DNA of 64,000 bases, taken from an uncultured Nitrososphaerota archaeon. Its GTDB lineage: Archaea; Thermoproteota; Nitrososphaeria; Nitrososphaerales; Gagatemarchaeaceae. The stretch is from contig OY969807.1 of NCBI GenBank assembly GCA_963703285.1, forward strand, positions 1,696,001-1,760,000, in the 5' to 3' direction. The number at the start of each line of letters is the position of its first letter. The stretch's first letter is position 1. Below are positions 1 through 64,000 of the stretch, piece after piece. A program made the translations under genes and the position numbers. The notes beneath the pieces are model-generated. The model was not told the DNA's origin, did not search any database, and saw only the letters and a list, made by a program, of their open reading frames with translations.

Positions 1-94
1 TCCTAAGTCTCCTCCCGATGAGCCCGTCCAGAAGGTCGACGAGATTGAAGGGGGAACTCCTTCTCCCTGTCTTAATCGGCGAGAGCGTGATCAT
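1..94 (-). CDS. 5' end of a gene running off the window, possibly coenzyme F420:glutamate ligase (CofE)-like
   Basis: Manual translation MITLSPIKTGRRSSPFNLVDLLDGLIGRRLR; divergent from gcvT; weak resemblance to CofE N-termini. Confidence 0.3.
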   Translation of the reverse strand, partial: MITLSPIKTGRRSSPFNLVDLLDGLIGRRLR

Positions 95-146
95 CGCCAC
101 GGTTCCGTGCTCCGCTTAAATAAAGAGGGCAGCACAGCTCGAAGAG

Positions 147-1262
147 ATGAAGCGAACCCCCCTCTTTGGTTTTCACGCTTCGCACGGAAAGATGGTCGAA
201 TTCGCGGGCTACGACATGCCGATCTGGTACTCGAGCATAACCGAAGAGCACCTCGCAGTCCGAAATCACTCGGGCATCTTTGATGTCTCTCACATGGGGA
301 GGCTGATAGTCCGCGGCGCCGACGCGACGAACGTGGTCGAGAGGCTCGTACCGACAGGGAGCTCCTCACATCCGGTCGGCAAGTCATTCTACACGCTACT
401 GCTCAATCCGGCAGGAGGGATAATCGACGACATCATAATCATCAAGAGACCCGACGACTACCTTCTGGTCGTGAACGCGGCGAACCGGTCGAAGGACCTT
501 GAGCACGTGAGGAGCGTAGCGCAAGGGTCGGTCGTGGAGATAGACGACATAACGGAGGACACCACAATGATAGCAGTCCAGGGACCCGAGGCGACCCAAG
601 CGCTCCAGCCTCTGACCGCAGTCGACCTTCCCGGCGTCAAGAGGTTCACGCACGTGGAGTCGAGCGTGGGGGGGAGCGAGGCTACGATTACGAGAACGGG
701 ATATACCGGTGAGGACGGATTCGAGATAATACTCCATGACTCTGGCACGGAGGACGCAGCAATCGCCATGGCTGTCTGGAGCGACCTTGCGACGAGAGCT
801 CGCCCGTGCGGTCTGGGCGCGAGGGATTCCCTTCGCATCGAGGCTGGCCTCCCGCTCTACGGTTCTGACATCGACGAAACCACAAATCCGATCGAAGCCG
901 AGTTATCCTGGGTCCTCTCAAAGGGGAAGACGGGGTATGTCGGAGACGAGGCCATCGCACGGTACAGAATGGGACCGTCTAGACGCTACAGGAGGGGCAT
1001 CCTGATGACCGACAAGATTCCACGCCACGGCTTCGCGATAACCGACGACTCGGGAGGAAAGATAGGCGAGATAACCAGCGGGACATTCTCGCCGCTTCTC
1101 AAGAGGGGGATAGCGATGGGGTACATCGACGCGCCCAATTCGCAAGTGGGCGGGACCGTCGAAGTCGTTGTCAGGGGGTCCCCGAGCCAGGGCAGGGTAG
1201 TAAAGCCACCATTCTACGACGAAACTGTCTACGGCTGGAAGCGTACAGCATCGCAAGGATAA
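147..1262 (+). CDS. gcvT: Glycine cleavage system aminomethyltransferase T
   Basis: MKRTPL, FDVSHMG, TRTGYTGEDGFEI, CGLGARDSLRIEAGLPLYG motifs. Confidence 0.97.
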   Translation: MKRTPLFGFHASHGKMVEFAGYDMPIWYSSITEEHLAVRNHSGIFDVSHMGRLIVRGADATNVVERLVPTGSSSHPVGKSFYTLLLNPAGGIIDDIIIIKRPDDYLLVVNAANRSKDLEHVRSVAQGSVVEIDDITEDTTMIAVQGPEATQALQPLTAVDLPGVKRFTHVESSVGGSEATITRTGYTGEDGFEIILHDSGTEDAAIAMAVWSDLATRARPCGLGARDSLRIEAGLPLYGSDIDETTNPIEAELSWVLSKGKTGYVGDEAIARYRMGPSRRYRRGILMTDKIPRHGFAITDDSGGKIGEITSGTFSPLLKRGIAMGYIDAPNSQVGGTVEVVVRGSPSQGRVVKPPFYDETVYGWKRTASQG

Positions 1263-1292
1263 TAGTCTCTGGAGTCTGGACCGGGCGCCCGC

Positions 1293-1691
1293 ATGACCGA
1301 CCCGATTACAATCCCGCCGGACCTCCTGTACACGAGGGAGCACGAGTGGACCAGGCTCGAAGGCTCGACGGCGCGCGTGGGGATTACCGAGTACGCAGCG
1401 AAGACGCTGAATGACGTGGTCTATCTCTCCCTGCCCTCTTCCGGAGAGAAACTGAAGCAGCTAACGTCCTTCGGCACGGTGGAATCGATAAAGGCTGTCT
1501 CAGAGCTTTACTCGCCCCTCTCCGGCACCGTGAAGAGGGTGAACTCCGAACTGCTGAACCATCCGGAGCTCGTCAACCAGTCTCCCTACGGAGAGGGCTG
1601 GATCCTGGAGCTCGAAGTGTCGGACATCACAGAGAAGGCGGCTCTGTTAGACTCGAAACAGTACGCAGAGTTCATTTCCACCCTCGAGTAG
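1293..1691 (+). CDS. gcvH: Glycine cleavage system H protein
   Basis: HEW, GITEYA, VESIKAVSELYSPLSG (lipoyl Lys), NQSPYGEGW. Confidence 0.97.
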   Translation: MTDPITIPPDLLYTREHEWTRLEGSTARVGITEYAAKTLNDVVYLSLPSSGEKLKQLTSFGTVESIKAVSELYSPLSGTVKRVNSELLNHPELVNQSPYGEGWILELEVSDITEKAALLDSKQYAEFISTLE

Positions 1692-1799
1692 TAGGCTGAC
1701 CCGTCGGCGGCAAACACGAGCCTTTTGAAGACCAAGAGAATTGAACAGGACTCAAGATTAGAAAACCTCATAAGGTGATGTGCGGGGCTCTCGCCGAAT

Positions 1800-4151
1800 T
1801 TGAAGCTGGCGAGCCAGTTACGGGCCCTCCTGAGGAGGCCCACGATATCAAGGCAAAGCATGATAATCGCCTTGACGCTAACCAGCATATTCGTCGTCGC
1901 CCTCTTCATAAGGTCGTTCCCGGCCAAGTACGGCTTCTACCTCAACGAGTTCGACCCATACTACGATTACAAGTCCGCCCTATACATAGTCAACTCGTTC
2001 GACACCAGTCTGGCCGCTGGCCACGGGGGCTTCCCCGGTCTTCTGAGCTACTTCCACTGGACCGACTACACCACGTGGTATCCCGAAGGCAGGGCGGTGG
2101 CTCCGACCTCGCAGGACGGCCTCCAGTTCGCGGGCGCCCTGAGCTACCTGTTCCTGAGGGATGTCTTCGGGCTGAACTTCTGCACCTCAGCGGCGTCCTG
2201 CACGACCGCCGACGGCCTGTACAACTACCTCGTGCTGTTCCCAGTCTTCGTCGGGTCCCTGACGTGCGTCGCGCTCTTCTACTTGGTCAAGCGGATCGCA
2301 GGGGCGGCGGGCGGCCTCTTCGCGGCCCTCATGTTCGCGGTCTCCCCGCCAATCCTCGAGAGGGGCAACCTCGGGTGGTTCAAGTCGGAACCGCTCGGCA
2401 TCTTCCTGTTCGTCGTCGCCGCGTACATCTTCCTGACAATCCTCGACAGCGACATGAGCTCGCTGCAAAGGGTGGCAAGAGGGCTGTTCGCGGGCTTCCT
2501 TCTGGGCTATGCGAACACCGCGTGGGGCGGTGCCGAATACTTCACGGTCGCCTTTGGGCTGTTCTTCATAGCGCTTCCGTTCCTCGGAGACCTGGACCTG
2601 TCCAAGCTCTCGATAGCCGCCCTGTTTTTCACCGCGGGGGACATCTTCGGCAGCGCAATCTTCCCGGAAATCGGCGTCGGGGTGGTGCACAGCGCCGAGG
2701 GACTCGCGATAATCGGTGGTACTCTCTTCATAATAGTGGCGAGCTGGCTGAAGACGTGGGTCAAGCCGGACGACTACAAGAAGACCCTGTTGAAGGTCAT
2801 TTTCGGGGCAGCGCTGGCAGCTGTGGCGCTCATCAGTTTTGGGTCGGTTTCGACGCTCTCCGCTCGGTACCTGTCGGTGATATTCCCGTGGGTCAGGAGC
2901 AACAACCCGCTCGTGGAGTCCGTAGCTGAGCAGCAGCTACCGACAGGGAGCGACTACTTCTCGTCGTATCTCCTGCTCCTCTTTCTGGGCATCTTCGGGG
3001 CGATAATCGCCTTCAGGAGACGGAACCCGGCGACGATCTTCGCTCTAATCACGGCGATCCTGATGATTTACGCTTCGGGCGGCTTCTCGCGCCTGCTGGT
3101 GTACTCGACCATCGCGTTCGTCCTCCTTGCAGGAATCGGATTCGCCGAGCTTGCCTTCTCGCTCATGAAGCCCGCATCTTCCTCGATGGTCAAGCGGAAA
3201 CCCGCCTACAGCACGGGAAGCGAGATGCGCGCCGTCTATTCGGTGGCCTTCATCTTCCTCCTCGCGTTCCCGGCGAGCATATACTGGATTCCCAACCCCG
3301 TCGCCTGCACGTCCAGCAGCCAACTCTGCGACCAGAGCCCGGCAGACTACGGGGTAAGCATCGCCAACGGAGGGACGGTCTTCGCCCATTCAGAGCTGCC
3401 CGACTGGCTGGACGCACTGAACTGGATCAAGTACAACACGCCGCAGAACGCTGTGATAATCGCGTGGTGGGACTATGGATACTGGATTAACGTCATGGGC
3501 AACAGGAGCACGGTCGCAGACAACGCCACGCTCAACGACACGCGAATTGCGGAGATAGGACAGATGTTCATGTCCAACCCCGCCCAGGCCTATACCCTTG
3601 CGAAGGACATGGGAGACGGTCGTCCCGTGTACGTGCTGACCTTCCTCACAGGGAGCGTGCTCACCGAGGACGGGACACCCGTCTACTACACCCTGCAGAT
3701 ACCCGCAGGTAACGGATTCACCGCCGGCGGAGGCGACGAGAGCAAGAAGCAGTGGTTCATCCGCATATCCGGGCTGAACGAGTCAGAGTTCCTGGAGTGT
3801 CCGCAGATAACCGCCACCTGCACCAACGTGGACGACTTCAACCTGACCCCCACAGCGCTGTCGAACACCCTCTTCGGCGAGATGATCCCCTTCACCTTCT
3901 CTTCATGGTACAGCCTCTCGAACCAGACCACCAGCACGACGTATTCGTTCGATTCCAACAACAACCCGCCCCTGGAGCTCTTCAGCTATCCTGCCACCTA
4001 CCAGCTCAACGGGACCGCCAGTCCGTTCCAGATAGCGTACACGTCACCGAGCCTCACCAACCCCATACAGTGCGGCGGGAGCTCGACCAGCCCGATAGAC
4101 TGCTTCACGTCGGTTCTGGTGTACCAGCTGAACTCCAACTACACGGGCTAA
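1800..4151 (+). CDS. aglB: Oligosaccharyltransferase (STT3/AglB)
   Basis: NEFDPYY, multiple TM helices, ESVAE, WWDYGYWI, TVADN motifs. Confidence 0.95.
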   Translation: MKLASQLRALLRRPTISRQSMIIALTLTSIFVVALFIRSFPAKYGFYLNEFDPYYDYKSALYIVNSFDTSLAAGHGGFPGLLSYFHWTDYTTWYPEGRAVAPTSQDGLQFAGALSYLFLRDVFGLNFCTSAASCTTADGLYNYLVLFPVFVGSLTCVALFYLVKRIAGAAGGLFAALMFAVSPPILERGNLGWFKSEPLGIFLFVVAAYIFLTILDSDMSSLQRVARGLFAGFLLGYANTAWGGAEYFTVAFGLFFIALPFLGDLDLSKLSIAALFFTAGDIFGSAIFPEIGVGVVHSAEGLAIIGGTLFIIVASWLKTWVKPDDYKKTLLKVIFGAALAAVALISFGSVSTLSARYLSVIFPWVRSNNPLVESVAEQQLPTGSDYFSSYLLLLFLGIFGAIIAFRRRNPATIFALITAILMIYASGGFSRLLVYSTIAFVLLAGIGFAELAFSLMKPASSSMVKRKPAYSTGSEMRAVYSVAFIFLLAFPASIYWIPNPVACTSSSQLCDQSPADYGVSIANGGTVFAHSELPDWLDALNWIKYNTPQNAVIIAWWDYGYWINVMGNRSTVADNATLNDTRIAEIGQMFMSNPAQAYTLAKDMGDGRPVYVLTFLTGSVLTEDGTPVYYTLQIPAGNGFTAGGGDESKKQWFIRISGLNESEFLECPQITATCTNVDDFNLTPTALSNTLFGEMIPFTFSSWYSLSNQTTSTTYSFDSNNNPPLELFSYPATYQLNGTASPFQIAYTSPSLTNPIQCGGSSTSPIDCFTSVLVYQLNSNYTG

Positions 4152-4152
4152 G

Positions 4153-4317
4153 CTAGCCTTCGTCCTTGTAGGCCCGTGGGTTCCGGTATCGGGCGTACTT
4201 GTCATCCGGCGAGTACTTGGCCGGGTGCGCAACGACCGCGGTTGCGCCGCACCTGGGACAGGCTTCCTTCATCGTGTAGCTGTGGCAGACCGAGCACCTG
4301 AGGAGGAGCGCCTTCAG
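4153..4317 (-). CDS. nop10: H/ACA RNP protein Nop10 (CTG start, missed by ORF track)
   Basis: Manual translation xKALLLRCSVCHSYTMKEACPRCGATAVVAHPAKYSPDDKYARYR; start overlaps the aIF2a stop (CTGA). Confidence 0.93.
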   Translation of the reverse strand: MKALLLRCSVCHSYTMKEACPRCGATAVVAHPAKYSPDDKYARYRNPRAYKDEG

Positions 4318-5132
4318 GCTACCCCACCATACTTGCGTGACATCTCCCTCTTGCTGCTGAAGGTCCCATGCTTCCCGATTTCTTCCTGGATGCGCTCGAG
4401 CGCAGAGTTCATTAGCTTGTCAGCCTGCTTGTAGTCGTCCGCCACGACCCTGAGACGGTACCTCGGGGCGCCGACATAACTCACCTTGATCTCAGCGTTC
4501 GAAGAGACCGCAGTCGAGGCTTCCAACGCATCCTTGATCTGCTGGATGCCATCGGAGGCCTTCGAGCTTATCTCCACCACCGCGCCCACCTCGTACTTGG
4601 GCGAGGTTATCTTCTCCTTGGCAGCCTCGACTATCTCCTTCAGGGCCGGCTCCGGAATCTCCAGGGAGGCGAGGGCTTTCTCGCCCTTCTTCGACGCGGC
4701 CTCCAGGGCGTCGTAGAGCGAGCCATACTCCTTCTCGAGCTTGACAACGATTTCGTTGAACTGCGCGTCTCCGAGGGCGAGCTTCTTCTTGATCGTTCCC
4801 ATGATCGTCGTAGCCCGCTCCTTCTGCTTCCACTCTATGAGCTTGTTCCGCTTCTCTTCGTTCGTGACCTGACGAAGGGACAGGTCGACCTCCCTCCTCG
4901 ACCTCTCGGCCCTGATTACCTTGAGGACGAGCTTCTGCTGCACTTTCGCCACTCTGTCGATGTTCCTGACCCAGCCCGTGGAAATCTCCGAGATGTGAAG
5001 GAAACCGTTCATGTTGTTGTACTCGTCGAGGTCCACATAGATCCCGTGCGGCGTGATCTCCCTGACGGTGCAGAGGACAATCTCCCCGCGGTCGGGCAGC
5101 TCGGCTACTTCCATGAACTCTTCACCTATCAC
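4314..5132 (-). CDS. eif2a: Translation initiation factor 2 alpha
   Basis: S1 domain ELPDRGEIV...LHISEISTGWVRNI; C-terminal YVGAPRYR; conserved synteny. Confidence 0.96.
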   Translation of the reverse strand: MIGEEFMEVAELPDRGEIVLCTVREITPHGIYVDLDEYNNMNGFLHISEISTGWVRNIDRVAKVQQKLVLKVIRAERSRREVDLSLRQVTNEEKRNKLIEWKQKERATTIMGTIKKKLALGDAQFNEIVVKLEKEYGSLYDALEAASKKGEKALASLEIPEPALKEIVEAAKEKITSPKYEVGAVVEISSKASDGIQQIKDALEASTAVSSNAEIKVSYVGAPRYRLRVVADDYKQADKLMNSALERIQEEIGKHGTFSSKREMSRKYGGVA

Positions 5133-5157
5133 TACATGCCTTTAGCTATTGCGAACG

Positions 5158-5355
5158 CTAGTCGAGTCTCTTGATGACCTGCGCGTCGACCCTTACCTTG
5201 CCTCCCGTCCTCTCGGCGAGCTTCCTTCCGCAACCCTTGCAAGTGACCTCCCTCGTCGATGCGGAGAACATCACCCGCTCCTCCCCGCAGTCAGGGCACT
5301 TGATCAGGACGAAGCTGCTGCGCGGCTTCGGGATGAACTCTCGCTCCCTCTTCAC
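5158..5355 (-). CDS. rps27e: 30S ribosomal protein S27e
   Basis: IPKPRSSFVLIKCPDCG...CKGCG...TGGK; GTG start overlapping the L44e stop. Confidence 0.95.
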   Translation of the reverse strand: MKREREFIPKPRSSFVLIKCPDCGEERVMFSASTREVTCKGCGRKLAERTGGKVRVDAQVIKRLD

Positions 5356-5630
5356 TGGGCAATCTCCGCCTTTCTCAACCTCATCCCCTTGCGCATGACC
5401 TCCTTGTTGCAGGTCTTGCACTTCAACTTCAGCGTCGCCTTCTTCGTGGTCTTTGCCGTCCTCACGAGCTCAGGGAACTTCTGACCACCATATCCCGTCT
5501 TCCTGCGGGCCTGACGTCGCGCACCCCAGGAGGAGGCCCTCTCCTTGCCCTTCTTGTAAAGGCTGACGGAGTGCAAGGTGTGCTTGTGACAGTGCGCACA
5601 GAACGTGTTTAGCTCCTTGGGGATTTTCAT
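5352..5630 (-). CDS. rpl44e: 50S ribosomal protein L44e
   Basis: MKIPK...CAHCHKHTLH...GYGGQKFP...AKTTKK...CKTC. Confidence 0.97.
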   Translation of the reverse strand: MKIPKELNTFCAHCHKHTLHSVSLYKKGKERASSWGARRQARRKTGYGGQKFPELVRTAKTTKKATLKLKCKTCNKEVMRKGMRLRKAEIAQ

Positions 5631-5801
5631 AGTTTTCAGGCGAGTCGAAACCAGTCCAAATTTATGCGTTGTGGTCGTCCAAACCGATTCGGCGGTTCAT
5701 CGGCTTTGCCCGCCGCCGTCAGGTCCAACCATCTCCCCCGTTGGTTCCCACAGAAACCCAAAACCTATTTACCGGCGAGCCTCGGACCCGGACCGAATTC
5801 C

Positions 5802-6557
5802 TTGCTGTTTACCAAGACCTCTAGCGCAGTCGAGTGGAAAGCCGTTGCATCCGCGATAAAGACACTGGTTGAGGAGGCTACCTTCGAGGCGTCGAGCGAG
5901 GCGCTCATCTTCAGGGCGATGGACCCTTCGCACATAGCTCTCGTCGACCTGATGTGGCCCAACGCCGCTTTCGAGAGGTACGAGTGCGACAAGCCGTTCA
6001 AGTTCAGCATCCGCGTGGAGGACTTCGTGAAGTTGATCGGCAGGACCGATGCCAAGGACAGCATCGAGCTCACTTCGACCGAGGAGGACGCCCTACTCCT
6101 GAGGCTGATGGACGGCTACAAGAGGGAGTTCAGAATCCACCTGATCGAGAGCACGTCCGGGACGGCGCCGCTCCCGAAGCTCGACTTCGACGCGAGCATC
6201 TCCATGAGCAAGAGCATATTCGAGAAGGTTCTCGGCGACATCTCCGTCGTCGCGGACCAGGTAGCGATAAGCGCACTGAAGGACAGCATCTCGTTCGGCG
6301 GCAAGAGCGACATCGGAGCCGCCACGATACAGCTGGACAAGAACGGGGCCGACGTGCTGGAGATGGACGTGAAGGCCGAGGCGAAGGCGTCCTACAACAT
6401 CGATTATCTAGTTTCGATTTCGCGGGCCCTTGGCTCGACCACCGAGACAGTCCTGCTGCAATTCTCCAGCAAGAAGCCGGCGAAGCTGAGCTTCAAATTG
6501 AATGAACAGGGTGCAATAATAAACTACTTTTTAGCGCCGAGAATATCAGATACTTAA
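5802..6557 (+). CDS. pcn: DNA polymerase sliding clamp PCNA
   Basis: LVEEATF, RAMDPSHIALVDL, YFLAPR; probable TTG start at 5802 (ORF track extends to 5664). Confidence 0.95.
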   Translation: MLFTKTSSAVEWKAVASAIKTLVEEATFEASSEALIFRAMDPSHIALVDLMWPNAAFERYECDKPFKFSIRVEDFVKLIGRTDAKDSIELTSTEEDALLLRLMDGYKREFRIHLIESTSGTAPLPKLDFDASISMSKSIFEKVLGDISVVADQVAISALKDSISFGGKSDIGAATIQLDKNGADVLEMDVKAEAKASYNIDYLVSISRALGSTTETVLLQFSSKKPAKLSFKLNEQGAIINYFLAPRISDT

Positions 6558-6571
6558 TATTTCGTACGATT

Positions 6572-8311
6572 TCATCCAATATTTGGAGCACTAGTGTCTC
6601 CGGCCGGCGAGATGAGCTTCTTTCCCTTCTCGTTCAGCTTCTTTATTGCTCCATAGAGCGTATCCAGCTTCTCGTAATACCAGCCCGGTTGTCCACTTCT
6701 GCTTGGGACGAATTTCTCGTCGACGAACCGAAGGTACTCAAGGACATAACCGGCCACCTCGCGTTTGACGATCAAATACGACATCACTTGAGGGAGAATC
6801 GTCCGGAGTACGCCCGAGTTCGCATTGTACTCCCATCTTGTTTTAGTCACCGCATCCCCTCTGCGAGCTAGGTTCACGGTTCCCTCTCCGATAATCTCCA
6901 TCACCTTCACGCAGAAGTCCCGGTTGGAGTTGGTCACGTTGAGCTGCGGCCGATAGAAGTATCCCCTACTGTACGCCGCGTGGATAACCTTGGAGAGGAA
7001 TATCAATCCTTCTCCATCTATCACCCCTGCCAGCCAAGAGCTTTCCTCTTTAGTCAATGTCCTAGTATCCGTCGCTCTTCCACCCCGCCCTCTGTTCTTC
7101 AGGCTCTTCGGCAGCGCAAGCATAGCTGCCATCGTCTCCGGCGACGGGTCCCTCCCTTTCTCGTTCGTCCGCTTGAGCGCCATGTAGAGTGAGTCAGCTT
7201 TCTCGTAGTAACCCGCCGGAACTTCCATGACGCCGATGATTGGATTCGCATCGACGTAAGCAAGGTACTCCAGCATCCTCTCTGCCGCCTCCTTCTTGAT
7301 GAGCAAATGAGGCACCAGCTGCGGCAGCAAACCGCGAAGAACCATGCCTGCTCCCCGATAGCACCATCTATCCTTCCAGTCAAGACGCGTCTCTTTCTGG
7401 AAGTTCACCGACCCCCTTCCGATGACCTCCCTCACCTTCCTCGCAAACTCCTCATTGGAGTTGCTGAGGTTGATGGCGGGGACGTAGGCGAATCCGCGTC
7501 TTCCTTTGGCAGCAGATCCCCTGTTCAACTTCGTTATGAAGATCGAACCCTCTCCATCGATGACTCCTGCCAGCCATTGCCCCTCAACCGCACTCAGTTG
7601 CCTAGGTGGCCCATCCAAGAGTTCCTCTCCGTTCGCTTCATCAACCAGCTTGGATTTGGCGAACCTCCTCCACGACGTGATGTGAATCCCATCCACGAGC
7701 TCGCCCACCGGCTTCTTCGTCTCCACCTGGTCGACGCCGAGTATGGAGAGCTTGTGCACCTCCGAGGGTCTCACCTTGTCGGCGTACTTCACGGGCACAT
7801 AGACAATAAGAGACCGGAAGCCGGTCGTGTAGACATAGCTTTCGAACCCAAAGTCACCATCGACCTTCCCGGATACCCAGTAGAGCTTCTCTGCCTCCAG
7901 CCTCGTTCCTTCTGGGCTTCTGAGCTTCCGCCAAGGGAGTCTGAAAATCAGGTTCGAGCCGAGTTCGCCGTTCTTCTTCGTGTATGTGTGGCCATAGGCC
8001 CTCGCCTGGACTACGCTTGGGTGTGATTCAACCTGCTCTGGCTTCCTCGGCTCCGGCTCTGTTTGGCCATGGGGCTCGTTGTTCTCGTCTCCCGCCTGTT
8101 CTTTCTCAAACCCTCCGAGCGTCGTCTGGACTGTCTCTTCAGACCGTTCGGCTTCCGTCTTACCTTCCGTCCCTTCCGCCCGAGACCCACCATCGCTTCG
8201 AGCCACATCAAAGGCTGGCTCGCCGCCGACCGCCGGGGACGCTACCTCCTTCTCTGAGACCCCTGTTCTCTCCTTGGGGGTCCCTGTCTGGACAGAATCC
8301 TCTTGGTCCAT
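6572..8311 (-). CDS. Free-standing protein with two tandem LAGLIDADG endonuclease domains and an acidic N-terminal leader
   Basis: WLAGVIDGEGSIFI and WLAGVIDGEGLIFL motifs, each followed by a ~130-aa domain (SNSN/TNSN, L..L.P.L..K); no intein termini seen. Confidence 0.88.
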   Translation of the reverse strand: MDQEDSVQTGTPKERTGVSEKEVASPAVGGEPAFDVARSDGGSRAEGTEGKTEAERSEETVQTTLGGFEKEQAGDENNEPHGQTEPEPRKPEQVESHPSVVQARAYGHTYTKKNGELGSNLIFRLPWRKLRSPEGTRLEAEKLYWVSGKVDGDFGFESYVYTTGFRSLIVYVPVKYADKVRPSEVHKLSILGVDQVETKKPVGELVDGIHITSWRRFAKSKLVDEANGEELLDGPPRQLSAVEGQWLAGVIDGEGSIFITKLNRGSAAKGRRGFAYVPAINLSNSNEEFARKVREVIGRGSVNFQKETRLDWKDRWCYRGAGMVLRGLLPQLVPHLLIKKEAAERMLEYLAYVDANPIIGVMEVPAGYYEKADSLYMALKRTNEKGRDPSPETMAAMLALPKSLKNRGRGGRATDTRTLTKEESSWLAGVIDGEGLIFLSKVIHAAYSRGYFYRPQLNVTNSNRDFCVKVMEIIGEGTVNLARRGDAVTKTRWEYNANSGVLRTILPQVMSYLIVKREVAGYVLEYLRFVDEKFVPSRSGQPGWYYEKLDTLYGAIKKLNEKGKKLISPAGDTSAPNIG

Positions 8312-8362
8312 CGCTATGCTCGTCAGAAACCGTCAAAACCCCCACGCGCCTGGTCCGGCTAT

Positions 8363-8437
8363 GTTGCCATGGCAACTTGGCAACATCGTGGCAACTTCTT
8401 GGCAACTTTGTGGCAACATCGCCGCTGGTGTGGCTAC
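8363..8437. repeat. GTTGCCATGGCAAC palindrome plus TGGCAAC heptamer array, copy 1
   Basis: Palindrome 8363-8376; TGGCAAC at 8370, 8378, 8389, 8400, 8411 (last four 11-bp phased); TGGCTAC at 8431. Confidence 0.9.
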
Positions 8438-8456
8438 TTTCTTAGGAATTCTGCAG

Positions 8457-8619
8457 GCTGACGGCCTCTTAGTTCAAAGAGTTCTACGCTTCTTCTGGGC
8501 GGTCCAGTACTCACAATCGGCTCGGCGCATGTTGCCATTCTGGCCGATCTTCGTCGGCACGACGTGAGAAGTTCGGCTTCTCAGGCCGCTCCCTTTGGGG
8601 GCTTTGGACCGTCGTCAGT
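8457..8619 (+). ncRNA. Putative structured RNA or ssDNA element associated with the LAGLIDADG gene, copy 1
   Basis: Outer helix GCTGACGGC/GTCGTCAGT, helix CGGTCCA(8500)/TGGACCG(8605), hairpins 8543-8558, 8565-8583, 8588-8602; conserved in copy 2 with compensatory and G-U changes. Confidence 0.65.
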
Positions 8620-8652
8620 TCTTAGTTTCTAGCAGGAGAATAGCGACTAGCA

Positions 8653-8660
8653 GTATTTAA
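8653..8660 (-). promoter_or_regulatory. Candidate TATA box (TTAAATAC) pointing toward the LAGLIDADG gene
   Basis: Identical octamer at the same position in copy 2 (26825-26832). Confidence 0.45.
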
Positions 8661-8800
8661 CAGGACAAGACTCCATCGCGGGTTCCGTTGCATCTTCGGG
8701 TGATTTGAAGCCGCGTTGCGGATTGGTTATTCATGGCTGTGCGCCTGTCGTGGATAAATTGTTCACAAGGTGTATAACCCGCCCAGAGCACCTTGGCTTG

Positions 8801-9073
8801 ATGACCAGAACGCTTCTCGTGGGTTCATTGGTCATAATCGCAGTCATGTTGGTTGCGTTTGCGATCTCCGTTCCGGTGGTACGAACCTCGTCCCTCGTGG
8901 GAGCCCGACCGTATTGTCCGCAACCTACTGGTGGACTTCTCATTCAGGTTTGCGATAACATAGTTCCTTTGAACGCGCACCATTACGATTCCGTCTCGAT
9001 GGCCATCTTCGGTTTCGGAGCCGCATCCGCAGGAATCTTTGGCTCGGGCTTCTACTACTCATTTTTCTCCTAA
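8801..9073 (+). CDS. Small membrane protein with two Cys
   Basis: N-terminal TM, PVV...C...C...SVSMAIFGFGA; resembles 21194..21532. Confidence 0.6.
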   Translation: MTRTLLVGSLVIIAVMLVAFAISVPVVRTSSLVGARPYCPQPTGGLLIQVCDNIVPLNAHHYDSVSMAIFGFGAASAGIFGSGFYYSFFS

Positions 9074-9212
9074 AGCGCGGTTTCTGTTGAACCCTTCAAT
9101 AATGCCATCCATTTGTCCTTGAGTTCATACCGATTCCCGCAGCTTGTGCAGGTGTCTGTGCCTCCAAGGCTGCATGCGGTTTGACGAAGTTGTAATGGAC
9201 GCGGGAGATGGA

Positions 9213-9962
9213 TCACGACGTCGAGGTTTCCGACGAATTCAACATGAGCAGGTAGATCCCGTTTTCGATCGGGGGCAGCTGGACGGTCATCGAGCTCGCT
9301 ACCGGCGAGAGACACCCCTCCGCGCCTTCTTCACCGGCGCAGGGCGGAGTCGAGTACCATGGGACGGGGCTCGAATCAATGGTGACCCCATCGTTGGGTA
9401 TCGGCATCAGGCTCGACAGCTGGCCCTCCTCGGCATAAATCGTGAGGTTGTAGCCCGCCGCGTTGATTTGAGGACCCAGGGAGAAGTTGAGCTGCAGGAG
9501 GTACTCTTGGGCCGTCAGATAGTAGATGCCACCACCGCATGCCGCGCCGCAGTACACCGGAAAGCTGGTCTGCGAGTATGTGTACGAGCACAGGGCGTTG
9601 CTGAACGAAGTCATCGGGCTGGCGCTCATGTTGAGCTGGATGCTCCCCTCCGTAGTGTTGACGTCTACGATTGCAGAGGTGTAGTCAGGAATGGACGACT
9701 GGCTCGAAGCAGCGCTCGACTCCGAACCCTGTTGGACGGACTGTCCCAGAATCGTACAGCCATAGTTCACGGCCGTCGTTGTCGAGGAGAAAGCTGACTG
9801 AAGCGATTGAGTGGTCTGTGCAGGCGCCGCCGCCCTGGGTTGCAGGGAATACGCCGCGGCCCCTATGGCCACTACGAGGATGATCGCGACGAAAGCAACT
9901 ATCGCCCTCTCTTTTTTCCCCGGCGTTGCCGTCCCCTGTGAGGGTGCCTCAGATTTCATCAA
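9213..9962 (-). CDS. Membrane-anchored exported hypothetical protein
   Basis: N-terminal TM, Ser/Thr-rich linker, Cys pairs. Confidence 0.7.
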   Translation of the reverse strand: MMKSEAPSQGTATPGKKERAIVAFVAIILVVAIGAAAYSLQPRAAAPAQTTQSLQSAFSSTTTAVNYGCTILGQSVQQGSESSAASSQSSIPDYTSAIVDVNTTEGSIQLNMSASPMTSFSNALCSYTYSQTSFPVYCGAACGGGIYYLTAQEYLLQLNFSLGPQINAAGYNLTIYAEEGQLSSLMPIPNDGVTIDSSPVPWYSTPPCAGEEGAEGCLSPVASSMTVQLPPIENGIYLLMLNSSETSTS

Positions 9963-10093
9963 TCATGCACGACGCTCGACCCGCTGGCCTATCGGTGTAA
10001 TGAAGACGCCCTTGCGCTTAACAGTTTTGCTTCGGCAAAAATCTCCATCGCGGCGAGAATCGTTTTTAGGCATCCCGCCGGCGCCGATTCGCA

Positions 10094-11167
10094 ATGGACG
10101 AAAAGGTCCTCTCCTTCCTCCGCAGGGCCTACCGGGAGCACTACTTCAGGCGCCACGACCTGGTCGAGATCCCTTCTGCCATGGCGTCGAGGGAGTTCGG
10201 CTACATCCCCTTCGATGGCGGGATGGTACGCCACCTCTCCTTCAGGAACCCTGGAGAACTCTTCGCGGAGCTCGTCAGACAGGCGCCGTCCTCGGTATTC
10301 TGCTCCAACGCCGTATATGAGAGGCCCACTCTTCAGATGGACGAGAAGGGGTGGAAGGGGGCCGACCTGATCTTCGACATCGACGCCGACGCGATTCCTA
10401 CCCCGTGCAAGTCCACCCACACCTGGTGGTTCTGCGGCAACTGCCACAAGGGAGGCATGGGCGAGGTACCGTCAAGGTGCCCTTACTGCCGGAGCGAGGC
10501 GGTCGAGCAGATGCACTGGAGCTGCTGGGAGTGCCTCAACGAGACGAAGGTCCACGTGAAACGCCTGACAGGGTTCCTCCAAGACGACTTCGGCATAGAC
10601 CGGGAGAGCATCAGGCTGTACTTCTCAGGAAACAGGGGGTACCACGCACAGATTCATGACGAAAGGTACGAGATGGCGGACCCGCAGATGCGAGGCGAGT
10701 TAGCGAACTACGTGAAGGGGACGGGCCTCAGCCTGAAGGCGCAGGAGAGCGCGCCCGGCCGCACAGACCTTGGCTGGTCACGCAGGACCCGCCTGTTTCT
10801 CGTGACGACCGAGGGGGCCTCCCGCTCGAAGAAGACCCAGAAGCTCGCCAACCAGGTAGTCGCTGCCAACGGGGCGCTGATAGACGAATCCGTCACAACC
10901 GACGTGCACCGGGTCTTCCGGATGCCTGGAACGCTCCACGGCAAGTCTGGGCTGCTGAAGATGAGGGTCGAGTCGCTGGAGGAGTTCGACCCGCAGAGCC
11001 AGCCCGTGGTCCTGAGCGGCGAGCCGATCAAGGTGCGGATATACTACTCGCCCGAATTCGTCCTGAACGGGAGAAGGTTCGGACCGTACGAGTCCTCGAC
11101 GGTCGAGATACCTATTTACGCCGCAGTTTTCCTTCTCGCCAGGGGACTGGGTGAACTGGTCGATTGA
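10094..11167 (+). CDS. priS: DNA primase small subunit
   Basis: REFGY, DLIFDIDAD, YFSGNRGYH, IDESVTTDVHRVFRMPGTLHGKSGL. Confidence 0.97.
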   Translation: MDEKVLSFLRRAYREHYFRRHDLVEIPSAMASREFGYIPFDGGMVRHLSFRNPGELFAELVRQAPSSVFCSNAVYERPTLQMDEKGWKGADLIFDIDADAIPTPCKSTHTWWFCGNCHKGGMGEVPSRCPYCRSEAVEQMHWSCWECLNETKVHVKRLTGFLQDDFGIDRESIRLYFSGNRGYHAQIHDERYEMADPQMRGELANYVKGTGLSLKAQESAPGRTDLGWSRRTRLFLVTTEGASRSKKTQKLANQVVAANGALIDESVTTDVHRVFRMPGTLHGKSGLLKMRVESLEEFDPQSQPVVLSGEPIKVRIYYSPEFVLNGRRFGPYESSTVEIPIYAAVFLLARGLGELVD

Positions 11168-11733
11168 GCAGGGGAGACGAGACGATTGAGGTCCTGAAGC
11201 AACTGCTCGACGCAGAGGAACAGTCGGAGAACCTGACGAAGCTACCGGCGGATACCTACACCCGAATCGCGGTCTACGTGCAGAAGCTGCGCAAGAGCGG
11301 TGACATCACCGCGGAGGACCCGCTCAGCAGGCTGACGAGAAAGCAGCTCTCCCTCCTGGAGGGTATGGGGAGACAGCTCCTCGACTCCAGGATTTCCAAG
11401 GCCGTGAGCAGGCAAGACATGAGGGACCTTCTTCCCGAAGAGAAGTTTGTCTGCGAATTCTACATGGAGTTCGAGAGGATGCGCAACAGGTTCGGAAAGG
11501 CGCTCGGCAACGGACAGCAGTCGACGTTCGCTGCCCTGCAGAAGGGCCAGATGCAGAAGAAGGTCACGGTCCGGTTCCAAAAGCCGCTCGAGGAGATAGT
11601 CGGGTTCGACCTGAACAAGTATGGCCCCTTCCAGGTCCACGACGTGGCCATCATCCCCGCGGCCAACGCAGAGGTCCTGGTATCCAGCGGCGTCGCGATC
11701 GTGGTCTATTCGAGCGACTCGATCTACGAGTAG
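11164..11733 (+). CDS. GINS complex subunit (Gins15/Gins51 type)
   Basis: LTKLPADTY, LLPEEK, C-terminal IVGFDLNKYGPF..DVAIIPAANAEVLV..G; follows priS. Confidence 0.88.
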   Translation: MSRGDETIEVLKQLLDAEEQSENLTKLPADTYTRIAVYVQKLRKSGDITAEDPLSRLTRKQLSLLEGMGRQLLDSRISKAVSRQDMRDLLPEEKFVCEFYMEFERMRNRFGKALGNGQQSTFAALQKGQMQKKVTVRFQKPLEEIVGFDLNKYGPFQVHDVAIIPAANAEVLVSSGVAIVVYSSDSIYE

Positions 11734-12068
11734 CTCCGCCACGTATGGTTGCATTTCACGCAGCGGTAGAACTGCGTCGGCGGCTCGTCGCCGCTCCGGG
11801 TCTGCAGGAACCACCACATCGCCTCGCCATGCCCGCACTTGGGGCACTCTGTCTTCGTCGTCGGAAGAGACGTGAGCTTCCCTTCCTTCTCCCCGACCAC
11901 CTTTATCACCGGCGCGTCGGCCAGCTCCTCCTCGGTCGCCTTGGTCACGGTCTTCCCCGCCTTGTCCGAGAAGCCGCAGTTGTCACAGACGAAGGTCATC
12001 GCCGTCCCCTTGTCGAGCTTGACCTGCTTTAGCTTTAGTCTGGTTCCACACTTCGGGCAGAATTTCAT
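11724..12068 (-). CDS. tfs: Transcription factor S
   Basis: MKFCPKCG; CPKCGH...QTRSGDEPPTQFYRCVKC. Confidence 0.96.
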   Translation of the reverse strand: MKFCPKCGTRLKLKQVKLDKGTAMTFVCDNCGFSDKAGKTVTKATEEELADAPVIKVVGEKEGKLTSLPTTKTECPKCGHGEAMWWFLQTRSGDEPPTQFYRCVKCNHTWRSYS

Positions 12069-12352
12069 TCAGTCACACCGGTGAACGCCTTGTTCACGGC
12101 CTCGAGCAGGTCGTGGGCGTTGCTCTGGGCCCTCTCGAGGCTCGCCAGGAACGCCTTCTCGGGTTTGATTCTCTGGGCCCTCACCTTGATGACGAGCTTC
12201 TTGATCAGTGGGTGCGGGGGAAGGACCCCAGCAAAGGTTACGTTCTTCTCGTCCAGGAGTTCGTGGTGGATTATCTCTCCGAGGGAGTAGTCTTCACCGG
12301 TCACTTCCACGGTGAACTCTCTTTCGCCCTCTCTCAGGACCTGGACTTGCAT
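12065..12352 (-). CDS. rpoL: RNA polymerase subunit Rpo11 (L)
   Basis: GEDYSLGEII...V.FAG..PHPL; synteny. Confidence 0.92.
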   Translation of the reverse strand: MQVQVLREGEREFTVEVTGEDYSLGEIIHHELLDEKNVTFAGVLPPHPLIKKLVIKVRAQRIKPEKAFLASLERAQSNAHDLLEAVNKAFTGVTE

Positions 12353-12388
12353 GGTTCTGAGGCGTGCGAATTCATTGGGTTATTAAAC

Positions 12389-12961
12389 TCATGGTTGTAC
12401 CGGTTCTCTGCCGAAGTCGTCTGCGAACTTCCGGTCCTCGACGTTCCCGCAGTTGGTGCACTGCGCCCTGCCTCCCGCCGCCACGAGGGGCCTACCACAG
12501 TTGCTGCACAGGGAGGCTATCACGCCGAGGTGCGGTTCGCCGATCGAGAGGTGGATCATCGCATTCATCGTGCTGATGACCTTGGCCCTCACCACGTCGC
12601 CAAGCTTCACGGCGGTCCTCCTCATCCCCCTTCCTCCCCTCTCCTCCCTTAGGAAGAGTATTCCGACGAATCCGGCCTGGGTCGGCTTCCCGTTGAGGTA
12701 GTATATCTTGAGTTGGGACGTGCTCGACTGCGCCACCTCAATCTGCCCCGTGACCACGTCTCCCACGTCGGGCACCTTGGGCACGACCGTCGATTTCACA
12801 TCGATTTCCCTCTCGCGGAGGTCCTTGACGACGACCCCGGCCTGCAGCGCCCTGATTGTCCCGTCCGCGTCGTAGGCGTTGTTGCCGGGAAGGTACTCTT
12901 CGGAGACCGCCATCGGGTCGCCCGGCAGCACTCTCTGTTGCTTCTCTGCGCTCATCTTCAT
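12389..12961 (-). CDS. csl4: Exosome RNA-binding protein Csl4
   Basis: VLPGD...EEYLPG, S1 domain, GDVVRAKV, CSNCG...CTNCGNVEDRK. Confidence 0.95.
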   Translation of the reverse strand: MKMSAEKQQRVLPGDPMAVSEEYLPGNNAYDADGTIRALQAGVVVKDLREREIDVKSTVVPKVPDVGDVVTGQIEVAQSSTSQLKIYYLNGKPTQAGFVGILFLREERGGRGMRRTAVKLGDVVRAKVISTMNAMIHLSIGEPHLGVIASLCSNCGRPLVAAGGRAQCTNCGNVEDRKFADDFGREPVQP

Positions 12962-13995
12962 CTCGTCCTCGGTGTCAATCCGGTCGTCAACTCAATCCAC
13001 TTAGGTCTTTCTAGGAACTCCCCCACCTCCCTCCCCTCCATCAGCCTCACCAGAGCGTCCGCCTGAGGTATGGAGAGGACGGGCCTGTCGAACGTGAACC
13101 CGTCAATCGATATCCTGGGGCAGGCCGTCTGGACGAATGCCTCTATGTCCCTGTGGGGCGCCAGGCTGTCCGGGGTTATGTCCCGCATCGCCAGCTGCAC
13201 GACCTCCCGACCGTTCATCTCGAGCCTCTTCGTTATCCACCTCGTCCGCCCCAGCATCTTCTGACCCTCCTTCAGCCCCGTGATGACGCCGAAGACCCGT
13301 GCATCGAGCGCCTTGTACACGGCCAGTATCGACCGCTTCCTCCGAATCTCGGCCTCTTCCTTCATGTCCCTCACCTCCTCGAGATAGGGGTCGAGGAGAT
13401 AGGTTGGCTTCCCGGTGGCGAGGGCGACCCCGACCGCGTGGAACTCGCTCTCCCCGAGGTAGCAGAAGGCGTCGACCTCCCTGCTCATGGGGTAGATGGT
13501 CGAGAAGTCGCAGCCGAAGGTCTGGGACTGGAAGAGGAGGTTGTTCTCCTTCCCAAGGTGCACCTCGAGCCCGGCCGCCTCGAGCTGCCTCTTCGCCGGT
13601 TCCAGCTCGTCGAGATGCTGGCTGAAAGTCGCAAGGCCGATACTCTTGTACTGCCTGAAGACTGGGATTGACTTCTCGATGACGGCGTCGAACTTGATGT
13701 CGTCCTTTGCGTCGATGAGGTGCGTGAACTCGCCGATCTCTTCCACAACGGCGTTGTGACCGATGTGCAGGGCGAGGTCAGCGCCGAGCTTGGTGACGTC
13801 GTCGTCGACGGTGTCGCAAATCCCGAAGCAGGAGTCTCCGACGAGGAAGCACGGGACCCCGTACTCCTTCTCTATCCTCTTGACGAGGTCCTTCGTCTGC
13901 CGCAGCAGGCCGCCGGGAGCGTTGACCACTATGCCCTTTGGCTTCCGCTCTCTGACCAGCCTGAACACTTTCTCTTCGTCGATTCTGACCGTCAA
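12958..13995 (-). CDS. dph2: Diphthamide biosynthesis enzyme Dph2
   Basis: CFGICD, HIGH, GCD, TACPRISID. Confidence 0.95.
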   Translation of the reverse strand: MTVRIDEEKVFRLVRERKPKGIVVNAPGGLLRQTKDLVKRIEKEYGVPCFLVGDSCFGICDTVDDDVTKLGADLALHIGHNAVVEEIGEFTHLIDAKDDIKFDAVIEKSIPVFRQYKSIGLATFSQHLDELEPAKRQLEAAGLEVHLGKENNLLFQSQTFGCDFSTIYPMSREVDAFCYLGESEFHAVGVALATGKPTYLLDPYLEEVRDMKEEAEIRRKRSILAVYKALDARVFGVITGLKEGQKMLGRTRWITKRLEMNGREVVQLAMRDITPDSLAPHRDIEAFVQTACPRISIDGFTFDRPVLSIPQADALVRLMEGREVGEFLERPKWIELTTGLTPRTR

Positions 13996-14205
13996 ATCCC
14001 CGCTGACCTGGAACCCGCGCTCCTCTCTTCCTTAATTAGGATTCTCGTCCGATGAGGCTGTGCGGCCGCGATAGCGCGGGCCTCACAAAACCTCAGCGAT
14101 TTCATTGCCTGCGTCATCCTGTGATTGAGAGTTGGACGCGTCGCCGGGCGACATGTGGGGACCCTTTTAATACGGACGGGAGTCGCCGCCCGCGATGAGA
14201 TTTCA

Positions 14206-14307
14206 ATGGCAATGTGTGCAAAATGCGGCAAGGAGATTCCTGCAGGAGACGAAGTAAAGAAGGGCTTTCTGACGAAGAAGAGCTACCACAAGGAATGCGC
14301 TGCCTGA
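14206..14307 (+). CDS. Tiny zinc-finger protein (33 aa)
   Basis: MAMCAKCGKEI...KKSYHKECAA (CxxC...HxxC); TTTTAATA box ~40 nt upstream. Confidence 0.7.
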   Translation: MAMCAKCGKEIPAGDEVKKGFLTKKSYHKECAA

Positions 14308-14456
14308 AAAACTCTCGAATCGACTCCTGTTGTTGAAGATTTAATCAGAGAACGCTCTCTGCGTACGCAGTCCGTCCGCGGGCATCAATCAGTTCCGATG
14401 ATGCTTCTCGGCCCGGCAAACCCTTCGCCGACCGCAACACGACCGAGGGCGGAATC

Positions 14457-15875
14457 TCAAGCCTGCTTTGTCACCCATCGTCTAGACGCAACGACCACGA
14501 CTACCAACGACGCAACTCCGATCACGACCGCGATTCCGACGAGCCATAGATTCTGAACTGCCAAGGAGGATGGGCCCCCCGTCGAGGCGATGCTCAGGGT
14601 GGTCGTCTTCGACGAGGTTGCCGAGCCCTGGTACAACGTTCCGTTCTCGTACGTGAGGGGGTAGTGATTCGCCATGAACGGTCCGGGCAGGGTGAGCGCC
14701 GCCCGAGGGGCCTGAGGGAAGTCGAAGGCCTCCATCATGTCGCTCGCCGAAGCGTCCCTAGTCGCCAGCGACGGGACCGAAAAGACCGTCTCGATGAACT
14801 TGAGGATCGAGGTGAAGTCGCCCTGGGCGCCGTCCACGAAACCCTGCTTCGCGTAAGGCGATATCACGAGGCACGGGACCCTGAAACCATAGCCCAAGCC
14901 GTCCACCTGAGGCGGAGTAACGTGGTCATAGAATCCTCCCCAATCGTCCCACGTCACGAAGATGGCGGTAGAGCTCCAATACGAACTCGCCATTATGGCG
15001 TTGATCTCGGAGACGACCGCCTGCTCCCCCAGAGTGATGTTCCCCGGGGGCTCCTCGCTCACAGCGTCGCTGGCTGGCATGACCCACGCCACGCTCGGCA
15101 GGTTCCCATGCTCGACGTCCGTGATGAACTGCCCCGTCTCGACTATGTTGTTCAGAAGCGACGGGTCGCTCCTGACAGACGCGAACGCCGGAAGCGGGTT
15201 CCAGTTGTTCAGGGACTGGTGCTCACCCGCGTAGTATCGCCAGGATACGTTGGCGGCCGCCAGCTCGTTGACTGCGGAGCTGAAGTAGAACGTGCTGTCG
15301 TTCACGTCGCTCGACGTGAAGTTGAACTCCGCGTATCTGGCGTCACCGGTGAGGCCCCCCGACTGTCCGGCGATGAGATAGAGGTGGTTCGGCAGGCTGG
15401 GTCCCATGACCGAGGTGAAGAAGTCGTCCATCAGGACGTACTGGGACGCGTAGTCCCAGTAGTAGGGTATGAAGCGGGAGTCGTAGTACCCCATCGTGAC
15501 CTCCGACCCTCCCTGGCCGGCGATGAACCCCTCCATCGTCCCGTTGTCGTACGCTTCGTGAGCCGCATTCCAGCTGTTGTTTAGATTCTTGCTGAGCACC
15601 GGGGTCGTGAGCAGGTACGGCTCCACGGTTGGTGCGCCGCCGAGCTTGGTGGGCTCAGCGCTAGAGCCGTTGAGGCCGTTGACTCCCGGATAGGTGCCGA
15701 AGTAGTTGTCGAAGGTGTGATTCTCCTCCATTATCACGACCACGTGCTTTATCGGATACCCTGTGCTGGCGACGGCTGCTGCAGCAGGATATGGGATGGC
15801 CGCGGAGACGAGAATCAGGGAGATGAATGCGACAGTGCCTACGCCTAAATCTGCGTCAGACAAGCTCCGCCTCAT
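14457..15875 (-). CDS. Secreted, membrane-anchored phosphoesterase (phospholipase C/AcpA family)
   Basis: [45 protein letters not shown]. Confidence 0.92.
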
Positions 15876-16020
15876 CGCTGGTTAACGTGGTCCCCCACCC
15901 TTTATCCATTATTGAAGCATTCTAGTTCCTTTTGTTCCTGCGGTTCTCTCCCTGCGCCCCGTCATCTGGACCAGACTCCTCCCGACCTTCCATAGAAGGC
16001 CGCAAAATCTTTCATCCTGG

Positions 16021-17136
16021 CTATGAAAAGAACGCCAGATACTGGAAGACGGAGAACAGCCCGGCCAGGCCTATGCACAGCACGACGTAGGTTACCTCGA
16101 GCTTCCTTCCCCTCAGCAGCACCGAGTAGCTGAGGAAGACCGGGAAGGCCGGCAGCAACAGCCTCGGGACGGAGAGGGCGACGAAGCCGACCCAGAAGAG
16201 CAGCGGCAGGGTCACCGACAGGCAGTACACGCACAGGAACACCCTGTGCTTGGCGCCCGTCTTGAGAAGGTACAGGGCGCCAAATAGATAGAAAGCCTCG
16301 AAGCAGATGTTCCTCACCAGCCAGTAGGGCGGGGTGAGACGGAGCCCGTCGGCGGCCCAAGGTTGGCAGGTGTATGAGCCGGGGGAGTTGACGCAGAGCA
16401 GGTAGTAGGCCTGCGTCAGCGGGTTCGCGAGTTTCACCCCCCACGGCGCTTCCAGCCTGATGAGGTCGAGATAGGCTCCTGTCTCGGCCCTGAGCCATAG
16501 CACTATCAGCGCACCCGTAACCAGAGGAAGGCCATAGAAGAGCAGGTCCCTCGGGCGCCGCCGGGTATCCAGGAGCGCGACAAGGAAGGAGGGGAGCGTC
16601 CAGGCGAGGTTGAAGAAGGTGAGGATGGCAGCGCTCACGGTAGCCGAGGCAGAAAGCACCCTGTCCTTCATCAACAGCAAAATCGAAGAAGCGAGGAAGA
16701 CGAGGACGACCACGTCTGAATAGGGAATCGTGGTGAAGAGCAGGTAGGTCGGGAAGAGCTCCGCCAGCAGGGCCGTCCTGTAGCCGAAGGCCTTGTACAG
16801 CAGCACCGGGAAGACGAAACTGAGGGCGTTCGTCACCACGTAAGCCGAGACCCACGCGCTGCCCAGCGCGTAGTAGACCGCCCTGATGAGCGCCGGATAG
16901 AGCGGAGAGAAGACATAGGGCGCTGACGGTCCGTATCCCTGGGTCGCGATGATCTGGTAGAAATCGCCGTCCCACTTTGTCGCCATCAGGTGGAGCAGGT
17001 CGGGCGAGGGGTCGAAGGGATAGACCGCGATGAACACGACCACCTTGCCGACCGCCAGAAGGAGGATGAGACGGAGTACCGGGGAAGCCCAGGCGTTCCG
17101 GAGGAGGTGCAGGCTTCGCCCTCCCTTGGAGTCCAT
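16021..17136 (-). CDS. GT-C fold mannosyltransferase-like membrane protein (PIG-V like)
   Basis: WDGDFYQIIATQGY...FSPLYP, many TMs, SVPRLLLPAFP. Confidence 0.75.
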   Translation of the reverse strand: MDSKGGRSLHLLRNAWASPVLRLILLLAVGKVVVFIAVYPFDPSPDLLHLMATKWDGDFYQIIATQGYGPSAPYVFSPLYPALIRAVYYALGSAWVSAYVVTNALSFVFPVLLYKAFGYRTALLAELFPTYLLFTTIPYSDVVVLVFLASSILLLMKDRVLSASATVSAAILTFFNLAWTLPSFLVALLDTRRRPRDLLFYGLPLVTGALIVLWLRAETGAYLDLIRLEAPWGVKLANPLTQAYYLLCVNSPGSYTCQPWAADGLRLTPPYWLVRNICFEAFYLFGALYLLKTGAKHRVFLCVYCLSVTLPLLFWVGFVALSVPRLLLPAFPVFLSYSVLLRGRKLEVTYVVLCIGLAGLFSVFQYLAFFS

Positions 17137-17227
17137 GCCTTACCCCTCCCTGGCTCGGGCATATCTCCATTCAACAACAATCGTCTCGTCCTGAAAGAGT
17201 CTGGAGCCGCTAAGGGTTCTGATTGAA

Positions 17228-17254
17228 CTGTTGGGACAAAACTATTAATCAGAA
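17228..17254 (+). promoter_or_regulatory. Repeated motif CTGTTsGGACAAAACTATTAATCA (BRE/TATA-like)
   Basis: Other copies at 18527-18548 (degenerate), 19979-20002 and 48561-48586 (minus). Confidence 0.6.
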
Positions 17255-17280
17255 ACAAGAACCGCCGCAATCGAGTTGGA

Positions 17281-18486
17281 ATGACGCAGCAACGGCAGGG
17301 AATAGGGACGACCTTGATTGTCGTTGCCCTGGTCCTTGTCATCGTGGTGGGGACGATAGGCTTCGTAATGCTCAACCTTCAATCGCTTCCGCTTCCACGG
17401 ACCACCAGCGACTTGTACTCCCAATCCTCGACGTCCTTGGCGTCCACGACCGGACCGTCAGTGTCTTACTCGACAACCTCGTCTTCGGACCTCAGACTGC
17501 AGGTTACGCTGAATTCCAGCAGCATCCAATCGCAGGAGGAGGTCGCGGTCCAGATAGAGGTGCTCAACCTGCAGAGTCAGAACGTCTCCCTCACGGTCGT
17601 TCCCAACCAGAACATCTCGTCGTGGAACGCAGCGGACTTCTTCTGCAGCGTGAACCCCAGTCGCTCCCTCGTGGGCTTCGCCCTCTTCAGCGGGAACTTT
17701 GCAAGCGGGAACATCTCGGCGGCCGGTTCTCCGCTGCAGCTCGCTGCGTCGTCTGTGGTGTTACCGTGCCTCTACAGCCTGCCCCTGAACGACACCACGT
17801 TCCTTCCGGGCAGCGACAAGACCGTGTCCTTGAGCTACTACGGCCAGACCGAGGAGCCACCCTATCAGGTGACGGCGGAGGTGAACGCGTCCACCGGTTA
17901 CTGCGGCGAATCTCTCACGGCTGGGGCCTGTCAGGGGACCTCGGGGATCCTCGGCTACTGGAGCGCCGGTCTCGTAGGGAACTCGTCGCTGGGCTCCAAT
18001 GACTTCACATACCTTCCTGCCGGAGACTACACAATAGCGGCGATGGACGACTGGGGCCAGACTGTCTACGCTCACTTCGACGTGACGCCTGCCGCGATTA
18101 CGACGACCTCAGCATCGAGCGATTGCATCATCAGCGCGGAGGGCACCGGCTTCTACGTGACCGTGCTCTCCGACTCGGGCCAGCCGATACAAGGAGTCCA
18201 AGTCTCGGGCACCCGGGTCACCCAAGTGAACGACGCGACCTGCCAGCAGGGCATAGGCACGTATGTCACGAACTCCACCGGCAGCGTCCTCATCACCCCG
18301 AACATAGGCAGCTACTACCTGCTCTCCATCATGTACCAAGGCAAGAACTATACAACCAAGGCGCCGATCGAGCCCATGACGACCACCTACGTGACCCTCA
18401 AGGTCCCGTCGGGCAATGTCACAATCAGCGAAGTCTTCGAAGGAGGCTGCCAGACGAACTCCGAAGGAGTCAACTGCCCAGGCTAG
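17281..18486 (+). CDS. Exported Ser/Thr-rich hypothetical protein
   Basis: N-terminal TM; shares a domain (PC...G.YT..A.D..G....F.V) with 20021..21013. Confidence 0.75.
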   Translation: MTQQRQGIGTTLIVVALVLVIVVGTIGFVMLNLQSLPLPRTTSDLYSQSSTSLASTTGPSVSYSTTSSSDLRLQVTLNSSSIQSQEEVAVQIEVLNLQSQNVSLTVVPNQNISSWNAADFFCSVNPSRSLVGFALFSGNFASGNISAAGSPLQLAASSVVLPCLYSLPLNDTTFLPGSDKTVSLSYYGQTEEPPYQVTAEVNASTGYCGESLTAGACQGTSGILGYWSAGLVGNSSLGSNDFTYLPAGDYTIAAMDDWGQTVYAHFDVTPAAITTTSASSDCIISAEGTGFYVTVLSDSGQPIQGVQVSGTRVTQVNDATCQQGIGTYVTNSTGSVLITPNIGSYYLLSIMYQGKNYTTKAPIEPMTTTYVTLKVPSGNVTISEVFEGGCQTNSEGVNCPG

Positions 18487-18575
18487 CAGCTCCGGCCTCG
18501 GGGCCCACGCAATTCGCATACTGAAGCCCTGTTCGGACAAAACTAATCGAGATCGAGTTCGCCGTGTTGGGAATC

Positions 18576-19019
18576 TTAGTCAGGGGTGATCTTAATCGCC
18601 TGCGTGATATCAACCGCGACGCTCTGCGAAGTATTTGCCGGTGCTATATCGAAAAAGACAAGATAGTAGGAGCCTTTGGCTAAAGACAAGTTCAGAGCGA
18701 CCGAGTTCACATAACCACTCGAAAAGAAGTAATCAGTCGGAGGCTCATACGGCCCCACGTACCTGAACTGCGTCGAGTTCACTACGAACACCTGAATCTG
18801 AAAGTTCGCCTTTAGTGAACCCGAGACATTCGAAGCTTGGGAAACGGAGAAGGGGATGAATGCATCACTCTCAGGGTTAACGTGCACACTCGTCCCCTGG
18901 GCGGCTATCACACCCGAATTTGCATTCCAGCTCGGTAGGAGCACAAGTCCCAGCAAGGTCAAGGCGAGCAGCATCACCGAGAAGAGAGCGGCCCGCCCCA
19001 TATGCGACCTCAGGTTCAC
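18576..19019 (-). CDS. Exported beta-sandwich hypothetical protein
   Basis: N-terminal TM, GSYYLVFF. Confidence 0.65.
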   Translation of the reverse strand: MNLRSHMGRAALFSVMLLALTLLGLVLLPSWNANSGVIAAQGTSVHVNPESDAFIPFSVSQASNVSGSLKANFQIQVFVVNSTQFRYVGPYEPPTDYFFSSGYVNSVALNLSLAKGSYYLVFFDIAPANTSQSVAVDITQAIKITPD

Positions 19020-19875
19020 TGGTTCCCACCCTTCTCCTGTGAAGGTCCTCCCGAAGCAAGGGCAGAGGCCGGGTTCACCGGTGGGAAATTCGCTCCGCCT
19101 TTATGTCCAACGACCTCCCGCACATAGTCGAAAAATTCACTGGTCACCAAGACGAGAAGAGCAGCAACGGCTATCCAGAACACATAATCAATCAGGTAGT
19201 ACCCGGCGTTCACCTGGACGCAACTGATGACGCCGAACGTAGTGCTGTCGCAGTAGTTGTAAGCCACGAATGGATTGAAGGGAGAATGGCCATTGAACAG
19301 CTCGGGGTAACCCGAAGAGGAATTGTCAAGCCCGAATGTCAGGAGAATCAGCGTCCCCACTGGAACAGCACCCTTCAAGATGCGGGACAACGACGCCGTA
19401 ACATTCTGCCTCGCCGGCTCAATCCAGCTGGGCATTGCATAGATCATGGCGCCGACCAGAGGCGTCCAGAAGACCACATTGTACCAGATGGTCGAACCGT
19501 CGTAGTATGGACTGCTCGTGCAACTGCTTCCACCGGTAAAGCCCGTCGGTGACGTCGCGTTGGGAATCTGGATGTTGGTACACGAATAGGTAGTCTGATC
19601 TCCTTGTATAGGCGAACCGTTCCCGGCGGTGGCAATGTAGATCAAGAGTATCAGGGAGGGGCGAGGATAATGGTCATCGTGAGGTAGGTCAGGCGCCTCC
19701 CCTTTGGCAGCCCCAGTCCAGCGATGACCAGGGCCAGACTGGCAAGGTAGGCGACCGCCCCTATGAAAAACGGGCCGAACCCCGACGGGTCGGAATAGTA
19801 GACTACGAAGGCGCTGAAGAGTGCTAGAGCGACCAAGGTCCACTCGAAGCCACGAACGTCGCTGTGCGAAGTCAT
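19016..19875 (-). pseudogene. Frameshifted multi-TM membrane protein
   Basis: Hydrophobic frame of ORF 19651..19986 continues in ORF 19016..19960 after a shift at the G4 run 19658-19661. Confidence 0.65.
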
Positions 19876-20020
19876 CTGCCATCGGTTGAACCCCACGCGG
19901 TAGGATAAAACACGATTGTGTAGTTCCACTACCTGAGAATACATCTGCCGTGCTAAACAATCGTCTCCACTGGGTCGGTCGGACAAAACTATTAATCAGA
20001 AAAGCGCGCTCGGCCGAATC

Positions 20021-21013
20021 GTGAAGCGCAGGACGCTAGTCCTGTTCGTGGCCGTCGTCACCGTCGCAGCGGCCGCGCTGCTGGCGTCGACGTTCGTGCT
20101 GGTGTCGGGCCTCACGCTCCATGACCAGGGCGCCGTCCGCTTCGGTGCCTCGCTCAACGCTACTACGGTCGCCCAGGCTCAGGCGGTGAGGGTCTACGTC
20201 GACGACTGGAACACGCTCGACTTCAAGAACTCGCTCCCGCTGTCGAATTCGCAGATGGCCGCAGGCCTCTCCTCCGGCCCGTGTGGTGGCCCCTATCCCG
20301 GCGGGATTGCGGTGTACAAGGGGGAGTACGACATGAGCAACGTCTCCTCGGCGACGCCCCTCCCGTTCTATGCCCCTGGGACCTACTTCTGCACTGAGCT
20401 ATCCTTCGCGAACTCGTTCACCTTCGGCCCGCACCAGAACGTCACCGCCTACTTCGACCTCGACGGCTACTACGTGACAACGAACGCTACCGCGGGCGCA
20501 TTTTCATCATATGTGCTCCAGCCGTACGCGCCCGGCGTCTACACGGTCGTCGCCGGCGACCCGCTGGGGCACACCAGGGTCATGTACTTCCGCGTGACCG
20601 GGACGACGGGGACGGCTGTAGCCCAGGAGCGAAGCGGGCCCGTGAGCACCTTCCCCGCGACGTGGCTAAACCCGTGCGACACGAGCGCATCGGGCAACGT
20701 CACCACGGCGGTGTACCTAGGGTTGAACGGAAGCTCTGCCTTCGATCACATCAACCTCGGCCAAGTCTACTCGCAGATCGTCAACTCGTCCGGGTTCTCG
20801 TTCCAGTCCGTTGGGCGGGGATGGGTGGTCTCGACGTGGTACGAGATCGGGGGCACCGGCGATGGCGCGAGCAACGGGCAGGTCGTGGTCTCGTTCATAC
20901 TCATCAGCGACGGCGTGCCCTCGGGGTACGCCAACGCCTACTACAACCCGGCGAGCGGGACGGTGGACGGCGTCACGTCAGGGGCGCTCCCGACGGCGAG
21001 CTGCGCGACCTGA
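20021..21013 (+). CDS. Exported hypothetical protein
   Basis: Signal/TM, paralogous domain to 17281..18486. Confidence 0.75.
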   Translation: MKRRTLVLFVAVVTVAAAALLASTFVLVSGLTLHDQGAVRFGASLNATTVAQAQAVRVYVDDWNTLDFKNSLPLSNSQMAAGLSSGPCGGPYPGGIAVYKGEYDMSNVSSATPLPFYAPGTYFCTELSFANSFTFGPHQNVTAYFDLDGYYVTTNATAGAFSSYVLQPYAPGVYTVVAGDPLGHTRVMYFRVTGTTGTAVAQERSGPVSTFPATWLNPCDTSASGNVTTAVYLGLNGSSAFDHINLGQVYSQIVNSSGFSFQSVGRGWVVSTWYEIGGTGDGASNGQVVVSFILISDGVPSGYANAYYNPASGTVDGVTSGALPTASCAT

Positions 21014-21083
21014 GAGTAGAGCGCGGCTAGGTCGGATTGACCAGAAAAGGAGGTACTCGGCTGGAACCTGCGCTGCCTCCTAG

Positions 21084-21149
21084 GCCCTCCTCATCCCGCT
21101 CCAGGAGCCTGTCAGCGCCGGCGGTGGCGATCATCTTATTCTCCCTAAG
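21084..21149 (-). pseudogene. Relic fragment of rpl10e (LRENKMIATAGADRL...)
   Basis: Aligns to 24446-24510 with mostly synonymous changes and a 1-nt insertion. Confidence 0.85.
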
Positions 21150-21193
21150 GTACGGGTTCCTGTATTGGGTTCATTGCGCCTTCGTGCTTGGCT

Positions 21194-21532
21194 TCATACA
21201 GGCGTCCTGATTTCATTCCCGATCCGCTGCATCGCCTGCCCGCACATCGTACCAGGATTCCCGACCATCACGCAGTACCTGTAGCTCAGAGGTCCAATCA
21301 GCAAAGGCGACATGTCGACCACCCTGACGGCGCCGACGCCGAGACACGCGTACATCACCGATGCAGAGGAGGAACCTGGTGTGGGGTGCCACGTCGCGCA
21401 TCCTGGTCCAGCGAACAGTGTAGAGCTTTCGCACACCGGGGCGGAGACGGAGATCGGCACAATCGGAGCAAGGAAGAGCACAAGGAAAGCGATGGGCGCC
21501 GCCAAGCTGAGGGCTATTCTTGTGGCTCGCAC
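21194..21532 (-). CDS. Small Cys-containing membrane protein
   Basis: N-terminal TM, PIVP...C...C...SASVMYACLGVGA. Confidence 0.6.
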   Translation of the reverse strand: MRATRIALSLAAPIAFLVLFLAPIVPISVSAPVCESSTLFAGPGCATWHPTPGSSSASVMYACLGVGAVRVVDMSPLLIGPLSYRYCVMVGNPGTMCGQAMQRIGNEIRTPV

Positions 21533-21638
21533 CAGAGAACCACCGTAGGTTTCACGACGCGCCTTCTGTAATACGTGTTTGTCCGAACGCGTTCAGATGC
21601 TCAAAGATTGTTGGAAACGAGCCCCACCAGCAGGTTCC

Positions 21639-22307
21639 TCATGGGTACGCGGTACGATTCTCAAACCAGGTCAACCACAGCGCCCGGAAACGTGCGACAC
21701 CCAGCAAGAGGAAAGGCAGGGTCGAGACCAGCACTAAGATAGACACGAGACCCAGCCCCGCAAGATAGAAGTTGCTCGGGTCGAGCGCGACAGCACCCTC
21801 AAAATAAACGGGGAGCGACAATATGTAGAACTTGATTATGAAGAAGAATGCGAACAGGACGCCGGCGAAGAAAGTGGCGGACGCAAGCAACGTCAAGGCG
21901 TAGACCATCCTTCTGTATCGCTCGACGCCCGGTGGGACGATTCTCTCGAAGAGCACGAAGGCGATGAGGGGGTATCCTATGATGAGGGTGAGAGCGAGAG
22001 AAGCTTCCGCGACGAGCAGGGTAGGCTGGGGAAGTCCGCCTTGTTCGGTGATGCCGGTCGAGCCACCGCTAGAGATCAACACCCACCCCGGCGGCAGAAT
22101 CTGCTCCCTGACCCACGACATGAAGACCGAGGCCAGCGGCACATCCGACGCCCCGCCGAAGAGAAACGACCGCAGGTTGACCGGGAATGCGAACAACACG
22201 AGAAAGAGGGCGGACAGGCTGGCCAGTACGACCTTGACCCTGTGAGCCGCAACGGGGAGCGGCGCCTGCATTGGAGGTCTGAAAGTGGGCCTCCGAGATA
22301 AAAGCAT
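21639..22307 (-). CDS. Divergent TatC-like membrane protein
   Basis: LPPGWVLI, YPLIAF..F..I.P, FFAGVLFAFFFII pattern resembling TatC TM1-4. Confidence 0.55.
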   Translation of the reverse strand: MLLSRRPTFRPPMQAPLPVAAHRVKVVLASLSALFLVLFAFPVNLRSFLFGGASDVPLASVFMSWVREQILPPGWVLISSGGSTGITEQGGLPQPTLLVAEASLALTLIIGYPLIAFVLFERIVPPGVERYRRMVYALTLLASATFFAGVLFAFFFIIKFYILSLPVYFEGAVALDPSNFYLAGLGLVSILVLVSTLPFLLLGVARFRALWLTWFENRTAYP

Positions 22308-22398
22308 GTTGGGCTTCTGGGAGCATTCGATCCCAGCGGCGCATCCCTCAGAAGGGGAACGCCGACCTTCAGGTACTCAGGAAGAACGGTCGTGCAGT

Positions 22399-22422
22399 TC
22401 AGGCGGCGACAGGCGCCTCGGC
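22399..22422 (-). repeat. Relic copy of the rpl10e 3' terminus
   Basis: TCAGGCGGCGACAGGCGCCTCGGC vs TCAGACGGCGACAGGCGCTTCGGC (24235-24258); AEAPVAA* vs AEAPVAV*. Confidence 0.75.
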
Positions 22423-22469
22423 CGGCACATCATCGACATCACCGTGGGTGCCCTGCTTCTCTCTCCGCC

Positions 22470-23945
22470 TCAGCAGTAGAAGGTGACTATCCATCCCGAC
22501 TGGCCATTGTACGTCCCGTAGACCCCGCCCCAACCCGACATCATCGCCGCTGGTACGGTGCCCTCCGGACCGGCGAAGAAGTAGCTGGACCAGACTCCTC
22601 CGGACCCGTCGCTGCCACTCGGAGCGACCCACGTGTTCCCGTACGCGTCGGTGAACGTCGCTCCCGCGGGCATGAGCGTCCCGTCTGTCGTGCTGGGGCA
22701 GACGAGCATTGGTGCCGCCTCAGAATAGCTCGCTGAGAAGGACGTGGCGCCCGAGACGCTCGACGTGCCGGAGCACCCTCCACTGCAGTCATAGGTCGCA
22801 CTCGCGGCGGTCACGGGGGTGTCGTAGGAATAGTCGAGGCTCCCCGTCATCTGCACGGTGATGCCCGCCCCGGTCCCCGTATAGTCCTCGGAAGGGAAGG
22901 GTCCCCATGAAGCCGTGACCCCCCAGGTCACGCCGGAGGCGGGGACTCCGCTCTGGTCGAAGGTGACGGTGTAACAGGGGACGGCATTCGGGGAGTTCTC
23001 GACGACCCCGGCTGTGAAGTCGCCGCAGTAGTCGTTGACGGTGGCTGCGTTGAGGATGAACGTGCCAAAGGAGCCATTGGGACCCGCCGCGCCAGAGGGT
23101 GAACCATCGCCGCCGTTGCCGCCGAAGCCGCCGGAACCGAACGAGGGCGTAATCCCCCCATCGTTGTTGATTGCGCCAGCGTTCACCATGCCATCGCCTC
23201 CTATTCCACCATCGCCGCCGTTGCCGCCGAAGCCGCTCGAGGCGAAGCCGCCGTTACCGCCGTTGCCACCATCGCCACCGTTACCGGTTATCGCCCCTTG
23301 ATTGTTGATGGTGCCTCCGAAGGGGCCAGCGGAGAGGATCCAAAAGCCGGAGCCCCCGGCGCCGCCGGGTCCGCCATTGCCCCCGTTGCCGCCGAAGCCG
23401 CCCGCTCCGCCAGCGCCACCGTTGCCGCCCGTGCCTATGACGGTCCCTTGGTTGTTGATGGTGGCCAATCCGGCGTCGAGGATGCCGTAGCCACCATCTC
23501 CCCCGGGGCCGCCTCCCGAACTTGACCCAACACCATCGCCGCCGGCACCCCCGTTGCCGCCTGTGCCCGCGAGCGTCCCTTGGATGTTGATCGTGCCTAA
23601 GTTGTCGACGCCGTCGCCACCGTCACCACCCTCTCCGCCTGCACCGGCGCCGGGGGCTCCGACTCCACCATTAGCACCCGAGGCGGCGACGGTCACGCCT
23701 AAACCCACGTCCAGGACCGTCCCCGAGGAGATGGTAAGAGTCGACGCAATCGAGCAAGTGTCGGTCGCCCCACTCCAGGTACCGGATAGAGGGCCGGGGC
23801 ACACAGTCGCGCCGTCAGAAACGGTGACCGAGATGACCGTCTGAGCGTGCGCGGCCGGGACATGCAGTCCGGCCGTGGCAATCAGGAGGAGAAGGGCCAC
23901 GGCGAGCGTCAGCGGGAAGCCCCGAAGCGAGACCGGCTTCCTCAC
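22470..23945 (-). CDS. Secreted glycine-rich repeat protein (GGxGGxGG)
   Basis: Signal peptide (AHA/Q); repeated units TINNQG...G.GGNGGAGG. Confidence 0.8.
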   Translation of the reverse strand: MRKPVSLRGFPLTLAVALLLLIATAGLHVPAAHAQTVISVTVSDGATVCPGPLSGTWSGATDTCSIASTLTISSGTVLDVGLGVTVAASGANGGVGAPGAGAGGEGGDGGDGVDNLGTINIQGTLAGTGGNGGAGGDGVGSSSGGGPGGDGGYGILDAGLATINNQGTVIGTGGNGGAGGAGGFGGNGGNGGPGGAGGSGFWILSAGPFGGTINNQGAITGNGGDGGNGGNGGFASSGFGGNGGDGGIGGDGMVNAGAINNDGGITPSFGSGGFGGNGGDGSPSGAAGPNGSFGTFILNAATVNDYCGDFTAGVVENSPNAVPCYTVTFDQSGVPASGVTWGVTASWGPFPSEDYTGTGAGITVQMTGSLDYSYDTPVTAASATYDCSGGCSGTSSVSGATSFSASYSEAAPMLVCPSTTDGTLMPAGATFTDAYGNTWVAPSGSDGSGGVWSSYFFAGPEGTVPAAMMSGWGGVYGTYNGQSGWIVTFYC

Positions 23946-24234
23946 GACCGGACTCCGGCCCCCGAAAGACGACCATTTCCTTTCTCTAGAATGAGCCCCG
24001 CCGCAGTCCCGTCACTCAGGATTGCTCCTATGTCGGCCACTGCCTCTCTTTCCTCCTGCCGAGGATAAAAGTCCTTTGAGAGGGGTCTCTCCAGAGGGCC
24101 TCGGGGCCCGACGCGGTTCGCACGTAGAAGCCTGGAGCTCATGTGACGGTAACTCGCAGAGCGATTGAAGCTTCAGCCCGCTGACTTGCGCGCGTGTGCT
24201 AAGGCTCAGGAGATGGTTCCTGTGGTCGCGTAGC

Positions 24235-24774
24235 TCAGACGGCGACAGGCGCTTCGGCTTCCTCGACCTCTGCCTCTGGAGCCTTGGCGTCCTCCGAGAC
24301 CTTGACCTCCGTCAGCATCGGCAGCTTCGCCTTGGCCGCATGCAGCGCCTTCTTCCCCAGCTCGAGGTCGGCCGCCTTCACGTGAAGCTCGAGAACCGTC
24401 GTCCCGATGTCAACCCGCGCAGCGACGCCGATGGGCTTCCCGAACGCCTTCCTCATCCCCTCCTGGAGCCTGTCTGCGCCGGCGGTGGCGATCATTTTAT
24501 TTTCGCGGAGTACGATATGAGGGTACGTCCTCACGACTAGGTAGTACCCTTCCTCTCCCAGAGATACGAGCTTCTTGTTCGCCGCGACGCGGGCCGACTC
24601 CAGCGCGTTCGAGCGAATCTGTACTCTGCCCTTGGAGATCAGTCTTATGACGTAAGCGTAGTCGGTGGCGTACTTACCAGTGGTGAACCTGGCTATCTTC
24701 GGGTTGGGCGTGCCAGGAGCATACTTCTTGGAATATGCCTGACTTTTAACCTCGCGGTAGTTACTCCCGTGGAA
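24235..24774 (-). CDS. rpl10e: 50S ribosomal protein L10e (uL16), non-canonical start
   Basis: Manual translation xHGSNYREVK...QIRSNALESARVAANK...YPHIVLRENKMIATAGADRLQEGMRKAFGKP; no ATG/GTG/TTG before the upstream in-frame TAG. Confidence 0.93.
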   Translation of the reverse strand, partial: FHGSNYREVKSQAYSKKYAPGTPNPKIARFTTGKYATDYAYVIRLISKGRVQIRSNALESARVAANKKLVSLGEEGYYLVVRTYPHIVLRENKMIATAGADRLQEGMRKAFGKPIGVAARVDIGTTVLELHVKAADLELGKKALHAAKAKLPMLTEVKVSEDAKAPEAEVEEAEAPVAV

Positions 24775-24848
24775 GGCTAATCTCCTCTATTTTCTTCGCC
24801 GAGCCCCAGCCGTTTAAATATACTTCGGTGAACTCACGACTCCACGGC

Positions 24849-26537
24849 TCATTTCTCATCGCGTGGAGAACGCCCTTGCCCCGCTTTGGGCTTCCTCGAC
24901 CTCAACGGAAATTCGCTCGCCGGCCAGATTTCTGTCGGTCGCGCTCTCCCTCGATAATATCCATTCGAATCAAAGAATGACAGGGCCTTCTCAGCCTCTC
25001 GCCGCTTGTCTCCCTCGAGAAAGGGAAGTATCTCTCGCAGGAGTCGAATCGCCCTAATCCCATATACAGTCTTGCGCCATATCGGCATCAACTCAGGTCC
25101 TCTGTACTTTGCCTTGACGTGGCTCGACAGTCCGACGAGGTTAGAGAACTTGGAGATGGTCGCTGGGTCAGTATTCCCTATCGTCACCTGCGCACTGGTG
25201 GAATCTGAGGCCGAGACATAGCAGCACGCTATGCACCCCTCACCCTGGATTAGCGCTGCCACCCAAGCTCTATGCTCGATGCTCGGGATTATGACTTCTG
25301 GTACGCCCGATTTGCCGTGCGCGACGCCACGAGGGACTGTCGTTGCCAATCCGATCTGCTCAGCAATTAGAGCCGTGTTCGTGCCGCGTCTCTTCGAGCG
25401 TAGTGGAAACTCCTCGCGCGGCCAGACGTCCCCGTTCCTGAACTCACCCCTGTGATAGCCGCGCGGCCCGAAGAACTCCATTGCCTTTCTGGCTTCCCTC
25501 TCCTTCTGTCCCACAAGCCAAGGCAAGACCTCTTGGAGGACTCGCAATGCCCTCAATCCTGCGATGTTCTTGCGCCATTGCGGCTTCCAGTCGTGGTTCC
25601 TGGTTGGTGTCAAAGACGGAGCGACTCCCAGATAGCCGGCCAGCCTGTTGATGGGTCCAGCATCAGTCATCGAGGTGTGCACCTCAAGATATGTCGTGTC
25701 GCTCTCCTTCCTGTAGATGCTCTGAATGCATCCCTCTCCCTGTATCAGGGCTGCTACCCACGCCCGGCCCACCGTCGTCTGGATCACGGTCTCAGGTATG
25801 TCCTGCTGCATAAGGCGGCCGAGGTGCGGCCTCCGTCTCCACTCTTCGGGTGGCTTGATGCCGTGCTTCTTCATATGCCGCCTCATTGCGCCTGGCTGAC
25901 GGTACCCCATCCTGCGGGCCGCCTCCCGGGGATTCTTGCTCGTCCTTACGACGCTCTCGAGGAACGGGGCGAACTCAGGACTCGAGACCAGAGGCCGTAG
26001 CATCGACTCTTCACCATCGGGTCCCTCGACCGCCGACACTCTCAGCGACCGGGAACCACCTGTGGAGTCCTCGCTGATGAAGACCCAGCTGCCCTGCTCC
26101 TTCATCTCCATGAGCTTCGGACTCGCCTTGTAGAGCCAACTCCTGCCCGAACCGAACCGAGCCCTCTCTCCGACGACCAGCGCATCCCGTTCAAGGTGAC
26201 CCAGGTGGAGTATCACCGTCGGCTTGCTCACCCCGAGCTTCTCCGCGAACTCGCTCCGCGTGGTGCCTGCAAGCCGGTCGTCCTCAAGCATCGCCTTCGC
26301 CATCCTGGTACAGCACAGGTCCATCCTCGGGTTCTTTCCGGGTGGGCGCTCTCCTCTGCTCAAGCGACCAGCCAGCTCGTCGGAGCTGATATCCGCCACC
26401 ATTGTCAGGGACCCGGACTCTCGGAGAGCCTCAGAAATGACAGGCTCGCCTCGAACCTCCGGGGCATCGACCGCTTCGGAGACCCCCGCTCCCTGCTTCG
26501 GGGTCTCGTCCTGGACACGGCTGCTATCTTCGTCCAT
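24849..26537 (-). CDS. Free-standing wHTH + HTH + tandem LAGLIDADG protein
   Basis: RSEFAEKLGVSKPTVILHLGHLE (wHTH), REAARRMGY (HTH), two WVAALIQGEGCI motifs; ATG at 26537 aligns with the start of 6572..8311. Confidence 0.85.
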   Translation of the reverse strand: MDEDSSRVQDETPKQGAGVSEAVDAPEVRGEPVISEALRESGSLTMVADISSDELAGRLSRGERPPGKNPRMDLCCTRMAKAMLEDDRLAGTTRSEFAEKLGVSKPTVILHLGHLERDALVVGERARFGSGRSWLYKASPKLMEMKEQGSWVFISEDSTGGSRSLRVSAVEGPDGEESMLRPLVSSPEFAPFLESVVRTSKNPREAARRMGYRQPGAMRRHMKKHGIKPPEEWRRRPHLGRLMQQDIPETVIQTTVGRAWVAALIQGEGCIQSIYRKESDTTYLEVHTSMTDAGPINRLAGYLGVAPSLTPTRNHDWKPQWRKNIAGLRALRVLQEVLPWLVGQKEREARKAMEFFGPRGYHRGEFRNGDVWPREEFPLRSKRRGTNTALIAEQIGLATTVPRGVAHGKSGVPEVIIPSIEHRAWVAALIQGEGCIACCYVSASDSTSAQVTIGNTDPATISKFSNLVGLSSHVKAKYRGPELMPIWRKTVYGIRAIRLLREILPFLEGDKRREAEKALSFFDSNGYYRGRARPTEIWPASEFPLRSRKPKAGQGRSPRDEK

Positions 26538-26554
26538 CAGAAAGCCCTGGGGAA

Positions 26555-26610
26555 GTTGCCATGGCAACTTCTTGGCAACTTTGTGGCAACATCGCTGCTG
26601 GTTTGGCTAT
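26555..26610. repeat. GTTGCCATGGCAAC palindrome plus TGGCAAC array, copy 2
   Basis: Palindrome 26555-26568; TGGCAAC at 26562, 26573, 26584 (11-bp phase); TGGCTAT at 26604. Confidence 0.9.
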
Positions 26611-26629
26611 GTTGTTAGGAATCCTGCAG

Positions 26630-26791
26630 GCTGACGGCCTCTTAGTTCAAATAATTCTACGCTTCTTCAGGGCGGTTCAGCACTCACAATCGGCTCGGCG
26701 CATGTTGCCATTCTGGCCGATCTTGGTCGGCCCGACGTGAGAAGCCAAGCTTCTCATGCCGTTCCCTTGGGGACTTTGGACCGTCGTCAGT
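26630..26791 (+). ncRNA. Putative structured RNA or ssDNA element, copy 2
   Basis: Same helices as 8457-8619; 1-nt indel in a hairpin loop. Confidence 0.65.
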
Positions 26792-26828
26792 TCTTAGTTT
26801 CTAGCAAGAGAACAGCGGCTGGTCGTAT

Positions 26829-27134
26829 TTAACGGAACAAGCTCTGTTGAGGGCTCTGTTCCGTCTCTGGGTTATTTGAATCGCCGTTCCACTTGGGTGA
26901 TGCGCTCAAAATCGTCAGTCTGACTCGCTCCATGAGTCGGCAAAGTTCGTAGTCTCGTTGCGGCTGGATATCGTATCGCTCGCAATGCCTCAGAAATTCT
27001 GTCACAAGTCCAGAGAATTCCTCGGTCAATCTCTCGTATCTCCCTTGCCACTTTAGGGCGAGTTCGATTTCTTGCGCCAATGCCAACTTGAGCTGGTATT
27101 CGCTTGACATAGGGGAATCACTTGTTCCCATCAA
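26829..27134 (-). CDS. Hypothetical helical protein
   Basis: ORF coupled to 27118..27627. Confidence 0.55.
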   Translation of the reverse strand: MMGTSDSPMSSEYQLKLALAQEIELALKWQGRYERLTEEFSGLVTEFLRHCERYDIQPQRDYELCRLMERVRLTILSASPKWNGDSNNPETEQSPQQSLFR

Positions 27135-27627
27135 GAAAATCCTTGCCTTGTTCTTTGAACGCGTTTAGAAGAGCATCTACCACTTCAAGTTGTTCCTTCG
27201 TTGGTTGCCGAGTCTCCATTTCCTTGAGCTTGTTACGAAGTTCGCCTATCTTCGTCTCATTTCGGGTGGAGAGTGCGTCGAACAGTTCCAGCGTGAGTTG
27301 GTGCTCCTTGGTAACGTGTCTGTTTACTGCTTCCATCCAGACAGCTAGCCAAGCCCTTGTCAAGACGATAGTGTGCTCGACCATTGCGATGAGTGCACTT
27401 TGAGGGTCAGCGGCCGCGCGAACTACATCGACCCACCGCTCCATGTCCTTGATGTTTTTGTCATAAGTCATTTGAAACAGAAGCCCGCTGTTCGTCGGGT
27501 TGCTCATGATAATGGAGAATAGAGCTTCCTTGTCCTCGTTCATCAGTCTGAGGGCTTGCTCGTCGTTTCTCATCATCTTGATGGATTCTTCTACCTTCTC
27601 TTTGTCCATCCCACCGAATAGCTTCAT
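27118..27627 (-). CDS. Hypothetical helical protein
   Basis: GAGG SD, coupled to the upstream RHH gene. Confidence 0.65.
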   Translation of the reverse strand: MKLFGGMDKEKVEESIKMMRNDEQALRLMNEDKEALFSIIMSNPTNSGLLFQMTYDKNIKDMERWVDVVRAAADPQSALIAMVEHTIVLTRAWLAVWMEAVNRHVTKEHQLTLELFDALSTRNETKIGELRNKLKEMETRQPTKEQLEVVDALLNAFKEQGKDFLDGNK

Positions 27628-27628
27628 C

Positions 27629-27790
27629 CTACCTCTCCTTCTTGCGTTGCTGTTCTAGCCACTTGAGCAAGGCGCGGTTGAGAACGTCCTGAAGGGTTAT
27701 CCCCTCGTCAATCGCGGCCTTCTTCGCTTCCTTCCATACCTCCTTATCCACTTTCATGGATGTTACAATCGTCTCTTTTTCGTCTCCCAT
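27629..27790 (-). CDS. Ribbon-helix-helix (CopG/ParG-like) protein, 53 aa (missed by ORF track)
   Basis: MGDEKETIVTSMKVDKEVWKEAKKAAIDEGITLQDVLNRALLKWLEQQRKKER. Confidence 0.8.
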   Translation of the reverse strand: MGDEKETIVTSMKVDKEVWKEAKKAAIDEGITLQDVLNRALLKWLEQQRKKER

Positions 27791-28108
27791 GCTATTTCAC
27801 TTGGTCAGGGGTGCGCATGGAGTAGCATTTATACCCCGTAGTAGTCATTGGCTACTATGTCAAATGTCCGATGTGAGTAGTATTCATGGACTTCTGTATT
27901 CATATACCCCATGCTACAATACTACTGCCATGAAGTCAAACGCACAGTGGAAGGCCGTTAGCAGAATCCGCAAGTGCCGAAGCATGAGGAGTTGGTAAGG
28001 ATGGCCGCCTCCTCCGCCTTCGGTTCGGACGTTCGGATGAGCTTGGGGGCGGTGCCGCAACCGGCGCGTATATACCAAACTGATGGAACTCTCGGTGAGA
28101 CCAAGCAG

Positions 28109-28690
28109 ATGGGTTTGAGCGTGAACGTCCTGCTGCAGCGATATTTCTACGTCGACGAGGTCAAGGCTGCCCTGAGTGACATCGGAGAGTCGTCGTCAGG
28201 AAACAAGCCGCAACTAGTAAACCGCCTTGTGGCGAGCTGGCAAGCTCATAACAGGAACTTCTACGAGTTGTTCGATTACCTGGACACCCAGACACTGAGA
28301 GTCATCTCGGAGGATTATGGGCTTGATCATCACGGCGACAGATCCACCCTCTTGCGAAGAATCCGTCGAGCAGATCTGTTAGTGATTAACAAAAAGACCA
28401 ATGCCGAGAGTGAAGCAGATTCGGATTCTAAGCAGTCTCAATCGCCGCTCCCACCTGCTAAGACTGGCGTGCAACTGACTGAGGAATCACCATCTGTGTC
28501 ATCGGGTCTTTCCGAGATTCGGAGACTGCGCTTCAGATGGCCGCTCTTGGTCAGTATCGTATTGACTGCGCTGATATATTTTGTACTACCGCTTCTTGGT
28601 CTAACTGCGGTTCTTTATCACATAGGCGCTGCCACCGTTTGCTTCATTGGTCTGTGGAGTGGGCTGCGGTACCTATCCGAAAGAACATGA
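28109..28690 (+). CDS. Tandem SAP-motif protein with two C-terminal TM helices
   Basis: VDEVKAALSDIGESSSGNKPQLVNRL and TQTLRVISEDYGLDHHGDRSTLLRRI. Confidence 0.65.
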   Translation: MGLSVNVLLQRYFYVDEVKAALSDIGESSSGNKPQLVNRLVASWQAHNRNFYELFDYLDTQTLRVISEDYGLDHHGDRSTLLRRIRRADLLVINKKTNAESEADSDSKQSQSPLPPAKTGVQLTEESPSVSSGLSEIRRLRFRWPLLVSIVLTALIYFVLPLLGLTAVLYHIGAATVCFIGLWSGLRYLSERT

Positions 28691-28855
28691 ATCAAGACCT
28701 ACCAACGCCCAATCCAGTATGTTCTCGAAGTCGAGCGAGTTTAGGATTTCGAGAGTTCTCTAAGCGCAGCCGAATGTAGCTAACAGGATAACGAAGATAG
28801 AGGACACAACGATTTGTCATCAGAATGAGAAGGGCGTAAATGGCATCCCAATTCT

Positions 28856-31546
28856 GTGGTCGTGGGGATAGATTCGCCCGCCCGCTACCTCCTGTTGTTG
28901 CTTGCGCTCTTAGTGTTAGCGCCATACGTCGCTGACGTTCATGCACAACCAGCTCGCCCCGTCGAGGTCGCCACGCAGGTCTGCAGCAGCTGCCAGCCGC
29001 TCGAGCCGGATGGAGAACAGGTCCCGCCGCCACCTCGGGAGATGTCCAATGGCCCTTCTACCAGCTATGACGAGCAGTTGGGCATGACTTTCACGCAGAG
29101 CTTCACGTCCATGCTGTACAACTCAACCGCGGTTGAGCAGAGCGACTCGTCCTCAGGCGTGGGACCTGGCTACCTTCTCAACGGCCTTTCGAACACAGGT
29201 TACTGGTATCAGGTCGGTTTGGATTACAATTGGATTTACACTTCCGGCGGATACGACGCCGGATTCCACATGGGCTATGAGGTTTTCAACCCGAGTGGGA
29301 ATTCCATCTTTCCAATCGTGTGTTGCGGCGGTCTCCTCTCCTTCTCTGGTCCTGTAAACGAGGGTGATGTTGTCGCGCTGAACCTGTACTTCACAAGTTC
29401 GGGCCAGGTGGTATTCCTTGCCAAGGACTATAACACCGGTGCGTACGCCTCAGAGACGTACAGCGCCGAAGGAGCCACCTACTTCACAGGCCTGGACCAA
29501 ACCGCGAACTCATACGGTTTCTTCACCGGGCTTATGACTGAATGGTATCACCCGAGCGCATACTATGGTGGCGAGCAGGAGGTGACCTACTCCTCGACTT
29601 TTGCCCTCTCTTCCGCGTACATGTGGATGGACGAGTTCGAGTCCAACGGTCAGACCAACGGTACGTTGCTCTTTTCGGCGGGATCAGGTCTCCTCTCTTA
29701 CTCTGACCCGACACAACTGCAGGCGTTCTCTTCCAATGGCGCGACCGAGTACAGTGATGCGTACGAGTTCCTGACGGGGGCGTTGAGTCAAATTCCCCTG
29801 ACCGTGAGCTACTCCGTCCAAGGGAGCGACATCGGCTACTCGCCGCCGATTCTCACCTACGTCACAGGCGGTGAGACAAAGACTTCCACTCTTGGGACAT
29901 CGTCGTCTGTCTTCAACTGTGATCCTGGAAGTAGCTGGTCGGTTCAGCCCATGCTCGGAGGCAGCAACTCCAGCGAAAGATGGGAGACGGTTCAGGGGAC
30001 CTCCGGGACGGCTTCGGTGCCACAAGCCCTAGCCTTTGTCTACTACAACCAATACTATCCGAGTTTCCAGATTACAGCTGCCGCACAGACCAAGTTTGAT
30101 AGCGACATGACGCTCGTCATCACAGCGACTCAGTTCGGGACGCCGGGTACGTCAGTCTGCCAAATCATCACCTCGTCGGCAGCAACGGCCAGCTGCCAAG
30201 CCTGGGTCGATGAAGGCGGGCTGGTCGTCTTCCCTCAATTCCTGAACAACCCACCAGCAGACACGCGGTGGCAAAACGCAGCCGGCGCGCTTTCTGCGAG
30301 CCAGGTTCTTTCCTCTTCTAGTGTGACCGCCGACTACTACGAACAGGTCTTGGAGGCTGTCTCATACTCGATATCCGACACTACGCCCGGATACTCGGTC
30401 CCGACTCTCGATTACACGAGCCTTGGATATCAGTTGACAAACTATCCGATGTCGACGACCCCGTCGCCGGTCTGGCTCGACTACGGCACCACGTGGATGG
30501 TGACTCCCAACCTGCTAACGGGCTCAACTTCGACCCAGAGGTGGGAAGGCGCCTCCGGCACTTCGGGCCTCGCTTCACAGGGTGGGACCATCAATCCGGA
30601 ATACTTCCATCAGTTCCTCACCACTCTCAGCTATTCGGTCGTCGGAGGAGGGTCACCGGGGGCGCCGGTCATCAACGAGACTGCGTTCGGAATAACTGCT
30701 GAGGACACCCTGACATCCTCGCCTCTGCCCACATGGGTCGACTCCGGATCCATCGTGAACCTCCCATCGTCGTTGTTCCCTTCGAGCGCCTCAGAGAGGT
30801 GGGCTACGAACTCTATGCTCACCATCGAGGTCGATTCGGCCGTCACGGAGTCGGCTGTCTACCAGCACCAGTATTACGTGGAAGCCGAGAGTGCTATGAC
30901 GGGTGGGGGGTCCGTCTCGCCGGGGAGTCGGTGGTACGACGCGGCGAGCATCCTGAGCCTCATTGCCACTCCTTCCCCGAACTGGAGTCTCGGCACTTGG
31001 GTTGGAACTGGATCTGGCTCGTACTCCGGAACCAATGCCAGCCTTGCCTTCGAGGTGGAGGGGCCGGTTAACGAGACGGCGGTGTTCTATCCGGGCATCA
31101 ATCTGACGGTGGAGGCGGGCGGTTCCGTAACCTACAGTTATGGCACGACCTCGGGCCAGGCGGCACCGGGACAGCGGGTTCTTTACGTTCCGCCGGGAAC
31201 GAACGTTACCCTCGTCGCAAATCCGTCGTCCCTGCTCTACTCCTTCGGAGGGTGGGCCGCCTCGCACTCGCCTTCAGCATCGACGATGGTGATCACCGTC
31301 AGCGCGCCTACGACCACAGAGGCGAAGTTCTCCTACAACCTACTTACGATCGGGGCGCTGGTGGGAGCTGTCTTGGTCATAGCGGCAGCCATTGTTATCT
31401 ACAGAGCCAGAACGCAAGGACGGAGACATCGAGCACAAGAAAGGAAAACTTTCCATACTGGAACCTTAGAAGCTAGGTCTTCTGGCCGGAATCGATCGAC
31501 TTCACGAGTGCCATCAACTCGCTCGCAAGTCTCTTGTGCATGGTGA
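28856..31546 (+). CDS. Large cell-surface protein with repeated beta domains and a C-terminal TM anchor
   Basis: Signal peptide, repeated SYSV.G...P / ERW...YYxQY units. Confidence 0.8.
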   Translation: MVVGIDSPARYLLLLLALLVLAPYVADVHAQPARPVEVATQVCSSCQPLEPDGEQVPPPPREMSNGPSTSYDEQLGMTFTQSFTSMLYNSTAVEQSDSSSGVGPGYLLNGLSNTGYWYQVGLDYNWIYTSGGYDAGFHMGYEVFNPSGNSIFPIVCCGGLLSFSGPVNEGDVVALNLYFTSSGQVVFLAKDYNTGAYASETYSAEGATYFTGLDQTANSYGFFTGLMTEWYHPSAYYGGEQEVTYSSTFALSSAYMWMDEFESNGQTNGTLLFSAGSGLLSYSDPTQLQAFSSNGATEYSDAYEFLTGALSQIPLTVSYSVQGSDIGYSPPILTYVTGGETKTSTLGTSSSVFNCDPGSSWSVQPMLGGSNSSERWETVQGTSGTASVPQALAFVYYNQYYPSFQITAAAQTKFDSDMTLVITATQFGTPGTSVCQIITSSAATASCQAWVDEGGLVVFPQFLNNPPADTRWQNAAGALSASQVLSSSSVTADYYEQVLEAVSYSISDTTPGYSVPTLDYTSLGYQLTNYPMSTTPSPVWLDYGTTWMVTPNLLTGSTSTQRWEGASGTSGLASQGGTINPEYFHQFLTTLSYSVVGGGSPGAPVINETAFGITAEDTLTSSPLPTWVDSGSIVNLPSSLFPSSASERWATNSMLTIEVDSAVTESAVYQHQYYVEAESAMTGGGSVSPGSRWYDAASILSLIATPSPNWSLGTWVGTGSGSYSGTNASLAFEVEGPVNETAVFYPGINLTVEAGGSVTYSYGTTSGQAAPGQRVLYVPPGTNVTLVANPSSLLYSFGGWAASHSPSASTMVITVSAPTTTEAKFSYNLLTIGALVGAVLVIAAAIVIYRARTQGRRHRAQERKTFHTGTLEARSSGRNRSTSRVPSTRSQVSCAW

Positions 31547-31883
31547 ACGCGACCGCCGTCCCGCCTTGAGGGACGAGCCTGACCGTCATAGCATTGAGAA
31601 TGTCGTGTTCCAGCTCGATTCGGGCCCCTTTGAATGGAATCGCGAAGTTGTTCTTGTCTGCCGCTAGTAGCTCGTCGAGGCTCAGATTGTCGTCGTAGGG
31701 CTTAAATCGCGCCTTGTCAACTAACTCGCCGACGACAGCACCTAGGACTCCGCCTCCCAGGTTGTAGTTTCGATGGCGGCTGTCAATGAAGACGAAGCGT
31801 CGCCCTGGGCCGTCAACGTATAGCTCCCCCGGCTTGCCCTTGAAACGTGCCACGAACTTCGGATTTTTTTGTTCCTGGGCCAA
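31473..31883 (-). CDS. Hypothetical protein (PH-like fold possible)
   Basis: GGGVLGAVVG, LDELLAADKNNFAIPF. Confidence 0.6.
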   Translation of the reverse strand: MAQEQKNPKFVARFKGKPGELYVDGPGRRFVFIDSRHRNYNLGGGVLGAVVGELVDKARFKPYDDNLSLDELLAADKNNFAIPFKGARIELEHDILNAMTVRLVPQGGTAVAFTMHKRLASELMALVKSIDSGQKT

Positions 31884-32109
31884 GTTATCCGACCCCCAAC
31901 AAAAATGTCATCTTATTTAACCACTGACCTCGGACCCGTCAACTCCCAGGACCCTTCCTCGGATTGCTTGACGCGCCCCTGGAGAGACGCGGGCTTATAC
32001 GGAGGCGGACTTTGATTCGACCATAAAACGGGAAGTTGGGTGGGACACCCTACCAGAAAAAAGACGGGAAGAGAGTCGGTTTAGGCTCTCTCTTTGAGAT
32101 TGGGAATTG

Positions 32110-32268
32110 CTATCCTCCAAGAAGGGCGAGGGCGGATATCACGAGGAAGATGATTCCGACGATAGCTAGGATTGCCACCACTGCGAGTGGAAGGTACGCC
32201 GCGAATGCTACTGCTATGATCAAGAGAGCGACAGCCGCGATGATGACCCATGCGATCTCAGCACCCAT
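32110..32268 (-). CDS. Small hydrophobic membrane peptide (52 aa)
   Basis: MGAEIAWVIIAAVALLIIAVAFAAYLPLAVVAILAIVGIIFLVISALALLGG; GAGGTGA SD upstream. Confidence 0.7.
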   Translation of the reverse strand: MGAEIAWVIIAAVALLIIAVAFAAYLPLAVVAILAIVGIIFLVISALALLGG

Positions 32269-32336
32269 TGAGTTTCTCACCTCAACGGGAGTATGGTTAT
32301 GCGACGTTTCTACCTCTAACCGGCTGAGACGTCCTC

Positions 32337-32837
32337 TCAGCCATCCCGAGGAGTGGTCTCGGACTCTCCGAGAGGCTCTCTCATCTTCAGGGTTTCCTTT
32401 GCGATACCTTTCCTCAGGAACGATATGACGAAATACATGACTAGTAGAACTACGCCAGTAATAAGAACCGTAATAGGGCTCAGAGCAAATTTGAAGGCGT
32501 AATATTCGAACGCAGCGTAGACGTCGAGGACGCCGATCACTCCGATGACCAAGAGCAGGTAGTCTGGCAACCGCAAGTGGAGTATTGAATTCCGGCCCTT
32601 TTGCGTCAGTCTGTATGCCGTTCCCGTCTTGGTTTGCTTCTCCTTGACATATCCGCCATCGATGAGTTTGTTGAGGTGCGGGTTGATAGACCCGTCGCTT
32701 CGATATCCCATCTGCCTTCGGAGTTCCGCTTTACTCCCTCTGAACTTGGGGTTGATTGTGAGCCAATACAGAATGGCAATCTGAGTAGGAGGCAGCTTCC
32801 TCTCCGGCTCAGGCTCGCCATCGCCCGCCTCGGACAT
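32337..32837 (-). CDS. Winged-HTH protein with two TM helices
   Basis: SINPHLNKLIDGGYV...YRLTQKGR then two TMs. Confidence 0.75.
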   Translation of the reverse strand: MSEAGDGEPEPERKLPPTQIAILYWLTINPKFRGSKAELRRQMGYRSDGSINPHLNKLIDGGYVKEKQTKTGTAYRLTQKGRNSILHLRLPDYLLLVIGVIGVLDVYAAFEYYAFKFALSPITVLITGVVLLVMYFVISFLRKGIAKETLKMREPLGESETTPRDG

Positions 32838-33038
32838 GAGGCCGATGGACAGTGACTTGGTTATCAGGATTGCTGGTCGAAGAGGTCTGGAGAACAGAAT
32901 TCAGTATGAAAATGGTTCACGGGGTGACTTGGGCTGAATTGAGTGAAACCGTTCCGGGCGAGTATGACTCATCATCCACCGGTTATCGACGCAGGCTCTT
33001 TCGTCCTTAAATTGCACGATTGATTCTCTTTTCATTTC

Positions 33039-33254
33039 GTGGAGGACTACTACAGGAAGCGTGCCCTGGAGTACGAGGAGGTCTACCACAGGAACGATCT
33101 CCGGCGAAAGGCTGAGCTGGAGAAAATCTCGAGCACCCTGCAGGAGAAGCTGGCTGGCATGGACGTCCTCGAGGTCGCCTGCGGGACGGGATACTGGACC
33201 CAGCTCCTCTCGCGCACGGCCAAGTCCATCACGGCCATCGACATCCTTCCGTGA
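33039..33254 (+). pseudogene. Truncated class I SAM methyltransferase
   Basis: DVLEVACGTGYWTQ...ITAID then stop. Confidence 0.7.
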
Positions 33255-33337
33255 CGAGGGAAGCATCATGGCTCTCTCTAGGGGCGGGCTCCGCTTACCA
33301 TCTCTGCCGTCTGCTGTCGACAACGCGCCGGGTCAGG

Positions 33338-34390
33338 TCAGAGCCTACCCCGCCTCACGAGAGTCTTCCCAACCACCGAGAACGACCCGGCTTTGGCCGT
33401 GAAGTTCACGCCCATGGTACGGACGCCGATTACGCCGGCCGAATTTGCGTTCTGCCCGTAACCATACTTCAGGAGGGGATTCAATCCTATCGTGACTGAG
33501 GATACGCGCCTGTTCTTTCCGGCGACCTCCTCGACCTTCTTTAAAGGAGCCGATGAGCGCGAACTCTTCGCCGACACGACCTCGCCCCCATCGAGCTCCA
33601 TCGTCCCGTCCGCTATCAACCCGAAGCGCGTCACGGTCGGTGACAGGGTGAAGGTGCCCGAGACCGACTCGGGCTCCACCTCTGCGTAGACGAACCCGGG
33701 GGGGATGTAGCAGACGTTGCTTTCGTTGGCCACGTCGTGCGCGTCGACAACCCCATCGTCCACCTCCGTGATGCCCGTGAATCGCAGCTTGAGGGATGAA
33801 CCCGGTGTTTTGATCGTTCCCGCGCTCTCTTTCCCGAGCGCCCCTACGATCTCCTTCGCCTTCCTTCCGATCGAACGGTAGTCTGCGAGCGATGCCTCCA
33901 ATTGGTGTGACACCAGGGCTTCCACGGACTTTCCCAGCACCCCCTCGGCTTCCGGCCCGATGTACCCGAAGGTCATCCTTACCCCACGCAACTTCGCCTT
34001 CGATGCGGCCTTGTACCAGGCTTCGTTGTATCGCGTTGACCTCACGACCTCTTCCCGGGTAAGCCTGTGCGAATACGAGCCGAGGACCGGGCCCGGGATG
34101 AAAACGTAAACGTCGCTCCGGGACAGTAGGGCGCGTTCCTGCTTGCCCATCTCCCCAACGGTGTCGTCGGGAGACTTCTTGACGCCCTCGACGTATGCGT
34201 CTTCGTCTTCGAAGACGGTGAGAGGAACCGCGCCCATCCTCCTCGCCTCCACGACCACATGGCGGGCGAAGGGCAGCCCTGTGTTCCAGGTCTCCACCGT
34301 AAGACACTCCCCCTTCTGTAGCGATAGCGACTCGTTCAGAACCTTGCGCGCCACCCTTGCGTAGAGCCCGTCCATCGATGATTCTTTCAC
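33338..34390 (-). CDS. Aminopeptidase T (M29)-like protein
   Basis: Length and layout (SLSLQKGE.L.VETW, DDG..D, IP.G.V, IGLNP) fit the family; metal ligands look degenerate. Confidence 0.65.
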   Translation of the reverse strand: MKESSMDGLYARVARKVLNESLSLQKGECLTVETWNTGLPFARHVVVEARRMGAVPLTVFEDEDAYVEGVKKSPDDTVGEMGKQERALLSRSDVYVFIPGPVLGSYSHRLTREEVVRSTRYNEAWYKAASKAKLRGVRMTFGYIGPEAEGVLGKSVEALVSHQLEASLADYRSIGRKAKEIVGALGKESAGTIKTPGSSLKLRFTGITEVDDGVVDAHDVANESNVCYIPPGFVYAEVEPESVSGTFTLSPTVTRFGLIADGTMELDGGEVVSAKSSRSSAPLKKVEEVAGKNRRVSSVTIGLNPLLKYGYGQNANSAGVIGVRTMGVNFTAKAGSFSVVGKTLVRRGRL

Positions 34391-34483
34391 GGTCGTCCGT
34401 CAACCCTTCTTCACTTAATGCTTTGCGGGACGCTCACGACGATTAGATGGGTGGTGATGCCTCTAAGGTCCATGCCTTCGAGG

Positions 34484-34888
34484 TCATCCGCTTTCAGCCT
34501 CGTCTCTCCTCTCCGCGTCAGAAGCCACCGCGTCCATCAGCGTGGCGTAGAACTCCTTTGCCTCCCCGGGCATGAGGTCGAGGCAGCTCTCTATCGCCTG
34601 GAGCACGCGAAGCGTCGCGTCGGGAGTCGGCGCGTCCATGTCGAGGACGAACTCGTCCTTGTCGTTGACGGAGCCCTTGAACCTGATGGACGGGACGCCG
34701 CCCGCGTCGTTGGCCTTCCTCTCGATGATGTCGGACCACTCCACGAGGATTCGCGGGTCTTTCCCATATTGCAGCGCCGAGAGTTGGTCGAGGAAGTTGA
34801 AACCCCCTTCTGGAAGGCTCAATGTCTCACGGTTCTTCGAACACAGGCATCCTAATGAACCCTCGGGCGCATCGAAAATGCACGCCAT
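34484..34888 (-). CDS. Hypothetical protein
   Basis: GC3-rich coding-like ORF. Confidence 0.6.
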   Translation of the reverse strand: MACIFDAPEGSLGCLCSKNRETLSLPEGGFNFLDQLSALQYGKDPRILVEWSDIIERKANDAGGVPSIRFKGSVNDKDEFVLDMDAPTPDATLRVLQAIESCLDLMPGEAKEFYATLMDAVASDAERRDEAESG

Positions 34889-34983
34889 TCATTTGGGTTC
34901 TATATGTCTCCGGCGGGGAACCATGGATTTTGGTTCCCTCTTCTATTGGTCGTCCTTCCACACCGAGCGGTCCAACTAGAGGT

Positions 34984-35277
34984 CTAAACGATTCGCCTGA
35001 GGGCTCTTAATGAGACGACCAACAAGTACGGAGACGCGACCAGGAACATTCCCAGCTCCAGGTCGTGCTCGCCAAACGCATTCGTGAATATGATTGTCGA
35101 GTAGTTCCCCGTCGCTGATTGAAGGAGATATACGCCGAGCCAGAGAAAGTACGAGATCGCTATCATCAGGACTGAGAATGCGATGTACAGGTTCCGTATC
35201 GTTTGGAAGGCTTCTGCCATGACCGTCCTCGATCTCGTATTCTTCGTCGTCGTGGTAGTATCCTCCTCCGGCTGCAA
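34984..35277 (-). CDS. Small membrane protein
   Basis: Two TM segments around TNAFGEH..E. Confidence 0.6.
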   Translation of the reverse strand: MQPEEDTTTTTKNTRSRTVMAEAFQTIRNLYIAFSVLMIAISYFLWLGVYLLQSATGNYSTIIFTNAFGEHDLELGMFLVASPYLLVVSLRALRRIV

Positions 35278-35304
35278 GGCCGCACACCAGCTCGTTCAGA
35301 GCGC

Positions 35305-36036
35305 CTACCTCAGTGAGACGCCAGTCATCGGGTTGGGCCCAGGTGGCCATGCGGCCTGTTCAGAATCCGTCGCCTTCCCGACCATGATTTCGCAGAGATC
35401 ATTTCCCCTGGCGCAGCACTTGGTCTCACGCACATAGTGTGGGAAACCAAAGACGGTGTCCGCTATCCCCTTGCAGACTCCCGTGATGAAATAGCACTGG
35501 TCCTTCCGCTCGGCGCCTGGATTCCTGCTCCCGCAGAATATGCAGTCACGAACCCTGATGGTGATCTTGGACCCTTTCGCAAGGTCGCCCGTGAGGGAGA
35601 ACTTTCCCCAGCCGGCGGCCAGGCCCAGGTGCTCGAAGTACGATGCGACGTTCTCAGGGTCATCGGTGATGGACCGATAATCGAGGGCGATCGCGACGCC
35701 GTAAGCATTCCCCATCTCTGACAGCAGAGGCGATGCGCCCCTGAGGAAACGGGCGAGCAAGTCCTGTTCAATGAGACTCCACGCATGAGCGTTAATGATG
35801 AAGACGCGTTTGTTGGTGGGGGTAAAGACTATGGCTCCTTTCTGCTCGTCCCACCTGTAGAGCTCGGCCAAGCTTCCGGGTGGGCGCGCGGCGCTCAAGT
35901 GCTTCGCCGGGTTCAGATGGCTCGCAACCAGCAGTTCGATGAGTTCGCCGATAGTGACATTCTGCTCGGCCGCCATTTTGTTCAGCTTCTCGCGGTCTGC
36001 GTCTTCTAGCTCCACCGCGATGGGGATGCGCGTCAT
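35305..36036 (-). CDS. RHH + V4R domain protein
   Basis: GWGKF, C.FC, CYFITGVCKG, ETKCCARGNDLCEI. Confidence 0.85.
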   Translation of the reverse strand: MTRIPIAVELEDADREKLNKMAAEQNVTIGELIELLVASHLNPAKHLSAARPPGSLAELYRWDEQKGAIVFTPTNKRVFIINAHAWSLIEQDLLARFLRGASPLLSEMGNAYGVAIALDYRSITDDPENVASYFEHLGLAAGWGKFSLTGDLAKGSKITIRVRDCIFCGSRNPGAERKDQCYFITGVCKGIADTVFGFPHYVRETKCCARGNDLCEIMVGKATDSEQAAWPPGPNPMTGVSLR

Positions 36037-36145
36037 CTTCGGGGCGGCTCGGACCTTTAGCTAATTGCTGCTATGTTTGCACAAGCCTTGGAGAAAGCGA
36101 GTTTCGTCGCAATCACATCACAATCGAACACAACAGAACACCTAA

Positions 36146-36694
36146 ATGCAAGAGGGCACTGATTCGGGTCTCATGCGGAGGAGCGTCACTAGGACGCTTA
36201 GGATTGACGAAGACCTGGACACGTCGATCCAGCGAATAGCGGCCGACGAGAACGTCACAATCAATTCTCTCGTGTGCAGGACCCTCACCAAGATGGTCGA
36301 GTGGGACCGCCCGGGGCAGAAGATCGGACTTGTCTCCACTCCATCTACTCTCCTCGGGAAGTTGCTCTCAGACAGGGATGATGGAAGCTGCGAGGAACTG
36401 GGCCGGTGGGCGGCGCGGGAGGTCTTCGTCCCGTTCATTCAATTCCTCTTCGGGGAGGTCTCGGTTACCAATGCGCTCCTCTTCTTCAAGAGAGCCTCGC
36501 GCTACGGTCAGTTCACCTTCGACGAGACCGGGGATTCCGGCAAGCACATCCTAATACTGAAACAAACGCACGGGCCGAATTGGACCTCCTACTATGGCGG
36601 CCTTATGAAGGAGATATTCCACGGCGTACTGGGAAAGAAATTTGCGGCGGAATACAGAAGCGATATGCTCATCGCGCAGCTCGATACATCCTGA
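36146..36694 (+). CDS. RHH-containing regulator with a ligand-binding-like C-domain
   Basis: SVTRTLRIDEDL...A....TINSLV..L...EW. Confidence 0.75.
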   Translation: MQEGTDSGLMRRSVTRTLRIDEDLDTSIQRIAADENVTINSLVCRTLTKMVEWDRPGQKIGLVSTPSTLLGKLLSDRDDGSCEELGRWAAREVFVPFIQFLFGEVSVTNALLFFKRASRYGQFTFDETGDSGKHILILKQTHGPNWTSYYGGLMKEIFHGVLGKKFAAEYRSDMLIAQLDTS

Positions 36695-36698
36695 GCGT

Positions 36699-37205
36699 TC
36701 ATTTGATGAATGTGGTCGCCGGGAAGATGACGACGTCGTGCATTTCGATGAGTTCAACGATATCCCTCAGCAGCAGCGAAGAAAATCCCCCGTTTCTGTA
36801 GCAGCAAACCGCCGTCGCGTCCAGGTGCTCGGCGCGGTACCGCTCGTCCTTCATGACTATGTCGAAACTTTCATAGGCAAGGTGGGCCCAGTCCGCTATC
36901 CAGAGCCATTCGTCGAAGCCCTCCAAGACGAATTGTTCTCTGGCCTCGTCGAGGAGTTCGATGTAGCTCTGGAGTGGATCGGAGCCTGTCTTCACGAATA
37001 CCCGTGCATCCTGAACCAGCGTCTCAGCACTACTGGAGAGCTTCCTCTTCTCTTTACCGGGCTCCCCGCTCAGGATGCTCAGGAAGCCGTCGTCTCGCTC
37101 GCACGCCGTGATGTAGGGTTGCAGCAACCTCGAGCGTTCGGCATCGTTGAGGTATAGTAGCATGATGTGCGCCTTGTGCGGATCAACCGATTTTGCCCGA
37201 GGCAA
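36699..37205 (-). CDS. MEDS-like sensory domain protein
   Basis: HIMLLY...; AVCCY...ELIEMHDVVI. Confidence 0.7.
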   Translation of the reverse strand: MPRAKSVDPHKAHIMLLYLNDAERSRLLQPYITACERDDGFLSILSGEPGKEKRKLSSSAETLVQDARVFVKTGSDPLQSYIELLDEAREQFVLEGFDEWLWIADWAHLAYESFDIVMKDERYRAEHLDATAVCCYRNGGFSSLLLRDIVELIEMHDVVIFPATTFIK

Positions 37206-37470
37206 GTTTCCGGATTGACAGACGCTGGCTTTTCAAGTTATCTCAGCGTCCAGACTTGCGCCGGTTCGGTCTACAGCCATTGAATTTGTTTCCATGACAA
37301 AAGAGTCTATGATATGCATTTGGGTTCGTTGCTCCTCCGCCGGGAAAACTACGAATTCAAATGATCGGGCTTTGCAAAGATGTCAAACAGAAAACGTGCT
37401 TCAGCGTGAGCATTAACGATTCTGTGCAAACGCGATTTCGAAAAATTTATATTTGCTATACAACTGATGG

Positions 37471-38079
37471 TTGTATACTGAGGTGGTGAATGCGATGGAA
37501 AGCAAAATCACCAAAGCAAGGGACAAAGACAGCATTGTTCCTTCGGAGAGAAGGACGCGGATTGCAACCAGCGACGTGCCATCTTTGGCGACAAGCCTCG
37601 ATAATATCTTCGAGGACTTCCGTACCTCATTCAACGACCTCATGGCACCACTTCTAACCTCGCCACTGTTCACCGAGCCGTTCACACCATCGTTTCTTCC
37701 TTCGAGCCTGATGACCGCGCTACCAGAGACGCTAGCAGGCAGGTCCATGATCAGGTCCATGATCTTCGAGATGATGGACAAAGGGGACCACTACCAGGTC
37801 ATGGCCGAACTTCCGGGCTTCGACAAGGAAGACATCGATGTCCGCGTGGGCGAGGTTGCGCTGGAACTGAGAGCCGAGAAGAACGCGGAGAAGGAGACCG
37901 AGGACGACAAGTCTGAGGCTCGCGAGCGTGCCTACTCTGCGTTCCGCAGGGCCATTCGGTTCCCGGAACATGTCGTCCCGTCCAAGGTCGAAGGAACGAT
38001 GAAGAATGGTGTCCTCAGCCTGAGGATACCGAAGAAGGAGCCCACTTCGACTACTGTGACGAAGGTCTCTCTCAAGTAA
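37471..38079 (+). CDS. Small heat shock protein Hsp20
   Basis: AELPGFDKEDIDV, F.R.I.FPE.V, MKNGVLSLRIPK. Confidence 0.92.
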   Translation: MYTEVVNAMESKITKARDKDSIVPSERRTRIATSDVPSLATSLDNIFEDFRTSFNDLMAPLLTSPLFTEPFTPSFLPSSLMTALPETLAGRSMIRSMIFEMMDKGDHYQVMAELPGFDKEDIDVRVGEVALELRAEKNAEKETEDDKSEARERAYSAFRRAIRFPEHVVPSKVEGTMKNGVLSLRIPKKEPTSTTVTKVSLK

Positions 38080-38368
38080 GGGAGTGGACTCCTCACACAA
38101 TTTTTTTCGAAAAATCTCCTTCGAGGTGATCAATAATGAGTCGGATGCTCGCGAGGTGGGTCGCGAAACTTCGATCAAAACTGGGGGATCAAGAGGGATA
38201 CTACGTCAAGGGGAGTGGCCGGGTTTACGTACCTAGTGCCTAGACTAAACGAGATACCAACCGTCGTCAGCCAGTACCACGAGCTGGAGGTAGAGAGGGA
38301 GAGATACAAAGCGTGGTTCCGAAGAGTCTGATTCCGACAATTCTCAAGATCGAGGCGAGAACATATCC

Positions 38369-39685
38369 TTGGCAAAGAATTCCAGGCGATTCAAAATGAG
38401 CATAACCTCAGAGACTATCGCTATTGCGAGGTCGTACACCTCACCAACCACGAATACGACTCTGGCGACAGTCGACAGTTCATCGTATGGGGAAGATCTA
38501 TTGTTTCGTTTTGTAATCATTGAGTCTGGAGAAATGCGATACCTTGGACTCATAGAGAATGTAAGCGTCGAACCCGAGATAGCCAGGCCCAGGAGAGATG
38601 AACCACTTCGAGAGATCTACCCTACCGTGCTGAGGATTAGGAATCTCCTCCATCGTAGAGGCAAAGGTCTCCCATCGATGGTGCGGAACCCGCCTAGACC
38701 TGAAGCAAAAGTGTATTTCGCATCAGATGAGGATCTGGTCAAGTTCTTCCCCCCTCGAGTCTCCTCACCGCCAGTCTATCTGGGCCATCTTAGGGACACC
38801 GGTTACCGTTTACCCCTGGATTCCAGCGTCCTCAGTTTTGCAAATACGGGCATCCTCGCAGGGATCGGTCATGGCAAGTCTCATCTGGCGGCACAGCTAG
38901 TACTCCAGTTGCATCTCGCAGGCAGGAAGGTCGTCGTCGTAGACCCTTCTGGGGAGTGGGCGTCGTTGCTGCGTGAACTGAGCGATAAGCTCGGTGGGGA
39001 GCTGAGATCGCGCATTTCAATATCGATACTCCCCTATTCTCTGGACTCCGAAAACTTGGAGGTGTTCGCAGGGAAAACAATTCAGGAATTCAACTCAGGA
39101 AATCTAACAATAATTGACGCGTCGCTCTTACAGCACCAAGGGTTGGCCGAGGATAAGATAAGAGCGCGATGCGACTTGGTGTATCAAATCCAGCAGAGAC
39201 TTATGGCCGAAGCTACGCGAAGTTATGACAAGGCCAAGTCCCTCTACGCCTACGATGGCTGCGTCGTGCTGGATGAAGCCCACGAGTTCATCCCATCTGT
39301 TCCCAACTTCGAGATACAGAAGAAGCTCAACACACTCTTCTCGATTTCGACAAAGGAATACAGGAAGTACGGCCTGGGCCTTATATTCATAGACCAGTCG
39401 CTCAGAGCGATTCACGAGGACCTGCAGGTCCAGGCGTATCTTCTTGGCATGACCGCAACGCCCGGAGATTTAGAGTTCCTGCGGGCGCGTCTTGGAGGCC
39501 ATGTCGCTGACGCCGTCCAGAGAACACGAAGGGCGGAGAATGTCTCGACGTGGGTTGCATATGGGCTTGCAACACCTTTCCCCGGAATCCCTTGGGAAAT
39601 CGTGTCCTTCTCAGATTCCAATGAAGGTCGGCTTCTCAGCACATCCTTCCTTCATATCAACCGGAAGCAACCTTGTCCGAAATGA
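38369..39685 (+). CDS. HerA/FtsK-superfamily ATPase (DUF87-like)
   Basis: Walker A GILAGIGHGKS, VVDPSGEW, Walker B VVLDEAHEF, EYRKYGLGLIFIDQ. Confidence 0.85.
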   Translation: MAKNSRRFKMSITSETIAIARSYTSPTTNTTLATVDSSSYGEDLLFRFVIIESGEMRYLGLIENVSVEPEIARPRRDEPLREIYPTVLRIRNLLHRRGKGLPSMVRNPPRPEAKVYFASDEDLVKFFPPRVSSPPVYLGHLRDTGYRLPLDSSVLSFANTGILAGIGHGKSHLAAQLVLQLHLAGRKVVVVDPSGEWASLLRELSDKLGGELRSRISISILPYSLDSENLEVFAGKTIQEFNSGNLTIIDASLLQHQGLAEDKIRARCDLVYQIQQRLMAEATRSYDKAKSLYAYDGCVVLDEAHEFIPSVPNFEIQKKLNTLFSISTKEYRKYGLGLIFIDQSLRAIHEDLQVQAYLLGMTATPGDLEFLRARLGGHVADAVQRTRRAENVSTWVAYGLATPFPGIPWEIVSFSDSNEGRLLSTSFLHINRKQPCPK

Positions 39686-39984
39686 GTTAGATGTAACTGG
39701 ACCTCGTTTGAGATTGCTGGCGTTTCACCTGAATCGGATACTCCTGTTCCAGAGACAAGAGTCACATTCCCTCGATTCATCACTGCGTTGACCGTAGCGT
39801 TAATCCGGATCTGAACCTGCGCCGAAGATTGAGAGGCCTGGAGGGACCGATAGTCGAAGGCCGACACGATGGGCGTGACGATTACTCCGAGCACCAGTAA
39901 TGCGGACGAGACTGCGACGACGAAGGAGACACGTAACACAATGTGGTGCTGCCGTAGATTCATTAGCGTTCTCACCACAAGCAT
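39652..39984 (-). CDS. Small exported hypothetical protein
   Basis: Signal-like N-terminus, I.INATV motif. Confidence 0.4.
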   Translation of the reverse strand: MLVVRTLMNLRQHHIVLRVSFVVAVSSALLVLGVIVTPIVSAFDYRSLQASQSSAQVQIRINATVNAVMNRGNVTLVSGTGVSDSGETPAISNEVQLHLTHFGQGCFRLI

Positions 39985-40254
39985 ACCAATTGGTTGTGTA
40001 AAAGTCTATGCGTGTTTGCCCGCCCTTCGTCCGCCTCAACCTTACGAATTTAGTAACTTCGCCCTGAATAGTGCGCTAATATTCGTCGCGGCACCCCGCG
40101 CCCATGAGAATATCGTTACGGAACAACCGCTACCTCTGGGTTCCCGTAGTCCTCGGGTCAATCGCGATCGTCCTCGCGATTCACGGGCTCCACCCGCTCC
40201 ACGTCGGCGCCCTCGACGGAGACCCGATAGGACCCGGCGCGCCGACCTGACAGG

Positions 40255-41352
40255 CTAAGAGTCATATCGCATCTTAGCGACTGAGAGGATGGAGGCAAGG
40301 GCCGTCTCCGAGTCGAAGACCCACCCTCGCTCATCGGTGAAGCTCTCGTACGGGATGGTATAGTGCATGCTGGTTGGGAGATCGAGGAGATAGGTCTTCC
40401 ACGGCGGGAGCGACATCTCCCCCAATCTGGCGTTCAGGAACTCCAGCGAACGGACTAGCTCCTGGACGGGGATTGCCTGGTCCGCTCTGTAGCTTCCGTC
40501 ATGGGACCCTGCCTCGTACCAAGCAAAGGGGAAGTTGTTGAACAGCAGCCTGACCTTCCCGAGTTGTGACCTGTTCAGGTGACTGAATCCGAAGGACACG
40601 CCGGCGACTCTCGCCGTGTTCGCTCCACGCGCCGGAATCCAGTGCACCCTGTGGTGAGAGATGATCGGCAGGACGTGTTTCCTGTAGTGCCACCTCAGCG
40701 TCACCGCGTTCATCTTGAGCTTCTTGGAAATCTGCGCGAGGTTTCTCAGCGAGCCAGCTTCAAGCTCTTTAATCAGCAGGAGGTCGCTCCGGTCGATTGC
40801 GGGTTTCACGCGTGGCTGGTCCACAGTAATCGGGGAAGGAGGAGCCTCGAGATTGGTCCCGACCTCCTCCCAGTCGATGTTCCAGCGCCCAGAGTCAAAG
40901 TCATAGTAGCGACACTTCAGCTCTGGGTTCCTGGCCCATTCCATCCTGTTGAGCTCCACGGCACTCAGGACTCCTTTATCAACGAGGCCTCTCATGAATG
41001 CCTGGAACTGGTCTTCCACGAGCACTGGGACCGCAAACAACCCGATATGCGCTGGTTCCAGGAGCATCCCGGAGCGATATGTCAGGAACCCCACATTTGC
41101 GAGTCTGTCGAGGATTGAGCTGGCATGCGGCAGGGCGTCGGGGGCGAATCTGATGATCGCAGAGTACCTCTGCAGGCCCAACTCACCCAGGTTGAAGACG
41201 GTCTCGACGCTCAGGTCGAGCTCGGGGAACCTCTTCTTGAGAGTGTACCTTATGGTCTCTTTGGGCATGCCCGTTGCGCGCGAAAGAGCCGCGACGTTCT
41301 TCATCCCGACGCGGTCTATCACCTGAATCAGGTCCGCAATCCTCGCGCTCAA
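40255..41352 (-). CDS. Duplicated wHTH/Lrp-like transcriptional regulator
   Basis: Two HTH regions (NVAALSRATGMPKETIRY; LAQISKKLKMNAVTLRWHY), YYDF...W.I.W. Confidence 0.8.
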   Translation of the reverse strand: MSARIADLIQVIDRVGMKNVAALSRATGMPKETIRYTLKKRFPELDLSVETVFNLGELGLQRYSAIIRFAPDALPHASSILDRLANVGFLTYRSGMLLEPAHIGLFAVPVLVEDQFQAFMRGLVDKGVLSAVELNRMEWARNPELKCRYYDFDSGRWNIDWEEVGTNLEAPPSPITVDQPRVKPAIDRSDLLLIKELEAGSLRNLAQISKKLKMNAVTLRWHYRKHVLPIISHHRVHWIPARGANTARVAGVSFGFSHLNRSQLGKVRLLFNNFPFAWYEAGSHDGSYRADQAIPVQELVRSLEFLNARLGEMSLPPWKTYLLDLPTSMHYTIPYESFTDERGWVFDSETALASILSVAKMRYDS

Positions 41353-41446
41353 CAGGAATGCTATTAACGAATACCCTAATAACGGCTCCTATCTTTGTGA
41401 AAGCTTTATTACCCAGATGTTATCATTTAGGCCATAGGAATTGTGA

Positions 41447-41812
41447 ATGCTGGCCCAATCGATAAGCACAGAGGGCGTCGAGTCGATGGTGAGGAGGTAT
41501 AGGCGGGGCTTGGTTAACTCCCTGCTCGAGTACCTGATACTGGACAACGCCGAAAGGCGAGACGTTTGCGGCTACGACATCATCGCGACGGTCTGCGTGG
41601 ACTTCCAGGTATTGCTCAGCCCGGGTCAGGTGTACCCCGTCATCGATGCGATGGAAGCCGGCGGCCTGATTACGAAGGTGAAGAAGATGAGGAGAGTCTC
41701 GCTAAGTTTGACCCCCCTCGGTTACGTCCTGCTCAAGGCGTGGAGAAACGAACTTGGTCTGATGCAGCTGCGTCTTAACAGCGACCCTCGCCCCATAGAG
41801 CATGTCCACTGA
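41447..41812 (+). CDS. PadR-family regulator
   Basis: CGYDII...LLSPGQVYP...LTPLG. Confidence 0.85.
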   Translation: MLAQSISTEGVESMVRRYRRGLVNSLLEYLILDNAERRDVCGYDIIATVCVDFQVLLSPGQVYPVIDAMEAGGLITKVKKMRRVSLSLTPLGYVLLKAWRNELGLMQLRLNSDPRPIEHVH

Positions 41813-41839
41813 TTCTAGGCAGGTGTCCGATGAAGTAGC

Positions 41840-42169
41840 ATGATCAATTGGATGCAGTTCAGGATACGTTCGAAGTTGCTGAGCGCCAATCTGCAGTTGG
41901 TCATCCTGTCGGCTCTGCGCTGGCGGCCGATGAGCAATTGGGAGCTGTTGGATGAGATTTACAGCAGAACCGGCTTGATGCCGGAGGATGCAGAGCTCAA
42001 GCGAACCATCCGGCTTCTCGTTGACGGGGGGTTTGTGCAAGTCCCGAGCAAGGATTCACAGTCCCGGATGACCATCAACGCGCGCGGCATCGAACTGCTC
42101 TCAGAGCTGGCGGGGCTTCAGCAAGGGTACTTCGAGTCGACAAAAGCGTGGGATAGAAATCATGGGTGA
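41840..42169 (+). CDS. PadR-like wHTH protein
   Basis: LVILSALRWRPMSNWEL...I..RG. Confidence 0.7.
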   Translation: MINWMQFRIRSKLLSANLQLVILSALRWRPMSNWELLDEIYSRTGLMPEDAELKRTIRLLVDGGFVQVPSKDSQSRMTINARGIELLSELAGLQQGYFESTKAWDRNHG

Positions 42170-42193
42170 ATTCGCTAAGCAATCGCGGATTGG

Positions 42194-42454
42194 TTGAGAA
42201 TGCGGTCTAATCTAACCCGGAGGAAGGAGTTGGCGGAAAGGATGTGCGTCCTCGCTGTGGGCTTGGGCGCGGTCTTGACCCTCGTTGATATCTGGGCCTT
42301 CCTCGCAGGATCCACCGGCCTCTTGCAATGGATGGAGATTCTTACATTTAGTGTCCTTATACCATTGACCGTCGCTGTTGGGGCCCTCGCTCCGGGCAAA
42401 GTTCCGAGGCTCTTTACTCGAGCCATGAGGGCCTTGCGCACCAGGAAATCGTAA
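42194..42454 (+). CDS. Small membrane protein
   Basis: Two TM segments. Confidence 0.45.
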   Translation: MRMRSNLTRRKELAERMCVLAVGLGAVLTLVDIWAFLAGSTGLLQWMEILTFSVLIPLTVAVGALAPGKVPRLFTRAMRALRTRKS

Positions 42455-42811
42455 GGAGATGTTTCGATGTATTCAGGCAGTGCCATTACCTGTGTGCGTA
42501 TTGCAGACACCTACAAGCTACGCGAGCTCAAGGACGGGTCGAAGCACCTCGTCGTGAAAGACCACCTCTCGAAGGAAGAACTGGTCCGCATGCTGCAGTG
42601 AAACAAGGTCGGGATCAAAGAAGAGGACGTGTTCTACGGTGAATGCTACTGGTTCTTGAGTTACCGGATTTGAAACGGCCAAGAAGATAACCAACCATGA
42701 GATGACCACCGAGCTCTCCCTAGGGGTAGCCAAAAGACTAGACACTAGGTGACGTAAGTTCTCCGTCGAGTTGAGGACGTGCGTAAATACGCTGAGGACT
42801 GAGATACGGCA

Positions 42812-44467
42812 ATGGAAAGCCGCCGTGAAGCAGCAGCCGTGTCCATCACGCTCTTCTTCCTCCTGCTCTCCCCCTTGTTCTCCGCAGCCTCTCCCGCCGC
42901 TTCTTCCCCCTTACCCCTTCCCTACCAGCTGGGCGTCCTCCTGTCCGGGTATTACGAGCCGATCCAGCTTAATGCGCCAGCGACGCCGACGACGGTCTAC
43001 TTCGCCGTGAGCAGCAACGCCACCCTCTCGACCGCTCTCATGACCAACTCGCAGGCGACCTCCTTCGGCTATGGAACGACGGACCTTGCCGACTCGCTCT
43101 ACGATGTGAACAGTAGCAGCGCCACGCACTCCATGAGCGTCTCTGAGGGGATCTACTGGCTCGTCTTCTTCGCCTACGGCTACAGCGCGAACGTCAGCTT
43201 CGCTCTCTCGACCGTTCCCACCAGCCCGTACGTCTACTACCCCCTCACCGCGCCCGAGCCCTCCGGGGTCGCTTCCTTCGGTCTGTACAACGACTCCGGG
43301 GTGGTGACATCGTACACGGTCGAGAGCAGCGACGTCCTCGGCGTCGCGGACATAGCCTCGCTCCAGGCCTACAACGGGTCGGCAGCGCGCTACGACGATG
43401 CGGTCTCGGGTGCCTCTCTCCAGCTGAACTCAATCCTCGTGGTCAACGAGGCGGGAGGCCGGCAGCAGAACTACTGGGTTCAGGACATTCCCGATTTCGT
43501 GACCGCAACTTCGACGGTCTCCTGGGCCGACAACATCTGGAACGCCAGCGTCTCGGGCTTCCTGAGCAACGGCACCGTCACCTCGACCGACGGCGGGTAC
43601 GTCTACTCGTTCCCGAACGGCCCCAGCACCGGGTACTACTACTCCTACCAGTCCTCGAACACCACGTATCGGCTGCCCCTGGATTTGGCCCTAATCATGA
43701 GCGAGACCGCCGTCCAAGGAGTCGGTGTCCGGGTCCAGATTGGCGTCCAGGAGATCGCCAGCGGGACCGCGGCTGCCAAGTCGATCGACTGGTTCGACAA
43801 CGCAACGATCAGCGACCCCACTGTGCAGAGCGCGTACTTCTACGTCGCGGGCAACGCGGCCGCGCCGAACGGGGAGTTCTATGACTCCGAGTTCGTCTTC
43901 GGCGGCGAGGGCAACGGAGAGTCCACCACCTTCACGCAGCTCACCGCTTCGCTCGGGCTGTTCTACGGGAATTCGGTCACCGGCGCCCAGACCGCCTACC
44001 CCTCCCTCTACAGCTTCGGAGGCAACACGGCCGAGGGCGCGTACAATCTGCACATCTCCTACGCGGGCGACGGGTTCTCCAGCGTATCGGTGGGCAGCCC
44101 CAACTATGTCTACCTGGGGCGGGCGTCAGGGTCCTATACGCTGCCTCCCGCAGGAACGCAGACGACGAGCTCCACGACGAGCTCGAGTACGGCGTCGACC
44201 ACGACCACAGTGACGAGCACGCTGCTGCTCACGACGACCGCGACGACGACCGCGACGCAAACCGTGACCGGACCGGTCACGACCGTGACCAACACCGCGA
44301 CATCGACGCAGACCGTAACCTCAGTAACGACGCAGCTTGGCCCAACAACAACGACGCAGACCTCCTCGTCTGTGCCGACATGGGCCTATGCAATCATGAT
44401 ACTCCTCCTGATAGCCGGACTTGCTGTAGGTTACGCCATCAAGAGACCATCAGTCAGCAAGCCTTAG
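42812..44467 (+). CDS. Thermopsin-family (A5) protease, membrane anchored
   Basis: P.GVASFG, ASLQLN, YWVQD, DNIWN, DSEFVFGGEGNG, NTAE; Thr-rich stalk plus TM. Confidence 0.9.
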   Translation: MESRREAAAVSITLFFLLLSPLFSAASPAASSPLPLPYQLGVLLSGYYEPIQLNAPATPTTVYFAVSSNATLSTALMTNSQATSFGYGTTDLADSLYDVNSSSATHSMSVSEGIYWLVFFAYGYSANVSFALSTVPTSPYVYYPLTAPEPSGVASFGLYNDSGVVTSYTVESSDVLGVADIASLQAYNGSAARYDDAVSGASLQLNSILVVNEAGGRQQNYWVQDIPDFVTATSTVSWADNIWNASVSGFLSNGTVTSTDGGYVYSFPNGPSTGYYYSYQSSNTTYRLPLDLALIMSETAVQGVGVRVQIGVQEIASGTAAAKSIDWFDNATISDPTVQSAYFYVAGNAAAPNGEFYDSEFVFGGEGNGESTTFTQLTASLGLFYGNSVTGAQTAYPSLYSFGGNTAEGAYNLHISYAGDGFSSVSVGSPNYVYLGRASGSYTLPPAGTQTTSSTTSSSTASTTTTVTSTLLLTTTATTTATQTVTGPVTTVTNTATSTQTVTSVTTQLGPTTTTQTSSSVPTWAYAIMILLLIAGLAVGYAIKRPSVSKP

Positions 44468-44523
44468 GATCAACGTGTAGGATCCACCCGTTTCTGTCAG
44501 TGGAGAGACCTACAGCGAAATCA

Positions 44524-44928
44524 TCAGAGAATCCGGCGAGATTCAGCAAGGGCGCGGTTCATCCGGTCAGTCCCCCTGATGTTGTGTATGATCACGTAGA
44601 CGAACGACGCGGCCAAGCTGACCAGCATGCTGTCTCCTAGGACCGTCCGAACGGTCTGAGCCTCGACCGGCATCGCGATGAGCGGAACGAGGTTGTAGGC
44701 GGCCGCCGGGAGGGCTATCACGAGTGCCAACTCGAGAGGGAAATACGCCATCGGGCCGTGCCTGGGGCCGAACCTCCGGAGGAAGTATCTGCAGAGCTGG
44801 TTCTTCTCGAACTTCCCTGCATCGCCGGTCATCCTGACCCCCAGCGACGCATGCCTCCAAGTGGTGAACTGGTCTCCAATGCACGCGAGGAGGGCCAGAC
44901 CCAGGAGAGCGGGATAGAACGGGAGCAC
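44524..44928 (-). CDS. Membrane hypothetical protein
   Basis: D..TT...G...E.N pattern, three TMs. Confidence 0.55.
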   Translation of the reverse strand: MLPFYPALLGLALLACIGDQFTTWRHASLGVRMTGDAGKFEKNQLCRYFLRRFGPRHGPMAYFPLELALVIALPAAAYNLVPLIAMPVEAQTVRTVLGDSMLVSLAASFVYVIIHNIRGTDRMNRALAESRRIL

Positions 44929-45244
44929 GAATCGCCTGCGTTGCGGTTTCTAATAAATGGAACCTGAGCAGGTCAGGGGTCTATCCAATCCAGCCCCGTC
45001 TTGGCCCTCCTCCGGCGCGGCCTGTCCGAGTACTCGGAGAGGGGCGGCCTCGCCGAGACCTGCGACTCCGGGACCGGCTCCTTCCTGTAGGGATGCCCGG
45101 CGAAGTCATAGTCGTCGCAGATGGCCTGTGACGGCACGAAGTCCGCATTCTGCAGATGATTCGGGGACAGGTTCTCCGAGGGGATGAACCTGCCAAAGAT
45201 ACTCGCAGTAATCAATCCACGGCTACGGATCTACAAACAAGCAG

Positions 45245-46447
45245 TTAACTTGCGGTTTCTAGACCTTCCTTTTTCGTCGGGCTTCCATTCTGTTTGGAGA
45301 CAACATTTCGGAGGGTTCGTTCGAAATTCTTCAGGACCTTTTGCTTGTCGTACCTCCACCTCTTCAGCTTCGGGTCGTACAAATCCTGCGGCAGGGTGTA
45401 GTTCCGGTCTTGGCGCTGGTCGAAAGTGAGGACCTCTAGCCGCTCGGCGTGGTGACCCAGGAGGTCCCTGATGAACACGAGCGTCTCGTTCCAGAATTCC
45501 ACCGGCGCGTAGAAGTCCGCTATGAATGACGTGCCTCCCCCTGTGACGGCCCAGATGAAGGGAAGTCTCTGCAGCTCCCTACTGATGAACTTCGCTTCCT
45601 CTGGTGTCACGTCCTTGACTATGAGCGAGATGAAGGCGTACGCGTGGCTTCGCGTCAATTGTAACGCTGCGTCGTTGAATTCCCTGGAGAACCACCTAAT
45701 CCGGTAGCCGGAGATCAGCTTCCTGTCTCGAACGTGGGCGTAGTGGAGGAGGGCGCTCTTGTACGAGATCTTCAGCTTCCTCGCGGTCTCGGCCACCGAG
45801 GCTCCGCCCGGCATCTGGAGCTCCGACGCGACCAGTATGTCGAGCATGTCGAACTTGGAAAGCTGGTGCAGCGACGGATGGTCCAGATCGGGGGGCGGGT
45901 CCTTCAGCGAGTTCCACTGAACTTCCCATTTCGAACTGACGAAGTCGTACTGTTCGGCGTGCATCGGGACCCTGTATATCCAGCCTACGTCGAACACCTC
46001 CACATCCGTGAAGAAGCGCAGCTTGTCCCTCAGGTCGCGCAGGGTCGACGCGAACTCCTCCTTCACATCCTCGGGGACCTCCGCGGAGACCAGCAGCCTG
46101 TCGTCCGGGATTGTCCGCTGGTAATGAACGACGGGCCAGTAGTCAGCCATCGCCATGAAGATCTGGTGAATGTATGGTCTGTACTCTTCCCTCACACGTG
46201 CCAGCGCGGTCAGCCTCTGTAGACCGAATCTGCCGTAGGCGGCGTCACCGATGATATTCATGCCCTTGTCTATTATCCTCTTCTTGTACAGGTACCTTGC
46301 CGTCTCCTTGAACAATCCTACCCTTCTCGAGATCTCATTGATGTTGGGACCCAGCTCTTCTATCCCTCTGACCAGGGCGGCCATCCGAGCCTTCTCGTCC
46401 TCGGATTTCGCTGCTCTCAGTCTCAGGACTTCACTGGATTTGCTCAT
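45245..46447 (-). CDS. Duplicated wHTH/Lrp-like regulator, paralog of 40255..41352
   Basis: NINEISRRVGLFKETARY; YDFVSSKWEVQW; second HTH; YTLP. Confidence 0.8.
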   Translation of the reverse strand: MSKSSEVLRLRAAKSEDEKARMAALVRGIEELGPNINEISRRVGLFKETARYLYKKRIIDKGMNIIGDAAYGRFGLQRLTALARVREEYRPYIHQIFMAMADYWPVVHYQRTIPDDRLLVSAEVPEDVKEEFASTLRDLRDKLRFFTDVEVFDVGWIYRVPMHAEQYDFVSSKWEVQWNSLKDPPPDLDHPSLHQLSKFDMLDILVASELQMPGGASVAETARKLKISYKSALLHYAHVRDRKLISGYRIRWFSREFNDAALQLTRSHAYAFISLIVKDVTPEEAKFISRELQRLPFIWAVTGGGTSFIADFYAPVEFWNETLVFIRDLLGHHAERLEVLTFDQRQDRNYTLPQDLYDPKLKRWRYDKQKVLKNFERTLRNVVSKQNGSPTKKEGLETAS

Positions 46448-46668
46448 CTCTGGTTTTCCTTCGGGTTGCGCGTTATCGCCTTGGAGCGTCTGACTGTTGA
46501 TAAGGTTTGACCTGTACCGTACCTCCGTGACTCCTGGGATAATCCATGGTATGAATTGCGCGGTCAGATTATATATTCAGTATGTTAGCTACCGCCATCT
46601 TGCATAACCTTTATGCCATTTAGCTTATGCAGATAGGCTTATATCCCGTAGGACGTCATGCTACGGCC

Positions 46669-46965
46669 ATGAACAAGACAGCTATCGCGGCTCTATTTGC
46701 GGCGGCAATGCTTATCCTGGTTCCAGCTGCGGCTCTCACTGCCTCGGCTGACGACGGTGCTGCTGGAGGTGGTGGAACCGGGGGCGGTGGTTCAACAAGT
46801 GGCGGTGTCACCGTAACAAGCACGGAAGGAGCCAGTCCGCCATCCTGCTACGTGCTATTGGTACTTGCTTGGGGTTGGGGAACTATAGGCCCCTTCATCG
46901 TCTACGGTCTGTTCCCTACTTTCGAGCAGGTGTGCACTTCATACCCCCCGCCGAACGTCGTCTAG
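46669..46965 (+). CDS. Small secreted peptide with Gly linker and Cys-bounded hydrophobic core
   Basis: Signal peptide MNKTAIAALF...ASA; GGGG linker; CYVLLVLAWGWG...FEQVC. Confidence 0.65.
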   Translation: MNKTAIAALFAAAMLILVPAAALTASADDGAAGGGGTGGGGSTSGGVTVTSTEGASPPSCYVLLVLAWGWGTIGPFIVYGLFPTFEQVCTSYPPPNVV

Positions 46966-47301
46966 ACCAACACCCTCGACGCAAAAACGAAGGGTCGTAC
47001 AGTCAGAGGTGCGGAGCAAAAACATCCGCATCTCTATGACTCAGCCTTCAACCTTGACCCTAACGCATAATCAAGGAAGACCACTGACCTGGAAGTACGG
47101 TTAGCAGTTCGGGCGCAGCCTGAGGCGGCTCTACTTCTCTGCCAGGAGCTTTGGAGACATACTCCTCGAAGCATGGGTCGAATGTCCCCGTGGTCATCTC
47201 CCGGATTTGCCTGGCCTTCGGCTGCGCTCCTCTCTTGGTTCAGGGAGAGCGGGCTTGGTTTCTAAATCGCCGCGGCGATGACGAGGTAGCTCCAGGACTT
47301 T

Positions 47302-48525
47302 CTACTGTTCAAGTTTGGGCGCCTTCATCCTCCTCAGGAGAAGCACGCTAGTCAGTATAGCCGAGGCTGCGACCGCACCGATTATGGCGAAGGCCACGCC
47401 GGACGAGAGACCGAAGATGAGAGGTCCGTACGAGGCGGGTGTGCTGCCCGGCGTGTTCAGAGGCCCTATCAGCGTGGCAGACGTAATCGAGAGAGACAGC
47501 GGCTCTTGATAGGTGCTGCCTCCGACGGTCTCCTGAACGGCGAGAGTGTAATTGTTGGTGCCGCTCACGTCGCTTGAGCTCAGGCTGTTGCTCTCGTCGA
47601 CCCAGAAGTAGACCACCTGACCTGGTCGCAGCTGGAAGGTTGGCTGCTGAAGGCTGACCTGAACGCCGGCGGGCATGGGGCCGCTCTTCCCGCCATCCCA
47701 CGAGCCGACTACGCTCAGGCTGACGTTGACGGGAGCGCTGGGAGAGCCAGCCGAAGGGGCGTAGGCGATCAGGTACTCGTATGCAAGCGAGTTGCCCGTG
47801 GACGTCTGTAACGTTCCTGAGAAGAGCAAGGGGCCTGGAGAGCTGAGGACGTGGAGGTTCGCCAACCCGCCCTCCTCGCCCAGGAACTCTATGGGAAGTC
47901 CAGCGGTCGCCTCGAGACCGTTCGGGGACATCGCAGTCACGGGCAGGCTGACGTTCGCGATGGGGTTTGGCACGAAGGGCATCACAGCCCCGGCGATGGT
48001 AAGGTTGCTGTGTGCCGTCCCGCTCGAGTCGGTGGTCACTTCGGCAGGGCTGAACCCCGTCCAGATGGTGCCGTTGACTGCGCCCTCGGCAATCTGTTGG
48101 GCGGACTCTGAGGCGTGCCCCGTCTCGAGCGTAAAAGTGGTGTCCGGCGCCGCTTGGATCGTGACAGGGAAGACCTCGTATGCAGGTACCCCGACCCCGC
48201 CCTGTCCCGTTTCGCCGCACGCCTCGTCCCAGGAGGGCTCACCGACGGTCAACGTGACGGTCTCGCCGGCCGGCGAAGAGGCGACCGTGCCGTTGCTCTG
48301 GCTCGATTGAAAGCCGCAACTAATTTCGCCGGGTGGAGAAGGGGCGTTCGTCGTCTCTACCGTCGCCGACGACGAGCTGGAACTAGAGGAGACAGAGACA
48401 CCTTGATTGGTCGACGATACGGTCTGCCCAGATGTGGTGGGGAGCGCGGCGAGAGCTAGGAGCGCGACCAGCATAGCGCCGACTAGATAGGAGGGTGCTG
48501 ACGCTGACCTCGCTTTCACCCTCAA
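47302..48525 (-). CDS. Exported membrane-anchored hypothetical protein
   Basis: Signal peptide, Ser-rich, C-terminal TM. Confidence 0.75.
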   Translation of the reverse strand: MRVKARSASAPSYLVGAMLVALLALAALPTTSGQTVSSTNQGVSVSSSSSSSSATVETTNAPSPPGEISCGFQSSQSNGTVASSPAGETVTLTVGEPSWDEACGETGQGGVGVPAYEVFPVTIQAAPDTTFTLETGHASESAQQIAEGAVNGTIWTGFSPAEVTTDSSGTAHSNLTIAGAVMPFVPNPIANVSLPVTAMSPNGLEATAGLPIEFLGEEGGLANLHVLSSPGPLLFSGTLQTSTGNSLAYEYLIAYAPSAGSPSAPVNVSLSVVGSWDGGKSGPMPAGVQVSLQQPTFQLRPGQVVYFWVDESNSLSSSDVSGTNNYTLAVQETVGGSTYQEPLSLSITSATLIGPLNTPGSTPASYGPLIFGLSSGVAFAIIGAVAASAILTSVLLLRRMKAPKLEQ

Positions 48526-48593
48526 CGACGCGGACCTGCATGAGAGTTCTTTGGTTGTCTTGATTAATAGTTTTGTCCGAACAGGGACACTCG

Positions 48594-48833
48594 CTACTCT
48601 TCGATGTCCCTTATTGGCAGCGAGGAGAACACCGACCGTATCCTGCCAAGCAGACTCTGCGGCTCTTTCTCGAAGATGGCGTCGGCCTTCCTCAGGATGA
48701 CCATGTCCCCCTCCACCATGATTATCATCTTCGTGCCGGGCTGGAGGTCGAGCTTAGCCCTCACCTCGTGGGGGATCTGGACTATCCCCTTCTGCGTGAC
48801 CCTCGCCACGGCGACCACGGGGTCTTCTTTCAT
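48594..48833 (-). CDS. AbrB/MazE/SpoVT-family DNA-binding protein
   Basis: RVTQKGIVQIPHEVRAKLDLQPG. Confidence 0.9.
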   Translation of the reverse strand: MKEDPVVAVARVTQKGIVQIPHEVRAKLDLQPGTKMIIMVEGDMVILRKADAIFEKEPQSLLGRIRSVFSSLPIRDIEE

Positions 48834-48899
48834 CTCGCCTTCACCTGACTCGGAGCGGAACTAGGCAACGCACCCTGCCCGCGATACGGCCCGCCTCTT

Positions 48900-49757
48900 C
48901 TACCTTTTCCGGGAGACTCCGCCGAGGAGTTTCCTCCATCGAAGAGAACCATGGTAGGTGGCGAGACGTCGGTGGACGATTCCCGAAGGAACCCCGAGAA
49001 AGGGGACCCTAGAGGCCAAGAGAAGGATGGCGACGAGCAACACGAGCCAGTTGCTGAACAGGAACGCTCCGGCCCGGGCTCCGTCGAACGCCCGCCAGCC
49101 GAGATCGTTCACTCCTCCAGCCCAGAGGGCATCTATCACGTGCCAGGTCATGTCTTCAGGAGCGGAAGACCATAGAGCGAACTCGAAGGCCACGAGAATG
49201 GGAGCGGCGAACAGGGTTATGGAATCCTTGAGGGCGGTCCCGATTCCGCGGCCGGCGCCCAGGGCTGCGAAGCCGAGGGCTGCGAGTGAGAAGAAGAGCG
49301 TAGCCTGTGTCCCAGCGTCCCACGGGACGAATCGCAGGAAGTTCGCAGCATAAATCTCGCGAAGATACGGGTGCTCGGCCAGGCTCCAGCCGTAACCGTT
49401 GTAGCCGCCCAGGACGTCGGCGGTGGCCCAGAACCCGAAGTCGAACAGCCCAATGACCACCGCGAGGACGGCGGTGACCCGCGCCAGCCCCCTGACCTCG
49501 ATTCGCCCCTCCAAGAGGTGAGAGATCCTCGTAAGGCGCTCCGCTAACGACCTCCTGACAGGCTCCCAAACCACGGCCAGGAGCACGAAGGCTCCCACGC
49601 AGACCTCGGTTTCTGCCTGGAAGACGCGCGTGGGAGCCGCCAGCCCCACGGGAGGACGCGCTCCTAGCAGTATCTCGTACGCCACGAGCGAAGCGAGCAG
49701 AAAGCCTGCGGCGAAGACCGACCCGAACCTCAAGCTCATCTTCCACGCGTCCTGCAA
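48900..49757 (-). CDS. Multi-TM membrane protein
   Basis: Six hydrophobic segments. Confidence 0.7.
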   Translation of the reverse strand: MQDAWKMSLRFGSVFAAGFLLASLVAYEILLGARPPVGLAAPTRVFQAETEVCVGAFVLLAVVWEPVRRSLAERLTRISHLLEGRIEVRGLARVTAVLAVVIGLFDFGFWATADVLGGYNGYGWSLAEHPYLREIYAANFLRFVPWDAGTQATLFFSLAALGFAALGAGRGIGTALKDSITLFAAPILVAFEFALWSSAPEDMTWHVIDALWAGGVNDLGWRAFDGARAGAFLFSNWLVLLVAILLLASRVPFLGVPSGIVHRRLATYHGSLRWRKLLGGVSRKR

Positions 49758-49883
49758 GAGGGAGAATAAACCGTAGGACAGAATTTAAGGTATCTACCCT
49801 TCACCGAGCCTGCAAGACCCGGCCGTCTCGACCGCACTTCGCAACTATGAAATATCAGGCAGGTCCCTCCGGCAGATGGAACA

Positions 49884-50660
49884 ATGCCCAGACTTCTCAC
49901 GGCCGACGAGAGGCAGTCCCTCAGGCAGCACGCGGCGAGGATGGAGCAGGTCGAGAAGGACCAGTCCGGTCTTGTCGAGGTCGGCTGGGCTTGGTACGAG
50001 AAGTCACGGGGAATTGTCGCCTGGGGCTTCCGCAACCTGGACTCGAGCCGGCGCAGCGTGATTCTCTTGAGGAACTCGTACTATTTCGGCGATGCGTACT
50101 GGTCTATCTACAACTCCAACAAGTCCTTCAGGTCATCCTTCCTCTACGGAGGAATCTCACCACCGCCCCTCTCCGAGCGGTCCGTCCCGCAGAACGCCCC
50201 TCCCCTCGGGCTCGTGCAGTTCGCAGACTTCCAGCGGACGCTCGTCTGTTTCGTCTTCACGCTCTCGCCAGGGCAGGCGTGGGCGATGCTGGAAGGGGAC
50301 TTCAGCCGGTACTCGCCCCCAACAGGGCTGGCGGTCTACGGCGCTACGCCCCTCTCGGGCGGCGACTTCTGCATCGGCTATGACCCGCAGGCCGTCAGGG
50401 ACTGGGACGACCAGACGTCCACGCGCCTGAGTGGCTACTCGCCGAACCCCTCGACGTTCAACACGTGGCTCTTCCAGGCCGAGGGGATCGCAACCTACCA
50501 GAAGCTCTTCTCGGGCGACTCGGTGATTGCGGGCGGGTGCACCCCCGAGGCGCAGATGCAGATGCAGCCGCCAGCCGAGCAGAGGGCGTCCTCGCAGGAT
50601 ACGAACGGGCTCTTCCCTCCGGTGTTCCCCGACGTCCTGCTGCCGCCCCTCAACCCCTAG
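49884..50660 (+). CDS. Hypothetical protein
   Basis: GC3-rich coding ORF. Confidence 0.7.
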   Translation: MPRLLTADERQSLRQHAARMEQVEKDQSGLVEVGWAWYEKSRGIVAWGFRNLDSSRRSVILLRNSYYFGDAYWSIYNSNKSFRSSFLYGGISPPPLSERSVPQNAPPLGLVQFADFQRTLVCFVFTLSPGQAWAMLEGDFSRYSPPTGLAVYGATPLSGGDFCIGYDPQAVRDWDDQTSTRLSGYSPNPSTFNTWLFQAEGIATYQKLFSGDSVIAGGCTPEAQMQMQPPAEQRASSQDTNGLFPPVFPDVLLPPLNP

Positions 50661-50719
50661 CGCGCCCTCAATGCCACGGGCCTAACGTTTACCTTGTGCG
50701 CGGAGCTACCTCGTGATGC

Positions 50720-51688
50720 TTGCCCCGACGCACCTGGCGGCTGTCCCATCAGGAGCGCTTCAGAATCCTCCCTGTCCCGCCCTACAACTTCGAGCTCACT
50801 GTCAGGAACCCCGCAGGGTGGGAGCTCTTCACCTCAGACGAGGTCTACGAGCGGGGGACCCTCTGGACGGGAATCCGGTTCGGGCGAAGGCTCATCGGTC
50901 TGCGGATCAGGTCCTCAGGCATGATAGACGCGCCGCGCTTGGATGTCTCCGCGTACACCAAGGAGAAGCTCCCGGGGGACGCCGTCGAGAGGCTCTCCGA
51001 GCTCGTCTCTCGCTCTCTCGGCGCGCACCAGGTCCTGACAGGGTTCTACGAGTTCGCCCGTCGCGACCCGATACTGAAGCATGTGGTGAAGGACCTCTAC
51101 GGGATGCACGACACCCAGAGCGTCTCTCTGTTCAACTCTGTCGTCCTGAGCATCTGCCTCCAGATGGCGAGGCTGAAGAGGTCCGACGAGATGATGGAAG
51201 CGATAGACAGGGAGTACGGGGAGACGATAGAGTTCGACGGGAGACGGATTCCCCTGAACCCCACCGCGGAGACCGTGGCGAAGCTCGACCCGAAGGTCTT
51301 CGCCCAGAGGTGCAAGCTCGGGTACAGGGCCAAGTATCTCGTCGCCTCGGCGAAGATGATCGCCGGAGCCTTCCCGACCATGCAGGAGATACACCGGATG
51401 CAGCCCGCCGAGGCGAGGGAGAAGCTGATGGAGCTCCCAGGGGTCGGGGACTACGCCGCAGACATCATCAACCCGCACGGAGGCTTCCCGATTGACGCGT
51501 GGTCGGTCGACGTCTTCGGTCTCCTCTTCTTCGGGAAGGAGCCCAAGGACAGGAGGGAGGCGATAGAGAAGGTCAAGGAGGAGGGGATCAAGCGGTGGGG
51601 CCAGTGGAGCTGGATGGCCTTCTTTTACGTCGCGCAGGACCTCAGGAACCTCTCAAAGAGGCTCGGCATCGAGTTGCGGCTGGAGTGA
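50720..51688 (+). CDS. HhH-GPD DNA glycosylase (AlkA/OGG-like)
   Basis: LGYRAKY, LMELPGVGDYAAD, FPIDAW. Confidence 0.9.
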   Translation: MPRRTWRLSHQERFRILPVPPYNFELTVRNPAGWELFTSDEVYERGTLWTGIRFGRRLIGLRIRSSGMIDAPRLDVSAYTKEKLPGDAVERLSELVSRSLGAHQVLTGFYEFARRDPILKHVVKDLYGMHDTQSVSLFNSVVLSICLQMARLKRSDEMMEAIDREYGETIEFDGRRIPLNPTAETVAKLDPKVFAQRCKLGYRAKYLVASAKMIAGAFPTMQEIHRMQPAEAREKLMELPGVGDYAADIINPHGGFPIDAWSVDVFGLLFFGKEPKDRREAIEKVKEEGIKRWGQWSWMAFFYVAQDLRNLSKRLGIELRLE

Positions 51689-51690
51689 GA

Positions 51691-52254
51691 CTAGGCGACC
51701 GGCTCTATCCTCGAGCTGATGGGCCGGAAGCTCTCCGGGACCTGTAGCTCCTGCGTGCTGTGGATGCAGAACTGGGGCGAGGGGCCGAGCACGAGCTGGC
51801 GCCTCCAGAGGAGCGCCTTCCTTTCCCCGACCACCTTCGCGACTTCCTCGTAGTACGATTGGTAGGATGGCCCGATCGGCTTCTCGGCCCACGTGGCAAC
51901 CCGGGCCTCACGGAGGTTGAGGTCTCCCTGTACCGACCTGAGCACTCCTCCCGCCCCCTTCATGTAGTCCTTCGCTATCGCGTCGTGAGGCGTGCGCGTG
52001 TCCCCTTCGACGGCCGCGTCGTTGAGCGCACCCAGCGCGGCGAAGTTCTCCACCAAGTACCAGTCCTCGTACACGATTCCCTGTCTGGGGCTCCAGGGCA
52101 GGGCTTGGACCCTGAAGCTCAGGGCATCGACTAGCCCTGCAGGTCTCTGCGAGCTAAGGGAGCGGAGGAAGTCGGCCAGCTTCTTCTCGTAGATGTCCGC
52201 CGTTATCTCGGGGCGAGACTGATGCCAGAACACGTAGGCGAGGAGGTTGGGCAT
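51691..52254 (-). CDS. Hypothetical protein
   Basis: [17 protein letters not shown] conserved-looking motifs. Confidence 0.7.
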
Positions 52255-52288
52255 GGCGGCTCTTCAGCTTCTTCGGTAATAATGCGTT

Positions 52289-53539
52289 TTGTCGGAATCG
52301 CGTGGGGGCAATACGCTTTATTATCTCTCGGTGTCGCTCGGCCAGAGCTTGCCGTACCTACTTCCCCGTGGGCTGACCTCGAAGGGGCAGCTAGCGTTGA
52401 TTCTCGCCTTCGGCGACCTCTCTTACCTCGAGGCACGTACTGTATTACCCGAGAGGCTGTCGAGTTCCACGCGGCCCTGGGAGGACATCGCCCTGCTGCA
52501 GGTCAAGGATGGGGGAGGTTACGAGAGCCTCGCCGGAGTCCACAAGGTGGCGGTCTCGATCGCGCCGAGCCTGCGCGCCCGGCTGGATGACATCAAGGAG
52601 CTGGACGAATTCCTCGGCTGGTTCGAAGACGGCCTCAGCTTCTCGGTCAGCTTCTACTCTCCGGAGCCCACAGGGAAGGAGGAGTATGAGGAGGTCCTGG
52701 CTATCTTCCTCAAGGCCGTCAGGGACGCTGGTCTAAGGAAGGCCAACCTCGTGAGGCCGCGGAACGGCACGGAGGTCCTGTCGAGAGAGATATCCTCCCG
52801 GAGGATAGTCGACTTCGTCGTAATCAGAGTCGGTGAGAAGTTCTGGGTGGGCGCCACCGCGTTCGTGCCTGACGTCCAGCAGTTCCAGGTGAGGTCAAAC
52901 GAGAGGCCTGTGGTGAGCTCGCAGATCTCCATCCCGTCAAGGCTGGCGAGGTTGCTCCTCAACCTGAGCGGAGCGAAGAAGGGTGACGTGTTGCTCGACC
53001 CCTTCTGCGGGTCCGGGACGATACTCTCGGAAGCTCTCGTGTCGGGCGTGAGCTGCATCGGGGTCGACTGGGACAGGGACAGGATCGAGAACAGCAGGCA
53101 GAACCTGGAGTGGCTATCGAAGAAGACGAAATCACCGGTCCAGTATTCGTTGAAGGTGGGAGACTCGACGAGGCTCGAGAAGGTCCTGGGTGACGTTCGT
53201 GTCGACGCAATCGTGACAGAGCCCATCCTCCTCCCGAGAATCGACGCCGCCCCCACCGAGAGCAGGGCAAAGAAGCTCATCCGCAACTCGAGCAGGCTCT
53301 ACTCAGAAGCGCTCTATTCGATGGCCGCGGTTGTGCGCAAAGGAGGGAGGGTCGTCATAGTCACTCCTTCGCTGAGAACGCTCGGGGGGGAGGAGGTCTC
53401 GGTTCTCCTCGAGAACGAGCGCGAGGCAGGACTGAGGCAGTATCAACCCGCCCACGGGAGGCAGGAGTACCCGGTTAGGATCGCACACGAGAGCACGCGA
53501 TGGGTGGGGCGTCTGGTCTACGTCTTTGAGCGCGTCTGA
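52289..53539 (+). CDS. TRM11/TrmG10-family RNA methyltransferase
   Basis: RLARLLLNL, LLDPFCGSGTIL.E, DAIVTEP. Confidence 0.85.
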   Translation: MSESRGGNTLYYLSVSLGQSLPYLLPRGLTSKGQLALILAFGDLSYLEARTVLPERLSSSTRPWEDIALLQVKDGGGYESLAGVHKVAVSIAPSLRARLDDIKELDEFLGWFEDGLSFSVSFYSPEPTGKEEYEEVLAIFLKAVRDAGLRKANLVRPRNGTEVLSREISSRRIVDFVVIRVGEKFWVGATAFVPDVQQFQVRSNERPVVSSQISIPSRLARLLLNLSGAKKGDVLLDPFCGSGTILSEALVSGVSCIGVDWDRDRIENSRQNLEWLSKKTKSPVQYSLKVGDSTRLEKVLGDVRVDAIVTEPILLPRIDAAPTESRAKKLIRNSSRLYSEALYSMAAVVRKGGRVVIVTPSLRTLGGEEVSVLLENEREAGLRQYQPAHGRQEYPVRIAHESTRWVGRLVYVFERV

Positions 53540-54237
53540 TGGGGCTTCTCCGGTATCGCCTTCGTCGCCTTCCGCATCAGGGAGATCAGCAGGCCGAGCT
53601 CCTTTCCGTCCAGCTGCGAGCGAAGCGCCATCCTTCTTGCGAGTCTCCTGAGCCTCTGCGCGCGGTGCTCCTGGACGCCTGCCGCGATGGCGAGCTCGTA
53701 CGCATACGTCGCGAACGCGTCCCGCTCACCCGTGCTGGGAATCTTCCTCCTCTCCATCCCTGATCTGGAGAGCACGTAGAGCAGTACGCCCACTGAGTGG
53801 CTGACATTGAGCGTCCTGTAGCCGGTCCCGGTTGTCAAGCTGGTCACGATGTCGCATCTGGCCAGCTCGTCGTTTCTCAGCCCCGTGGTGTCCCTTCCGA
53901 ACACCAGGGAAGCAGACCTCGAGGACGAAACGTAACCCGCCATCTCCTCCGGAGGCACCGTGAGCCTGTTCACGTTGGCCCTCTTCAGGGCCGCCACCGC
54001 GGTGGTCGCGACCAGGAGGTCGTGCCGACTTCTCAGCTCTTCGAAGCCTATCTCCTCGGCGTCCTCCAGCACGTCGGCCGCGTGGGCAGCGTAGACCGAC
54101 GCGACCCTGCGGTCGAAGTTCGGCTCGATCAGGTAAAGCTTCCGCGCGCCGAAGTTCTTGACCAACCTCGCGGTGTAGCCGACGTTGACCGGGAATTCCG
54201 GGCCGACCAGTGTGACAGTGACCTTCCCGAGCCTCAA
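53518..54237 (-). CDS. trmJ: TrmJ/SpoU tRNA 2'-O-methyltransferase
   Basis: PEFPVNVG..AR..KNFG, LVFGRDTTGL.NDEL..CD, LNVSHSV. Confidence 0.85.
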   Translation of the reverse strand: MRLGKVTVTLVGPEFPVNVGYTARLVKNFGARKLYLIEPNFDRRVASVYAAHAADVLEDAEEIGFEELRSRHDLLVATTAVAALKRANVNRLTVPPEEMAGYVSSSRSASLVFGRDTTGLRNDELARCDIVTSLTTGTGYRTLNVSHSVGVLLYVLSRSGMERRKIPSTGERDAFATYAYELAIAAGVQEHRAQRLRRLARRMALRSQLDGKELGLLISLMRKATKAIPEKPHQTRSKT

Positions 54238-55037
54238 GCTCCCCCGGGCAGACCCCCGCTTCCTGATATGACCTTTTCACGGGTCGCCACCCGCTCCAGC
54301 ACGGCCCGGAAGTCCGAGGGGGAGAGGTCCTGGACCCTCGTAGAGAGGCGCCCTGCGTCCAGATTTTTGAACCCGAGGTGCAGCTGTTTGAGCGCGCTTA
54401 CAAGCTTCCTCCTCCTCTGGGAGAAGAGCTTCTTCACGAGCCCGATTTCCCCCGGGGAGAGAGTGCTCCTGGGCGTCATGACGACGACTACCGACGAGAC
54501 CCTGGGCTGAGGGACGAAGCATCCCCTGGGAACGAGGAGGTCCGGCCTGACCTCGGCCGAGAGTTGCGAGATCACCGATATCGCCCTATAGGCATCCTGT
54601 CCCGGCTTGGTGAGCAGTTTGTCGACGAAGTCCCTCTGCAACAGGACGACCGCCCTTTCATAGCGGTGCCTGCTCAACCATTCGACGAATCGGGAAGACT
54701 CCGAGTACGGGAGGCTGGAAACCAGTATGTCGAACTCTCTGGATTCCGCGAACGCATCTCCGAGGTGGAGCTCGACGCCGTCCAGGCCCGACTCCCTCGT
54801 CACAAGATAGTTACCCTCGTCGAGCTCGAACGCCTCGAGGTGGTCCGACAACCCCGCCAGCCTGGCAGTGAGCGCGCCCCTCCCCGTCCCAATCTCCAGG
54901 ACCCTGTGTCTCCGTTCAATCGCTGCGAGGTCGACCATCCTCTCGGCCACGGAAGAGTCGGTCAGGTAGTGCTGTCCTAGCGCCCTCCTCTTCCCTAGTC
55001 TTCTATGGGGCATCGTCCAGACTGCCTTTGGTGTCAC
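54234..55037 (-). CDS. ksgA: 16S rRNA dimethyladenosine transferase
   Basis: LGQHYL, VLEIGTGRGALT, SSLPY, F.PQPRVSS. Confidence 0.93.
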   Translation of the reverse strand: MTPKAVWTMPHRRLGKRRALGQHYLTDSSVAERMVDLAAIERRHRVLEIGTGRGALTARLAGLSDHLEAFELDEGNYLVTRESGLDGVELHLGDAFAESREFDILVSSLPYSESSRFVEWLSRHRYERAVVLLQRDFVDKLLTKPGQDAYRAISVISQLSAEVRPDLLVPRGCFVPQPRVSSVVVVMTPRSTLSPGEIGLVKKLFSQRRRKLVSALKQLHLGFKNLDAGRLSTRVQDLSPSDFRAVLERVATREKVISGSGGLPGGA

Positions 55038-55591
55038 TTCTTGACGAAGATGTTTATCCTCGAATCACCGGAGATCTCCTCCGTGATTCTCTTCGCTATC
55101 AGCTTGGCGGGGTCCCTCAGCCCCACCCGTTCCTGGACATCCTCGAACGAGGTGAACGGCTTCCTCTCCCGAAGGTCGACTATGGTCTTCATGAAGGTCT
55201 TGCCTATCCCTGGGATGAGCTCGAGCCCGTGGAGCCGCGGCGTAAGCGGCTGCAGCTCGTTGAAGTAGGCCACGTACTTCGCCTCGTTGTTCTTGACTAT
55301 CTCCTCGCAGACGCTCGGCAGCTGGAGCTTGGCATCCTGCGTAAGCTCCTCGTAGGAAAGCTTCCCGAGGACGCTCAGTATCTTGTCACGGCCCTCCCTC
55401 CCTATCCTGAGCCGCTCGCCTTGCTCGAAGTCCTGTTCATCCCCCGCAAGCAGCTCCAAGAGGGTGAGCCTCTCCTCCCCGATAGCCTGAACAATCGACC
55501 CCTCCCTGCCCTTTATCACGACGGACTTCCCTCCGGGAAGGAAATCGAGGACGTACGCGAATTCCTCATACCTCTTCTCGTTCGAGAGCAT
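55034..55591 (-). CDS. DUF655 family protein
   Basis: AYVLDFLP, QAIGE..LTLLE, RLHGLELIPGIGK, FTSFED; synteny. Confidence 0.9.
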   Translation of the reverse strand: MLSNEKRYEEFAYVLDFLPGGKSVVIKGREGSIVQAIGEERLTLLELLAGDEQDFEQGERLRIGREGRDKILSVLGKLSYEELTQDAKLQLPSVCEEIVKNNEAKYVAYFNELQPLTPRLHGLELIPGIGKTFMKTIVDLRERKPFTSFEDVQERVGLRDPAKLIAKRITEEISGDSRINIFVKK

Positions 55592-55763
55592 CTCTCGGGC
55601 ACCTCTCCTCTTTATCTCGTCAGACTCGCGCAGTAGCCTGGAGGACTCATGCGCGAGCGGGAACTCGTGAGCATGCCGTTCGAACCAGTGGGATTTGTAC
55701 GACGCCTTGCTATATAATCTTAATCCAGCCGGCGGGGCGTCTCCCGCGCGGGCGGAAGCGCCA

Positions 55764-56096
55764 TCAGCTTTCCTTGGCAGACTTCAGAATCTTCAACATC
55801 TTCTCGAGAATCTCAGTCGGAAGGAGCTTCCTCCATCCGGCCGTGAACGTCCGCAGCTCCTCTATCGACTTGGGCATGATGTTGATGACCTCGACCGCCT
55901 CCTCCGTGCTGAGGCCGCACTCGGACTCGAGCTGCTTGCGCAGCTTCTTCGCGCTCTCCACGGTGATTTTCGAGAACTTTGACGTGTAGTCCAGCGTCCG
56001 CTTCTGTATCTGATCGGCCTTCTCCACGTCGATTTTCTCGAGGATCTGGTGAGCTTCACTGAGCGTGAGTATCTTCTTCTCGCGTACCTCCGACAT
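55764..56096 (-). CDS. rpoF: RNA polymerase subunit Rpo4 (F)
   Basis: TLSEA, TLDY..KFSK, INIMP.S.EELR. Confidence 0.93.
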   Translation of the reverse strand: MSEVREKKILTLSEAHQILEKIDVEKADQIQKRTLDYTSKFSKITVESAKKLRKQLESECGLSTEEAVEVINIMPKSIEELRTFTAGWRKLLPTEILEKMLKILKSAKES

Positions 56097-56380
56097 CAGG
56101 ACGCCTCCAAAGGTGCGATGTGGTCCTTCCTCGCGACGACCGACTTCACCTTGTCGCCCACCGGGACCTCAACCCTCAGTCCCCTGGCCCCTACCTCAGT
56201 GACGACCCCGACGAGGCCGTTGAACCTGCGGTGTGGCATCCCCTTGACCTGCGCCGAGTCTATCTTAATCACTACCTTCTGTCCGATGGAGTAGTCCCTG
56301 AGAATACGGCTCAAACCGCCCAGATTCTTCTTCTTCAGCAGAGCCCTCGTCCGCCTGCGGTACCCCTTAGATCTTCCCAA
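56096..56380 (-). CDS. rpl21e: 50S ribosomal protein L21e
   Basis: SKGYRRRTR, KGMPHRRFNG. Confidence 0.96.
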   Translation of the reverse strand: MGRSKGYRRRTRALLKKKNLGGLSRILRDYSIGQKVVIKIDSAQVKGMPHRRFNGLVGVVTEVGARGLRVEVPVGDKVKSVVARKDHIAPLEAS

Positions 56381-56620
56381 ACTCTACAATCAACTCGTCA
56401 GAGAAAGGGCTCCTGTTTTCCATCTTCATTAAAGCTTTTCCCGAAGAGCGCGAAACAGGCTGCCAAACGGAGACAGTTCTGAAACTCGAGACTGGACACC
56501 TCCGCGGCGCCCATCTAGTCTTACGCCGTTCCTTTTTTGTCGGACTACGAGAATCCTGTCGAGAAAGAGACTCCAAAATTGACAAACCGAGAAGAATCCT
56601 TCCTCGATTCGCCAACACAG

Positions 56621-57709
56621 TCAGAATTTGAGCTTCCCTGACTCCCAAACCCTGAGTATATCAAATCTTCGGCAGTCGAGGGGCGTCTTAAGGAGTTCGG
56701 CGAGCGAGAGCGAGACGGAGCCACCGCTCACCAGCCGCTTGACCGGGAGACCTCCGTCGAGCTTAATCTCAGCCACCAAGCCCGCCCCCCTCCTCTTGAC
56801 GCTCGCCGAATACACCTGCTTGTAGACGGTCTTCCCCTTGCTGTTCCTGAACTGAATCGACGAGGCCCTCAGCGCCTTCGACAGACCCGCCGGAATCGTC
56901 TCCACGCGTCCCTCCGGCTGGATGAAAGCTCTCGTCTTGAACGTGAACGAAGGGATCGACTTCGGTCTGCCTCTGAGGACCTTCAGTCCGACGACGTTCA
57001 TGATACCCTTGCCCGTCCTCGCCGAGATGCTCGAAGGCACTTCGCGTCTTCTCGCACCCTTGACCTCGGCTATGAAGGGGCGCCCCGGCGGGAAGACCCG
57101 GCTGGCAGGGTCCTCGCTCCCGAGCCAGGTGAACTTGGCCTTGGTCGAAAGGAGGACCCTCCCGAGCCTCTCCTCAAGGACCTCCTCCACGCTGACGTCC
57201 TTGCTGTACCCGGACTTGCATTCTCCGCAGCCCCTCCCGCCGCACTTCCCGCAGAGCTCCCTCCTCTGGGACACCCCTGGCGGCTTGGTGTACCTCCCAT
57301 ACACGAAGATCGACCTTGGCGTCACCTGGACCGAGCCCTGCTCGAGGTCGACCAGAATCGTGGCCTCGGGATGGTGGTGGTCGACCCTCCTCTTCGTCTC
57401 CCTCGCGATGGCCTCGGAGATGTCCCTCCCCAGCTGGGACTTGATGGTCTCCCTCCCGCGTATCTTGAGATCAGACCTCAACTGGTCCTCCCTCTCCTGT
57501 ATCCCCCTTGGGATGATGACGCCGATGGAAAACGTCCTGAAGTCATAGCGCCTCGCGCGCCCGACGACGCTCCGCTCTATCCTCGGGAAGCGCGACGTCA
57601 AGCCGCCGCAGATGAAGCAGTCCCTGCTCTGGACTACGTCGAAGTTTGCCCGGTCACCCTGTCTCGCGGCGCACGTATCGCAGAGCGGGAACTTCCCTCT
57701 ATCCGCCAA
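56621..57709 (-). CDS. pus10: tRNA pseudouridine synthase Pus10
   Basis: GRYTK..GVSQ, SVEE, GSED...GRPF.AE, DGGLPVKRLVSG. Confidence 0.9.
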   Translation of the reverse strand: MADRGKFPLCDTCAARQGDRANFDVVQSRDCFICGGLTSRFPRIERSVVGRARRYDFRTFSIGVIIPRGIQEREDQLRSDLKIRGRETIKSQLGRDISEAIARETKRRVDHHHPEATILVDLEQGSVQVTPRSIFVYGRYTKPPGVSQRRELCGKCGGRGCGECKSGYSKDVSVEEVLEERLGRVLLSTKAKFTWLGSEDPASRVFPPGRPFIAEVKGARRREVPSSISARTGKGIMNVVGLKVLRGRPKSIPSFTFKTRAFIQPEGRVETIPAGLSKALRASSIQFRNSKGKTVYKQVYSASVKRRGAGLVAEIKLDGGLPVKRLVSGGSVSLSLAELLKTPLDCRRFDILRVWESGKLKF

Positions 57710-59042
57710 GGGCTCCCTGCCCCCCGGCCCTTCTCAGCATCTGCCTGAACTCGCGCCCCTTGCTCGCCTTCATCAGGGTCTTGGTCTGCCTGTACTTTCC
57801 GAGGAGCTCCCTGACCTCCTTCTCGGACCTGCCGGAGCCCCTGGCGATGCGCTTTATCCTTACGCCGTTGAGCATCTCCGGGGTCTCCCTCTCCGCCTTG
57901 GCCATCGACTGGATGATGGACTTCCATGTCTTCATGTCCCTCTCCGCCTTCTCGAGGTCTTCGGCCTTCATGTTCCCCGCCAGTCCGGGTATCAGCTCCA
58001 GGATCTTCTTCAGGGAGCCCATCTTGTTGACCTGCTCGAACTGGAAGAGGAAGTCGTCCATGGTGAGCTTGCCCGAGGTCATCCGCTGGACCCTCTTCTC
58101 GTCGATCTCCGTCTCGAGCTGTTTGGCCATGTCGAGGAGGGACTGCAGGTCTCCCATCCCCAACAGCCGCCCCACGAAGCGCGTGGACGAGAACTCCTCC
58201 AGGTCGTCCACCCTCTCACCGGTCCCTATGTAGTAGATTTTGGCGCCGGTGGCCGCGACGGCGGCCAGCGCTCCGCCTCCCTTCGCCGCGCCGTCGAGCT
58301 TGGTGATGACGATCCCGCCCACCGGGGACGCCTTGTGGAAGGCCATCGCCTGGTTGTAGCACTGCTGGCCGATCGTCCCGTCGACCACGAGGAGGTTGAT
58401 GTCGGGCTTGACCTTCGAGGTGATGTTGTTCATCTCTTCCAGAAGGCTCTTCTCTTCCTTGTGCCGGCCGGCCGTGTCGATTATGATGAGGTTCTTGGAC
58501 TGCTCGAAGAAGCGCTTCCCGGCCTCGGCGACCTTGACCGAGTCCTTCTGCTTCTCGTCGCTGTAGACCTCTACTCCGACGCGCTCCGCCAGAGTCTTCA
58601 GCTGCGTGACCGCGCCCGGACGGAAGGTGTCCGCGGCCACCACGCCCACCTTGAAGCCCTTCTTCGTGTAGAACCTCGCGAGCTTCGAGACGGTGGTGGT
58701 CTTCCCCGAGCCTTGGACCCCCAGCATCACGATGACGTTCGTCCTGCCCTTGTCGAGCTTGAGTTCCTTCGTTCCGCCCAGCATCTTGTCGAGCTCCTCG
58801 TAGAGTATCTTGACGATTTGGTCCTTTCGCGTCATCCCTCCGAGCGGCTTCTCCTCGAGAGCCCTCTTCTGGACGCTCTCGGTCACCGACAGCACGAGCC
58901 TGACGTTGACGTCGGCTTGAATCAAGGCGCGCTGAAGATCACGGATAAAATCCTTGATTGCGGCTTCGTCGACCACGCCCGATTTCAGCAACTTCTGTAC
59001 GGCGTTGCGAAGTCCATCCCGAAGCGAATCGAGCATTTTCAA
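57699..59042 (-). CDS. srp54: Signal recognition particle protein SRP54
   Basis: GVQGSGKTTT, DTAGRH, TKLDG.AKGGGA, LLGMGD. Confidence 0.98.
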   Translation of the reverse strand: MKMLDSLRDGLRNAVQKLLKSGVVDEAAIKDFIRDLQRALIQADVNVRLVLSVTESVQKRALEEKPLGGMTRKDQIVKILYEELDKMLGGTKELKLDKGRTNVIVMLGVQGSGKTTTVSKLARFYTKKGFKVGVVAADTFRPGAVTQLKTLAERVGVEVYSDEKQKDSVKVAEAGKRFFEQSKNLIIIDTAGRHKEEKSLLEEMNNITSKVKPDINLLVVDGTIGQQCYNQAMAFHKASPVGGIVITKLDGAAKGGGALAAVAATGAKIYYIGTGERVDDLEEFSSTRFVGRLLGMGDLQSLLDMAKQLETEIDEKRVQRMTSGKLTMDDFLFQFEQVNKMGSLKKILELIPGLAGNMKAEDLEKAERDMKTWKSIIQSMAKAERETPEMLNGVRIKRIARGSGRSEKEVRELLGKYRQTKTLMKASKGREFRQMLRRAGGQGALGG

Positions 59043-59179
59043 AGGCGGCGGGATTCCGCCTGTTATTTAGTTATTCGAGTCTACCCGCATGACTGGGACT
59101 CTCCAGATTCGTCCCGTTAGGCGAGATTCCCTTCTTCAACAGAACCATTAAGAGAGTTGCAACTATCCCAACTCTCAGT

Positions 59180-59878
59180 ATGAAGGTTGCGGTTCTGTGG
59201 AGCGGAGGCAAGGACTCGGCTTACTCCGCGTTCCTCGCAAAACAGACTGACCATCTTGTATGCCTTGTTACGATATTCCCGTCGGCCGAGGGGTCGTGGA
59301 TGTTTCACTACCCAGCGGTCCAATGGACGAAATTACAGGCCCAGTCGGCACGCCTGCCACAGGTGATTGTTCCCACAGAAGGAGTCAAAGAGGAGGAACT
59401 GAGCGACCTTTCCCGGGGTCTTCAGACGGCCAAGGACGAATACGGGATTGAAGGCGTCTACACCGGGGCGCTGGCGAGCGTCTACCAAAAATCACGCGTC
59501 GACAGTATATGCTCGGACCTCGGATTGCAGAGCTTGTCCCCGCTATGGGGCATCGACCCTCGCGTTCACCTCACGAATATAATCAATCAGGGGTTCGATG
59601 TCATAATCACCGGGGTCGCCGCGCTCGGCCTGGATGAGAGCTGGCTGGGCAGGAGGCTGGACATGGGGATGGTCAAGGAGCTCGTCAATCTCCAGAGGAG
59701 ACACGGCATGCACGCGGCCCTCGAGGGCGGCGAGGGGGAGACCTTCGTGCTCGACTGCCCACTCTTCACCGAGCGGATTGAGATAGCTTCGGCCCGGAAG
59801 CACTGGGACGGGATGGCAGGCTACCTGGAGATACTCGAGGCCGGGCTCGTGCCGAAGGCGGCCGTGGACAAGGGATAA
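59180..59878 (+). CDS. dph6: Diphthine--ammonia ligase
   Basis: SGGKDS, SWMFH, GEGGE-like EGGEGETFVLDCPLF. Confidence 0.93.
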   Translation: MKVAVLWSGGKDSAYSAFLAKQTDHLVCLVTIFPSAEGSWMFHYPAVQWTKLQAQSARLPQVIVPTEGVKEEELSDLSRGLQTAKDEYGIEGVYTGALASVYQKSRVDSICSDLGLQSLSPLWGIDPRVHLTNIINQGFDVIITGVAALGLDESWLGRRLDMGMVKELVNLQRRHGMHAALEGGEGETFVLDCPLFTERIEIASARKHWDGMAGYLEILEAGLVPKAAVDKG

Positions 59879-59978
59879 ACACCACCACTCCTAGAGTCGT
59901 CCGGTCTAGATGACAGATCGGAAGAGCCGTCCGAGTACTACGATGAAGAAATCCGATGCGGATAGACCACGAACGAGC

Positions 59979-60389
59979 TCAGCCGGAGCCCTTCACTCGC
60001 ATTATCTTGTTCTTCCCTAGCACGGTCCAGACCTCCACTTCGGCGCCCGGCACCAACTTCCCCTGAAGCTCTGGCTCCGTCGGGGTCGGGCTCTCCGTCA
60101 CCTCGAAGGTCGCAAGGTCCATCAACTGGACGCTGGTCGGGGTTGTGGAGACTATCTGGGCGGACCTCTTGTCTATCATGGGAACCTCGATGTGCGTGTC
60201 GACCGTGCCGATTATGGTCTTCTTGGAGCCTGTGAAGACGGAGATGGCGGTCAACCTGACCTTGGCGCTACCGTGCTTCCCCGGCTTGCTCTTCTCGACC
60301 TCAACGGTCTTACAGGGCTCGCCGTCGATTATGATGTAGCTCCCTTCCTTCAAACTACCGAGGTCTGCTGGCCTACTCAACCCAGCCAA
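59979..60389 (-). CDS. eif5a: Translation factor aIF5A
   Basis: KSKPGKHGSAK hypusine motif. Confidence 0.97.
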   Translation of the reverse strand: MAGLSRPADLGSLKEGSYIIIDGEPCKTVEVEKSKPGKHGSAKVRLTAISVFTGSKKTIIGTVDTHIEVPMIDKRSAQIVSTTPTSVQLMDLATFEVTESPTPTEPELQGKLVPGAEVEVWTVLGKNKIMRVKGSG

Positions 60390-60491
60390 CGAGTTTTCAT
60401 TTCTCAGTAATTAAGCCTTGAACCTAAGGATCCGTGTCTCCGGGCGACAAATCCTTATCAGAAAGAACCGTCTCCATTTCTCTGACCTGGG

Positions 60492-60992
60492 ATGCAGTCT
60501 GGGGAGAGTTACCTGGGAGGTTTCTCGCATCCGGTAACGGACTACTACATCACCGACAAGAGGATATTCTCCGTCTTGAACCGAACTCGGCTTGCCTTCG
60601 CGTGCGGGTTCTTTGGTGGTACCGGGGTGTGGATAGCGCTAGTTGTTTTGATCGGCCTTGTTCCTTTCGTAAACCTTTATGCTGTGATACTCATCGTATA
60701 CGGCATCGTAACAATGAGTATCATGTACGGAAAGCCGATGCCTCGAGGCGCGGAGCGCAGGCCCTTCGACGAAGTTGTGCAGAGGCACAAGGTCTTCGAA
60801 TTGGGATGGAGCCACGCTAACACGATTAATCTCATTGATTCGACGACGCATTGGTACAAGTATAATCTACCATCCGTCTCGATTAAGGAAGCCACGGGTA
60901 GGGAACGGAAGTTCGTCGTCCTGAAACAGGAATGGCCGTCGGTAAGGCAGGTCGTTGGGAGCGTAACACCGTCGGGCGTGTCACCCCACTAG
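60492..60992 (+). CDS. Membrane hypothetical protein
   Basis: YITDKRI plus two TMs. Confidence 0.55.
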   Translation: MQSGESYLGGFSHPVTDYYITDKRIFSVLNRTRLAFACGFFGGTGVWIALVVLIGLVPFVNLYAVILIVYGIVTMSIMYGKPMPRGAERRPFDEVVQRHKVFELGWSHANTINLIDSTTHWYKYNLPSVSIKEATGRERKFVVLKQEWPSVRQVVGSVTPSGVSPH

Positions 60993-61269
60993 TCGAACTG
61001 ATTGGCGAGCAAACGACGAACTAGGGTATCGGGTGGGGCCTAAATGACGAGCAAGCTTGTCTCTCATCGCGATTCGTGTGCATCACCCTATAGCGTGCAG
61101 AAGATTCCGTCACCGAATCGTATATTATCCGAGGGCGCGAAGGTTTTAGTATCGGTCAATGCCAAACCATGTCCCGCTTCAGCCGTGAAGATGACCACCT
61201 AGAATGATGAGCGCTTCTTGAAGAGCACCTCCGGATTCGAAGACGCAATGTGACAGTGAACCTCAAGTT

Positions 61270-61761
61270 TTGAGCGAAAAGATTCACGTTCTCGACTCGA
61301 CGGCTTTCTTCAGGGGGATTCCCTTCCAGGGAGCAGGAAAGTACTACACAACCTACCACGTCATGGACGAGGTGGGGAGCAGAGGGATTGGCGCCCAGCT
61401 GATCCACTCCAGGGTCCAGGTTACCGAGCCTTCGAAGGAGTCGTTGGAGAAGGTCAGGCGCGTCTCCGCGAAGACGGGGGACCTGAAGTCTCTCTCCGAG
61501 GCCGACGCGTCGATAATAGCCGTGAGCCTGGATCTCGCCTCCGCAGGTCGAGACGTAACCTTGGTCACGGATGACTTCGCAGTAAGGAACGTCGCCGAGG
61601 TGCTCGGGGTCGGCCTCTCGGAGACAAACGTGAGGGGAGAATGGAAGCAGATCACCTGGATCACCTACTGCAAGGGCTGCGGGAAGCAGTACTCTGATCC
61701 GAAGGCGACCGTCTGCGACGTCTGCGGTACGAAGCTCTCGAGAAAGCCCAAGCCGTCCTGA
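61270..61761 (+). CDS. nob1: Nob1 endoribonuclease (PIN + Zn ribbon)
   Basis: VLDSTAF, LSEADAS, TDDFAVRNVA, CKGCG...CDVCG. Confidence 0.92.
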   Translation: MSEKIHVLDSTAFFRGIPFQGAGKYYTTYHVMDEVGSRGIGAQLIHSRVQVTEPSKESLEKVRRVSAKTGDLKSLSEADASIIAVSLDLASAGRDVTLVTDDFAVRNVAEVLGVGLSETNVRGEWKQITWITYCKGCGKQYSDPKATVCDVCGTKLSRKPKPS

Positions 61762-61842
61762 CCTCTCAAGGGTTCTCCCGTCCGTCGCCAACGGCCCGAT
61801 TGCAATTTTAATAGGGCCTGTTCCGGTGGTTGCAATTCGAGT

Positions 61843-61937
61843 GGGCCGGTAGTTCAACCTGGTAGAACGCCCGCCTCGCACGCGGGAGAGAGCAAACGAG
61901 CTCCCCGTTGCCGGGGGTTCAAATCCCCCCCGGTCCA
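61843..61937 (+). tRNA. tRNA-Ala(CGC) with a 21-nt intron at position 45/46 (61889-61909)
   Basis: Acceptor GGGCCGG/CCGGTCC-A, anticodon arm CCCGC-CTCGCAC-GCGGG, T arm GGGGG-TTCAAAT-CCCCC, BHB-like motif. Confidence 0.93.
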
Positions 61938-62024
61938 CTTCGTTTTCGCTCCTAAAGCTTCGGCTTCCGTTTATATCCTGATTGACCGCCAAATCCTCAG
62001 ACCTGCGGTCGGTGGTCTCCGTCT

Positions 62025-62831
62025 TTGATTGATTCGCCCGGGGAAAAGACGCGAGAGAGGGAATGGTACGTTCCCAGATTCGGGCCTCGAAGGTTCAGGC
62101 TGTTTGTCGGGATGACGCTCTACCCCTACACCGCGATGAACGTCAGCTATGCGGTGATTGGCTCGCTGCTCTCTCCCTCTCCTGTAAGCTGGGAAAGGGT
62201 CGGGGCGATTGCAGCTGTGTACCTCATCGCGGTCGGCATCTCTGCGCACGCACTAGACGCCATGGGGCCAAACAAACCGTGGGGGCAGCTCATGTCGAAC
62301 GGGCAGCTCTTGGTCCTCGCTCTCACCTCCTTCGTCGCTGCGGTGGCCATTGGACTCTACGCGATCACTGCAGCACCCTTGCTCTGGCTCGTCGGCCTCC
62401 CCGAGATTTTCTTCCTGTTTGCGTACAACCTGGAGCTCTTCGGCGGCTTCTTTCATTCCAACGGTTGGTTCTGTCTGAGCTGGGGGCTGCTCCCTGTGAT
62501 CGCGGGGTGTGTCATTCAGACGGATACCGCGGGCTTTCTCGCTGTGGTCGCCGGGACCTTTGGCTTCGCCTCCGCATGGGCAGAGATAGTCACTTCGAGG
62601 TCTTACAAGTCCATCAAGCGCGACCCATCTACAGCTCGCGCTCAACTCGCTCAGCGGTACGAGTCCACCCTGAAGGTTATCGTTGGAACCGTGGTCTCAC
62701 CAGCCACTGGCAGACGTTCGACTCTTGGAGTGCCAAGATTGGAGTGCGTCACGCCCGAGCCGACCGCCCTGGACCACACGCTCCTTCATGTGACACCCCG
62801 CAACGCCTTTATCGTCTGCTTCTCTCCTTGA
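62025..62831 (+). CDS. UbiA-like membrane protein
   Basis: AHALD motif, AYNLELFGG.FH, multiple TMs. Confidence 0.65.
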   Translation: MIDSPGEKTREREWYVPRFGPRRFRLFVGMTLYPYTAMNVSYAVIGSLLSPSPVSWERVGAIAAVYLIAVGISAHALDAMGPNKPWGQLMSNGQLLVLALTSFVAAVAIGLYAITAAPLLWLVGLPEIFFLFAYNLELFGGFFHSNGWFCLSWGLLPVIAGCVIQTDTAGFLAVVAGTFGFASAWAEIVTSRSYKSIKRDPSTARAQLAQRYESTLKVIVGTVVSPATGRRSTLGVPRLECVTPEPTALDHTLLHVTPRNAFIVCFSP

Positions 62832-62853
62832 GAAAGAGCGAGTCGAAAGCGCT

Positions 62854-64000
62854 TTGACTCTTGGTGGACTCGAAGAAAAGTTCGAAGGTTTGATTGCAGA
62901 TTCGATGTTGCGGGACCATGTGCCCGGGCTGAGCCTGGCAGTGGTCAAGGATGGGAAGGTTGTCTACGCCAGAGGCTTCGGAGCCAGAAACCTGAAGGCC
63001 AGCCTTCCGGCAACTCCAGAAACTCTGTACGGAATAGGTTCCTGTACAAAATCGTTCACGGCATTGGCCGTGATGCAGCTTCAGGAACAAGGAAAGCTGA
63101 ACGTAAACGACCCCGTCAGGAGGTACTTGCCCGAATTCAAAGTCGGTAGAGAGGAGAGTCCGATCACGATACACCATCTCTTGAGCCATTCCTCTGGCAT
63201 TCCTGACCTTGGTTCTGCAGATGTTGAAGTCAACAGGTTTCTCGAGGGCGATGAGAAGTGGGTGCCTCTTACCAGTTTTGATGACATGATGACTTTCGTC
63301 AACGGTGGGAAAGACATGGTGGCCGCTGAGCCCGGAAGCAAGTTCTTCTATCTGAATGAAGGCTATGCGCTACTTGGCAGGATAGTCGAGAAAATTGGCG
63401 GCATGCGCTATGAAGACTACGTCAGAGAGAGGATCCTGAAGCCTCTGAGGATGAGGAGGTCCGGCTTTCCTAGCAAAGACCTGGAGAAGGACTCCGACAT
63501 CGCGACGTCATACCTTGTGCAGAGAAAAGCGAACGCGTTTGTGGGCACTCCGTCGGCTTCTCCTCTTGGCAGCGTGGCCTATCCCGCAGGTGGCCTGGTG
63601 AGTTCCGTCGTGGAATTGGCGCACTACCTGACTGCCTACACGAGTGATGGAGTCTTCGAAGGCACAAGGATTCTGAGTTCTTCATCGCTGAAGGAGATGT
63701 GCAAGCCTCATATCGATACGGGATACTCGACATTTTTTGGAAAGAGATGGTATGGTTATGGGTGGCGTATAGACGACAACCTCTTCGGGCATGAATGCAT
63801 TGGTCACAGCGGCTCCGTCGTGGCTTCAGGCGCCGATTTGCGTTTCGTGCCAGACATGAACATCGGTGTTGCAGTCGCAAGCAACAATGGAATGGCAGAT
63901 TCGGTGTACATGATTGCCCCCGTTGTGTTGGCTCTGCTCATGGGCAAGGACCCTACGAAAGAGATTCCAACCTTTGAGATTGAGAGAAAGATGAGTATGC
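62854..64000 (+). CDS. Serine hydrolase (beta-lactamase/AmpC-like family), runs off the window
   Basis: Manual translation: VPGLSLAVV, IGSCTKSFT (SxxK), LLSHSSG, FYLNEGY, GHSG. Confidence 0.9.
   Translation, partial: MTLGGLEEKFEGLIADSMLRDHVPGLSLAVVKDGKVVYARGFGARNLKASLPATPETLYGIGSCTKSFTALAVMQLQEQGKLNVNDPVRRYLPEFKVGREESPITIHHLLSHSSGIPDLGSADVEVNRFLEGDEKWVPLTSFDDMMTFVNGGKDMVAAEPGSKFFYLNEGYALLGRIVEKIGGMRYEDYVRERILKPLRMRRSGFPSKDLEKDSDIATSYLVQRKANAFVGTPSASPLGSVAYPAGGLVSSVVELAHYLTAYTSDGVFEGTRILSSSSLKEMCKPHIDTGYSTFFGKRWYGYGWRIDDNLFGHECIGHSGSVVASGADLRFVPDMNIGVAVASNNGMADSVYMIAPVVLALLMGKDPTKEIPTFEIERKMSM

What the first reader, a model, noticed from the sequence alone, without database searches (positions are those of the whole stretch)
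8457..8619. The folded domain shows compensatory changes, and its G-U pairs place the structure on the + strand, opposite the nuclease gene
Seen on +: closing helix GCTGACGGC/GTCGTCAGT; CGGTCCA/TGGACCG (copy 2 CGGTTCA, a C-G to U-G change); GCCGAT-cttc-GTCGGC (copy 2 GGCCGAT-cttg-GTCGGCC); TGAGAAGT-tcg-GCTTCTCA (copy 2 TGAGAAGC-caa-GCTTCTCA); GCTCCC-ttt-GGGGGC (copy 2 GTTCC-cttg-GGGAC, a C-G to U-A compensatory pair). Many differences fall in loops or keep pairing. Every non-WC pair is G-U on + but would be A-C on minus. TCTTAGTT follows both strands of the closing helix. Inference: a divergently transcribed ncRNA, or a folded ssDNA site (origin or recombination substrate). The only clear TATA points the other way, so both strands may be used.
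Basis: partly seen in the sequence, partly recalled or inferred. Interest (0 to 1): 0.8.

Follow-up and report, generated by a model that had tools for sequence, protein, structure and literature searches.

The report
Structured leader of archaeal nuclease genes
A conserved, hairpin-rich stretch of about 165 bases lies between a promoter and a homing-endonuclease-like gene in a soil archaeon; it is most likely a regulatory leader of that gene's own messenger RNA, not a separate RNA on the opposite strand.

Summary
The folded domain is real. It occurs twice in the window (8457-8619 and 26630-26791) and in 8 distinct copies overall, all in one genus of Gagatemarchaeum-like Nitrososphaerales. Each copy lies upstream of a nuclease-like gene whose product starts MDQEDS or MDEDSS. 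Hairpins P3 and P4 and helix P2 carry a few compensatory changes.

The claim that G-U pairs place the structure on the + strand does not hold. Fold z-scores (-2.20 on +, -2.17 on -) and structure conservation (0.51 on both) are equal. The + excess of wobble pairs (39 vs 17 cells) is close to what base composition gives (1.42:1). Other helices carry their wobbles on the - strand, and one loop is GNRA on - in 6 of 8 copies.

The only promoter-like box in all 8 copies, GTTAAATA(C), matches this genome's own TATA consensus in the gene's direction. It lies 296-380 nt before the ATG.

Best reading (about 0.5): a promoter, a long structured 5' leader with a P3/P3' alternative pairing, and a TGGCAAC iteron operator, which together control a free-standing homing-endonuclease-type gene. 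No RNA data were available, so the strand remains inferred. It matches no Rfam family. Interest is moderate.

The parts
8654..8661 (-). TATA-like box of copy 1. It reads GTTAAATA(C) on the minus strand and is the only promoter-type motif in the module.
   Evidence: It is invariant in all 8 copies. In this genome TTAAATA occurs 34 times and its reverse complement 7 times in the -50..-15 window of 1736 crude ORFs. It is the only hit to the 11 promoter-enriched hexamers in all 8 copies, with 0 hits in the + direction.
8625..8634 (-). Conserved TGCTAGAAAC (minus strand), about 21-30 nt downstream of the TATA-like box. This is the inferred transcription start region of the leader.
   Evidence: It is conserved in the 8-copy alignment. 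The start site itself is inferred from spacing; no RNA data exist.
8457..8619 (-). Folded core of copy 1. It holds P1 (8457-8465/8611-8619), P2 (8500-8506/8605-8611), P3 (8543-8548/8553-8558), P4 (8560-8563 and 8565-8572 with 8576-8583 and 8585-8588) and P5 (8588-8593/8597-8602). An alternative helix P3' pairs about 8515-8521 with 8543-8549 and shares an arm with P3. The strand is assigned by promoter logic, not by pairing.
   Evidence: A covariance model scores this copy at 207.8 bits.
8529..8537 (-). TGGCAACAT motif inside the core, inverted relative to the iteron array. On the minus-strand RNA it lies in the loop of P3' and is complementary to the GUUGCCA repeats.
   Evidence: It is conserved, with small variants, in all 8 copies.
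8361..8419 (.). Iteron array of copy 1. Five TGGCAAC repeats start at 8370, 8378, 8389, 8400 and 8411, the last four 11 bp apart. It also holds the perfect palindrome GTTGCCATGGCAAC at 8363-8376.
   Evidence: The pattern gives 12 matches in the window against 0.41 expected, and 0 of 100 shuffles reach 12. In the 2.25-Mb genome, exact iteron pairs and the palindrome occur only at the two loci.
8256..8311 (-). Start codon (8309-8311) and the first ~19 codons, which are conserved together with the module. They contain the hairpins UGGAC/GUCCA (8306-8310 with 8289-8293) and GGGACCCC/GGGGUCUC (8277-8284 with 8256-8263).
   Evidence: The second hairpin has G.U on the mRNA strand in 4 of 8 copies and a C-G to U-A change in G014 (read).
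6572..8311 (-). Type-1 gene, 579 aa. It has a disordered N-terminus, a beta-barrel middle domain (aa ~95-200) and two LAGLIDADG domains of the I-CreI/I-MsoI type.
   Evidence: Pfam PF00961 scores 34.7 bits against a cut-off of 23.1. The best PDB sequence match is I-MsoI at 3.9e-09. See also the alignment and the fold results.
26826..26833 (-). TATA-like box of copy 2 (GTTAAATA on the minus strand).
26630..26791 (-). Folded core of copy 2.
   Evidence: It is 90% identical to copy 1 over query bases 50-321. The covariance model scores it at 210.9 bits.
26553..26592 (.). Iteron array of copy 2, with the palindrome GTTGCCATGGCAAC at 26555-26568, that is 18-31 nt before the ATG.
24849..26537 (-). 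Type-2 gene, 562 aa, with an ArsR/Lrp-like helix-turn-helix and LAGLIDADG-like domains. It is only 21% identical to the type-1 protein but shares the upstream module and the first ~20 codons.

Best explanation
The 163-nt domain is the core of a 296-380-nt transcribed 5' leader of the nuclease-like gene, read on the minus strand, the same strand as the gene.

Reading in the gene's direction, the unit is:
- a canonical TATA-like box, GTTAAATA(C);
- a conserved start region, TGCTAGAAAC;
- three adjacent hairpins, P5, P4 and P3, enclosed by long-range helices P1 and P2;
- a helix P3' that competes with P3 for one arm and holds a UGGCAAC motif in its loop;
- four to six GUUGCCA/TGGCAAC repeats, mostly 11 bp apart, ending in a perfect 14-bp palindrome;
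- a start codon and early codons that sit in hairpins.

The proposed working is as follows, and all of it is inferred. The iterons are DNA operators for a sequence-specific binder. That binder may be the nuclease's own non-catalytic part or a separate regulator, and it holds transcription down. The leader RNA, through the P3/P3' choice and the occluded start codon, limits read-through or translation. Together they keep a potentially genome-cutting endonuclease at a low, controlled level.

Shown here: the anatomy, its conservation, its restriction to these genes, the pairing statistics and the promoter orientation. Inferred: the transcription start, the identity of the binder, the switch and the regulatory outcome.
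For: 1. Promoter. This genome's promoter window (-48..-18 of 1736 crude ORFs) is enriched for TTAAAT (50 in the gene direction against 14 for the reverse complement), TAAATA (58 against 11) and AAATAC (29 against 4). TTAAATA occurs 34 times against 7 for TATTTAA. In all 8 module copies the only hits to the 11 enriched hexamers are at the distal box, in the gene's direction, and none points along +.

2. No box near the ATG. TATA-type hexamers in this genome normally start 26-40 nt before the start codon. Here the distance is 296-380 nt, so the core lies inside the predicted transcript.

3. Minus-strand RNA features.
- The P4 lower stem is fully paired on minus in 8 of 8 copies (G.U 7, A-U 1), whereas on + it is A.C in 7 of 8.
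- The local hairpins pair 95.2% of 168 cells on minus.
- The P5 loop is GCAA in 3 copies and GCGA, GAGA and GAAA in one each, so GNRA in 6 of 8.
- P3' pairs 85.7% of 56 cells with 3 pairs changed on both sides, reached by 14 of 500 shuffles. Its end pair is G.U 5, A-U 2, G-C 1 on minus.
- The minimum-energy folds of the two window copies on minus choose P3' in one copy and P3 in the other.

4. Conservation runs on into the first ~20 codons of genes whose proteins are only 21% identical. This fits an mRNA-level unit.

5. Iterons. They are locus-specific: only these two places in 2.25 Mb. They travel with the core and not with the protein. Seven type-1 loci without the core show no covariance-model match; in six of them no TGGCAAC occurs and the seventh has a single one. 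In G014 a TTGCCATGGCAAC palindrome also abuts the TATA-like box.

6. Precedent. T-even phage homing endonucleases combine operator autorepression with RNA hairpins that block translation (PMC2988022, passages read).
Against: - There are no RNA data. No RNA run was listed, so neither the transcription start nor the strand is observed.
- The long-range helices P1 and P2 pair better on +. Wobble cells number 17 G.U against 5 A.C in P1 and 6 against 4 in P2. The best contiguous closing helix beats shuffles at p<=0.03 in 4 of 8 copies on +, against 1 of 8 on -.
- In G010, P3 keeps a U.G on + that is a C.A mismatch on -.
- Covariation rests on few events, about 6-8, in 8 related sequences.
- A T-rich stretch about 25-35 nt before the ATG of type-1 genes could be a second, proximal promoter. 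In that case the iterons would be upstream operators and the core would not have to be in the main mRNA.
- The start-codon hairpin never varies, so it is untested.
Confidence: 0.5

Rival explanations
1. One reading: an independent non-coding or antisense RNA on the + strand. It would be closed by P1 and P2 and end in the T-rich stretch TTCTTAGTTTCT. It might act on the leader of the nuclease mRNA, in the way a type I toxin-antitoxin pair works. In that case both strands would matter.
For: - P1 and P2 pair better on +: 84.8% of cells against 77.2%, and 39 wobble cells against 17.
- The closing helix beats shuffles on + in G000a, G000b, G002a and G002b (p 0.004-0.026), and on - only at p 0.004-0.094 for the same copies.
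- All differences between the two window copies keep pairing on +.
- A T-rich run follows the 3' arm in all copies.
Against: - No promoter-type hexamer points along + anywhere in the 8 modules, and no A/T-rich box lies 25-35 nt before 8457.
- Fold z-scores and structure conservation are equal on both strands.
- The + strand's composition alone predicts 1.42 G.U per A.C.
- The P4 lower stem, P3' and the GNRA loops favour minus.
- The 5' partner of the closing helix sits at different places in different copies, at offsets 5 to 47. This weakens the case for one conserved P1.
Confidence: 0.17
2. A DNA-level element. It could be a set of protein-binding palindromes and iterons, such as a centromere-like or operator array with looping between the inverted site in the core and the array. 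Or it could be a site that works as folded single-stranded DNA, such as an origin or a recombination substrate.
For: - The iterons are mostly 11 bp apart, about one helical turn, and include a perfect 14-bp palindrome.
- An inverted TGGCAAC site lies about 110 bp away inside the core.
- In G014 a palindrome lies beside the TATA-like box.
- Support for pairing is equal on both strands, as expected if neither RNA strand is special.
- PCNA and the primase small subunit flank copy 1.
Against: - Stems change sequence while staying complementary. P3 occurs as GCCGAT/GTCGGC, GCCGGC/GCCGGC and GCCGCA/TGCGGC, and P4 shows A-T to G-C. This is unusual for protein half-sites.
- Long-range helices enclosing 100-150 nt cannot form in duplex DNA.
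- The two Orc1/Cdc6 genes lie at 1,641,799 and 2,140,638, about 62 kb or more from either copy.
- No Rep, integrase or transposase gene lies beside either copy.
- The two copies are 18 kb apart with housekeeping genes between them.
Confidence: 0.15
3. The RNA is a partner of the nuclease rather than only a leader. It could be a maturase-like or guide-like ribonucleoprotein, in which the constant leader RNA binds the constant N-terminal part of proteins that carry different nuclease domains.
For: - The same module and N-terminus precede 2xLAGLIDADG, HNH and HTH-LAGLIDADG-like proteins.
- The RNA lies directly upstream on the same strand, as omega-RNAs do for IscB (recalled, not tested).
- LAGLIDADG proteins can bind RNA as maturases (recalled).
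Against: - Full-length orthologues work without the module. G005 has a 130-bp intergenic region. Seven of 11 genomes with the type-1 gene have no module at that locus.
- The middle domain is missing in G001 and in the type-2 proteins, which still carry the module.
- Only the first ~20-45 residues are shared, and they look disordered.
- No variable guide-like segment is apparent.
Confidence: 0.08

Closest known systems
Multi-layer control of T-even phage homing endonuclease genes: I-TevI/II/III operators, and RNA hairpins over the ribosome-binding sites of I-TevI, segB and mobE
   Same: A homing-endonuclease-type gene is preceded by binding sites at or near its promoter. Stable RNA structure includes the translation start. 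The presumed purpose is to keep the nuclease low. (PMC2988022, passages read.)
   Different: Here the host is an archaeon and the leader is 300-380 nt with five or more helices, not one hairpin. The operator is an 11-bp-period iteron array lying downstream of the promoter. No similarity to a homing site is known. Nothing has been tested experimentally.
Attenuator or riboswitch-type leaders with mutually exclusive helices
   Same: Three segments can pair 1:2 (P3) or 2:3 (P3'), and both alternatives carry compensatory changes. The unit is a long leader on a regulated gene.
   Different: No ligand pocket, terminator or anti-terminator logic can be shown. There is no Rfam match. The element is confined to one genus.
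Iteron operators such as R1 parC/ParR or the MraZ box array (recalled from general knowledge, not tested)
   Same: Short direct repeats at about one helical turn lie in front of the regulated gene and occur nowhere else in the genome.
   Different: No partition ATPase or MraZ homologue lies nearby. The binder is unknown. The middle domain's best structural matches are only PhS018 (Z 7.2) and PG0164 (Z 6.6), both of unknown function.
HEARO / omega-RNA of IscB (OMEGA systems)
   Same: A structured RNA of 150-300 nt is encoded just upstream of, and on the same strand as, a nuclease gene. One family member here has an HNH domain.
   Different: The proteins have no RuvC or PLMP domains. No Rfam HEARO match appears even at E<=10. 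There are no transposon ends, and the element has two fixed chromosomal places.
Group I introns with LAGLIDADG genes, including the archaeal ones of PMC6125680 (search listing and start of the abstract seen)
   Same: A LAGLIDADG gene lies next to a multi-helix RNA, and the host phylum is the same.
   Different: The element is intergenic and not inside an rRNA, tRNA or protein gene. No Intron_gpI match appears at E<=10. The domain has about 165 nt and no recognisable P3-P9 core.

Membership tests
Any Rfam 15 family | Covariance-model score at or above the gathering threshold | tested here: not met
   In the whole window the only hit is a tRNA. For 8250-8800 at E<=10 the only hit is CRISPR-DR26 at 16.1 bits against a gathering score of 39, E=6, which I treat as noise.
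Group I intron | Conserved catalytic core (Rfam RF00028) and insertion within a host gene | tested here: not met
   No RF00028 match appears at E<=10. The element lies between a TATA-like box and a start codon in an intergenic region.
Archaeal bulge-helix-bulge intron | Two 3-nt bulges separated by a 4-bp helix at the element's borders | tested here: inconclusive
   I read the P1 arms of copy 1 by eye on both strands. They form a continuous 6-9 bp helix without the two bulges. No dedicated tool was run.
HEARO / omega-RNA with IscB or TnpB | Neighbouring RuvC-containing IscB or TnpB protein, and a match to the HEARO RNA model | tested here: not met
   Pfam and NCBIfam find only LAGLIDADG and helix-turn-helix domains. 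There is no Rfam match.
Iteron-type replication origin | Repeated initiator-binding sites | tested here: met
   Four to six TGGCAAC repeats per copy, 12 in the window against 0.41 expected.
Iteron-type replication origin | Adjacent initiator gene (Orc1/Cdc6 or Rep) | tested here: not met
   The Cdc6_C family matches only at 1,641,799 and 2,140,638 of the genome, while the window spans 1,696,001-1,760,000. No Rep-like Pfam hit occurs among the 24 neighbouring ORFs scanned besides the two nuclease-type genes.
MITE or other small mobile repeat | Many dispersed copies with terminal inverted repeats flanked by target duplications | tested here: not met
   There are two copies per genome at most, always upstream of the same gene families. 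TCTTAGTT lies inside the left arm and outside the right arm, so it is not a flanking duplication.
Homing-endonuclease regulatory leader (T-even phage type) | RNA structure that includes the translation start | tested here: inconclusive
   UGGAC/GUCCA includes two bases of the AUG in 7 of 8 copies, and 4 bp of it remain in G002a. It never varies, so pairing is neither supported nor refuted.
Homing-endonuclease regulatory leader (T-even phage type) | Operator bound by the endonuclease at its own promoter | not testable with these tools
   Iterons are present, and in G014 a palindrome abuts the TATA-like box. Binding needs an experiment.
LAGLIDADG homing endonuclease (the gene, not the RNA) | Two LAGLIDADG motifs with the acidic residue retained | tested here: met
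   PF00961 scores 34.7 bits against a cut-off of 23.1. The protein matches I-MsoI and I-CvuI. WLAGVIDGEGSI occurs twice in the alignment. Nuclease activity was not tested.

The most novel reading that the evidence does not exclude
The leader is more than a cis-regulator. It would be a new class of nuclease-associated structured RNA that forms a ribonucleoprotein with whichever nuclease domain (LAGLIDADG or HNH) is fused behind the shared N-terminus. It would then act as a maturase-like or guide/scaffold-like partner, analogous in layout to omega-RNA with IscB but with LAGLIDADG enzymes. A variant of this reading has sense and antisense RNAs from both strands forming a toxin-antitoxin-like control of a chromosomal homing endonuclease.
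Probability: 0.08. Interest if true: 0.85.

Novelty: new variant of a known kind. Interest (0 to 1): 0.42.

Why it matters
Long structured leaders are unusual in this genome. Where a TATA-like box can be recognised, it sits 26-40 nt before the start codon. My searches of the held paper library found no paper on the control of free-standing homing-endonuclease-type genes in archaea.

If the reading is right, it adds an uncatalogued candidate cis-regulatory RNA family with a possible two-state switch. It also gives a compact case of promoter, operator array and leader being kept as one unit while the nuclease domain behind it is exchanged: LAGLIDADG, HNH or an HTH-LAGLIDADG-like protein, at a fixed place between PCNA and primase.

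It is also a cautionary case. Wobble-pair counting on two copies pointed to the wrong or at least an unproven strand, because base composition and the way the helices were drawn bias the count.

Tried and rejected
- RNA evidence: the look-up of sequencing runs listed no RNA holder for 7900-8800, so read laying could not be used.
- Rfam: no family matched at the gathering threshold or at E<=10.
- Viral contigs: the core pattern gave 0 matches.
- Earlier notes of this scan: nothing by place, sequence or words.
- RNAalifold on 5 sequences gave no clear covariation on either strand.
- RNAduplex between the flanks allowed long internal loops and was too noisy. I replaced it with a contiguous-helix test.
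- Small ORF in the core: one 35-codon ORF on minus in copy 1 is broken by a stop in copy 2 (read), so I rejected it.
- Bulge-helix-bulge intron, MITE, chromosomal origin and group I intron: see Membership tests.
- G005 as an 'empty site'. Its 130-bp spacer contains CTGACGGCCTC next to CAGAATTCCT. This resembles a junction across the core, but part of that similarity maps to the spacer after the iterons in G014. I could not define clean insertion borders.
- Middle-domain fold: it gave only middling matches (Foldseek E 0.03; VIA Z 7.2 and 6.6) to two proteins of unknown function. It is therefore no evidence for DNA or RNA binding.
- Literature: no paper on this element was found with the searches 'LAGLIDADG + Thaumarchaeota' (4 papers), 'Gagatemarchaeaceae' (13 papers) and 'free-standing homing endonuclease + archaea' (16 papers); only listings and the starts of abstracts were seen. 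The search for thaumarchaeal promoter consensus returned unrelated papers, so I derived the consensus from the genome itself.

Full report
**What is at the coordinates**

- P1 is GCTGACGGC (8457-8465) with GTCGTCAGT (8611-8619).
- P2 is CGGTCCA (8500-8506) with TGGACCG (8605-8611).
- P3 is GCCGAT-cttc-GTCGGC (8543-8558).
- P4 is TGAGAAGT-tcg-GCTTCTCA (8565-8583).
- P5 is GCTCCC-ttt-GGGGGC (8588-8602).

TCTTAGTT follows both P1 arms. A second copy lies at 26630-26791.

The domain is part of a larger conserved unit. On the + strand, left to right, this unit holds:
- the start codon of a minus-strand gene (8311 in copy 1, 26537 in copy 2);
- TGGCAAC repeats, mostly 11 bp apart, that include the perfect palindrome GTTGCCATGGCAAC (12 matches in the window against 0.41 expected);
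- the folded core;
- GTTTCTAGCA;
- TATTTAAC (8654-8661 and 26826-26833);
- an imperfect inverted repeat.

**The genes and the organism**

Gene 6572-8311 (minus strand, 579 aa) has two LAGLIDADG domains of the I-CreI/I-MsoI type. Gene 24849-26537 (minus strand, 562 aa) has an ArsR/Lrp-like helix-turn-helix and LAGLIDADG-like domains. The two proteins are 21% identical. They nevertheless share the upstream unit and their first ~20 codons.

Copy 1 lies between PCNA (5664-6557) and the primase small subunit (10094-11167). Ordinary housekeeping genes fill the 18 kb between the copies. Titles of matching records place the genome among Gagatemarchaeum-like Nitrososphaerales.

**Relatives**

- BLAST found the unit in 3 of 22 other species of the genus and in 0 of 18 genomes outside it.
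- A pattern scan found 4 metagenome stretches and 4 genome records.
- A covariance model built from 7 sequences matched 5 of 97 genomes of the family. All 5 are in the genus (4 of 22 plus the window's own), and 0 of 74 genomes elsewhere matched. Stricter filters applied in that search.
- The viral contig collection gave 0 matches.

After removing duplicates there are 8 distinct copies: G000a, G000b, G001, G010, G002a, G002b, G014 and the metagenome locus L006. Their core identity is 55-94%.

All 8 copies sit upstream of genes that begin MDQEDS, MDEDSS or a close variant. The type-1 locus keeps the same gene order, PCNA, nuclease, module, primase, in G000, G001, G002, G014 and L006. The nuclease part varies: two LAGLIDADG domains, the same without the middle domain (G001), or an HNH domain (L006 5823-7100).

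The module is optional for both gene families.
- The type-1 gene occurs in 11 of 401 genomes of the order. Seven of those loci show no model match, the best being 9.3 bits at E 1.1 with filters off.
- Six of those seven loci contain no TGGCAAC at all; one (L027) has a single TGGCAAC.
- G005 has only a 130-bp spacer to the primase gene.
- Of 20 type-2 loci, only 2 carry the module.

In the window's own 2.25-Mb genome, iteron pairs and the palindrome occur only at the two loci. One pair with a single mismatch lies elsewhere.

**Is the structure selected?**

Yes, modestly. All 16 fold z-scores, for 8 copies on both strands, are negative, from -0.7 to -4.1.

Six pairs changed on both sides, a count reached by 5 of 500 shuffles.

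Specific compensations are:
- P3 as GCCGAT/GTCGGC, GCCGGC/GCCGGC (G002b) and GCCGCA/TGCGGC (G014);
- P4 with A-T changed to G-C in G002b;
- P2 with G-C changed to A-T at two positions in G002a and G014.

I also found an alternative helix, P3'. It uses the 3' arm of P3 (as read on minus) and a segment about 27 nt further on, and it encloses the inverted TGGCAAC motif. It pairs 85.7% of 56 cells, with 3 pairs changed on both sides, reached by 14 of 500 shuffles. The minus-strand minimum-energy folds of the two window copies pick P3' in one copy and P3 in the other.

The number of independent events is small, and the sequences are related to each other.

**Which strand?**

Evidence for +:
- Over 8 copies there are 39 G.U against 17 A.C cells on +, with 17 against 5 in P1.
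- The best contiguous closing helix beats shuffles at p<=0.03 in 4 of 8 copies on + and in 1 of 8 on -.

Evidence against that inference:
- The structure was drawn on the + strand of one copy.
- The + strand of the core is T-rich and A-poor, so composition alone predicts 1.42 G.U per A.C, and 2.0 in copy 1.
- Thirteen of the 39 cells are a loop-closing pair of P3 and a P5 pair that disappears in the 4-bp tetraloop register.
- The 5' partner of the closing helix differs between copies.
- Mean z is -2.20 on + and -2.17 on -, and the structure conservation index is 0.509 on + and 0.51 on -.

Features specific to minus:
- The P4 lower stem is G.U in 7 copies and A-U in 1, where + has A.C in 7 of 8.
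- The end pair of P3' is G.U 5, A-U 2, G-C 1.
- The P5 loop reads GCAA in 3 copies and GCGA, GAGA and GAAA in one each, so GNRA in 6 of 8. On + these would be UUGC, UCGC, UCUC and UUUC.
- A hairpin in codons 10-19 has G.U on the mRNA strand in 4 of 8 copies.

Pairing therefore does not decide the strand.

**Promoter logic**

I derived the promoter signal from the genome itself. Upstream of 1736 crude ORFs there is an A/T peak at -40..-26. The enriched hexamers there are TTATAT, TTAAAT, TAAATA, TATATA, AAATAC and CTTAAA. TTAAATA occurs 34 times in the gene direction, against 7 for its reverse complement. These boxes start mostly 26-40 nt before the start codon.

In all 8 modules, the only hits to the 11 enriched hexamers are at the distal box in the gene's direction. 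None points along +. The box lies 296-380 nt before the ATG. The conserved TGCTAGAAAC follows it by about 21-30 nt. In G014 a TTGCCATGGCAAC palindrome abuts the box.

The predicted transcript therefore runs on the minus strand through the core and the iterons into the gene. No RNA run was listed, so this could not be checked.

**Interpretation**

The best-supported reading is a promoter, leader and operator unit of a free-standing homing-endonuclease-type gene. The iterons would act as DNA operators, because they are spaced about one helical turn apart, include a palindrome and are locus-specific. The leader RNA would add a second layer through the P3/P3' choice and the hairpins over the start.

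This parallels what is known for T-even phage homing endonucleases, which combine operator autorepression with hairpins that block translation (PMC2988022, passages read).

The binder is unknown. The middle domain of the type-1 protein models as a beta-barrel (pLDDT 75.7). Its best matches, PhS018 and PG0164, are of unknown function and score only middling values.

Rivals that remain open are a + strand or two-strand RNA, a DNA-level element and an RNA partner of the nuclease. A chromosomal origin is unlikely, because the Orc1/Cdc6 genes lie 62 kb or more away. Group I intron, HEARO and MITE readings fail their tests.

**Verdict**

The strand inference is not supported. The object is a lineage-restricted, uncatalogued structured leader module. 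It is a new variant of a known kind and of moderate interest.

Noticed in passing
L006 5823-7100 (+) compared with window 6572-8311 (-): At the same place between PCNA and the primase gene, one relative carries an HNH nuclease domain instead of two LAGLIDADG domains. The N-terminus, middle domain and upstream module in front of it are the same. G001 lacks the middle domain. This looks like nuclease-domain swapping in a free-standing homing-endonuclease-type gene.
   Followed up: partly
L020 931-1359 (-) and 2-952 (-): In G002 the type-1 gene appears as two overlapping ORFs in different frames. The middle domain is present twice (compare P0002, 610 aa). This may be a frameshift, or a duplication with a new start.
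   Followed up: no
L024 2846-2975 (G005): A full-length orthologue (58% identity) has no module. Only 130 bp separate it from the divergent primase gene. The spacer contains CTGACGGCCTC, the reverse complement of the module's GAGGCCGTCAG, next to CAGAATTCCT. This hints at a past deletion or rearrangement across the core.
   Followed up: partly
window 7598-8029 (-), aa 95-238 of the 579-aa protein: The middle domain models as a six-stranded beta-barrel. Its best structural neighbours are Pyrococcus PhS018 (2glw; Z 7.2, rmsd 3.0, 83 residues aligned) and PG0164 (2d9r; Z 6.6). Both are of unknown function.
   Followed up: partly
window 8250-8740 compared with 26480-26900: The two modules within this genome are 91% identical in the core. 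That is closer than either is to the module in front of the orthologous gene in another species (73-86%), although their genes are only 21% identical as proteins. This suggests gene conversion or a recent copy between the two loci. In G002 the two modules are only 69% identical.
   Followed up: partly
window 61843-61938 (+): The tRNA-Ala(CGC) gene is 96 nt long, about 20 nt more than a standard tRNA. This is consistent with an intron.
   Followed up: no
window 8801-9073 (+): A small ORF of about 90 aa with hydrophobic stretches, and with its own A/T-rich boxes upstream, lies next to copy 1 only. It is not part of the module.
   Followed up: no
genome position 1506713-1506730 (outside the window): This is the only other near-match to an iteron pair in the genome (TGGTAACATATTGGCAAC, one mismatch).
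   Followed up: no
window 28856-31546 (+), 15962-17170 (-), 17281-18486 (+): These large ORFs (896, 402 and 401 aa) have no Pfam match at E<=0.001.
   Followed up: no
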